6,231 bases of DNA. Origin: a virus (Duplodnaviria > Heunggongvirae > Uroviricota > Caudoviricetes). Positions 1 through 6,231 of this stretch are shown in pieces (positions within the stretch are counted from its first letter, which is position 1; the number at the start of each line of letters is the position of its first letter). The notes beneath the pieces are model-generated. The model was not told the origin of the DNA and did not search any database. It saw nothing but the letters and a program-made list of their open reading frames with translations. Location: the IMG/VR virus record IMGVR_UViG_2648501230_000014; one strand, given 5' to 3'. The position numbers were made by a program, and so were the translations under genes.

Positions 1-1
1 A

Positions 2-76
2 CAGACCAACCTGACGCTGAAAGAGGAAAGCTACGGCGACTGGCTGCCAAAATGTGACGACCCTGCAACAACCTGA
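2..76 (+). CDS. Probable 3' end of an upstream gene (partial, product unknown)
   Basis: Frame 2 is open from the window edge to TGA at 74-76 and uses common enterobacterial codons (CTG, GAA, GGC, GAC, AAA); frame 1 is full of rare codons (AGA, GGA, CTA, CGG, CGA). The stop is followed 8 nt later by a canonical intrinsic terminator. Translation ...QTNLTLKEESYGDWLPKCDDPATT* is not recognised. Confidence 0.35.
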   Translation, partial: QTNLTLKEESYGDWLPKCDDPATT

Positions 77-83
77 CCCACCT

Positions 84-109
84 GACCGGCATCTGCCGGT
101 CTTTTTTTT
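84..109 (+). terminator. Rho-independent terminator
   Basis: Perfect 7-bp stem GACCGGC (84-90) / GCCGGTC (95-101), 4-nt loop ATCT, followed by T8 (102-109). Confidence 0.6.
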
Positions 110-126
110 ATCCCGACCTCCCCCGA

Positions 127-250
127 AGGTGAACAATCCACTGTTCACCCTTCACCGTATATTCACCCGTTATCACACTGAAATTAAAAGAGAAAAACGA
201 AAGGTGAACAGTGTGAACAATCAAATCAAAAAAAACTTTTTTCTTCCTGA
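127..250. repeat. Tandem repeat unit 1 of an iteron-like array (GTTCACC/GGTGAAC heptamer cluster)
   Basis: GGTGAACA 128-135, TGTTCACC 142-149, TTCACC 151-156, TTCACCC 162-168, GGTGAACA 203-210, GTGAACA 213-219, then an A8-C-T6 tract. About 83% identical to unit 2 by hand alignment, with the heptamer blocks fully conserved. Confidence 0.6.
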
Positions 251-306
251 GTGATTTCAGTGCGGAGGATTAATCACCGGTATGAGTCACACCGGCAGAA
301 TGCCGG

Positions 307-430
307 AGGTGAAGAATCGAATGTTCACCCTTCACCCATTATTCACCACCTATCATACTGAAATAAAAGGAGAAAAAAGAAAGGTGAACAGTGTGAACAG
401 TTCTTTCGAAAAAAAATTTTTTCCTGTACG
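307..430. repeat. Tandem repeat unit 2 of the iteron-like array
   Basis: GGTGAAG 308-314, TGTTCACC 322-329, TTCACCC 331-337, TTCACCA 342-348, GGTGAACA 383-390, GTGAACAG 393-399, then an A8-T6 tract. Preceded by a CCGGC-AGAAT-GCCGG hairpin (292-306) that mirrors the CCGGC-ATCT-GCCGG hairpin before unit 1. Confidence 0.6.
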
Positions 431-710
431 ATATAGCATCAATCCAAGTAAAAATGCGCTTTCATTTCACATTAACTTACAGCCATTGGTATACGATTAG
501 GTATACGCACAAAAACTGAATTAAACAAAATCATTAAAAATCAAAGCAATACAATATTTATTCAAACTCCGCCAGCCCAATCATGATTGGACGGTGTAAG
601 GACAACACCAACAAAAACAGGAAGTTAGCAGTCTCAGCAGGACACCGACCAGACGGTGAGGAGACAAAAAAGGATACGCAAAGGAGCCGCGGCTCTCAAG
701 TGTGAAAGAA

Positions 711-736
711 GCCCGCAAATTGCGGGCTTTTTTATT
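711..736 (+). terminator. Rho-independent terminator
   Basis: GCCCGCAA-A-TTGCGGGC (8-bp GC-rich stem, 711-727) followed by TTTTTTATT. Sits immediately upstream of the 789 ORF, insulating it from upstream transcription. Confidence 0.7.
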
Positions 737-788
737 GATCAGTCAACAATAAACAGTAACCGAATGAGAATTTAATAAGGATATTCAT

Positions 789-1820
789 ATGGAAGCTACT
801 GTGGATTCGATTGATTTTCTGATCCGTAGTGAAGATGATTTTCTAAACTTTCTGGAAGAAATGAAAGCCCGAGAGGGGCTTGATTCTAAAGAGTTTATTT
901 TCCCTAACGTAAAGTTTGCAGGCTGGCCATCCTTAGACATAAATGTAAAAGGAGAGCGGTATCATTCATCAATTACATCAGCAATGTTGTTTGGTATGTC
1001 AATGCTCAACGAGGAGATACAGCGGGCGTTTGCAACCATACGATACGGATCGCAGAATCTTCAACGCTTGACTAATGAAGACAAGCAACGACTTGATATA
1101 AATTTTAAAATTAGCGAAGGTTCTAGTGATGCGGAAGGCACCACTGACAAGATCATCAACGCAGTAACTGATTTTTTGCGAGATACTATGTCTGGACTGA
1201 ACGGCTGGCAGAAAATGCTTGTTATAATCACAATGGTTGGCGCGGCCAGCACATGTGGTTATCACTACATTTCAGAAAATGCCGTAACAGAAAGACATGC
1301 AACTGATCGGCAGGTTGAAATTGCAAAAACCACATCCGATGGCATAAACAAAGCCATAGAAGCAACATTAGATTATAAAATCTATGGGAAATCAGCGATT
1401 AGCGATAAAGTTACTAGTCACGGACAAGCAGGTAAAAGTGCTTTAGTGAAGCAATTAGCTGCTGATCCTACTGTCGAAACCGTGACTTTAGGAAATGAGA
1501 AACTAACACGACAAGACCTAAATACCTACAACAGCCGACAATCTGTAGATAGAGAACGTAAAGAACGAACTGATATATTTTCCATCAAAGGTGTAACCAG
1601 AACAGGGCCAACAAATCAGGATATTAATATTAACGTTGTTAGGGTCTCTAATGACGAATGCTTCACAATCAAAGCTTCAGCTGATGTTATCACCCAAGAT
1701 GAGTTGACAGCTATTGTTGACGCTTTGTCAAACAACTCTCATATTAAAATCAGTTACTTAGAGGTAATTGAAAAGGGTGCTGTTTCTATAGGTCAGTTCA
1801 ACACTATTGTTTCAGAATAA
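789..1820 (+). CDS. Hypothetical protein (343 aa), first gene of a cargo operon; possible single-pass membrane protein
   Basis: Long ORF starting at the first ATG after an in-frame stop; AAGGA RBS at 777-781 with 7-nt spacer. Central hydrophobic stretch WQKMLVIITMVGAASTCGYHYI (residues 140-161). No catalytic motif I can assign. AT-rich relative to the tail genes. Confidence 0.8.
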   Translation: MEATVDSIDFLIRSEDDFLNFLEEMKAREGLDSKEFIFPNVKFAGWPSLDINVKGERYHSSITSAMLFGMSMLNEEIQRAFATIRYGSQNLQRLTNEDKQRLDINFKISEGSSDAEGTTDKIINAVTDFLRDTMSGLNGWQKMLVIITMVGAASTCGYHYISENAVTERHATDRQVEIAKTTSDGINKAIEATLDYKIYGKSAISDKVTSHGQAGKSALVKQLAADPTVETVTLGNEKLTRQDLNTYNSRQSVDRERKERTDIFSIKGVTRTGPTNQDININVVRVSNDECFTIKASADVITQDELTAIVDALSNNSHIKISYLEVIEKGAVSIGQFNTIVSE

Positions 1821-1871
1821 TCACTTAACCCCATTTATGTCGGTTGAGGTTATAAGTCACGGAGACCAGAT

Positions 1872-2216
1872 ATGTCCTTAAAGTATGCACATGAAAAATT
1901 TCATACTGCAGTACTTACTCTTGCGGGCCATGGAAGTATTCAAGAACGCTTGATTAATTCGTATGTTTTTAGCCTTGGGCATCTTAAAACAGCCGATGAT
2001 ATTCCAAATGCCTTACAAAGCAGGTTCGATGAATTATGTAAGGAACTGACTAAGTTTGATGCCACTGGCGATGAGGGGCGAGTTCAAGCAACAGTATCAA
2101 AACTTAACGATTTCGAGATCAATAAACTGATCGAAGATATTGTCAGTCTTAACGATGATATTTGCATGAAATTGGCTCTGACGGATGAGACTTACCAAGA
2201 CATACACCAAAGTTAA
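1872..2216 (+). CDS. Hypothetical protein (114 aa), second gene of the cargo operon
   Basis: GGAGA RBS at 1861-1865 with 6-nt spacer before ATG 1872. Lies 51 bp downstream of the 343-aa ORF on the same strand, followed by a hairpin at 2244-2266. Acidic, predicted helical, no recognisable motif. Confidence 0.75.
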   Translation: MSLKYAHEKFHTAVLTLAGHGSIQERLINSYVFSLGHLKTADDIPNALQSRFDELCKELTKFDATGDEGRVQATVSKLNDFEINKLIEDIVSLNDDICMKLALTDETYQDIHQS

Positions 2217-2243
2217 TTGATTAAATTCAAAAAGTTAACGTTC

Positions 2244-2266
2244 AACCAGCCAGTTTTTGGCTGGTT
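2244..2266. terminator. Probable bidirectional terminator hairpin between convergent genes
   Basis: AACCAGCC (2244-2251) / GGCTGGTT (2259-2266), 8-bp stem with 7-nt loop AGTTTTT, T-rich flank. Positioned between the 3' ends of the 1872..2216 (+) and 2301..2513 (-) genes. Confidence 0.45.
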
Positions 2267-2300
2267 TATTGTCTTATAATATTCTTGCTCGAATGATGCA

Positions 2301-2513
2301 CTATTTATGATGTAATCCGGACATCAGTTCATGGACAAGATTATCTCTTTCATTGTGTTGCAACCGTAAATGCATAGCAAAAAGGTGAGCACTATCCTCA
2401 TTCCTCTTCAAGCCATGCTGTTCAAGATACCCGAAAAAACGGCTTCTCTTATCCGCTATTTCCTGAGTCTGACGTGCAACATTTACCAAATTTTCTAGCG
2501 TTTTTCTTGGCAT
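2301..2513 (-). CDS. Hypothetical small protein (70 aa)
   Basis: Strong AGGAGG Shine-Dalgarno (complement of 2522-2527) 8 nt upstream of ATG (complement of 2511-2513). Basic, predicted helical. Lies downstream of the invertase on the same strand, where e14 of K-12 carries mcrA. Confidence 0.65.
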   Translation of the reverse strand: MPRKTLENLVNVARQTQEIADKRSRFFGYLEQHGLKRNEDSAHLFAMHLRLQHNERDNLVHELMSGLHHK

Positions 2514-2711
2514 ACTATTTCCTCCTGAAATTGTTGTAATTCACTAGGATATTCATTTTAATTTGTATCATTTAGTACCAAAACCGCTATCAATTAACAA
2601 AGCCATCGTTGTGGTTTACCTTGCAGCCGTTTTTTGTCATTGACTCTATGTGAAAATAATGAATCATCATGAGATTGGCTCACACGTTCTTGAATTCGAC
2701 GAGCTGTGTCT

Positions 2712-3266
2712 TTATTTATCTCCTGCCGGAAACCTCTGATACAAAGTCGATACGCCAACATCATAGATAATCGCAACTTTCTGGCGCGGAACTCCTGATG
2801 CAATTAATCGTCCGGCTTGTGCCCATTGTTCTGGTGTAAGTTTGGGACGACGTCCACCAATTCGTCCCTGTGCGCGAGCAGCTTCCAGTCCAGCTTTTGT
2901 TCGTTCAACAATCAGTTCTCGTTCCATTTCAGCCAGGGCCCCCATCACATGAAAGAAAAAGCGCCCCATTGGGGTACTGGTATCAATTGAATCCGTCAGA
3001 CTACGAAAGTTGATGCCTCGTTCGCGCAACTCCTCCACCAGCACGACAAGATGCCGCATACTGCGCCCCAGTCGGTCCAGTTTCCAGACCACCAGCGTAT
3101 CGCCTGCCGATAATGTCCTGAGCAGTTTTTTCAGTCCCGGCCTTTCGGACTTTGTACCGCTTATCTTGTCTTCAAAAATCAGCTCGCATCCTGCACAGTT
3201 CAGCGCATTACGTTGTAGATCTGTGTTCTGGTCATTTGTTGACACACGTACATAGCCAATAAGCAT
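2712..3266 (-). CDS. pin: Site-specific DNA invertase, serine recombinase of the Pin/Gin/Cin/Hin family
   Basis: 184-aa product MLIGYVRVSTNDQNTDLQRN...WKLDRLGRS...GINFRSLTDSIDTS.PMGRFFFHVMGALAEMERELI.ERT is an unmistakable match to Gin/Pin invertases (catalytic Ser in YVRVSTNDQ, C-terminal HTH). Start set at the ATG (3266..3264) preceded by GGGAGA, not at the longer ORF-track start at 3302. Stop TAA at 2714..2712. Confidence 0.93.
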   Translation of the reverse strand: MLIGYVRVSTNDQNTDLQRNALNCAGCELIFEDKISGTKSERPGLKKLLRTLSAGDTLVVWKLDRLGRSMRHLVVLVEELRERGINFRSLTDSIDTSTPMGRFFFHVMGALAEMERELIVERTKAGLEAARAQGRIGGRRPKLTPEQWAQAGRLIASGVPRQKVAIIYDVGVSTLYQRFPAGDK

Positions 3267-3292
3267 GGTAGATCTCCCTGACAAAAGCAGGA

Positions 3293-3805
3293 ATGATGCC
3301 ATTTGCTCGTTATTTCTGCATTTTCATAAACGTTGGTTTGGGAGAAGGTTCGGCATTACCCGTTGGTGTGCCTGTTCCGTGGCCTTCCGCCACTCCGCCA
3401 ACGGGGTGGCTAAAATGTAACGGAGCAGTATTTTCTTCTGAAAAGTACCCAAATCTGGCAAAGGCTTACCCAACATTAAAATTACCAGATTTACGCGGTG
3501 AATTTATTCGTGGCTGGGATGATGGGCGCGGGATTGACTCTGGTCGTAACTTATTATCTGCACAGAATGATGCAATTCAGAATATTGTTGGTTCTTTTGG
3601 GCGTACCCAGCTTTTTAGAGACGTACTTAGTTCAGGGCCATTTAGTCAACATGGGCAAGTATTATCTACAGGTCTAAAGGAAGCCGAAATTATTGAGGGT
3701 TATGGCGCTTATAACTGGACATTCGACGCATCTCGCTCAGTTCGCACAGCATCTGAAACCCGCTCCCGTAACATCGCCTTTAATTATATTGTGAGGGCTG
3801 CATGA
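3293..3805 (+). CDS. Alternative tail-fibre C-terminal variable cassette (promoterless, OFF orientation; stfE-like fragment)
   Basis: Translation contains the tail-fibre C-terminal signature ...GWLKCNGAVFSSEKYPNLAKAYPTLKLPDLRGEFIRGWDDGRGIDSGRNLLSAQNDAIQNI... The reading frame passes through the crossover site (NVGLGEG). The functional part begins at about 3335; the ATG at 3293 is probably fortuitous. Confidence 0.7.
   Translation: MMPFARYFCIFINVGLGEGSALPVGVPVPWPSATPPTGWLKCNGAVFSSEKYPNLAKAYPTLKLPDLRGEFIRGWDDGRGIDSGRNLLSAQNDAIQNIVGSFGRTQLFRDVLSSGPFSQHGQVLSTGLKEAEIIEGYGAYNWTFDASRSVRTASETRSRNIAFNYIVRAA
3321..3346. promoter_or_regulatory. Invertase crossover site (pix/gix/hix-like), pin-proximal
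   Basis: TTTTCATAAACGTTGGTTTGGGAGAA; reverse complement TTCTCCCAAACC-AA-CGTTTATGAAAA follows the 12-2-12 hix/gix layout (compare hixL TTCTTGAAAACC-AA-GGTTTTTGATAA as recalled). It is an inverted repeat of the site at 5266-5291. Confidence 0.8.
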
Positions 3806-4407
3806 TAAGTAAAGCTGTATTAAATAATGAACTCATCGCCACAAAGGCCGGAGACATTACCGTTTATAATTATGATGGTGAAACACGGGAATATATTTCC
3901 ACATCAACTGAATATCTTGCTGTGGGTGTTGGTATCCCGGCATGTTCCTGTTTAGATGCTCCTGGCTCATATAAAGCTGGTTATGCAATTTGCCGTTCTG
4001 CAGATTTTAACTCATGGGAATATGTGCCAGACCATCGCGGTGAAATCGTCTATAGCACCGAAACAGGAGAATCAAAAGAAATCACAGTTCCGGGTGATTA
4101 CCCTGAAAATACAACCACTATCGCCCCGTTAACGTCATACGATAAATGGGATGGTGAGAAATGGGTGACCGATACTGAGGCACAGCATAACGCCGCAGTA
4201 GACGCGGCAGAAGTACGGCGCCAGTCACTGATTGATGCTGCTATGGCTTCCATTAGTCTGATTCAGCTGAAATTGCAGGCCGGGCGGAAGCTGACGCAGG
4301 CAGAAACAACCCGGCTTAACGCTGTGCTGGATTACATTGACGCGGTGACTGCAACAGATACCAGCACCGCGCCGGATGTCATCTGGCCTGAACTACCGGA
4401 GGCGTAG
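3802..4407 (+). CDS. tfa: Tail-fibre assembly protein (Tfa family), alternative copy
   Basis: 201 aa; start overlaps the upstream stop (ATGA). Lambda-Tfa-like motifs: VPDHRGEIVY, YDKWDGEKWVTDTEAQ, C-terminal VTATDTSTAPDVIWPELPEA. Confidence 0.85.
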   Translation: MISKAVLNNELIATKAGDITVYNYDGETREYISTSTEYLAVGVGIPACSCLDAPGSYKAGYAICRSADFNSWEYVPDHRGEIVYSTETGESKEITVPGDYPENTTTIAPLTSYDKWDGEKWVTDTEAQHNAAVDAAEVRRQSLIDAAMASISLIQLKLQAGRKLTQAETTRLNAVLDYIDAVTATDTSTAPDVIWPELPEA

Positions 4408-4822
4408 GCCATTCAATATCTGGAGCACTGGAGGTATCAACCAGTTCCAGTGCGTCCAGATAATCCAGCCATAAATTATATTGTTCCAGCTCGTAACCTT
4501 TCAGACGACCAATAGCAGCTTTGCCAGGCCACTGATGGGTATTGATGTAGGTATTGACTTCTGAAACCAAAGATATCTTTTTCATTTCAGCCGCCAGCAT
4601 CTCATCCTCTTTTGAAGGCGGCGGGGAATTAATCCATATTGGCCGTCCTGAACTGTCAGCGCCAATTTCTTTCCCTTCTGGATGCAGCCCAAGAAATTGC
4701 TCATATGTTTCTCTGGTAATTTCAATAACATCATCAGGAAGCGTTCCCGCATCCTCATATTCTGGAAACAATTCTTGCAGATAAAAACTTTTACTTGCGG
4801 GTGAAAAGAATACTGAGTTCAT
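4379..4822 (-). CDS. tfa: Tail-fibre assembly protein (Tfa family), currently expressed copy
   Basis: 147 aa; ATG (4822..4820) lies 2 nt after the tail-fibre stop. C-terminal Tfa signature LWLDYLDALELVDTSSAPDIEWPTPP. Its 3' end overlaps the convergent tfa by 29 bp. Confidence 0.85.
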   Translation of the reverse strand: MNSVFFSPASKSFYLQELFPEYEDAGTLPDDVIEITRETYEQFLGLHPEGKEIGADSSGRPIWINSPPPSKEDEMLAAEMKKISLVSEVNTYINTHQWPGKAAIGRLKGYELEQYNLWLDYLDALELVDTSSAPDIEWPTPPVVQAR

Positions 4823-4824
4823 TC

Positions 4825-5568
4825 TTACCGTCCAATGATTAACGCTGAGACGCTGGTATCTGAAGGAAAGGCTGCATTCAGTGGTTTGTCGACTTTGAAC
4901 ACAATCGTATTATTCCCCCTGACAGCGGCAAAAGAACAAACCGCCGTCGCGTATGAACCTGTAATATTACTGGATACACCACCATAAGCTGTTGTTGATA
5001 CCAGAGGGATAACGCCCAGCACCTTATTAGGAAATACAAAGGGCAATGTGGCTGTGGCAATATAAGACTTATTAGAACCTGTAATGGCATAAGCATTATC
5101 AGTCATTCCATTCATCGCCACTGGACCGCTTATACTTACAGTAACCATCTGAATGATTAGCCCGTCAGGTTGACGAATCACAAAATTTCCATTGCCACCA
5201 GTAACCGTCCAGAAAGACATATCAGGGATTTGGTTTTCCCCGTTGCCCACATTTCGTTTTGCCGCTTCTCCCAAACCAAGGTTTTCGAGAGCCGTTTTCA
5301 CCGTGCCATCAGATTTGATATCGCCAAACGGATTCTTGCGGCTTAACAGCAGCGCACGAAGCGCGGTAAGCAGCTGGTCATGCCGCCCCTTCTCCAGGCT
5401 GGCACCGGATGCCTCCACCACGCTGCAGAGTTCTTCCTGCAACATGTCAAAGTAGTCATCATCCAGATCGGTGGCAGGTGTGCCGGTCTGGGGGTTACCA
5501 CGGGTAAAACCGTTCTTACCCGCGCCGAACTTATCCTTCTGCGCGGTTTTCGTGTCTATACGATGCAT
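4825..5568 (-). CDS. Tail fibre protein (constant N-terminal part outside, variable C-terminal part inside the invertible segment; stfP-like)
   Basis: 247 aa; GGAG RBS 6 nt upstream of ATG (5568..5566). The crossover site lies in-frame at residues ~93-101 ([10 protein letters not shown]). Follows the gpI-like gene with a 3-nt gap. Confidence 0.85.
5266..5291. promoter_or_regulatory. Invertase crossover site (pix/gix/hix-like), inside the tail-fibre gene
   Basis: TTCTCCCAAACC-AA-GGTTTTCGAGAG. Matches the pin-proximal site in inverted orientation at 18 of 20 positions around the AA/TT core. Confidence 0.8.
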
Positions 5569-5571
5569 GGA

Positions 5572-6229
<658 letters not shown>

Positions 6230-6231
6230 CA

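Follow-up and report, generated by a model that had tools for sequence, protein, structure and literature searches.

How does a block of some 2.6 kb at the end of a prophage come to be so much richer in AT than the sequence on either side of it? A preliminary description of the window, by which we mean the whole 6,231-nucleotide stretch of viral DNA analysed here (IMGVR_UViG_2648501230_000014), read everything between about 110 and 2,700, a repeat array, an intergenic region and three open reading frames, as horizontally acquired cargo inserted at the prophage end. Our analysis makes it highly probable that the window is the junction of two mobile elements that lie one behind the other at ssrA, the tmRNA gene, and that the AT-rich block is a composite. 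The left element would be the right end of a P4-like satellite, comprising the last 25 codons of the alpha gene, a terminator, the cis replication region crr and an AT-rich att arm that closes with a degenerate copy of the ssrA 3' end. The right element would be the end of an e14/Mu-tail-like prophage remnant, which carries the ssrA trailer and its terminator, the cargo, pin, an invertible fibre segment and ymfQ, and which appears to have been cut within ymfQ by an IS3-family element. The AT-richness of the left fifth of the block would then reflect non-coding satellite DNA for replication and attachment, and that of the right three-quarters the foreign origin of the cargo. A mosaic of a P4-type satellite and a defective prophage at the tmRNA gene is of an ordinary kind in E. 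coli.

The compositional step itself is real. GC content is 0.536 in 1-110, 0.389 in 111-2711 and 0.490 in 2712-6231 (0.449 for the whole window), a difference far beyond chance as judged by block shuffles. A likelihood-ratio change-point search, evaluated against 200 such shuffles, placed the strongest split after position 2771 (LLR 29.0 versus a shuffle maximum of 8.8, n=200; GC 0.395 before it and 0.492 after it) and a second one, in the left part, after 157 (LLR 8.6, p ~0.005; 0.554 and 0.386 on its two sides). The boundaries originally proposed, ~110 and ~2700, thus lie within about 50-60 bases of the computed change-points. Between 158 and 2771 the search found no further significant split (p = 0.56). 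A third significant step falls at ~5337 (0.467 before, 0.563 after), and the expectation of GC-richer flanks holds for the first ~110 bp and for the right part taken together, the latter being far from uniform: the invertase and the invertible fibre region are intermediate (GC 0.44-0.50, GC3 0.34-0.48), and only the constant fibre part and ymfQ are GC-rich (GC 0.57, and 0.56-0.57 over 5285-6135; GC3 0.62). The three cargo ORFs have GC2 values of 0.28-0.375 and GC3 values of 0.34-0.37, with intergenic spacers lower still at 0.32-0.35.

Codon usage across the window is a gradient. On an index built from 17 flanking chromosomal genes, which places the host at 0.663 +/- 0.055, the three cargo ORFs score 0.52, 0.57 and 0.48; pin (0.55) and the variable fibre parts (0.53-0.54) are near them in atypicality, followed by the tfa genes (0.59-0.62), the constant fibre part (0.67) and ymfQ (0.69). 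A codon adaptation index from the Sharp-Li table did not separate cargo from tail genes, and the index from flanking host genes was used instead. The typical enterobacterial codon usage ascribed to the tail and invertase genes is thus a property of ymfQ and the constant fibre part, and not of pin or the variable fibre parts. Uniformity, the outcome that would have told against a discontinuity, is clearly absent for GC; for codons the change is graded, with pin and the variable fibre regions close to the cargo.

The leftmost part of the window closely resembles satellite phage P4, with 97.9% identity over 1-422 that includes the end of the alpha gene. Positions 2-76 (plus strand; GC 0.539) hold the last codons of a P4-family alpha gene, which encodes a primase-helicase, with the stop TGA at 74-76; in H26 (L002) the annotated primase CDS has its last base opposite window 76. 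These GC-rich bases at the start of the window, 1-76, are the end of a satellite gene and not host or prophage DNA. Next comes the rho-independent terminator of alpha, t-alpha, at 84-109 on the same strand (a 7-bp stem at 84-101, then a T run), at the position where the P4 record X51522 annotates 'talpha'. The supposed repeat array, and with it all that follows to ~560, likewise proves to belong to the satellite, as terminator, crr and att arm, and not to the prophage or its cargo. The crr spans 123-423, directly 3' of the alpha stop and terminator, and consists of two 121-nt direct repeats (123-243 and 303-423) that are 83% identical and spaced by 180, leaving ~60 bp between them. Each repeat carries five type-1 iterons, TGTTCACC and one-mismatch variants in both orientations; 10 of the window's 15 iteron matches fall within 128-399, compared with 5.5 expected in the whole window. 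The region aligns to P4's annotated crr, to its 120-bp repeats and to its ten 'ori type 1 repeats', all ten sites lying at the P4-annotated positions. In P4, crr is bound by the alpha protein and is needed in cis for replication. The extent of identity supports the idea that the window's iterons would bind alpha and serve replication in the same way, and the AT-rich left part of the block is accordingly assigned, from its sequence, a predicted origin-like role. The order of alpha stop, t-alpha, two 120-bp repeats and iterons is that of P4, from which the window departs beyond 422 because P4 uses a different att site and this satellite uses ssrA. The remaining stretch, 424-560, is the right att arm of the ssrA-integrating satellite; it is non-coding, has a GC content of about 0.33 and is collinear at 97.3% with L002.

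The two elements meet at a degenerate ssrA 3' end (560-579, plus strand), which constitutes the att core. The window reads TTCAAACTCCGCCAGCCCA where the genuine gene ends in TTCAACTCCCGCCAGCTCCACCA, the last 23 nt being matched with one mismatch and indels, and the intact ssrA of a relative (L003) terminates exactly at the base aligned to window 579. In L002 the satellite sits between ssrA and this degenerate copy. Downstream, 580-737 on the plus strand is an ssrA trailer with a terminator hairpin at 705-733 (inverted repeat 705-718/720-733); in L003 the same sequence lies directly 3' of intact ssrA. Phage LLS carries 561-736 (87%) beside its 'tmRNA pseudogene'/attP, and the trailer may be either phage-borne or host DNA in origin. 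The stretch 561-737, earlier included in the cargo, is in either case an ssrA 3'-end remnant with trailer and terminator. An Rfam scan of the whole window (E <= 1) gave no match at the gathering score, and 581-737 is not a known RNA; the weaker matches, to an isrC fragment, a Trp leader and Atu_L1, correspond to the truncated IS end, a terminator and chance. We also considered that 560-740, a structured A-rich stretch with a terminator, might encode a retron or other non-coding RNA, which its identity as the trailer after intact ssrA rules out.

This arrangement recalls the tandem islands at the tmRNA gene that K. Williams reportedly described, CP4-57 of K-12 being one example. In both cases the att core equals the ssrA 3' end, and every element in the series leaves behind a displaced, degenerate ssrA end; the difference is that the pair of P4-like satellite and e14-like remnant was seen in only one other assembly, L107. 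A finished genome (L001) shows another case of tandem elements at ssrA, with a lambdoid prophage preceding the same prophage remnant. As to the order of arrival, we envision that the prophage would have entered ssrA first and the satellite later.

Right of the cargo lies a prophage tail module. A pinE-type serine invertase of 184 aa, annotated pinE, is encoded at 2712-3266 on the minus strand (Resolvase 1.8e-51, HTH_7 4e-13), next to an invertible P segment (3328-5284) bounded by 20-nt inverted repeats at 3328-3347 and 5265-5284 that are 95% complementary. The segment contains two alternative fibre C-termini and two tail-fibre-assembly genes, with Collar, Caudo_TAP and Gp53-like_C domains. L107 carries it inverted at 99.9% identity with both flanks collinear, so that here, as in Pin/Gin/Cin switches, a recombinase borders a segment with inverted repeats that is seen in both orientations. 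The constant N-terminal fibre part (to 5568) and ymfQ (Mu gp48-like, from 5572; Phage_Mu_Gp48 1.1e-26) follow at 5285-6135 on the minus strand. Homology to intact prophages stops at 6135, and 6136-6231 is the left end of an IS3-family element on the plus strand that truncates ymfQ and the prophage, its orfA starting at 6204 (MNKKTKRTF); in L001, where identity of 99.9% continues through 6231, an IS3-family transposase CDS begins at the aligned base. The module shares its gene order with K-12 e14 (ymfQ-stfP-tfaP-tfaE-stfE-pinE-mcrA-attR) and is 89-96% identical to it in ymfQ, parts of the fibre module and pinE; in both elements, too, a short AT-rich cargo separates the pin stop codon from the att site. 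They differ in that cargo (ORF343, ORF114 and ORF70 here, mcrA in e14), in the integration site (ssrA here, icd for e14) and in that the window's remnant is cut by the IS3-family element in ymfQ.

The part of the AT-rich block for which the original cargo reading stands is the 1.95-kb, three-gene segment at 738-2686, at the pin-proximal prophage end (GC about 0.39); for the rest of 110-2700 it is not supported. Comparison of the same locus in relatives that lack these genes, proposed at the outset as a check, revealed other genes between the same flanks, the ssrA trailer on one side and the 3' end of pin on the other. Homology breaks at 665-737 to the left, and to the right at 2683 (L010), 2687 (L009) or 2710 (K-12 e14). 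Of 5426 complete E. coli genomes, 46 carry the window's cargo, never at less than 99.6% identity. Its place is taken by mcrA in K-12 e14, by a GIY-YIG protein in strain ES5 and by a KAP NTPase in strain fS25a, so that the interval from the ssrA trailer (or att site) to the pin stop codon has four different occupants in all. In GC content, change-points and codon index the segment deviates from the neighbouring phage genes. The cargos of relatives have GC contents of 0.35-0.47, compared with 0.49-0.50 for pin and 0.57-0.58 for core tail genes; the KAP NTPase block, at 0.47, illustrates that not every cargo at this position is AT-rich. Among 73 species loci, the 2 kb downstream of pin lie at least 5 GC points below pin in 21 (29%), and low GC at this position is thus frequent and not a rule. 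Across species the ORFs found there include HNH/McrA, M78 with DUF4411, RT with an AAA_15 ATPase, N6_Mtase with an S subunit, a STAND NTPase, a Panacea antitoxin, EAL and a glycosyltransferase, so that known defence genes (mcrA, KAP NTPase, RT with AAA_15 ATPase, STAND NTPase, methylase with S subunit, Panacea antitoxin) occupy the same position in relatives. RT with an ATPase, or a STAND NTPase, at the pin-adjacent place was also seen in other genera. Altogether these data support the view that 738-2686, as judged from sequence comparison, is a putative horizontally exchanged cargo. We hypothesize that the site would be a recombination hotspot at which cargo is swapped by recombination in the flanks, relatives holding differing, often AT-rich, defence or lysogenic-conversion genes.

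Three other accounts of the AT-rich block deserve consideration. That all of 110-2700 is one cargo island at a single prophage end, with GC-rich host or prophage DNA to its left, would fit the compositional homogeneity of the block, which contains no significant change-point in 158-2771. We nevertheless regard this account as extremely improbable, since its parts occur separately: L002 matches 1-737 collinearly at 97.3% and has a P4-like satellite at ssrA with no prophage downstream and none of the cargo ORFs, and 561-3528 is found in L003 directly after ssrA without the repeats. The repeats are, moreover, P4 crr and the leftmost GC-rich bases P4 alpha, and the two halves are joined in none of the 5426 complete E. 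coli genomes and in one other assembly. The same rarity bears on the scarcely more credible proposal that the satellite-cargo junction is an assembly chimera, produced by collapse of the ~180-bp ssrA-trailer repeat (561-737), which occurs after both elements. The exact junction is missing from the complete genomes, and strict exact-pattern scans of viral and metagenome contigs gave no match to it. A protein look-up, however, recovered an independent assembly, L107 (GCA_977067085.1, a 5.15-Mb contig), with the same alpha-crr-att-cargo-pin arrangement at 99.7% identity over 1-3347, and other finished genomes have tandem elements at ssrA, as L001 does with its lambdoid prophage.

The remaining account ascribes the low GC of the cargo ORFs to functional constraint, such as the residue make-up of small or membrane proteins or a requirement for H-NS-type silencing, and not to recent foreign origin. 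ORF343 homologues in other genera do have GC contents of ~40% where measured (0.404 in L032, 0.412 in L047), and the low GC2 indicates a contribution from amino-acid composition. GC3, however, is equally low and the spacers lower, which points to background composition, and the cargo is found in few genomes, varies hardly at all and gives way to other genes in relatives. We consider constraint unlikely as the explanation, if a little less so than the other two accounts, and favor the model of two tandem elements with a foreign cargo in the right one.

What the cargo encodes is suggested mainly by its largest gene. The 343-aa product of ORF343 (789-1820, plus strand) belongs to phrog_6191, of unknown function, which is the only match for any of the three cargo ORFs in Pfam, NCBIfam, PADLOC and PHROGs. 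ORF114 (1872-2216, plus strand), a small orphan protein with six close homologues only and no family match, is probably in an operon with ORF343. ORF70 (2301-2513, minus strand), another small orphan, is a hypothetical protein in E. coli records whose homologues are all near-identical and lie on at least 1000 contigs. Between these convergent genes is a hairpin terminator (2244-2266; 10-bp stem, T-rich tail), and a crude scan found no consensus sigma-70 promoter upstream of ORF343. We considered ORF114 and ORF70 as conserved partners of ORF343 and rejected this, as each has near-identical relatives only and neither is present next to ORF343 homologues elsewhere.

Clustering at 50% identity divides the ORF343 family, which is found in Enterobacterales, into at least 839 clusters. 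In phi458, PhiR12 and a Pantoea prophage the homologue lies immediately 3' of cI and shares its strand; Citrobacter and Mangrovibacter have homologues directly after pin, and still others sit at prophage ends. Near the Cronobacter homologue there is a second 343-aa ORF, which is unrelated to it. At its N-terminus the protein carries an alpha/beta domain, which gave a poor model when predicted separately (pLDDT 61.5); a central hydrophobic helix around residues 139-160 and long helices are also present, and the C-terminus forms an OB-fold. The hydrophobic helix is conserved in the family and moderately hydrophobic in the window's copy (KD 1.41), with flanks (K+R 2.2 versus 2.3) that leave membrane topology ambiguous. 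Fold searches gave matches to the OB-fold domain and none over the full length. It resembles periplasmic OB proteins (SilF, YgiW and AB5 toxin B subunits), but the matches are generic OB-folds that include cytoplasmic ssDNA binders, and a nucleic-acid-sensing role is therefore equally compatible. PDB profile searches found no solved structure below E = 0.03, scans of 35 and 61 family members revealed no consistent family, and PADLOC 2023 models matched none of the three cargo ORFs, with scattered single weak matches among the 61 members. The literature on the protein accessions and on the phages that carry homologues held nothing on function.

In phage lambda, rexA-rexB lie downstream of cI and are expressed in the lysogen. 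Three lambdoid phages or prophages have an ORF343 homologue at the equivalent place and on the equivalent strand, between cI, which it directly follows, and N, and this position suggests that ORF343 could act in exclusion or defence and be expressed in the lysogen. The two have no more than position in common: ORF343 stands as one gene, and we detected no similarity to RexA or RexB in sequence or fold. We envision a bitopic inner-membrane protein, expressed in the lysogen from rexAB-type (3' of cI) and mcrA-type (3' of pin) positions, whose N-terminal domain would be cytoplasmic and whose periplasmic OB-fold would hinder entry of a superinfecting phage genome or, alternatively, would sense phage and kill the cell. 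We tentatively speculate that the family could be a new, widespread single-gene exclusion or abortive-infection system of temperate phages, although we judge the chances of this to be somewhat below even.

The cargo site invites comparison with the anti-phage hotspots of P2 and P4, which share with it a fixed place, conserved flanks and differing, often defence-related cassettes (Rousset et al. 2022, PMC9122126). The P4 hotspot described there lies between psu and int, outside the window (PMC9122126). The site described here differs in being downstream of pin in an e14/Mu-tail-like prophage, and in that its three ORFs match no PADLOC model.

A compositional step of this kind is routine, but resolving its parts corrects annotation: left unresolved, P4 crr iterons would be misfiled as a cargo island and a satellite gene mistaken for host flank. 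Elements stacked at ssrA leave degenerate att copies, which bears on how prophage boundaries are delimited. The hotspot downstream of pin, with its restriction, retron-like, STAND and toxin-antitoxin genes, could be mined like those of P2 and P4, and the ORF343 family, which recurs in two classic lysogen-expressed positions, would be a cheap candidate for a defence screen.

The AT-rich block is very probably a composite: the non-coding end of a P4-like satellite, with its replication and attachment sequences, is joined, through a copy of the ssrA attachment site and its trailer, to exchangeable cargo at the end of a prophage remnant. The preliminary description had taken 110-2700 as one cargo next to a GC-rich tail module, and its compositional contrast is borne out by calculation: GC is 0.536 (1-110), 0.389 (111-2711) and 0.490 (2712-6231) by segment (a sliding profile was also run). 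A likelihood-ratio change-point search, tested against 200 block shuffles, placed the strongest GC break after 2771 (LLR 29.0 versus a shuffle maximum of 8.8) and a second after 157 (LLR 8.6, p ~0.005), and the boundaries previously drawn at ~110 and ~2700 were therefore off by no more than a few tens of bases. The search found no further significant break within 158-2771 (p = 0.56). A third break, after 5337 and within the tail module (0.467 left versus 0.563 right), lies just outside the right inverted repeat of the invertible segment, with the variable, exchangeable part on one side and the constant fibre part plus ymfQ on the other.

The accompanying claim, that the tail and invertase genes have typical enterobacterial codon usage, holds in part. 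With 17 chromosomal genes flanking related loci as reference (host mean 0.663, sd 0.055), the codon index is low in the three cargo ORFs (0.52, 0.57 and 0.48) and host-like in the constant fibre part (0.67) and ymfQ (0.69), but pin (0.55) and the variable fibre parts (0.53-0.54) are also low; the tfa genes lie at 0.59-0.62. These values, from cargo through ymfQ, therefore describe a gradient and no two-state step. GC3 is 0.34-0.37 in the cargo ORFs, 0.43 in pin, 0.34 in the alternative fibre end, 0.42 and 0.37 in the two tfa genes and 0.48 in the expressed fibre gene; ymfQ, at 0.62, is the sole tail-module gene that high. A codon adaptation index computed with a Sharp-Li table came out low for all genes and was set aside.

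What did not survive comparison was the assignment of the repeat array to the cargo. Positions 1-422 are 97.9% identical to bacteriophage P4 (X51522, 4291-4711). There the aligned stretch comprises the 3' end of alpha, the annotated t-alpha terminator and crr, labelled 'cis required region for replication', which contains two direct repeats of 120 bp and ten 'ori type 1 repeats'. In the window the alpha stop codon lies at 74-76, the terminator at 84-109, the direct repeats at 123-243 and 303-423 (83% identical, spacing 180) and ten TGTTCACC-type sites between 128 and 399; matches of this type number 15 in the window, with 5.5 expected. By this alignment the array is the crr of P4, and the GC-rich bases at the start are the end of the satellite primase (alpha) gene, which as a whole is 61% GC in a close relative. 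Past 422 similarity to P4 ends, and collinearity with a P4-like satellite at ssrA in strain S1-ESP-02-A holds through 737 (97.3%). The order in that strain is ssrA-int-(ABC-three-component genes)-psu-delta-sid...alpha-crr-att, then glaH. At its left junction (700-800 of that locus) the satellite brings along an ssrA trailer and terminator of its own, and its psu-int hotspot (2085-4800) carries an ABC-three-component-type cassette that, at 30% GC, is more AT-rich than the cargo studied here.

Strain PEC122 has an intact ssrA whose last base aligns to window 579, and sequence matching 580 onward comes directly after it. The preceding bases, 560-579 (TTCAAACTCCGCCAGCCCA), correspond, in degenerate form, to the final 23 nt of ssrA (TTCAACTCCCGCCAGCTCCACCA) and are the att core remaining at the satellite's right end. 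At 574-579 this core is three bases shorter than in the satellite junction of S1-ESP-02-A (~12578-12585), which is nearly identical in other respects (CCCAATC in the window, CCCACCAATC there); the displaced ssrA end is decaying. The trailer spans 580-737, with a terminator hairpin at 705-733. Phage LLS, which integrates at ssrA, carries the same stretch (87%) adjoining its annotated attP and a 'tmRNA pseudogene', and phages using this site therefore bring their own trailer copy. The satellite-cargo junction occurs in none of the 5426 complete E. coli genomes of the collection. An assembly artefact is very unlikely, since a 5.15-Mb contig (L107) of another assembly, GCA_977067085.1, has the same alpha-crr-att-cargo-pin arrangement (99.7% identity). 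In strain PS1Thumoskin9 a lambdoid prophage, instead of a satellite, stands in front of the same remnant: elements stack at the ssrA site. A similar stacking pattern is seen in three Cronobacter loci (L011-L013), where an ORF343 homologue (6001-7023, 82% identical) is constant and the elements before it differ, being a CbtA/CbeA island or a P2/186-like prophage.

For 738-2686 the view of a cargo at a prophage end stands. Homology to related prophages breaks at 665-737 on the left and, on the right, at 2683 (strain fS25a), 2687 (strain ES5) and 2710 (e14, a cryptic prophage of K-12), 2-28 bases from the pin stop codon at 2712. Between the same flanks these strains, which lack the cargo, carry a KAP P-loop NTPase (fS25a, GC 0.47), a GIY-YIG protein (ES5, 0.43) or the McrA restriction enzyme (e14, 0.35), compared with 0.49-0.50 in pin, 0.47 in the invertible region and 0.57-0.58 in ymfQ and the baseplate genes. 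The block itself is present in 46 of the 5426 genomes, in single copy and at no less than 99.6% identity. In two genomes (L101 and L106, ~6392-9032) this cargo, along with a pin that is truncated (homology stops at window 3183-3189), adjoins another long tail-fibre gene with its assembly gene; the cargo can therefore remain at ssrA while the adjoining phage module is replaced.

The position also varies beyond E. coli. Among 79 loci with Pin relatives from other species, 73 had enough downstream sequence, and in 21 of these the 2 kb downstream of pin lies at least 5 GC points under pin; low GC here is common but no universal rule. ORFs in the AT-rich loci include HNH/McrA, a Peptidase_M78 and DUF4411 pair, an N6 methylase with specificity subunit, a STAND NTPase, a reverse transcriptase with AAA_15 ATPase (Salmonella), a Panacea antitoxin, an EAL protein and a glycosyltransferase. 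Individual examples are a retron-like reverse transcriptase and AAA_15/OLD-like ATPase in Salmonella enterica (L049, 7204-9766), the STAND NTPase in Klebsiella sp. (L078, 6317-8317) and the Peptidase_M78-DUF4411 pair in Trabulsiella (L028, 7230-8881). Given this varied content, the place resembles in its behaviour the known P2 and P4 hotspots (PMC9122126), although position and phage type differ; across Enterobacterales, the prophage end next to pin has the appearance of a defence hotspot.

Beyond the cargo, the pin invertase (2712-3266; Resolvase and HTH_7 domains) adjoins an invertible P segment of 1.96 kb (3328-5284) whose two ends are inverted repeats of 20 nt (3328-3347 and 5265-5284). 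On contig L107 (6540-8496) exactly this segment is inverted (99.9% identity) between collinear flanks, and the Pin-mediated switch therefore is, or until recently was, active. In e14, P-segment inversion is reported to yield a chimeric StfE2 that blocks phage T2 adsorption (PMC12529663, 2025). Homology to intact prophages stops at 6135. From 6136 to the window end (6231) runs the left end of an IS3-family element (orfA start at 6204, MNKKTKRTF), which removes the 5' part of ymfQ, and the 'prophage' is therefore a remnant of ~5.4 kb. A weak Rfam 'isrC' match (6200-6231, E = 0.032, truncated where the window stops) coincides with the IS end.

The main cargo gene, ORF343 (789-1820, plus strand), has no match among Pfam, NCBIfam and PADLOC models; its sole match is the uncharacterised phrog_6191, and no solved structure is related to it by sequence. 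Close relatives are confined to Enterobacterales. A profile search recovered at least 839 clusters at 50% identity, almost all of 320-350 aa, and scans of 61 distant members gave no consistent match to Pfam or PADLOC. In 60 of these 61 the peak hydrophobic 19-residue window lies at position 120-170 (median Kyte-Doolittle 1.67), with flanking charges that give no decision on topology. Most can be learned from gene context. In phages phi458 and PhiR12 and one Pantoea prophage, homologues (L006 5001-6047, L007 4899-5924 and L020 5001-6029) lie directly 3' of cI on the same strand, before N, a position downstream of cI shared with lambda rexAB. Others occupy prophage ends by tail-fibre genes or att sites (Enterobacter, Cronobacter, Xenorhabdus), a tail module (one, Klebsiella oxytoca) or the place directly downstream of pin (two, Citrobacter and Mangrovibacter). 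From these contexts we infer that ORF343 is probably a lysogen-expressed accessory protein. Our leading suggestion, a tentative one, is a candidate membrane-anchored exclusion or defence function, within which we would favour a block to genome entry over abortive infection. ORF114 (1872-2216, plus strand) and ORF70 (2301-2513, minus strand) have near-identical relatives only, keep no company with ORF343 elsewhere and are separate small orphans.

As a whole, the composite reading keeps the exchangeable cargo (738-2686) at the end of a prophage remnant and assigns the left part to satellite crr and att sequence. All components are of known kinds: crr has been described before, and the cargo, itself uncharacterised, newly occupies a position of the hotspot type. 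Of the leads, the hotspot next to pin and the ORF343 family promise to be of most use.

Follow-up and report, generated by a model that had tools for sequence, protein, structure and literature searches.

What is the function of an array of short repeats that lies close to one end of a fragment of viral DNA? The fragment in question (IMG/VR record IMGVR_UViG_2648501230_000014, Caudoviricetes, 6231 nt; hereafter the window) had been read once from its letters alone. This sequence-only reading drew attention to positions 127–430, where it saw twelve copies of the heptamer GTTCACC/GGTGAAC in two tandem units of about 120 bp, and it offered several roles: integrase arm-type or att-associated sites, an origin or partition site, a repressor operator array or a pair of structured small RNA genes. 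We have followed up these proposals computationally.

Organization of the repeat array

A repeat search identified two 121-nt direct repeats at 123–243 and 303–423, which share 83% identity and start 180 nt apart. The array is made up of two 120-bp units (123–242 and 303–422) with a spacer of about 60 bp between them; the unit length given earlier is right, but because of the spacer the units do not follow each other head to tail. The window contains five exact copies of GTTCACC, at 128 (−), 143 (+), 203 (−), 323 (+) and 383 (−), compared with 0.73 occurrences expected, and none of 200 shuffles contained five or more. The figure of twelve heptamers holds when one mismatch is allowed. Six sites then fall in unit 1, at 128 (−), 143 (+), 150 (+), 161 (+), 203 (−) and 212 (−), and the same six recur in unit 2 shifted by 180 nt, so that all twelve lie inside 128–398; seven of them are one-base variants (CTTCACC three times, ATTCACC and GTTCACA twice each). 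A further 20 one-mismatch matches are dispersed across the other ~5.9 kb of the window.

The order of sites in each unit is as first described, with one GGTGAAC-sense site (−) followed by three in the GTTCACC sense (+) and two more in the GGTGAAC sense (−). The heptamers are nearly, rather than perfectly, conserved between the units: 41 of 42 heptamer positions are identical, against 59 of 79 in the rest of the unit (Fisher p = 9e-4). The sole difference is in the first site, where unit 1 has GGTGAAC and unit 2 has GGTGAAG. Each unit can be described as six type 1 iterons of 7–8 bp (consensus TGTTCACC) in a fixed layout of mixed orientation around an AT-rich centre. The A-run/T-run tracts and the CCGGC-N4-5-GCCGG hairpins of the sequence-only reading are also present, the former at 228–242 and 409–422, the latter at 87–100 and 292–305. 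The features of the array, under the names used for satellite phage P4 and assigned below, are as follows.

123–242, plus strand: crr 120-bp direct repeat 1 (repeat search; corresponds to P4 X51522 4471–4590, 'crr 120bp direct repeat')
128–135, minus strand: type 1 iteron a1, TGTTCACC on the minus strand (motif search; 'ori type 1 repeat' in the P4 record)
142–149, plus strand: type 1 iteron b1, TGTTCACC (motif search; P4 annotation)
150–156, plus strand: weaker sixth site c1, CTTCACC (without annotation in the P4 record, yet conserved)
160–167, plus strand: type 1 iteron d1, TATTCACC (motif search; P4 annotation)
203–210, minus strand: type 1 iteron e1, TGTTCACC on the minus strand (motif search; P4 annotation)
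212–219, minus strand: type 1 iteron f1, TGTTCACA on the minus strand (motif search; P4 annotation)
228–242, no strand: A8-C-T6 tract that closes unit 1 (seen in the sequence; kept across genera)
243–302, no strand: spacer between the units, about 60 bp (poorly conserved, 68%; length varies across genera)
292–305: hairpin CCGGC-AGAAT-GCCGG, mostly in the spacer with its last three bases in unit 2 (P4/E. coli lineage only)
303–422, plus strand: crr 120-bp direct repeat 2 (repeat search; corresponds to P4 X51522 4291–4410)
308–315 (minus), 322–329 (plus), 330–336 (plus), 340–347 (plus), 383–390 (minus) and 392–399 (minus): iterons of repeat 2
409–422: A8T6 tract at the end of repeat 2

We also observed a conserved central TGAAAT motif, at 178–184 and 358–363, that is without annotation in the P4 records.

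Identity with the P4 cis replication region

When window positions 60–520 were compared with phage records by blastn, phage P4 was the only match, the aligned part being query positions 1–363. Window 60–422 corresponds to X51522 4291–4652 with 97.5% identity over 363 nt (E = 1e-172), and the homology ends exactly at 422, the last base of the second 120-bp repeat. In a pairwise alignment of window and P4, the stretch from the alpha stop codon to base 422 shows six substitutions and a single indel in a T-run, none of them in the iterons, and two further substitutions are found in the last codons of alpha. All twelve iteron sites are identical in the two sequences, and ten of them bear the label 'ori type 1 repeat' in the P4 record.

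The P4 record X51522 gives the order of features as the end of alpha, the rho-independent terminator 't-alpha', crr (4291–4590), attP arm repeats, attP core and int. An independent, older record, X05623, entitled 'alpha gene and cis replication region crr', has the same features, with crr at 2733–3032. In the P4 annotation crr is a cis-required region, entered separately from rep_origin (9086–9809). The same arrangement is recognizable at the start of the window, where the array lies directly 3′ of two features.

2–76, plus strand: 3′ end of alpha (primase-helicase/origin-binding protein), comprising the last 24 codons (QTNLTLKEESYGDWLPKCDDPATT) and the TGA stop at 74–76, in register with the end of the P4 alpha CDS
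84–109, plus strand: rho-independent alpha terminator, stem GACCGGC-ATCT-GCCGGTC then T8 (terminator scan; 't-alpha' in X51522 and X05623; conserved across genera)

The first of the two CCGGC hairpins noted earlier (87–100) is this terminator. The part of alpha inside the window is limited to these last 24 codons and the stop, and the residues that they encode form the end of the solved origin-binding domain and are identical to PDB entry 1KA8. Complete P4-like prophages have the same order of alpha, terminator and array.

Window 123–422 is almost certainly the cis replication region (crr) that belongs to a P4-type satellite prophage with ssrA as its integration site. It shares with P4 crr the two 120-bp direct repeats, the 60-bp spacer, the twelve sites and the place after the alpha stop and terminator. 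The identity is established by sequence, iteron layout, position and linkage to alpha; conservation is focused on the iterons and the region is non-coding. The sequence is free of any feature that contradicts the assignment. The array is therefore one that has already been described, as the annotated cis element of satellite phage P4 (X05623, X51522). The difference from P4 lies past base 422, where the DNA is unrelated to P4 attP and carries instead an ssrA-like att core and other candidate arm sites.

Distribution and linkage to alpha

The crr query matched 1134 of 5426 complete E. coli genomes, always in the chromosome. In every case inspected alpha was immediately followed by crr, and several different chromosomal locations were represented (ssrA/ypjA and the setC–yicL region). 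The outcome that the sequence-only reading had named as speaking against it was a widespread enterobacterial repeat family with no linkage to this element. The unit is indeed widespread but is strictly linked to the alpha of P4-like satellites, so only half of that description applies. Of the 40 records listed, 33 had 'none' as the RefSeq label under the crr match, and the others had 'hypothetical protein' or 'integrase'.

A complete P4-like satellite of about 11.5 kb is present at ssrA in E. coli DSM 103246 (L002) and in E. coli S1-ESP-02-A (L091), and the crr of the latter is 100% identical to that of the window. The order in both is ssrA, int, an ABC-three-component cargo, psu, delta, sid, (ori), a helix-turn-helix regulator, further early genes, alpha and crr. 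Clusters of TTCACC occur in L002 at the position of ori (9200–9600) and at crr only. As a side observation, the cargo slot between int and psu (L002 4129–6844, L091 2981–5696) holds an 'ABC-three component system' (a DUF2326 protein and middle component 6); a census of P4-like satellites describes this slot as a hotspot of defence systems.

Other genera contributed 80 alpha loci, and in 72 of these the DNA past alpha was long enough to be tested for a duplicated unit (the score for which had a shuffle maximum of 50/100). A duplicated unit of ~100 nt with a period of 165–180 nt was present in about 17 of the 72. It begins 42–64 nt past the alpha stop, except in Serratia L088 (+212), and the genera concerned are Enterobacter, Atlantibacter, Pseudescherichia, Edwardsiella, Citrobacter, Superficieibacter, Klebsiella, Raoultella and Serratia. 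Loci L050–L087 (Pantoea, Pectobacterium, Serratia, Yersinia, Rahnella and others), in which the origin-binding domain of alpha is at most 66% identical to that of P4, gave no TGTTCAC array or duplicated unit within 450–700 nt past alpha, Serratia L088 being the exception. A k-mer search for alternative iterons downstream of the distant alpha homologues gave no clear alternative motif. Satellites with a distant alpha may use a diverged, relocated or different crr, or may have none.

Proposed role in replication

Theta replication of P4 starts at ori and needs crr in cis. The two elements lie ~4.5–5 kb apart, with ori between sid and the early operon. The alpha protein combines a primase, an SF3 helicase and a C-terminal winged-helix origin-binding domain, and by means of this last domain it binds the same type 1 iterons at ori and at crr. 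It is thought that crr is an auxiliary alpha-binding or bridging site. Cnr raises the binding of alpha to ori and crr, which provides negative copy-number control. Biochemically, crr may serve as an enhancer, a loading site or a handcuffing site. The literature on P4 replication includes Flensburg & Calendar (1987), Ziegelin et al. (1993, 1995, 1997), Ziegelin & Lanka (1995) and Yeo et al. (2002). A 2026 preprint on engineered P4 phasmids gives crr as the 'cis required region for replication', and a paper on pRN1 describes the winged-helix domain of alpha.

We infer from this literature that alpha binding, a requirement in cis and looping apply to the crr of the present element. Alpha would bind the iterons at both ori and this crr, a prediction supported indirectly by iterons identical to those of P4 and by the end of the origin-binding domain, which matches 1KA8. 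The crr would then act as an auxiliary alpha-loading or enhancer site, probably through alpha bridging ori and crr, and replication would be shut down when Cnr tightens the binding of alpha at crr.

The P4 ori (ori1, X51522 9086–9809) also has type 1 octamers, six copies that are TGTTCACC-like and of mixed orientation, but differs in having type 2 decamer repeats as well and another order of site orientations. Replication starts at ori and crr is the auxiliary cis site; the ori position of this element lies outside the 6.2-kb window. Among the roles proposed from the letters alone, an origin comes closest, as crr is cis-required and its type 1 iterons are those also found in the P4 origin; the partition option is without support.

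A second job for crr in the integrated state is conceivable, in which alpha–crr complexes would link the start of replication to excision or to the attR architecture, or would keep the prophage silent by titrating alpha. What suggests it is that crr lies about 65 nt from the candidate arm sites and that the A/T tracts and TGAAAT are conserved with no function assigned to them. We consider this improbable.

Prophage end and attachment site

Beyond crr the window continues into the end of the satellite prophage.

488–495 and 500–507, plus strand: two copies of GGTATACG, 12 bp apart, 66 nt past crr (candidate arm-type sites of an ssrA-specific integrase)
560–584 (approximate), plus strand: attR core, a diverged copy of the 3′ end of ssrA (tmRNA), TTCAAACTCCGCCAGCCCAATCA (recognized against the 3′ ends of ssrA in L002 and L004)

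The ssrA 3′ end with which the core was compared is TTCAACTCCCGCCAGCTCCACCA, and the match to ssrA-adjacent DNA begins at 561 or 577. A tRNA/tmRNA scan of the window found no such gene; what the att core reproduces of the ssrA 3′ end is no more than a short, diverged stretch. The following ~155 nt (585–739) are the DNA that follows ssrA in satellite-free strains and are identical to strain HE302; a hairpin and T-run at 708–732 end this stretch. The attR core marks the right boundary of the satellite prophage. With its ssrA-like att core and candidate arm sites that differ from those of P4, the element presumably relies on an ssrA-specific integrase.

The proximity of the array to this boundary bears on the proposal that the heptamers are integrase arm-type or accessory sites, part of attR/attP, that organize the recombination complex. 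The array is only ~65–140 nt from the prophage end, measured to the candidate arm sites (488–507) and the att core (~560–584), and in P4 crr likewise adjoins attP. This is not where the sequences point, however. The annotated arm repeats of P4 are different, paired 12-mers outside crr, to which the GGTATACG pair of the window is analogous. The iterons are unchanged between P4 and the window even though homology ends at 422 and the att regions differ, P4 attP having no sequence relationship with the ssrA-type end of this element. In L002 the int-proximal arm is without a TTCACC cluster. The motif that flanks both prophage ends is GGTATACG, not the heptamer; five copies occur in the 28.7 kb of L002, all at the two ends, three of them between ssrA and int (2859+, 2871+ and 2899−) and two homologous to the pair in the window. 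We rejected integrase arm sites on these grounds and regard such a function as very unlikely. The assignment to crr is preferred.

A second prophage, unrelated to the satellite and with a tail module of Mu-like type, abuts it; its end occupies 789–6231 of the window.

789–1820, plus strand: ORF of 343 aa
1872–2216, plus strand: ORF of 114 aa
2301–2513, minus strand: ORF of 69–70 aa
2712–3302, minus strand: Pin/resolvase invertase
3293–3805: tail-collar protein
3802–4407, plus strand, and 4379–4822, minus strand: opposed tail-fibre assembly genes
4825–5568, minus strand: gp53-like fibre C-terminus
5572–6183, minus strand: Mu gp48/YmfQ protein

The genes between 2712 and 6183 include a Pin-invertible host-range (tail-fibre) segment. 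The three ORFs at the att-proximal end of this prophage gave no match in Pfam and PADLOC scans and are hypothetical in RefSeq; their position is typical for moron or defence cargo. The window is a junction between a P4-like satellite, the ssrA attachment site and an unrelated prophage. A satellite directly next to this second prophage was not found in any complete E. coli genome of the collection.

Conservation and coding status

Conservation was assessed in an alignment of 20 sequences and scored on 19 of them, the poorly aligned Serratia L088 being dropped. Mean column conservation across genera is 95% in the iterons, 85% in the rest of the units, 68% in the spacer and 53% beyond crr. The iteron columns differ from the rest-of-unit columns with a Mann–Whitney p of 2e-5, relatedness among the sequences being uncontrolled in this test. 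The sixth site, which the P4 record leaves unannotated, is as conserved as the annotated sites. This CTTCACC, at 150 and 330, abuts iteron b; CCTTCACCG is present at unit 1 in 15 of the 19 aligned homologues, and the unit 2 copy (330–336) in 17 of the 19. The terminal A7-8-C-T4-6 tract and the central TGAAAT are kept across genera, and the second hairpin (292–305) is confined to the P4/E. coli lineage. The conserved parts are the iterons, the unannotated sixth site and the terminal A/T tract; spacer and hairpin are variable.

Could the units instead be small structured RNA genes, or the two overlapping ORFs (54–254 and 282–500) encode small proteins? Both reading frames run uninterrupted in the window, as they do in P4, and RefSeq NC_001609 lists 'hypothetical protein' under the region. 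The frames are not preserved in homologues from other genera: in 14 of 15 the ORF1 frame contains a stop or differs in length by a number of bases not divisible by three, and in 15 of 15 the ORF2 frame contains at least one stop. Conservation peaks at the 7–8-bp sites and is without codon periodicity. Coding-type conservation, which would have told against selection on protein-binding sites, was not what we found, and crr is non-coding. As for RNA, inverted iterons permit hairpins and z reaches −2.65 for the minus strand of unit 2, but the remaining three folds, with z from −0.4 to −2.3, are weak and the whole range of weak scores is attributable to the inverted iterons. An Rfam scan of the whole window gave no family match. 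The single promoter-like site that was found lies at 699–671 (minus), and positions 1–670 are free of such sites on both strands. A structured small RNA gene and coding by the small ORFs were both rejected, and we judge this pair of readings slightly less probable even than arm sites. The view that selection acts on protein-binding sites and not on the small ORFs is borne out by the gradient from iterons to spacer and by the broken frames.

Comparison with plasmid iteron origins

Theta-plasmid iteron origins share with crr several initiator sites, a second cluster able to pair and a role in copy number. Those of pSC101, R6K, P1, F and RK2 have direct iterons of 17–22 bp and initiators of the RepA/pi type, whereas the sites here are 7–8 bp long and occur in both orientations, and their predicted ligand is the winged-helix tail of a primase-helicase. 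Short clustered repeats beside a replication gene, an AT-rich centre and A/T tracts would suit a plasmid-type iteron origin, and equally a partition (centromere) site or an array of repressor operators. These readings can be dismissed as having a negligible chance of being right, as site size and orientation are wrong for a plasmid-type origin, the P4 rep_origin is annotated elsewhere and separately from crr, and no par or repressor gene is found beside the array in related complete elements.

Significance

The sequence-only reading thus made an observation that is confirmed and an interpretation that is partly supported: protein-binding iterons with a role in replication are essentially right, and the integrase arm, repressor operator and small RNA options fall away. 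The discovery value is small, since crr is a textbook element of P4, and the cross-genus comparison adds a modest point on which of its parts are conserved. There is value for annotation, as NCBI PGAP usually leaves crr unlabelled in E. coli genomes. Once crr is recognized, the right-hand end of a P4-like satellite prophage can be located.

Follow-up and report, generated by a model that had tools for sequence, protein, structure and literature searches.

Phage P4 integrates into the tRNA-Leu gene leuX. The arm of its attP contains an annotated 'attP arm sequence repeat' made of two tandem 12-nt units, which is separated from the core by 53 nt; past the core, 112 nt intervene before two more arm units and an inverted one at the start of int. 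In the circular form of P4-like elements, the att site alone is found between alpha and int (P4 record; PMC8628076). When an island integrates, it restores the target gene, and a displaced fragment of this gene marks the island end (the Islander principle; PMC4383910); the tmRNA gene is the most enriched island target, and tandem arrays occur (PMC4383910). CP4-57 has been reported to integrate into ssrA, the tmRNA gene (PMC3105296), and the equivalent fragment at its right end in Escherichia coli K-12 is annotated as the pseudogene psaA (b4645). Lastly, the temperate Escherichia phage LLS (PQ299149.1) carries, in this order, xis, int, gene 31, attP, a trailer, cargo genes, the Fin invertase and invertible tail fibres.

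We analysed a stretch of 6,231 nt (IMG/VR record IMGVR_UViG_2648501230_000014), which we refer to as the window. The sequence-only reading of this DNA had flagged positions 440–736 as an AT-rich intergenic region with perfect palindromes and a strong terminator at its end, possibly corresponding to an unannotated transcript. The coordinates of palindromes and terminator proved accurate, whereas those of a GTATACG direct repeat did not, and the AT-richness holds only for positions 424–560. We consider it very probable that 440–736 combines the attR site of a P4-like satellite, integrated into the 3' end of ssrA (the tmRNA gene), with the usual downstream flank of this gene. From left to right, the satellite would end with the alpha primase gene, the alpha terminator and the crr repeats, followed by its AT-rich attP arm (424–560) with two GGTATACG integrase arm sites, 12 nt apart; the recombination core (561–579) would be a degenerate copy of the last ca. 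20 nt of tmRNA, and would lead into an ssrA trailer of ca. 155 nt (580–736) whose terminator would stop ssrA transcription in satellite-free genomes. The trailer would itself derive from an older, LLS-type temperate phage, as one arm of its attP, and a decayed remnant of this phage would fill the remaining window; the satellite would have arrived later than this prophage, inserting either at the 3' end of tmRNA or at a degenerate copy of that end. This reading builds on direct observations, namely the homologies, the positions, the presence of conserved motifs in both arms and the displacement of the terminator. The region is a feature of an already known kind, in which attachment sites are stacked at the tmRNA gene and the trailer and terminator of ssrA are displaced.

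Positions 1–422 of the window are 97.9% identical to phage P4 (X51522), and homology to P4 ends at 422. The 3' end of a P4-family primase-helicase gene (alpha) occupies positions 1–76 on the plus strand, with the end of the P4 alpha CDS mapping to window position 76; homologues of this gene in E. coli are annotated as primase. It is followed, on the same strand, by t-alpha, the terminator of the alpha operon (84–108), a terminator-like GACCGGCATCTGCCGGTC with a T8 run that corresponds to the annotated 'talpha' of P4, and then by crr, the cis-acting replication region (122–423), which aligns to the P4 'crr' and to both copies of its 'crr 120bp direct repeat'. The two direct repeats of ca. 120 bp (123–243 and 303–423) bear TGTTCACC/GGTGAACA type-1 octamer repeats, ten of which are annotated in the crr of the P4 record as 'ori type 1 repeats', and were also found independently as a repeat family of the window (D1) with a 180-nt spacing. 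The window thus presents the arrangement that characterizes the right end of such satellites: an alpha primase gene and then a crr with two 120-bp repeats and TGTTCACC-type iterons. Additionally, the first 739 nt of the window are always found 3' of a P4-type primase gene in E. coli genomes. In a locus from E. coli GCA_977067085.1 (L098), 99.7–100% identical to the window, the upstream region contains Psu, Ogr_Delta and AlpA genes and a primase of 777 aa, with the fetched stretch stopping 10 kb upstream, before int; an element of the same type in E. coli MS 21-1 includes int, psu, delta and primase. By its gene and repeat content, the left part of the window is the right end (alpha-crr-att) of a P4-like satellite. 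In MS 21-1, another island (with DotA/TraY, RepL and H-NS genes) lies between the satellite and the expected position of ssrA, and no ssrA was found within the stretch that was fetched.

The sequence that follows the loss of P4 homology at 422 corresponds to the AT-rich arm of the satellite attP on the alpha/crr side (424–560). Its G+C content is 29%, as compared to 48% for 580–736, while 440–736 averages 41% versus 45% in the remaining window. Together with the trailer, this arm is maintained at 93–95% identity in some 300 E. coli genomes, in each of which it follows a P4-like primase. It contains two tandem candidate arm-type integrase sites, TTGGTATACG and TTAGGTATACG (486–507, plus strand), which share the direct repeat GGTATACG at 488–495 and 500–507, with a 12-nt spacing. 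The GTATACG repeat reported earlier at 496–514 does exist, but its true copies are at 489–495 and 501–507 (span 489–507). The bare 8-mer GGTATACG is not more abundant than expected by chance, and its significance comes from the comparison with other loci and not from its copy number. At the other end of the element in E. coli MS 21-1, four copies of GGTATACG immediately precede the start codon of the integrase, two of them direct and 12 nt apart and two inverted, ca. 114 nt past the core. Likewise, the pattern TTGGTATACGnnTWGGTATACG follows genuine ssrA genes in Enterobacter chuandaensis, E. cloacae, Pectobacterium, Rosenbergiella and Serratia; in these Enterobacter, Pectobacterium, Rosenbergiella and Serratia loci, the order after ssrA is a trailer hairpin, a terminator, this pattern and inverted copies. 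In the window, 53 nt separate positions 507 and 561, which equals the distance from repeat to core in P4. The arm therefore displays what is characteristic of a tyrosine-integrase attP arm: tandem repeats that keep a set distance to the core, and a motif that is also present in the arm on the int side. We assign 486–507 as putative arm-type sites for the integrase, with predicted binding, and 424–560 as the putative attP arm of the satellite, because the motif recurs next to int and after ssrA, and because P4 and CP4-57 share the same layout.

Alignment to genuine ssrA ends identified positions 561–579 (plus strand; TTCAAACTCCGCCAGCCCA) as a degenerate tmRNA 3' end, the att core at attR. The core aligns as TTCAAACTCCGCCAGC----CCA to the genuine tmRNA end TTCAACTCCCGCCAGCTCCACCA, differing from it by substitutions and by a 4-nt gap (TCCA is absent), and ARAGORN did not find any tRNA or tmRNA gene in the window. 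In E. coli 602687, which has no island after ssrA, the sequence from the tmRNA CCA onward is 100% identical to window positions 577–6231, position 579 being the counterpart of the last base of ssrA. When positions 430–745 were used as query, 4268 of the 5426 complete E. coli genomes gave a match, in most cases limited to 565–739; in many of them the match overlaps the annotated end of ssrA (its last 20 nt), as in strain CUVET23-CCU17, where it starts 20 nt before the ssrA end. The window therefore contains a displaced ssrA fragment, degenerate and without 4 nt, that is in the orientation of ssrA, lies at the distal end of the island and leads into the flank that ssrA has when no island is inserted, and the right boundary of the satellite is at about 579. 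Integration of the satellite at ssrA would rest on the homologous loci, with the window itself containing neither ssrA nor the satellite integrase. Both junctions of the satellite in MS 21-1 carry the same 4-nt (TCCA) deletion (L005, 4448–4439; L003, about 9150). Because this deletion of the core is common to both junctions, it suggests that the satellite may have inserted in a degenerate secondary site, similar to psaA, within a tandem array, and not directly at ssrA.

The sequence downstream of the core (580–736, plus strand) corresponds to the ssrA 3' trailer, as indicated by its identity to strain 602687, and by homology would be the attP arm of an LLS-like temperate phage. This trailer, with both palindromes and the terminator, shows 87.6% identity to phage LLS over window positions 565–736 (172 nt), and the match adjoins the annotated 'tmRNA pseudogene / attP' of this phage. 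Homology is thus found beside a tmRNA fragment and is accompanied by synteny of cargo genes, the Fin/Pin invertase and tail fibres. Two other loci (L095 and L100) contain intact LLS-like prophages directly after the trailer, and in a third (L096) an attP-like junction is preceded by an integrase of 391 aa with an Arm-DNA-bind_2 domain, of the LLS type. We also inspected the sequence following the tmRNA CCA in 80 loci from different species, anchored on smpB, to examine if the trailer is native. Homologues of the trailer were found after ssrA in E. albertii, Xenorhabdus, Enterobacter soli, Proteus, Providencia, Arsenophonus and Yersinia, while most of the species sampled have short, island-supplied trailers after this gene. 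The idea that 580–736 is a native host trailer was dropped after this survey and the phage search showed a phage attP arm. To judge from these comparisons, the usual ssrA 3' flank in most E. coli strains is one arm of an LLS-type attP.

The intrinsic terminator at the end of the trailer (705–736, plus strand) was present as claimed by the sequence-only reading, with a hairpin GCCCGCAAATTGCGGGC (711–727) followed by T6 (728–733). Its GC stem (711–716/722–727) is flanked by the T-run and by an A-tract (705–710), and it is possibly bidirectional. A consensus terminator scan did not list 711–733, probably because the stem extends into the flanking A/T tracts (705–718 pairs with 720–733). The stem shows compensatory changes within E. 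coli (GCCCGC/GCGGGC versus GCCCAC/GTGGGC) and also across genera, and its position is conserved. In E. coli genomes without an island after ssrA, it is situated ca. 155 nt past the ssrA CCA and, in other strains, ypjA converges on it. A GC-rich hairpin and a T-run therefore occur at the predicted end of a transcription unit and, because it is the first terminator after ssrA where no island is inserted, 705–736 is most plausibly the terminator of ssrA (the tmRNA precursor) in genomes without the satellite. In the window, the transcription unit closest upstream is the alpha operon, which ends in a terminator of its own (84–108). It had been argued that so strong a terminator implies an incoming transcript; this is right in the sense of the known ssrA transcript, but not for a new transcript arising in 440–736. 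From the order of these features, the terminator in the window is cut off from the ssrA promoter by the inserted satellite. In the LLS-type phage, this terminator would allow the restoration of a complete ssrA transcription unit upon integration.

Sequence reading and a scripted enumeration both confirmed the two palindromes, a perfect 14-bp CCAATCATGATTGG at 577–590 and a perfect 12-bp GAGCCGCGGCTC at 684–695. Finding two perfect palindromes of at least 12 bp in 440–736 exceeds the mean of 0.07 obtained with 1000 dinucleotide-preserving shuffles (P = 0.002), and the whole window contains five versus 1.7 expected (P = 0.03). Absence of the palindromes from homologous loci had been proposed as an observation that would speak against the predicted transcript; instead, the two palindromes are retained in E. 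coli as well as in phage LLS and, judging from that conservation, they are part of the attachment-site arm. The first one, CCAATCATGATTGG, covers the terminal CCA of tmRNA plus the initial 11 nt of the trailer, and it is identical in E. coli without an island after ssrA and in the attP of LLS; the corresponding position in Proteus and Providencia is taken by another inverted repeat, CCACCAAATTTGGTGG. The region between the palindromes includes a GTCTCAGCAGGAC motif and RGAC repeats (631–665, plus strand), which from their sequence are candidate protein-binding sites. RGAC appears in an 11-nt phase at 640, 651 and 662, with a second pair at 589 and 600; the 631–665 block is conserved across genera, and GTCTCAGYAGGAC and TAGGACRGC are present in both attP arms of LLS. 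Immediately downstream (667–695, plus strand), the arm-type repeat AAAAAGGATACGCAAAG (667–683) is followed by a degenerate second unit that forms the palindrome GAGCCGCGGCTC. The counterpart of AAAAAGGATACGCAAAG in LLS is GGTACGTGAAAGATAC, and it recurs as AAAAAGGATACGTGAAG in the opposite arm of the LLS-like junction of L096. In other genera, the positions equivalent to 667–695 are occupied by a tandem 11-nt repeat whose two units change together (e.g., GATACGCAAAAGATACGCGG in Yersinia, TGCACGTGAAATGCACGTG in Xenorhabdus and ATGACACGTAAATGACACGCGG in Proteus). By comparison with Yersinia (GATACGCGGCTCC), the E. coli palindrome GAGCCGCGGCTC is the diverged second unit plus the following CTC. 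Because the units co-vary and the motifs recur in both attP arms, we infer that the palindromes and phased repeats are, or overlap, predicted sites for an arm-binding integrase of the LLS type and accessory proteins.

This interpretation has to be weighed against alternatives concerning the origin of the trailer and its possible expression. The trailer could be the ancestral ssrA 3' flank of Enterobacterales, later copied by LLS-like phages, which would change its origin and leave the function of trailer and terminator unaltered. Its presence after ssrA in most E. coli genomes (the 4268 of 5426 above), as well as in species of Yersinia, Proteus, Providencia, Xenorhabdus, Enterobacter and Arsenophonus, is in agreement with such an origin; however, the trailer also resides inside packaged phage genomes, beside int and attP, and is always contiguous with cargo and tail-fibre genes of the LLS type or with intact prophages. 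Moreover, its repeats recur in the other attP arm, and other species bear quite different, island-supplied trailers directly after the CCA, so we regard an ancestral flank as unlikely. Lower still is the probability that we attach to an independent small RNA, or a stable RNA processed from the trailer, which would span ca. 580–733, end at the terminator and have the palindromes as RNA hairpins. As a single sequence, positions 577–740 (164 nt) fold into a row of hairpins better than their shuffles (z = -3.6), the block is conserved after ssrA in several genera, and a hairpin at 595–609 keeps its pairing in phage LLS through a compensatory change; besides, tRNA trailers can yield functional RNAs, such as 3'ETS-leuZ. 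Conversely, the consensus fold of 12 sequences across genera reaches only -2.4 kcal/mol, with the terminator and one small hairpin persisting, and a covariance search of the whole window with Rfam 15 gave no plus-strand match in 440–736 at E ≤ 1. The sole overlap was a minus-strand Trp_leader (703–768; 21.7 bits versus a gathering threshold of 41), which is just the terminator hairpin. A promoter scan of positions 1–1000 found no plus-strand sigma-70-like promoter, only a weak minus-strand site at 699–671. Furthermore, the most variable elements of the trailer are tandem direct repeats that change together, as occurs with protein-binding DNA sites and unlike stems, and the same motifs are found in the opposite attP arm, which is not a trailer. 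The proposal that a small RNA or an operator-controlled leader arises in 440–736 thus finds no backing in Rfam matches, plus-strand promoters or structure across genera, and in the present arrangement the region would produce no transcript of its own.

We give almost no credence to an operator-controlled leader, or a small protein gene, that would regulate or precede the downstream gene of 343 aa. The two perfect palindromes are indeed upstream of the ORF starting at 789, but the terminator separates them from this gene, and elsewhere the same trailer precedes unrelated genes (a converging ypjA, or RnlAB). As to a small protein, the frames present, of 40 aa (583–705, plus strand) and 45 aa (581–718, minus strand), are truncated or frame-shifted in homologues: the plus-strand ORF has 28 aa in K-12 and 5 aa in LLS, and lacks its ATG in E. 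albertii (ATCGTGATTGG), whereas the minus-strand frames differ between variants. The small-ORF hypothesis was ruled out on this lack of conservation, and the earlier judgement that the region contains no convincing ORF was correct. A further reading, compatible with the phage origin of the trailer although about as improbable as the small RNA, is that the phage-grafted trailer of ca. 155 nt is also a functional RNA, either a stable regulatory RNA or a control of tmRNA 3' maturation. In the latter case, maturation would be controlled through the inverted repeat that includes the CCA end, and prophage integration would rewire tmRNA biogenesis. Immediately behind the tmRNA CCA, the sequence of this ca. 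155-nt trailer is conserved in genera ranging from Escherichia to Yersinia, Proteus and Xenorhabdus. Additionally, phage Ayreon shares the inner arm, without the tmRNA fragment, at 87.5% identity (window 584–695; L090, 4001–4106; ca. 110 nt). A related integrase was ruled out as the cause, the integrases being unrelated, and integrase binding alone does not explain the sharing of this inner arm by Ayreon. Because Ayreon has the inner arm and an unrelated integrase, part of the trailer arm may serve something besides integrase binding.

Returning to the attachment-site reading, the remaining window (737–6231) would correspond to the decayed left end of the LLS-like prophage, with Pfam matches and with its genes arranged as in LLS between attP and the tail fibres, the Fin invertase included. 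Next to the trailer there are three cargo ORFs without Pfam matches, at 789–1820 (343 aa), 1872–2216 (114 aa) and, on the minus strand, 2301–2513 (70 aa), and by its content 789–2513 looks like a variable cargo or defence slot. They are followed by a Pin invertase gene (2712–3302, minus strand; ca. 79% identity to LLS Fin by tblastx), which adjoins an invertible tail-fibre segment (about 3328–5284) with tail-fibre C-terminal and assembly genes. Pfam also identified a tail-fibre gene (4825–5568) and a Mu Gp48-like baseplate gene (5572–6183), both on the minus strand, and an IS3 element starts at ca. 6204, where strains 602687 and L098 also have one annotated. The segment 3328–5284 is inverted in L098, which is otherwise 99.7–100% identical to the window; this opposite orientation, the adjoining Pin gene and the tail-fibre gene content mark it as an active, or recently active, invertible tail-fibre switch. 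A partial Rfam match to isrC at 6200–6231, cut by the window end (25.8 bits versus a gathering threshold of 39), probably reflects the end of an IS and not an isrC gene, because it coincides with the start of the IS3-family element. Other strains carry RnlA/RnlB or ypjA at the position of the cargo genes.

The smpB-anchored survey offers a broader context for this arrangement. In almost every Enterobacterales species sampled (loci L009–L088), ssrA is followed by an element-supplied trailer, consisting of a hairpin/terminator and then tandem 11–12-nt repeats of a lineage-specific motif, such as TAGGCCCA, GGTATACG, TGGCGGCA or GTCCAC, among others. Mobile elements are thus a routine source of the tmRNA terminator. 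In 27 of the 80 loci, ARAGORN found no ssrA within 1.5 kb downstream of smpB, and blastn with the E. coli ssrA on 12 of these 27 also found nothing; the 27 loci (including L013–L016, L018, L022, L041, L045, L051, L054 and Pasteurellaceae) were left out of the trailer survey. One of them, from Salmonella enterica, has a convergent gene after smpB. What looked like an orphan terminator with palindromes is the kind of scar to be expected when integrations stack up at the tmRNA gene, which is the most common island target. For annotation purposes, our reading fixes the right boundary of the satellite, accounts for the break in homology with other strains at about 739, and indicates that the presumed native 3' flank of ssrA in E. 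coli is common to the attP arm of living phages. Mobile elements supply the trailer and terminator of an RNA gene from an essential pathway, and what they supply differs greatly from one element to another, a modest point that may merit the attention of phage and tmRNA specialists.

Compared to the known systems, the locus resembles the alpha-crr-attP region of P4 in having tandem 12-nt arm repeats, then 53 nt and a core whose end coincides with the CCA of the targeted RNA gene, as well as extra copies of the arm repeat ca. 112–114 nt past the core and adjoining int, which for the satellite are seen in MS 21-1. Conversely, the window from 423 on is unrelated to the P4 sequence, the arm motif is GGTATACG instead of the GGGGGCA of P4, the core copies the tmRNA gene and not the tRNA-Leu gene leuX, and the window holds one arm only, because the element is integrated. 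As with Islander-type tDNA fragments, a displaced 3' fragment of the target gene is located at the far end of the island, although here the copy is degenerate and lies between two generations of mobile elements. CP4-57 and psaA share with the window the chromosomal site, a degenerate tmRNA 3' fragment (ATTCAGACTCCGCCAGC-CCACCA in K-12), and the same trailer and terminator, followed in K-12 by ypjA; the layout of the arm repeats is also that of P4 and the window, with a different motif. CP4-57 is nevertheless a different island, with no alpha or crr at its right end and with arm repeats AGGACCAA/GGGACCAA at attR and TAGGCCCA at attL, and the fragment in the window has lost three more bases than that of K-12. 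Finally, phage LLS has in common with the window both palindromes, the terminator and a tmRNA fragment at attP, followed by cargo genes, a serine invertase and invertible tail fibres; however, LLS retains an intact 39-nt tmRNA fragment, both arms, int and xis, whereas the window preserves one surviving arm and a prophage remnant without int and with other cargo genes.

Follow-up and report, generated by a model that had tools for sequence, protein, structure and literature searches.

The window, by which we mean the whole 6,231-nt stretch of DNA analysed, starts in the right end of a P4-family satellite, passes an att junction and continues into the end of a prophage. Its features on either side of the junction are the following:

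First approximately 560-580 nt, no strand given: right end of a P4-family satellite (satellite-end alignment)
2-76: 3' end of the satellite primase gene
561..579, no strand: degenerate copy of the ssrA (tmRNA) 3' end, forming the att core at the satellite/prophage junction (alignment with the ssrA 3' end and the satellite end)
580..737, plus strand: ssrA trailer and rho-independent terminator (hairpin 708-733 and T-run), carried at the att site (RNAfold, inverted repeat)
743..771, plus strand: candidate for a weak sigma-70-like promoter, TCAACA-17-GAGAAT, with an AAGGA Shine-Dalgarno sequence after it (relaxed scan, 8/12 matches)
789..1820, plus strand: A343, a protein of 343 aa, member of phrog_6191, RefSeq WP_021530618.1 (ORF list, family HMM, homologues)
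1872..2216, plus strand: B114, an acidic orphan protein of 114 aa, WP_000054185.1 (ORF list, clade-specific)
2244..2266, no strand: hairpin of 9-10 bp between the convergent B114 and C70, terminator-like on both strands (inverted-repeat/hairpin scan)
2301..2513, minus strand: C70, a basic orphan ORF of 70 aa downstream of pin, RefSeq-annotated as WP_001137529.1 (in one module with B114)
2712..3266, minus strand: pinE-type serine invertase, which bounds the cargo slot (Pfam Resolvase and HTH_7, RefSeq annotation)
561-1822: first module, comprising the att core, the terminator and A343 (delimited by the span of homology)
1823-2724: second module of approximately 0.9 kb, comprising B114, the hairpin, C70 and the region upstream of C70 (delimited by a gap in homology)

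In the satellite end, the primase remnant is followed by a terminator and then by two 121-nt direct repeats 180 nt apart. Because the right end of the satellite abuts the end of the prophage, the two elements appear to be arranged in tandem. Going by the gene order of K-12, this satellite is probably located at ssrA. No tmRNA gene or other RNA gene was found in the window. Beyond the two modules, the remaining window encodes the pinE-type invertase, a tail-fibre segment that is invertible and includes two Caudo_TAP genes and a Mu gp48/YmfQ baseplate protein (Pfam). RefSeq calls the invertase at 184 aa, and its ORF runs on to 3302.

Of 5426 complete E. coli genomes, 46 contain the segment from 561/577 to 2700 with at least 99% identity, EAEC 042 among them, and the cassette matches in E. 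coli all begin at 561-577. In the two E. coli contexts examined, the cassette comes immediately after the 3' end of ssrA and terminates a full prophage whose tail is of the Mu type, so that the slot is bounded by the tail-fibre/pin module on one side and the att site on the other. Positions 580-737 lie directly 3' of ssrA in both contexts. The upstream terminator at 708-733 consists of a 13-bp hairpin and a T-run with a dG of -19.3 (RNAfold). Judged by its sequence and surroundings, it is the ssrA trailer and terminator borne by the att site rather than a dedicated insulator, and it shields A343 from upstream transcription. A segment similar to this trailer and terminator also occurs in phages LLS and Ayreon.

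We conclude that the locus comprises two separate modules and serves as the lysogenic-conversion (cargo) slot of a temperate phage with a Mu-type tail, located at its att-proximal end. This refines the original prediction, which had described a terminator-insulated, AT-rich operon of two genes next to pin in an e14-like prophage. The coordinates of both ORFs, 789-1820 (343 aa) and 1872-2216 (114 aa), are confirmed, as is the AT-rich composition, with a G+C content of 0.37-0.42 over 750-2550 compared with 0.49-0.61 in pin and the tail genes. The hairpins credited with insulation are present at 708-733 and 2244-2266, the first of them being the ssrA terminator described above and not a dedicated element. 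The slot is pin-proximal as described, but the gene abutting pin is C70 on the minus strand, not the operon. Likewise, the pin, tail-fibre and ymfQ genes do resemble the e14 module, whereas in complete E. coli genomes the element is an entire prophage, Mu-type in its tail and located next to ssrA, not at icd.

A343 is, judging from its hundreds of homologues, a real gene, and its family membership is established. It matched the HMM of phrog_6191 (PHROGs, function unknown) with an E-value of 6.8e-38, residues 7-340 aligning to profile positions 5-331 of 338, and the same family was matched by all 123 of 123 diverse homologues (best E-value 8.5e-139). A word-indexed search retrieved 76 clusters of Enterobacterales homologues with 36-82% identity, every one labelled hypothetical, and a second search added members from Burkholderia and Paraburkholderia, which are likewise nameless. 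With an exhaustive profile search, the family grew to 831 representative clusters at E-values of 1e-3 or below (481 at 1e-10 or below), mostly of 320-350 aa. The promoter at 743..771 remains a candidate proposed from its match to the consensus.

A343 itself had no match above threshold in Pfam, NCBIfam or PADLOC-DB v2, and its 123 homologues gave no consistent match in Pfam, NCBIfam or PADLOC, the hits being scattered single noise matches (PADLOC E-values of 1e-4 or weaker). The first reading of the sequence had found no signature that could be placed in A343 or B114, and these three databases were indeed empty for both; the PADLOC check recommended at that time returned no matches for A343, B114 or C70. 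Within E. coli, phrog_6191 is sparse and patchy: the copy in the window is present in 46 of 5426 complete genomes, and a cI-adjacent paralogue in 18 of 5426.

We modeled A343 with AF2. The model built from 123 diverse sequences reached a pLDDT of 88 and a pTM of 0.77, compared with a pLDDT of 62 when 31 sequences were used. It suggests the following architecture:

810..1193, plus strand: N-terminal alpha/beta domain, residues 8-135 (motifs GWPxLxINVKG ... NLQRLTxEDK ... EGSS)
1203..1271, plus strand: hydrophobic helix, residues ~139-161, predicted membrane anchor (hydropathy, profile matches)
1314..1463, plus strand: helical hairpin, residues 176-225 (AF2 secondary structure)
1551..1808, plus strand: C-terminal OB-fold domain, residues 255-340

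The N-terminal domain had no fold match in the structure libraries searched. A small beta unit lies between the helical hairpin and the C-terminal OB fold. In the predicted model, the C-terminus is recognisable as an OB fold by a five-stranded barrel, by the helix between strands 3 and 4 and by structural matches. The top structural neighbours of this domain include the periplasmic or secreted OB proteins SilF, the B subunits of AB5 toxins and YgiW; an OB fold by itself carries no functional information. Conservation across the family is highest in the N-terminal domain and at the start of the hydrophobic helix, and the C-terminal half is more variable. G55, D103, G111 and S112 are among the conserved positions, as is position 137, a Met in 94% of the family and a Leu in the copy of the window.

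The hydrophobic helix spans residues 139-154 in the model, inside a hydrophobic stretch of approximately 19-21 residues, and is followed by a low-confidence linker. The Kyte-Doolittle 19-mer peak occupies the same alignment position in all homologues, with a median of 1.76 and 72% of the values at or above 1.6; for the copy in the window, the value is only 1.41. A search of the PDB by sequence with the family profile gave only marginal matches, to the TM-anchor segments of MotB (E-value 8e-4), PBP5 and Tom20. The predicted association of A343 with the membrane draws its support from hydropathy. As for the topology, the helix is flanked by K+R counts of 2.2 on its N side and 2.8 on its C side, and A343 has no N-terminal signal peptide, the absence of which favours an N-in orientation. 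The pTM of 0.77 hints that the two halves pack together, which would fit poorly with domains located on opposite sides of the membrane.

The genomic positions of the homologues are the main line of evidence. In the phages phi458 and PhiR12 (PhiR12_1) and in Yersinia prophages, the homologue follows directly after cI and precedes N on the same strand, with gaps of 25-99 nt. In phage lambda, the position directly after cI is occupied by rexAB, which is co-transcribed with cI. Three lambdoid lineages therefore carry a homologue in the rexAB position, and the family occurs in siphoviruses and myoviruses alike. Other homologues lie directly against pin with no intervening gene (Mangrovibacter, 81% identity; Citrobacter, 47%), between icd and the integrase gene int (Serratia marcescens), flanked by a host gene on one side and a prophage's tail-fibre end on the other (Enterobacter), within a siphovirus tail module (Klebsiella oxytoca) and in the accessory end of a prophage (Burkholderia pseudomallei). 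The Cronobacter homologue (82%) is found at the same att junction as the one in the window, with variable upstream elements. The copy in the window itself is at the att/pin end and not after cI.

In at least seven prophage slots the homologue is partnerless, and no neighbour recurs across the contexts examined. The slots and the solitary occurrence are established, and they fit a self-sufficient accessory gene that may pass from one cargo slot to another, exclusion functions being classically housed in several of these slots. Since the family occurs alone in slots that hold anti-phage cargo, A343 is a good candidate for a defence gene.

The slot in the window is a case in point. The cargo in the pin-proximal slot differs among the sister prophages, which share the pin, tail-fibre and ymfQ genes. 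One homologous prophage has McrA there, beside an icd fragment as in e14. Others have a LEM-3-like GIY-YIG protein, which in one strain is adjoined by retron Ec67, and another has a KAP P-loop NTPase. The pin-proximal slot is a defence hotspot with variable content, and the McrA, GIY-YIG nuclease or KAP NTPase found there in sister prophages bear out the earlier view of it as a site for defence cargo. Most closely related prophages lack A343 and hold other cargo in its place.

In the literature, we found no publication describing the A343 family; the cluster is listed only in a supplementary table of DefensePredictor (DeWeirdt, Mahoney, Laub, Science 2026, PMC13092281). WP_021530618.1, the RefSeq protein of the 100%-identical gene in both E. 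coli contexts examined, appears as a cluster in Table S10 of that study as predicted novel defence, with WP_001272876.1 (348 aa) as its representative and a mean log-odds of 6.86, the cutoff being 4; its HHblits and Foldseek columns for known defence proteins are empty (PMC13092281). The accessions are absent from Tables S6-S8, the family motifs occur in no supplement sequence examined, and there is no sign of the cluster among the 94 tested units or among the validated systems DS-1 to DS-45. Neither B114 nor C70 was found in the supplementary tables examined. The family has, in other words, already been flagged computationally, as one of thousands of such predictions. Of the units tested in that study, 45% were validated (PMC13092281). 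The score of the cluster may partly draw on the same genomic context as our argument, which weakens it as support for a defence role.

We compared A343 with the known systems that share its setting. The closest in position is RexAB of lambda, since the homologues in phi458, PhiR12 and Yersinia hold the exact rexAB position, after cI and on the same strand. Both would be expected to be cargo expressed in the lysogen, with a membrane component. The difference lies in composition: RexAB pairs the sensor RexA with the four-TM effector RexB, whereas A343 is one protein. B114 has no hydrophobic segment and does not qualify as a RexB-like four-TM partner. Homology of the A343 family profile to RexA and RexB was rejected, the hhalign probabilities being 0.2% and 0.25%.

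SieA and SieB of P22 are also single prophage-expressed genes with a hydrophobic anchor, found as insulated cargo near tail or injection genes, sieA lying just after the injection genes. They are approximately half the size of A343, however, and lack its conserved 135-aa N-terminal domain and C-terminal OB fold; homology was again rejected (hhalign probabilities of 0.3% for SieA and 2.6% for SieB). HK97 gp15 and T4 Imm are further membrane superinfection-exclusion proteins. McrA of e14 shares the slot with A343 in homologous prophages but is an HNH type IV restriction enzyme encoded on the pin strand, whereas A343 lacks any nuclease motif and its transcription runs towards pin.

Two recently reported systems provide precedents. 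DS-34, consisting of cI and an AbiZ-like membrane protein, is described as cI-adjacent and experimentally phage-protective (validated 2026; PMC13092281), and its slot demonstrates that single-effector defences exist adjacent to cI. DS-34B differs from A343 in its DUF6161/AbiZ-like region and its wider TM block, and homology between the two was rejected (hhalign probability of 0.1%). SNIPE, a nuclease bound to the membrane, cleaves phage DNA while it is being injected (Nature 2026, PMC13190303). As a constitutively membrane-located defence at the site of genome entry, it might serve as a working analogy for A343, seen as a membrane-tethered protein whose fold is of a nucleic-acid-binding type, although A343 has no detectable nuclease domain. 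Lack of homology between A343 and known systems is established for those in PADLOC-DB v2 and those aligned with hhalign.

Whether A343 alone confers phage exclusion or defence is, in our estimate, evenly balanced. From the original proposal of a novel anti-phage system, A343 emerges as a credible candidate through its after-cI locations and its listing by DefensePredictor; the proposal does not hold as a two-gene system, as discussed below. The main alternative, which we consider unlikely, is that A343 is lysogenic-conversion cargo of another kind, serving envelope or stress physiology, colonisation, or the control of prophage maintenance or induction. Cargo slots do carry non-defence genes, which speaks against the defence reading: the P22 equivalent of this tail-fibre/att slot holds gtrABC, and O-antigen conversion genes are the classical occupants of the tail-fibre/attP slot, as in P22. 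A343 has no catalytic or known defence motif, the OB neighbours SilF, the AB5 toxin B subunits and YgiW are periplasmic or secreted, and control of prophage maintenance or induction would suit a gene co-transcribed with cI. Against this stand the recurrence of the gene after cI, a slot best known for exclusion functions, the defence genes carried as cargo by the immediate sister prophages and the score of the defence classifier, which is well above its cutoff.

In a second alternative, A343 and B114 would work as the two components of one system, and B114 would regulate A343, restrain it in the manner of an antitoxin or lend it specificity. We regard it as quite unlikely, even though the arrangement of the genes invites it. 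Both are on the plus strand, separated by 51 nt in which no hairpin is evident, and each is preceded by a Shine-Dalgarno sequence, which makes co-transcription plausible, and B114 is probably co-transcribed with A343. The only truly diverged variant, of 87% DNA identity, keeps A343 and B114 together in a different downstream context, where C70 is truncated and followed by an SRAP gene. Comparison with this variant gave a dN/dS of 0.15 for B114 and of 0.07 for the C-terminus of A343, and the value of 0.15 indicates that B114 is a real gene under purifying selection. B114 is furthermore present in 46 of the 46 E. coli genomes bearing A343. Those 46 copies, however, share at least 99% identity; being near-clonal, they count as a single cassette, whose linkage is no independent sign of a pairing.

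Outside this cassette the pairing dissolves. Homology with the Mangrovibacter and Cronobacter loci runs at the DNA level from approximately 560 to 1822, the stop codon of A343, and in Mangrovibacter it resumes at 2725, at pin, which makes 1823-2724 an indel relative to the nearest orthologous loci. The orthologues with 81-82% identity in these two genera have neither B114 nor an equivalent small downstream gene, and B114 is absent from all examined A343 homologues from 82% down to 26% identity, the more distant of which likewise have no comparable small gene behind A343. A search of 5.8 billion proteins yielded no more than six close relatives of B114, C70 being equally isolated, and no relatives of B114 were found in deposited phage genomes. 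Neither B114 nor C70 had a match in Pfam, NCBIfam, PADLOC or, by sequence, in the PDB. The maximum hydropathy of B114 is 0.85, with no TM segment. A candidate B114 locus without A343 was rejected, as tblastn and DNA alignment identified it as the same cassette, 99.2% identical, with assembly frameshifts.

As far as the sequences tell, B114 is linked to A343 only within a narrow E. coli clade, where its retention in two variants of 87% DNA identity may reflect a local functional link, and A343 does without it elsewhere. We therefore read B114 as a local add-on and not as a conserved partner. The two-gene system originally proposed, for which conserved pairing across genomes had been named as a test, is not upheld: the pairing fails outside one narrow clade, and the breakpoint coincides with the A343 stop codon. 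A type II toxin-antitoxin pair of A343 and B114 was rejected for the same reason, since one E. coli clade is the only lineage in which B114 accompanies A343.

That A343 is a component of the phage life cycle, i.e., an accessory protein of the tail, of lysis or of DNA injection, is highly improbable: it lies near tail-fibre genes here and inside the tail module in Klebsiella, and its PhiR12 relative is annotated as "T2SS GspM containing protein", but A343 is convergent to the tail operon behind its own terminator, most close prophages carry other cargo in its place, siphoviruses carry the gene in their immunity region and myoviruses have it as well, and the GspM label was rejected, since none of the 123 members matches Pfam T2SSM and the C-terminus is an OB fold that is not GspM-like.

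Under the preferred reading of A343 as a solitary exclusion protein, A343 would be made in the lysogen and act by itself against incoming phages. The conserved N-terminal domain and the hydrophobic helix would form the common core, anchoring the protein at the inner membrane, and the variable helical hairpin and the OB fold would recognise a component of the incoming phage, either nucleic acid or an ejection or tail protein. The outcome could be a block to genome entry or an abortive response at the membrane level, and we prefer neither. B114 and C70 of the second module are orphan genes, missing beside the A343 orthologues of other lineages. In this scheme we infer the expression in the lysogen, the location at the membrane, the role in defence and the tasks assigned to the individual domains. 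Its extension to the whole family is more tentative: phrog_6191 might constitute a new and widespread class of single-polypeptide anti-phage proteins that replaces rexAB after cI in lambdoid phages, passes from one prophage cargo slot to another and combines a so far undescribed, conserved N-terminal effector, a membrane anchor and a fast-evolving OB sensor for phage DNA or ejection proteins arriving at the membrane.

If A343 protects its host, phrog_6191 would count as a new family of defence proteins that escapes current annotation tools, its hundreds of diverged members being spread over Enterobacterales, Burkholderia, Pseudomonas and other bacteria. The rexAB slot would then have a second, simpler occupant, which may lend itself to dissection more readily than Rex, a system whose mechanism has been under debate for decades. 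As the N-terminal domain matches nothing in the structure libraries, a new effector mechanism is possible. A343 is carried by the enteroaggregative strain 042 and by clinical and animal isolates, where it could affect the host range of phages used in therapy. Should A343 not be protective, phrog_6191 would still be a large unannotated family of prophage cargo needing a name, for which the size of the family, the replacement of rexAB in lambdoid phages and the unmatched N-terminal domain are the points of note.

The window begins with the right end of a P4-family satellite (1-580), which is followed by the ssrA trailer.

Features at the left end of the window
2-76: 3' end of the primase gene, part of the satellite end
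84-101: terminator within the satellite end
123-243 and 303-423: direct repeats of 2 × 121 nt at a spacing of 180, with TGTTCACC-type inverted motifs
561-579: degenerate copy of the ssrA 3' end, terminus of the satellite segment
580-737: ssrA trailer and terminator, adjoining the att site and carried with it

The direct-repeat region resembles the crr replication region of P4. Since the satellite segment ends in the degenerate ssrA copy, satellite and prophage appear to be arranged in tandem in the window. Among the collection's complete E. coli genomes, none contains the exact satellite/prophage junction.

At the other end of the cargo region, pin, the serine invertase gene, adjoins the invertible tail-fibre segment (3293-4822), which carries a tail-collar C-terminal fragment and a tfa gene on the plus strand, facing a tfa gene and a tail-fibre C-terminus on the minus strand. 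Most E. coli matches cover only 55-75% of the window because this segment varies in orientation and content among otherwise near-identical loci. Downstream of pin and on the same (minus) strand lies C70 (2301-2513), a basic orphan ORF of 70 residues, convergent with the 114-residue orphan ORF B114 and sharing with it the hairpin at 2244-2266; no C70 homologues were found beyond this cassette.

A 2,637-bp deposit labelled as a circular plasmid (NZ_CP148395.1, 1-2637) consists of exactly pinE, C70, B114 and A343, the 343-residue candidate phage-exclusion protein. The record is probably an assembly fragment with repeats at its bounds, an excised circle being a possible alternative.

Elsewhere, members of the A343 family have other neighbours, including an SRAP (YedK-like) gene in two unrelated contexts.

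Genes near A343-family members in other genomes
L027 896-1276: SRAP gene of an E. coli-like variant, downstream of the A343-family gene
L035-L038 5114-5818: SRAP gene of Burkholderia prophages, upstream of the A343-family gene
L028-L031 8157-9188: Cronobacter 343-residue protein, unrelated to A343, approximately 1.1 kb downstream of the A343 orthologue

The SRAP adjacency could be a coincidence or could reflect a weak link to the biology of ssDNA or abasic sites. The uncharacterised Cronobacter protein contains multiple hydrophobic segments, its middle part resembles a coiled coil, and it might represent additional cargo.

More than 4000 E. coli genomes match part of the 600-2700 query at 80-90% identity, and phages LLS and Ayreon match the 600-737 segment at approximately 90%. 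No other gene separates A343 from the upstream ssrA in most of the genomes that carry it; as ssrA is transcribed at a very high level, read-through of the terminator might contribute to A343 expression.

Follow-up and report, generated by a model that had tools for sequence, protein, structure and literature searches.

A prophage gene family with a predicted central transmembrane helix is a candidate for phage exclusion or abortive infection

What is the function of a charged prophage protein with a single hydrophobic segment near its middle, and is that segment a membrane anchor? The question is raised by a 343-residue protein (A343; nucleotides 789-1820, plus strand) encoded in a 6,231-nucleotide stretch of the Caudoviricetes record IMGVR_UViG_2648501230_000014 in IMG/VR, which is referred to here as the window. 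A343 is identical to WP_021530618.1, annotated as hypothetical, and belongs to a family without a name, a domain assignment or a known function. An initial annotation of the window had suggested that A343 is a membrane-anchored effector which acts with a small soluble partner in abortive infection.

The window is a junction of mobile elements. Nucleotides 1-422 are 98% identical to phage P4; they contain the alpha (primase) gene's 3' end, together with the cis-required replication region (crr). Two copies of the 120-bp P4 crr direct repeat are found at 123-243 and 303-423, 83% alike. The identity to P4 indicates a P4-like satellite in tandem with a prophage at ssrA. When aligned with the end of ssrA in E. 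coli 042, positions 561-583 on the plus strand (TTCAAACTCCGCCAGCCCA) proved to be a degenerate copy of the ssrA 3' end, the attachment-site core. This copy is the junction of both elements, and the prophage boundary is located just upstream of A343. A GC-rich hairpin followed by a T run (GCCCGCAAATTGCGGGCTTTTTT, approximately 706-730) is located 58 nt upstream of A343; it was not flagged by the terminator scan. No sigma-70 promoter was found upstream of A343 in the window, and an Rfam search of the window gave no RNA family. The ribosome-binding site of A343, AAGGA, is located 8 nt before the ATG.

A343 is the first gene of a low-GC cassette. It is followed by a 114-residue open reading frame on the same strand (B114), a terminator and a 70-residue open reading frame on the opposite strand (C70), and next to the cassette is a pin-type invertase. 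In 500-base windows centred at nucleotides 500-2500 the GC content is 38-42%, compared to 43-55% in the invertase and tail genes. The low GC content of 251-2750 relative to 2751-6000 fits separately acquired cargo. C70 (2301-2513, minus strand), annotated as hypothetical, is convergent with B114 and shares the hairpin at 2244-2266 with it. It belongs to the insertion that separates A343 from the invertase, and has no match in any family library (Pfam, NCBIfam, PADLOC, PHROGs). The same cassette, at least 99% identical, is present in 46 of 5,426 complete E. coli genomes. In the E. coli records that we inspected, it immediately follows ssrA and forms one end of an e14-like prophage. A343 is found as a 100% identical annotated coding sequence in E. 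coli XH990 and L012, and with 99.7% DNA identity in E. coli 042.

Neither A343, B114 nor C70 matches an entry in Pfam, NCBIfam or PADLOC. The sole PHROG match of the cassette proteins is that of A343 to phrog_6191 (function unknown; E 7e-38). Relatives of A343 form 76 clusters at 90% identity in the Enterobacterales. A profile search enlarged the family to 840 clusters at 50% identity, almost all of them 310-380 residues long, and the family reaches Pseudomonas and Pseudoalteromonas. A Pfam search with 70 diverse members gave only scattered single weak matches, one of them a weak match to PilO. A profile search of PDB sequences with the family gave nothing significant; its weak matches to MotB and Tom20 cover the hydrophobic segment, look compositional and were rejected. 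Homologues in the PhiR12 phages (locus L064, PhiR12_2, 3899-4924, 26% identical) are labeled ‘T2SS GspM containing protein’, which we did not take as homology. The label is probably structure-based and reflects a shared layout, a transmembrane helix followed by a helical stalk. No homology of A343 to known defence or exclusion proteins was found in Pfam, NCBIfam, PADLOC, PHROGs or the PDB profile search. In the literature on WP_021530618.1, phi458, PhiR12 and cI-adjacent exclusion proteins, we found no study of A343.

The hydrophobic segment, WQKMLVIITMVGAASTCGYHYI, is rich in glycine, alanine, serine and threonine. It occupies residues 140-161 of the 343-residue open reading frame and is encoded by nucleotides 1206-1271 on the plus strand, exactly where the initial annotation had placed it; its uncharged core spans residues 143-162 (nucleotides 1215-1274). 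It had been described as the only strongly hydrophobic stretch in an otherwise charged protein. Aspartate, glutamate, lysine and arginine indeed make up 26% of A343, and no other such stretch is present in the protein, but ‘strongly’ is an overstatement. On the Kyte-Doolittle scale, the highest mean of any 19 consecutive residues is 1.41 (residues 143-161), and the runner-up that does not overlap them reaches 0.71. The usual Kyte-Doolittle cut-off for transmembrane segments is 1.6, and 45% of shuffled A343 sequences reach 1.41. Therefore, in the single sequence the feature is no more than is expected by chance. The Eisenberg 21-residue mean of the window copy is 0.48, above 0.42 and below the cut-off of 0.68, and its unweighted Hessa sum is +3.7 kcal/mol, where accepted transmembrane thresholds call for an insertion free energy that is negative or close to zero.

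The segment is real on the evidence of the family, not on that of the window copy alone. Of 30 close homologues, 28 have a Kyte-Doolittle mean of at least 1.6 in the aligned segment. Among 134 distant representatives, 70% reach 1.6, the hydrophobic peak is at residues ~126-138 in every one, and a second hydrophobic segment is present in none. On the other scales the family values are moderate: 10% of members pass the Eisenberg cut-off of 0.68, and the unweighted Hessa sum has a median of +2.3, with 22% of members below +1. Few parts of the protein are as low in sequence identity as the segment, yet its hydrophobicity is retained. The charge-free run has a median length of 19 residues in the family (10th to 90th percentile, 18-24). 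The window copy contains one uncharged segment of bitopic length, a run of 20 residues (143-162) that is within the ~18-25 expected. At the flanks, lysine or arginine is common at positions 140 and 142, tyrosine, tryptophan or phenylalanine at 160, and aspartate or glutamate at 162. The low hydrophobic moment (0.19) indicates that the segment helix is not amphipathic, and heptad-like polar positions are absent from it. With basic residues before it, an aromatic and then an acidic residue after it, a variable sequence and no amphipathicity, the pattern fits a single-pass membrane helix.

As controls for the segment, we took 40 proteins encoded at a single E. coli locus and measured their runs free of D, E, K, R, N, Q and P. 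The 20-residue run in the window copy matches the transmembrane and signal segments among the controls (19-29 residues), whereas the runs of globular soluble controls do not exceed 14 residues. The Hessa sum of +3.7 falls between those of cytoplasmic controls (+5.8 or higher) and true transmembrane helices (+1 or lower).

An alternative is that A343 is soluble, with the helix buried against the N- or C-terminal domains or in a homo-oligomeric bundle with the helices at residues 172-224. The marginal hydrophobicity of the window copy and the moderate values in the family are compatible with this possibility, as are soluble enzymes with similar Kyte-Doolittle means (tyrA, 1.61; pheA, 1.49). However, a 20-residue run of this composition is found in no globular soluble control. 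The poorly conserved sequence of the segment, combined with conservation of its length, its lack of charge and its basic, aromatic and acidic flanks, also argues against a buried helix, and so do the low hydrophobic moment and the lack of heptad-like polar positions. We consider a soluble A343 unlikely. Since hydrophobicity, length and position are conserved and the sequence is not, the membrane-anchor reading proposed in the initial annotation is favoured over a conserved core helix. The segment is likely a transmembrane helix, predicted from sequence and marginally hydrophobic.

Structure prediction, which had been proposed as a check, agrees with this assignment in part. In the AlphaFold2 model of A343 (pLDDT 70.8), residues 139-153 form a helix, and a stretch of low confidence (156-187) comes after it and separates two folded parts. 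The pLDDT is ~74 as far as residue 150 and drops below 50 at residue 156 and beyond. The modeled helix is only 15 residues long, which favours a soluble protein, whereas the low-confidence linker after it does not.

The N-terminal domain (residues 1-135, nucleotides 789-1193, plus strand) is the most conserved part of the family and contains GWPxLxINVKG, LTNEDKQxLD and EGS motifs. In the model, residues 1-132 form an alpha/beta domain with no recognisable fold. When modeled alone, the N-terminal domain has fewer strands and lower confidence than in the full model, and it could pack against the remainder of the protein, a point against the membrane reading. The long helical region (residues 172-224, nucleotides 1302-1460, plus strand) is the least conserved, with the highest column entropy of all regions. 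DSSP assigned two helices to it in the model, 172-200 and 203-224, and a coiled-coil stalk is possible. The C-terminal domain (residues 256-340, nucleotides 1554-1808, plus strand) is modeled with confidence as a five-stranded closed beta-barrel that is superposable on known OB-folds. A Foldseek search of the PDB with the full A343 model gave nothing at E of 0.001 or lower. The likeness of the C-terminal domain to SilF/CusF, YgiW and the B subunits of AB5 toxins is one of fold only, and their sequence identity to it is 7-15%. The compartment cannot be read from the fold, given that the scores of cytoplasmic OB-folds that bind nucleic acids are almost as good.

The orientation of the predicted helix is suggested by other features. 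A343 has no N-terminal signal, and a bacterial N-terminal domain of ~140 residues is rarely exported without one. The flanks of the segment have a net charge of +0.67 on the N-terminal side and -0.79 on the C-terminal side; the N-terminal side is richer in lysine and arginine in 86 members, compared to 53 with the opposite bias. The lack of a signal peptide, the size of the N-terminal domain and the weak charge bias together favour an N-in, C-out topology. We infer that the N-terminus is probably cytoplasmic and the C-terminal OB-fold probably periplasmic.

B114 (1872-2216, plus strand) has a GGAG ribosome-binding site and begins 51 nt downstream of A343, with no terminator found from 1820 to 1872. 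A hairpin terminator with a 10-pair stem and a T-rich tail is located at 2244-2266 (plus strand), between the convergent B114 and C70. Its location after B114 implies one transcript for A343 and B114 in this cassette, and B114 is probably co-transcribed with A343 here. A two-component abortive infection system, with A343 as the membrane-anchored effector and the soluble B114 as its sensor, antitoxin or regulator, could be arranged in this way: 51 nt separate the two genes, which share a strand and have a terminator only after the second, and each of the 46 E. coli genomes with one of them has the other too. However, the 46 copies are at least 99% identical, which points to one recently spread cassette and not to independent co-occurrence. 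No diverged homologue of B114 was found among 5.8 billion proteins. B114 is absent beside every A343 relative outside this cassette, copies of which are found at loci L001, L012, L013, L018-21 and L024. A copy of an A343 relative in Mangrovibacter (81% identical) and one in Citrobacter directly abut the invertase, with no B114 between them. The ‘small soluble partner’ of the initial annotation thus loses its candidate, and we regard a two-component system as very unlikely. The relatives without B114 indicate that the family works without it and that A343 is a stand-alone gene. Comparison of these loci indicates that B114 is a lineage-specific addition rather than an obligate partner.

Apparent B114 homologues with 84-86% identity were rejected. 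The one that could be checked (P0226, locus L013, 1221-1553) differs from B114 at the DNA level only by an indel of 1 nt in a homopolymer, and the 343-residue gene of L013 is likewise split by a frameshift. The frameshifts in P0226 and L013 appear to be assembly errors that yield false diverged relatives.

The genomic positions of the relatives provide information on function. A relative is always a single gene, and its neighbours vary. A CI repressor on the same strand lies directly upstream of it in ~19 of 43 IMG/VR loci and in L014-16; a Peptidase_S24 domain was confirmed in seven different repressors, and an HTH domain as well in six of these. In the annotated phages phi458 (46% identity) and PhiR12_2 (26%), the relative directly follows cI, and N is downstream in PhiR12_2; the other four PhiR12 records contain the same annotated gene. 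The site after cI is the position of rexAB and bstA, abortive-infection loci that are transcribed with the repressor, and is a recognised hotspot (PMC8585504). Relatives are also found between an attachment site and an integrase (L007, L046-48 and L050), and adjoining an invertase (L002, L005 and the window). A343 in the window is flanked by the ssrA attachment site and the pin invertase and is not beside cI. The equivalent position in the prophage e14 is occupied by the restriction enzyme McrA (mcrA). Two distant chromosomal relatives adjoin defence-type genes, namely nuclease, AbiE and helicase genes. At L056 and L059 (4123-6056), the relative follows a lambda-K-like tail protein with Prok-JAB and NlpC/P60 domains, a further position inside the tail cluster.

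The cI-N region of lambdoid phages is the classic site of prophage exclusion genes, and the A343 family is a recurrent occupant of it. A putative anti-phage role of A343 is derived from genomic position and neighbouring genes only. Accessory-gene positions also hold non-defence genes. A343 could instead be a membrane-anchored lysogenic-conversion protein with no part in defence, which affects envelope or stress physiology or regulates the induction or lysis of its own prophage. The positions beside cI, the attachment site and the tail-fibre genes also carry non-defence genes, periplasmic OB-folds bind metals or sugars (SilF/CusF, the B subunits of AB5 toxins, YgiW), and A343 has no homology to any defence family. 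On the other hand, the site after cI is the best-documented position of exclusion and abortive-infection genes in prophages, the equivalent position in e14 holds McrA, and the distant chromosomal relatives are located beside nuclease, AbiE and helicase genes. In our judgment, a role outside defence is unlikely.

The explanation that we propose is that A343 is a membrane-anchored, lysogen-expressed phage-exclusion or abortive-infection protein of a new family; taken as a whole chain of inference, we give it even chances. The conserved N-terminal domain of ~135 residues would reside in the cytoplasm, one central helix would cross the membrane, and the helical stalk and the C-terminal OB-fold domain would be in the periplasm. 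The lysogen would probably produce A343 as a defence against other phages that acts at the inner membrane or close to it. The protein would either stop genome entry or trigger abortive infection. A block of phage entry fits equally well as the abortive infection suggested in the initial annotation.

The weak helix, rich in glycine, alanine, serine and threonine, could also be a switch rather than a permanent anchor, so that a single protein would provide a new kind of prophage defence by transmembrane signalling, one common at the rexAB position. In one version, the variable periplasmic OB-fold domain would sense phage entry and signal to the conserved cytoplasmic N-terminal domain. In another, the helix would be shielded until infection and would then insert or oligomerise, which would leave the cell depolarised. 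The signal-anchor-release (SAR) helices of phage endolysins are weakly hydrophobic and can leave the membrane. The A343 helix, if it is a switch, would resemble them in its weak hydrophobicity. We consider a switch quite unlikely.

Several known systems, SNIPE, RexAB, BstA and the Sie proteins, may serve as functional analogues of A343, and none is homologous. Lambda RexA and RexB are encoded between cI and N. Many A343 relatives are found at this site on the same strand, with N beyond them in L014 and PhiR12_2. Both RexAB and the A343 family would have a membrane component, predicted in the case of A343, and expression with the repressor is presumed. However, RexAB consists of two proteins, of which RexB spans the membrane several times and is reported to be an ion channel, whereas A343 is encoded by one gene and has at most one membrane span. 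No RexA or RexB homology was found in PADLOC, Pfam or NCBIfam, assuming that PADLOC 2.0.0 includes RexAB models. Nor was a RexAB-like pair of co-conserved genes found; the relative is single at every non-cassette locus. RexAB is also located beside cI, whereas A343 in the window is beside the invertase and the attachment site.

BstA, found in prophage BTP1 and other Enterobacterales prophages, is encoded by a single accessory gene after the repressor, similar to many A343 relatives. BstA is cytoplasmic and DNA-associated. Unlike BstA, A343 contains a central hydrophobic segment and has no Pfam or PADLOC match.

The superinfection-exclusion (Sie) proteins P22 SieA, HK97 gp15 and T4 Imm, encoded by prophages or phages, act at the inner membrane to block genome entry, and each is encoded by a single gene in an accessory position, as is A343. 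These proteins are small and mostly membrane-embedded. In contrast, A343 has two sizeable soluble domains.

SNIPE, or PD-lambda-1, is a nuclease anchored in the membrane by a single pass, and it cuts phage DNA as this is injected (PMC13190303). Its transmembrane helix is near the N-terminus, and its DUF4041 domain and its GIY-YIG nuclease domain face the cytoplasm (PMC13190303). SNIPE and, by prediction, A343 are stand-alone proteins with a one-helix inner-membrane anchor, and the example of SNIPE demonstrates that an anchor of this kind is able to bring a defence protein to where the phage genome enters. A343 differs from SNIPE in that its helix is central, its C-terminal domain is a predicted OB-fold, and neither DUF4041 nor GIY-YIG was found in it with Pfam and PADLOC.

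The predicted layout of A343, with a conserved cytoplasmic domain, one weak transmembrane helix and a variable periplasmic OB-fold, is thus unlike known examples. The central hydrophobic helix is by itself a modest observation; of more value are the family and where its members are located in genomes. Should A343 prove to be a membrane-anchored exclusion or abortive-infection protein, it would represent a new and easily testable single-gene system, and would help to account for the resistance to phages that lysogens show in E. coli, Enterobacter, Klebsiella, Serratia and genera related to these.

The remainder of the window belongs to the tail-fibre end of the prophage, which is marked by a Pin/Gin-type serine DNA invertase with Resolvase and HTH_7 domains (2712-3302, minus strand). 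The open reading frame called mechanically encodes 196 residues. PinE in E. coli XH990 has 184 residues (MLIGYVRV...) and starts 12 codons further in; the true start of the invertase is probably at position 3266. Beyond the invertase is an invertible tail-fibre segment, followed by a baseplate gene of the Mu gp48/YmfQ type. The ~1.9-kb segment contains alternative tail-fibre C-termini (3293-3805, plus strand; 4825-5568, minus strand) and two convergent tail-fibre assembly genes. It is bounded by a 20-nt inverted repeat (AAACGTTGGTTTGGGAGAAG, 3328-3347 and 5265-5284) with 95% complementarity between its arms, which look like the crossover sites of the pin invertase.

Follow-up and report, generated by a model that had tools for sequence, protein, structure and literature searches.

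Here we show that a phage-derived locus carries two inverted crossover sites, an intact invertase gene and two opposed tail-fibre cassettes, and that the segment between the sites has flipped in nature. The locus is very probably a site-specific inversion switch of the P-segment type (e14/Pin; the Gin/Cin/Hin or Din family), belonging to an e14/SfV-like prophage with a Mu-type tail. It was studied in a stretch of viral DNA of 6,231 nucleotides, referred to below as the window. Knowledge of the Pin/e14 P-segment switch dates back to the 1980s, and the present one is an ordinary, already understood element of that type rather than a new one.

Crossover sites

Two 26-bp inverted sites with an AA/TT core had been proposed in an initial annotation of this DNA, and both were borne out. 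The pin-proximal site (3321-3346; TTTTCATAAACG TT GGTTTGGGAGAA) has its core TT at 3333-3334, and the distal site, located within the fibre gene (5266-5291; TTCTCCCAAACC AA GGTTTTCGAGAG), has its core AA at 5278-5279. The left site matched the reverse complement of the right site at 21 of 26 positions. A repeat search returned a 20-nt inverted repeat (3328-3347 / 5265-5284) of 95% complementarity, in which perfect identity is confined to 15 nt (3333-3347 / 5265-5279). The outer half-sites are unequal between the two sites, and likewise in E. coli K-12. The pair has the form of Din-family sites, being inverted, 26 bp long and composed of imperfect 12-bp half-sites around matching non-palindromic 2-bp cores. 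When the whole window was searched with the site consensus, allowing up to 3 mismatches, matches were obtained at these two places only, and none of 200 dinucleotide-preserving shuffles contained any match. A multi-inversion system resembling Min or a shufflon was ruled out by the absence of extra crossover sites in the window; the Min system of p15B has six sites, as against two here.

Alignment with the e14 P, Mu G and P1 C regions had been suggested as a check, and the sites do align. Both are identical, at 26 of 26 positions, to the sites bounding the e14 P segment of K-12 (the pin-proximal site to its pin-proximal counterpart, the distal site to that of stfP), in sequences read against each other by eye and not by script. 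Alignment with the annotated cixL and cixR sites of P1 and with the boundaries of the Mu G segment gave agreement at 17-20 of 26 positions, and the half-site TTcTCctAAACC is common to both sites here and to the annotated cix and gix sites.

Fibre gene, cassettes and reading frame

The invertible segment measures 1945 bp and contains two convergent cassettes, each with a fibre tip and a tfa gene. The constant, baseplate-proximal N-terminal part of the tail-fibre gene (5280-5568, minus strand; residues 1 to ~97) lies outside it. This part is similar to StfP and matched phrog_1396 (tail fibre, 2.4e-60), and the first 106 fibre residues, which extend through the crossover, are 97% identical to K-12 StfP. 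Now fused to it in frame is a variable C-terminal tip (4825-5277, minus strand), which provides residues ~98-247 of the 247-aa fibre encoded by ORF 4825-5568. The tip was assigned to phrog_12714, scored 22.9 bits against Gp53-like_C, slightly below the Pfam cut-off of 24.9, and showed about 95% nucleotide identity to Shigella phage SfIV; significant similarity to the tip of K-12 StfP was not found. The tfa of the fused cassette (4379-4822, minus strand, 147 aa; Caudo_TAP, 6.4e-27) is 54% identical to K-12 TfaP, mainly at the C-terminus. On the opposite strand is an alternative, unfused fibre C-terminus (3335-3805, plus strand) with a phage tail Collar domain (Pfam Collar, 1.5e-15; phrog_523, tail collar fibre, 5e-78), which is 59% identical to K-12 StfE and ~90% identical in nucleotide sequence to the 3' end of HK97 stf. 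Its tfa (3802-4407, plus strand, 201 aa; Caudo_TAP, 6e-32) is TfaE-like, with 91% identity to K-12 TfaE, and 29 nt of it overlap the other tfa. As modular alleles common to SfIV-, HK97- and P2-like phages, the tips illustrate the horizontal shuffling of fibre cassettes.

The second cassette, earlier described as silent, belongs to an ATG-initiated ORF of 170 aa (3293-3805), the first 13 codons of which lie outside the segment. These codons form a short pin-proximal leader (3293-3332, plus strand; MMPFARYFCIFIN), also present in K-12 stfE, which continues in frame into the cassette that happens to face pin. In a strain with the flipped segment, RefSeq annotates a CDS (WP_001115559.1, 'hypothetical protein') at the corresponding position next to pin.

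Codon reading upheld the proposal that both cassettes encode GLGE across the core in the same frame. The minus-strand frame over the site reads AAC CTT GGT TTG GGA GAA GCG (N L G L G E A) and the plus-strand frame AAC GTT GGT TTG GGA GAA GGT (N V G L G E G), the core dinucleotide occupying positions 2-3 of the codon preceding GGT on both strands. Upon exchange at the core in silico, the 247-aa ORF (4825-5568, minus strand) became a 253-aa ORF with the Collar-domain tip at its end, so that inversion swaps the fibre C-terminus along with its cognate tfa, as had been proposed. The start of the second tfa overlaps the fibre stop (ATGA) after inversion, and fibre and tfa therefore stay translationally coupled. 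A constant N-terminus outside, two opposed tip and chaperone cassettes inside and a frame kept upon inversion together make up the architecture of a tail-fibre switch. The initial annotation had also called the tip at 4825-5265 and the tfa at 4379-4822 ON. Their in-frame fusion to the constant N-terminus agrees with this, but a promoter was not found and the upstream late operon has been removed by an IS3-family element. With a simple scan, no credible sigma-70-like site was seen ahead of the fibre gene, of pin or of the leader ORF; shuffled sequences contained more sites in total, and the scan was uninformative. ON is thus used here only for the predicted state of being fused in frame, and is not a claim of expression.

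Orientation of the segment in sequenced genomes

The in-silico inverted sequence matched E. coli strain 602687 (NZ_CP189657.1) at 100.0% over 3632 nt in one piece. Orientation is the sole difference between this strain and the window, and the breaks (3328-3347 / 5265-5284) fall precisely within the 20-bp repeat. The captured orientation is found in strain PS1Thumoskin9 (NZ_CP180607.1), which is collinear with the window, with 0 mismatches from 578 onwards. Both orientations, therefore, occur on otherwise identical DNA. The single mismatch of the repeat (3332 vs 5280) remains attached to its flanking DNA, which places the exchange within 3333-3347, core included. When the comparison took in related loci with query coverage of at least 80%, the captured orientation was seen in 14 genomes and the flipped one in 26. 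The switch had been held to fail if only one orientation was ever observed together with an inactivated pin; both orientations occur, in the genomes of different strains, and pin is intact, full length and retains Ser9.

These observations also bear on whether the locus is frozen, with orientation differences arising from assembly error or from RecA recombination between the repeats. Invertible regions do confuse assemblers, and the phage record ON470584.1 seems broken exactly at this region. However, complete chromosomes show both orientations, their breakpoints lying precisely within the 20-bp repeat, both orientations are common among the related loci, and pin is intact. Moreover, the 15 nt perfectly shared by the repeats is far too short for efficient RecA recombination. 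The inversion of the K-12 e14 P segment has been observed by PCR within clonal cultures (PMC4272514), and PinE, PinQ and PinR each invert that segment (PMC12529663). We regard a frozen or artefactual origin as extremely improbable.

Pin invertase and putative enhancer

The pin gene (2712-3266, minus strand) is situated outside the segment and is transcribed away from it. It encodes a DNA invertase of 184 aa with matches to Pfam Resolvase (1.5e-51) and HTH_7 (3.6e-13), that is, a small serine recombinase with an N-terminal catalytic domain and a C-terminal HTH, as in the Din family. Pin showed 98% identity with K-12 PinE, 82% with P1 Cin and 78% with Mu Gin; its catalytic Ser9 is invariant in the alignment, and the gene is identical to the annotated pinE of strain 602687. 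The distance from the site centre to the start codon of the invertase is 67 nt in the window and in Mu alike.

A putative Fis-dependent recombinational enhancer is located within the 5' end of pin (3177-3248, minus strand). When pin is aligned with pinE of K-12, gin of Mu and cin of P1, this stretch falls in columns 19-90, which are annotated in P1 as 'enhancer of Cin-mediated C-segment inversion'. These columns were 76% identical, against 68% in the next 47 nt, a difference confounded by coding constraint. The best-conserved 15-nt blocks, at 3231-3245 and 3182-3196, have 13/15 and 12/15 invariant columns as compared to 19/34 between them, where again coding constraint confounds conservation. 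These two near-invariant blocks of the coding region are 64 bp apart and ~120 bp from the site centre.

The steps by which the switch would operate are drawn from the established knowledge of the Din family. Pin dimers would bind both 26-bp sites, and the bound sites would join the enhancer within the 5' part of pin, itself bound by Fis, in an invertasome. All four strands would then be cut at the central TT/AA, one pair of subunits would rotate by 180 degrees and the strands would be religated. The 1945-bp segment would thereby flip, and the constant 5' portion of the fibre gene (5280-5568) would join either tip set in frame: the Gp53-like tip and its tfa in the captured state, or the Collar-domain tip and the TfaE-like tfa in the other. 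Dependence on Fis and the enhancer is expected from the family; catalysis is presumably by the adjacent Pin rather than by another Pin in trans, and the cassettes may be expressed. The invertasome mechanism of Din-family invertases has been described, and in the Hin system it involves sites of 26 bp and a Fis enhancer of 65 bp, located ~100 bp away from one of them (PMC3798978).

Comparison with known inversion systems

The closest system is the P segment of e14 with PinE (stfP-tfaP-tfaE-stfE-pinE in K-12), which has the same gene order and strands. In addition to the sites, identical as read, and the high identity of Pin (98%), of the fibre N-terminus (97%) and of TfaE (91%), the pin-proximal leader is shared and ymfQ lies upstream in both. 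In contrast, the fused tip here is unrelated to that of StfP, its tfa shares only 54% identity with TfaP, and the Collar tip diverges from StfE in the distal half (59% overall). The segment is 1945 bp long here and 1797 bp in K-12 (PMC12529663), mcrA is replaced by three ORFs without assigned function, and the locus adjoins an ssrA-type att copy instead of lying in icd, in a prophage truncated by an IS3-family element. The ssrA-side location, the replacement of mcrA and the unrelated fused tip rule out the cryptic prophage e14 itself; the element is an e14/SfV-like relative and not e14. A phage record with a Pin 96.7% identical (ON470584.1) has pin-mcrA joined directly to a cut fibre gene, and was discarded as an intact reference on account of this apparent assembly break at the invertible segment.

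The Mu G segment with Gin has a comparable layout, comprising a gp48 homologue, constant S, a site, [Sv U / U' S'v], a second site, an outward invertase and a cargo slot (com/mom). The 67-nt spacing, the half-sites and 78% identity of Gin with Pin are further likenesses, but the core is GA/TC in Mu, its segment is ~3 kb and its fibres are much longer. Mu is also a viable phage whose switch demonstrably alters host range. The C segment of P1 shares the AA/TT core; its sites match at 19-20 of 26 positions, Cin is 82% identical to Pin, and the enhancer annotated in the 5' end of cin aligns with the 5' end of pin. It differs in that cin points toward the segment, with cixL overlapping the 3' end of cin, and in a segment length of 4.2 kb. 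The kinship with the Mu G, P1 C and e14 P switches claimed earlier is supported by the sites and by Pin identity, and for Mu and e14 also by gene architecture. Hin/hix of Salmonella flagellar phase variation, likened here by description and not by sequence, has the same recombinase subfamily and invertasome mechanism, although what it inverts is a promoter instead of coding cassettes, and hin itself is contained in the inverted segment.

The prophage stump and its possible roles

The prophage has been reduced to a stump of ~5.6 kb, with the order att copy, three cargo ORFs, pin, P-type segment, fibre 5' end and truncated ymfQ. The att copy is ssrA-like, a copy of the ssrA 3' end. The 5'-truncated ymfQ' (5572-6135, minus strand; Phage_Mu_Gp48, 1.1e-26) is a Mu gp48-like baseplate gene; its homology to other e14-like loci ends at 6135, and, as judged by eye, it lacks the initial ~7 codons present in K-12 ymfQ. 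The adjoining 6136-6231 (plus strand) is the end of an IS3-family insertion sequence with the transposase ATG at 6204, recognised by its 100% match to two identical loci. In both, a CDS annotated as 'IS3 family transposase' begins at the equivalent base, a ypjA fragment comes next, and no phage genes (baseplate, tail or head) were found past the IS. The window ends 96 nt into the IS, and judging from these two 100%-identical loci, virion genes are probably absent here too. With ymfQ truncated by the IS3-family end at 6136, this is probably not the locus of a virion-producing phage. Intact relatives do have virion genes; one of them, the complete phage SKA5, is arranged in this gene order and has a full Mu-type tail module. 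The switch had been described as complete, which holds for the switch module and not for the phage. Most likely, the switch still flips but no longer alters the host range of any virion from this locus, and is a still-active relic, as in K-12 e14. It offers a clean natural case in which a tail-fibre switch keeps flipping after the surrounding phage was deleted, as seen from identical DNA in opposite orientation with breakpoints in the 26-bp sites. An Rfam scan of the whole window (E<=1) yielded three sub-threshold chance matches only.

The P segment of K-12 has been claimed to have a host function in phage defence (PMC12529663), and if this applied here, 'relic' would undersell the stump. The stump might then be a retained, domesticated phase-variable module in which inversion by Pin places the Gp53-like tip behind the leader (3293-3332), alternating receptor-masking StfE2-like proteins that block adsorption of other phages, possibly together with the cargo ORFs (789-2513). 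In K-12, inversion yields StfE2 (stfE leader plus StfP tip), which lowers T2 adsorption when produced from a plasmid (PMC12529663). The same leader ORF is present here, with a RefSeq CDS in the pin-proximal slot of the flipped strain; at least three strains originating in different countries keep the stump with 0 mismatches, and it stands beside cargo genes without assigned function, their slot being occupied elsewhere by mcrA or a GIY-YIG nuclease. Against this, the StfE2 result is not transferable, because the fused tip lacks significant similarity to the StfP tip, and the simple scan found no promoter for the leader ORF. A comparable predicted ORF starts outside the G segment of Mu, so such leaders may be incidental, and recent common descent or transfer would account just as well for the lack of any divergence between strains. 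The K-12 claim itself rests largely on over-expression and docking (PMC12529663). On balance we consider such a module unlikely. Should protection against T2 by e14 inversion, a recent claim, generalise, stumps of this kind would be candidate phase-variable defence elements worth testing.

Even less probable, in our estimate, is that the stump acts as a fibre donor, giving tips and chaperones to, or swapping cassettes with, a second intact e14/SfV-like prophage in the same cell. Strain CD45 does have, besides the stump, another e14-like locus with 97.7% identity across this region, the constant N-terminus is ~97% conserved across e14-like elements, and Pin-family enzymes act in trans across prophages (PMC12529663); the reading is nevertheless purely inferential. 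The still-active relic is the reading we prefer. Such segments lead to orientation heterogeneity and assembly breaks in E. coli genomes, and RefSeq already annotates such loci as pinE/tfaE.

Cargo ORFs

Three uncharacterised ORFs occupy the cargo position (789-2513), a slot which in relatives holds mcrA, mom or a GIY-YIG nuclease. Searches against PADLOC, Pfam and NCBIfam gave no matches for them, and PHROGs returned phrog_6191 ('unknown function') only. An AlphaFold2 model of the 343-aa cargo protein, built with 24 homologues, was poor (mean pLDDT 65, pTM 0.31). An Enterobacter homologue has no conserved partner and lies again at a prophage edge, after tail-fibre and DinI genes.

Organization of the switch

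The window carries a known element, the e14-type Pin switch, here with allelic fibre tips and within a prophage stump. The ORF listing and domain scans placed pin, encoding a 184-aa serine recombinase (Resolvase and HTH_7 domains), at 2712-3266 on the minus strand, next to a 26-bp crossover site with a TT core (3321-3346). A fibre C-terminus with a Collar domain (3335-3805) and a tfa chaperone gene (3802-4407, Caudo_TAP) follow on the plus strand. On the minus strand lie a second tfa (4379-4822, Caudo_TAP), a 247-aa tail-fibre ORF (4825-5568) enclosing the second 26-bp site (5266-5291, core AA) and, by domain scan, a Mu-gp48/YmfQ baseplate gene (5572-6135). These results bore out the coordinates and gene calls of the initial annotation. 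The two tfa genes are convergent and overlap by 29 nt (4379-4407), an arrangement also found in K-12. They share an 18-nt inverted repeat (4326-4343 and 4452-4469, 83% complementary), because the conserved Tfa C-terminal motif (LDYIDA/LDYLDA ... DTSxAPD) is encoded on both strands.

The left site reads TTTTCATAAACG-TT-GGTTTGGGAGAA and the right one TTCTCCCAAACC-AA-GGTTTTCGAGAG. The left site and the reverse complement of the right match at 21 of 26 positions, and the repeat finder reported a 20-nt inverted repeat with 95% complementarity. A degenerate site consensus, allowing up to three mismatches, matched exactly these two sites in the window and nothing in 200 dinucleotide-preserving shuffles, thereby confirming the proposed pair of inverted 26-bp sites with an AA/TT core. 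As the search revealed no further site in the window, this is a simple two-site switch; a Min-like multi-inversion system was ruled out on the same count.

Inversion in natural isolates

Natural inversion of the segment was evident from public genomes, which supplied both of the orientations sought. When 2600-6231 was inverted in silico, a single piece of the E. coli strain 602687 chromosome (NZ_CP189657.1) matched it at 100.0% over all 3632 nt. Without inversion, the window aligned with this strain in three blocks, 565-3347 and 5265-6231 being collinear and 3328-5284 reverse-complemented. The same DNA is present in the captured orientation in strains PS1Thumoskin9 (NZ_CP180607.1; no mismatch over 578-6231) and CD45. 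The two repeat copies differ at one position (3332 versus 5280), where each flank has kept its own base; this confines the exchange to the 15 identical bases 3333-3347, core included. Counting only related loci that span at least 80% of the 3.6-kb query collinearly and in a single place, we found 14 genomes in the captured and 26 in the flipped orientation. Both P-segment orientations coexist in clonal K-12 cultures (PMC4272514), and one study of 562 E. coli sequences reported P-segment inversions in 33% (PMC12529663).

Thus, the element is very probably a relic in which a Din-family inversion switch is still active. A frozen relic or an artefact is scarcely credible, since neither RecA acting on a 15-nt stretch nor misassembly of three complete chromosomes, with the breaks falling precisely at the crossover sites, explains the data well. 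In strain CD45 (NZ_CP182220.1) the stump lies at 1213220-1219007 in captured orientation, and another e14-like locus, flipped and 97.7% identical over the switch region, at 4308645-4312097. Two Pin switches per cell leave scope for trans-action. The fibre parts of the stump might even be used in trans by such a second prophage, as its occurrence in CD45 would allow, but we consider this very unlikely. The 'partial genome' phage record ON470584.1 (1-2400) lacks the invertible segment, its pin-mcrA abutting a truncated fibre gene; the assembly seems to have broken there because the sequenced population held both orientations.

Reading frame across the junction

At both sites the core dinucleotide supplies the last two bases of the codon ahead of GGT-TTG-GGA-GAA (G-L-G-E). 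In-silico exchange at the core converted the 247-aa ORF into a 253-aa fibre ORF (...ENLGLGEGSALPVG...) ending in the Collar tip, with the start of the TfaE-like gene overlapping its stop codon; the junction is therefore frame-preserving, as had been proposed. The captured cassette had also been called ON. Its tip is indeed fused in frame, but the term means no more than that. The promoter scan found no promoter-like site upstream of the fibre gene, nor upstream of pin or the leader ORF.

The main rival reading comes from K-12 e14, where inversion was recently proposed to create StfE2, a leader-tip chimera that blocks T2 adsorption (PMC12529663). The window has the same 13-codon leader (3293-3332), and RefSeq places a CDS at the equivalent position in the flipped strain. 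However, the window tip is unrelated to the K-12 tip, expression is putative, and in Mu a start is likewise predicted outside the G segment, which may make leaders of this kind incidental. We judge this role unlikely here.

The recombinase and a putative enhancer

Pin is full length, retains Ser9, and is identical to the annotated pinE product of strain 602687; its identity is 98% with K-12 PinE, 82% with Cin and 78% with Gin. Pin would be the acting recombinase, with inversion proceeding via the invertasome mechanism. Window and Mu agree in the distance between site centre and invertase start codon, 67 nt, and the pin 5' end aligns with the P1 feature annotated as the enhancer of Cin-mediated inversion. 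A 64-bp stretch of pin ends in two 15-nt blocks (3231-3245 and 3182-3196) that hardly vary across pin, gin and cin: 13/15 and 12/15 of their columns are invariant, as against 19/34 between them. The Hin enhancer is 65 bp long, with one Fis site per end, about 100 bp from one site (PMC3798978). The pin blocks fit a putative enhancer of this type, which would imply Fis dependence; we infer this only tentatively because the region also encodes the conserved Pin N-terminus.

A second invertase fragment, annotated as an incomplete 'recombinase family protein', occurs in strain 602687 (11642-11788 of the extracted locus), about 2 kb past the IS near ypjA/ypjCB/tRNA-Ile. It has 84% DNA identity to 2997-3143, part of pin, and may be what is left of an earlier Pin-carrying element in that chromosomal region.

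Comparison with e14, P1 and Mu

The gene order ymfQ-stfP-tfaP-tfaE-stfE-pinE is shared with K-12 e14, whose two 26-bp sites, read by eye, are exactly those of the window. The P1 record annotates cixL, cixR and crossover points, and the Mu record the G-segment boundaries; 26-mers centred on these points matched the window sites at 17-20 of 26 positions, with the half-site TTcTCctAAACC in common and, in P1, the same AA/TT core. Comparison with these systems thus upheld the site assignment. The first 106 fibre residues, through the crossover, are 97% identical to K-12 StfP, to which the ON tip has no significant similarity (E = 0.98); its tfa is 54% identical to TfaP. The Collar tip is 59% identical to StfE, with a diverged distal half, and the TfaE-like protein 91% to TfaE. 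In DNA sequence, the ON cassette is similar to Shigella phage SfIV and the OFF cassette to HK97 stf/tfa genes and P2-like prophages; fibre tips are known to be shuffled horizontally in this way. Together, the sites, frame, Pin identity and natural inversion confirmed the Pin-type tail-fibre switch and supported its interpretation.

The prophage stump and its flanks

Homology to all other e14-like loci stops at 6135. Beyond it, 6136-6231 is the end of an IS3-family element (transposase ATG at 6204) inserted in the 5' end of ymfQ, which lacks about 7 N-terminal codons by eye comparison with K-12. In the two loci identical to that of the window, an ypjA (autotransporter) fragment, a recombinase pseudogene and tRNA-Ile lie beyond the IS, and no phage genes were found there. 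Because the IS abuts the ypjA fragment, it probably mediated deletion of the remaining prophage. An identical arrangement, joined to a full Mu-type baseplate/tail module, occurs in the complete phage SKA5. The proposed host-range switch holds for intact relatives such as SKA5, but most likely not for the window's copy, which sits in a stump whose identical loci lack the tail genes.

At the other end, a degenerate ssrA (tmRNA) 3'-end copy occupies 565-584, reading AACTCC-GCCAGC----CCA versus AACTCCCGCCAGCTCCACCA in strains 602687 and PS1Thumoskin9, the only differences between the window and these strains. The matching position in 602687 is the 3' end of ssrA itself, and 565-584 marks an att junction. 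With the IS at 6136, about 5.6 kb of prophage is therefore left, comprising the cargo, pin, invertible segment, fibre 5' end and truncated ymfQ. Left of it, a P4-like satellite ends in positions 1-422, which match phage P4 (X51522, crr annotated) at 97.9% identity; they hold the 3' end of the alpha primase gene, with its stop at 55-57, and the alpha terminator at 84-101 plus a T-run. The two ~120-bp direct repeats of crr, the cis replication region (123-243 and 303-423, 83% alike), are full of GGTGAACA/TGTTCACC iterons and account for the 121-nt direct repeats of the repeat search. The ssrA remnant at 565-584 suggests a P4-like satellite and an e14-like stump in tandem at ssrA.

Past pin, in the slot where K-12 has mcrA, strain ES5 a GIY-YIG nuclease and Mu com/mom, the window has three cargo ORFs of 343 aa (789-1820, plus), 114 aa (1872-2216, plus) and 70 aa (2301-2513, minus). 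Pfam, NCBIfam and PADLOC gave no match to any of them; the largest matched phrog_6191 (unknown function), the other two no family. The 343-aa protein has a hydrophobic stretch near residue 145, a poor AF2 model (pLDDT 65) and 76 homologues, all 'hypothetical' and in Enterobacterales, one of which, in Enterobacter, lies at another prophage's edge. It is a candidate moron or defence gene.
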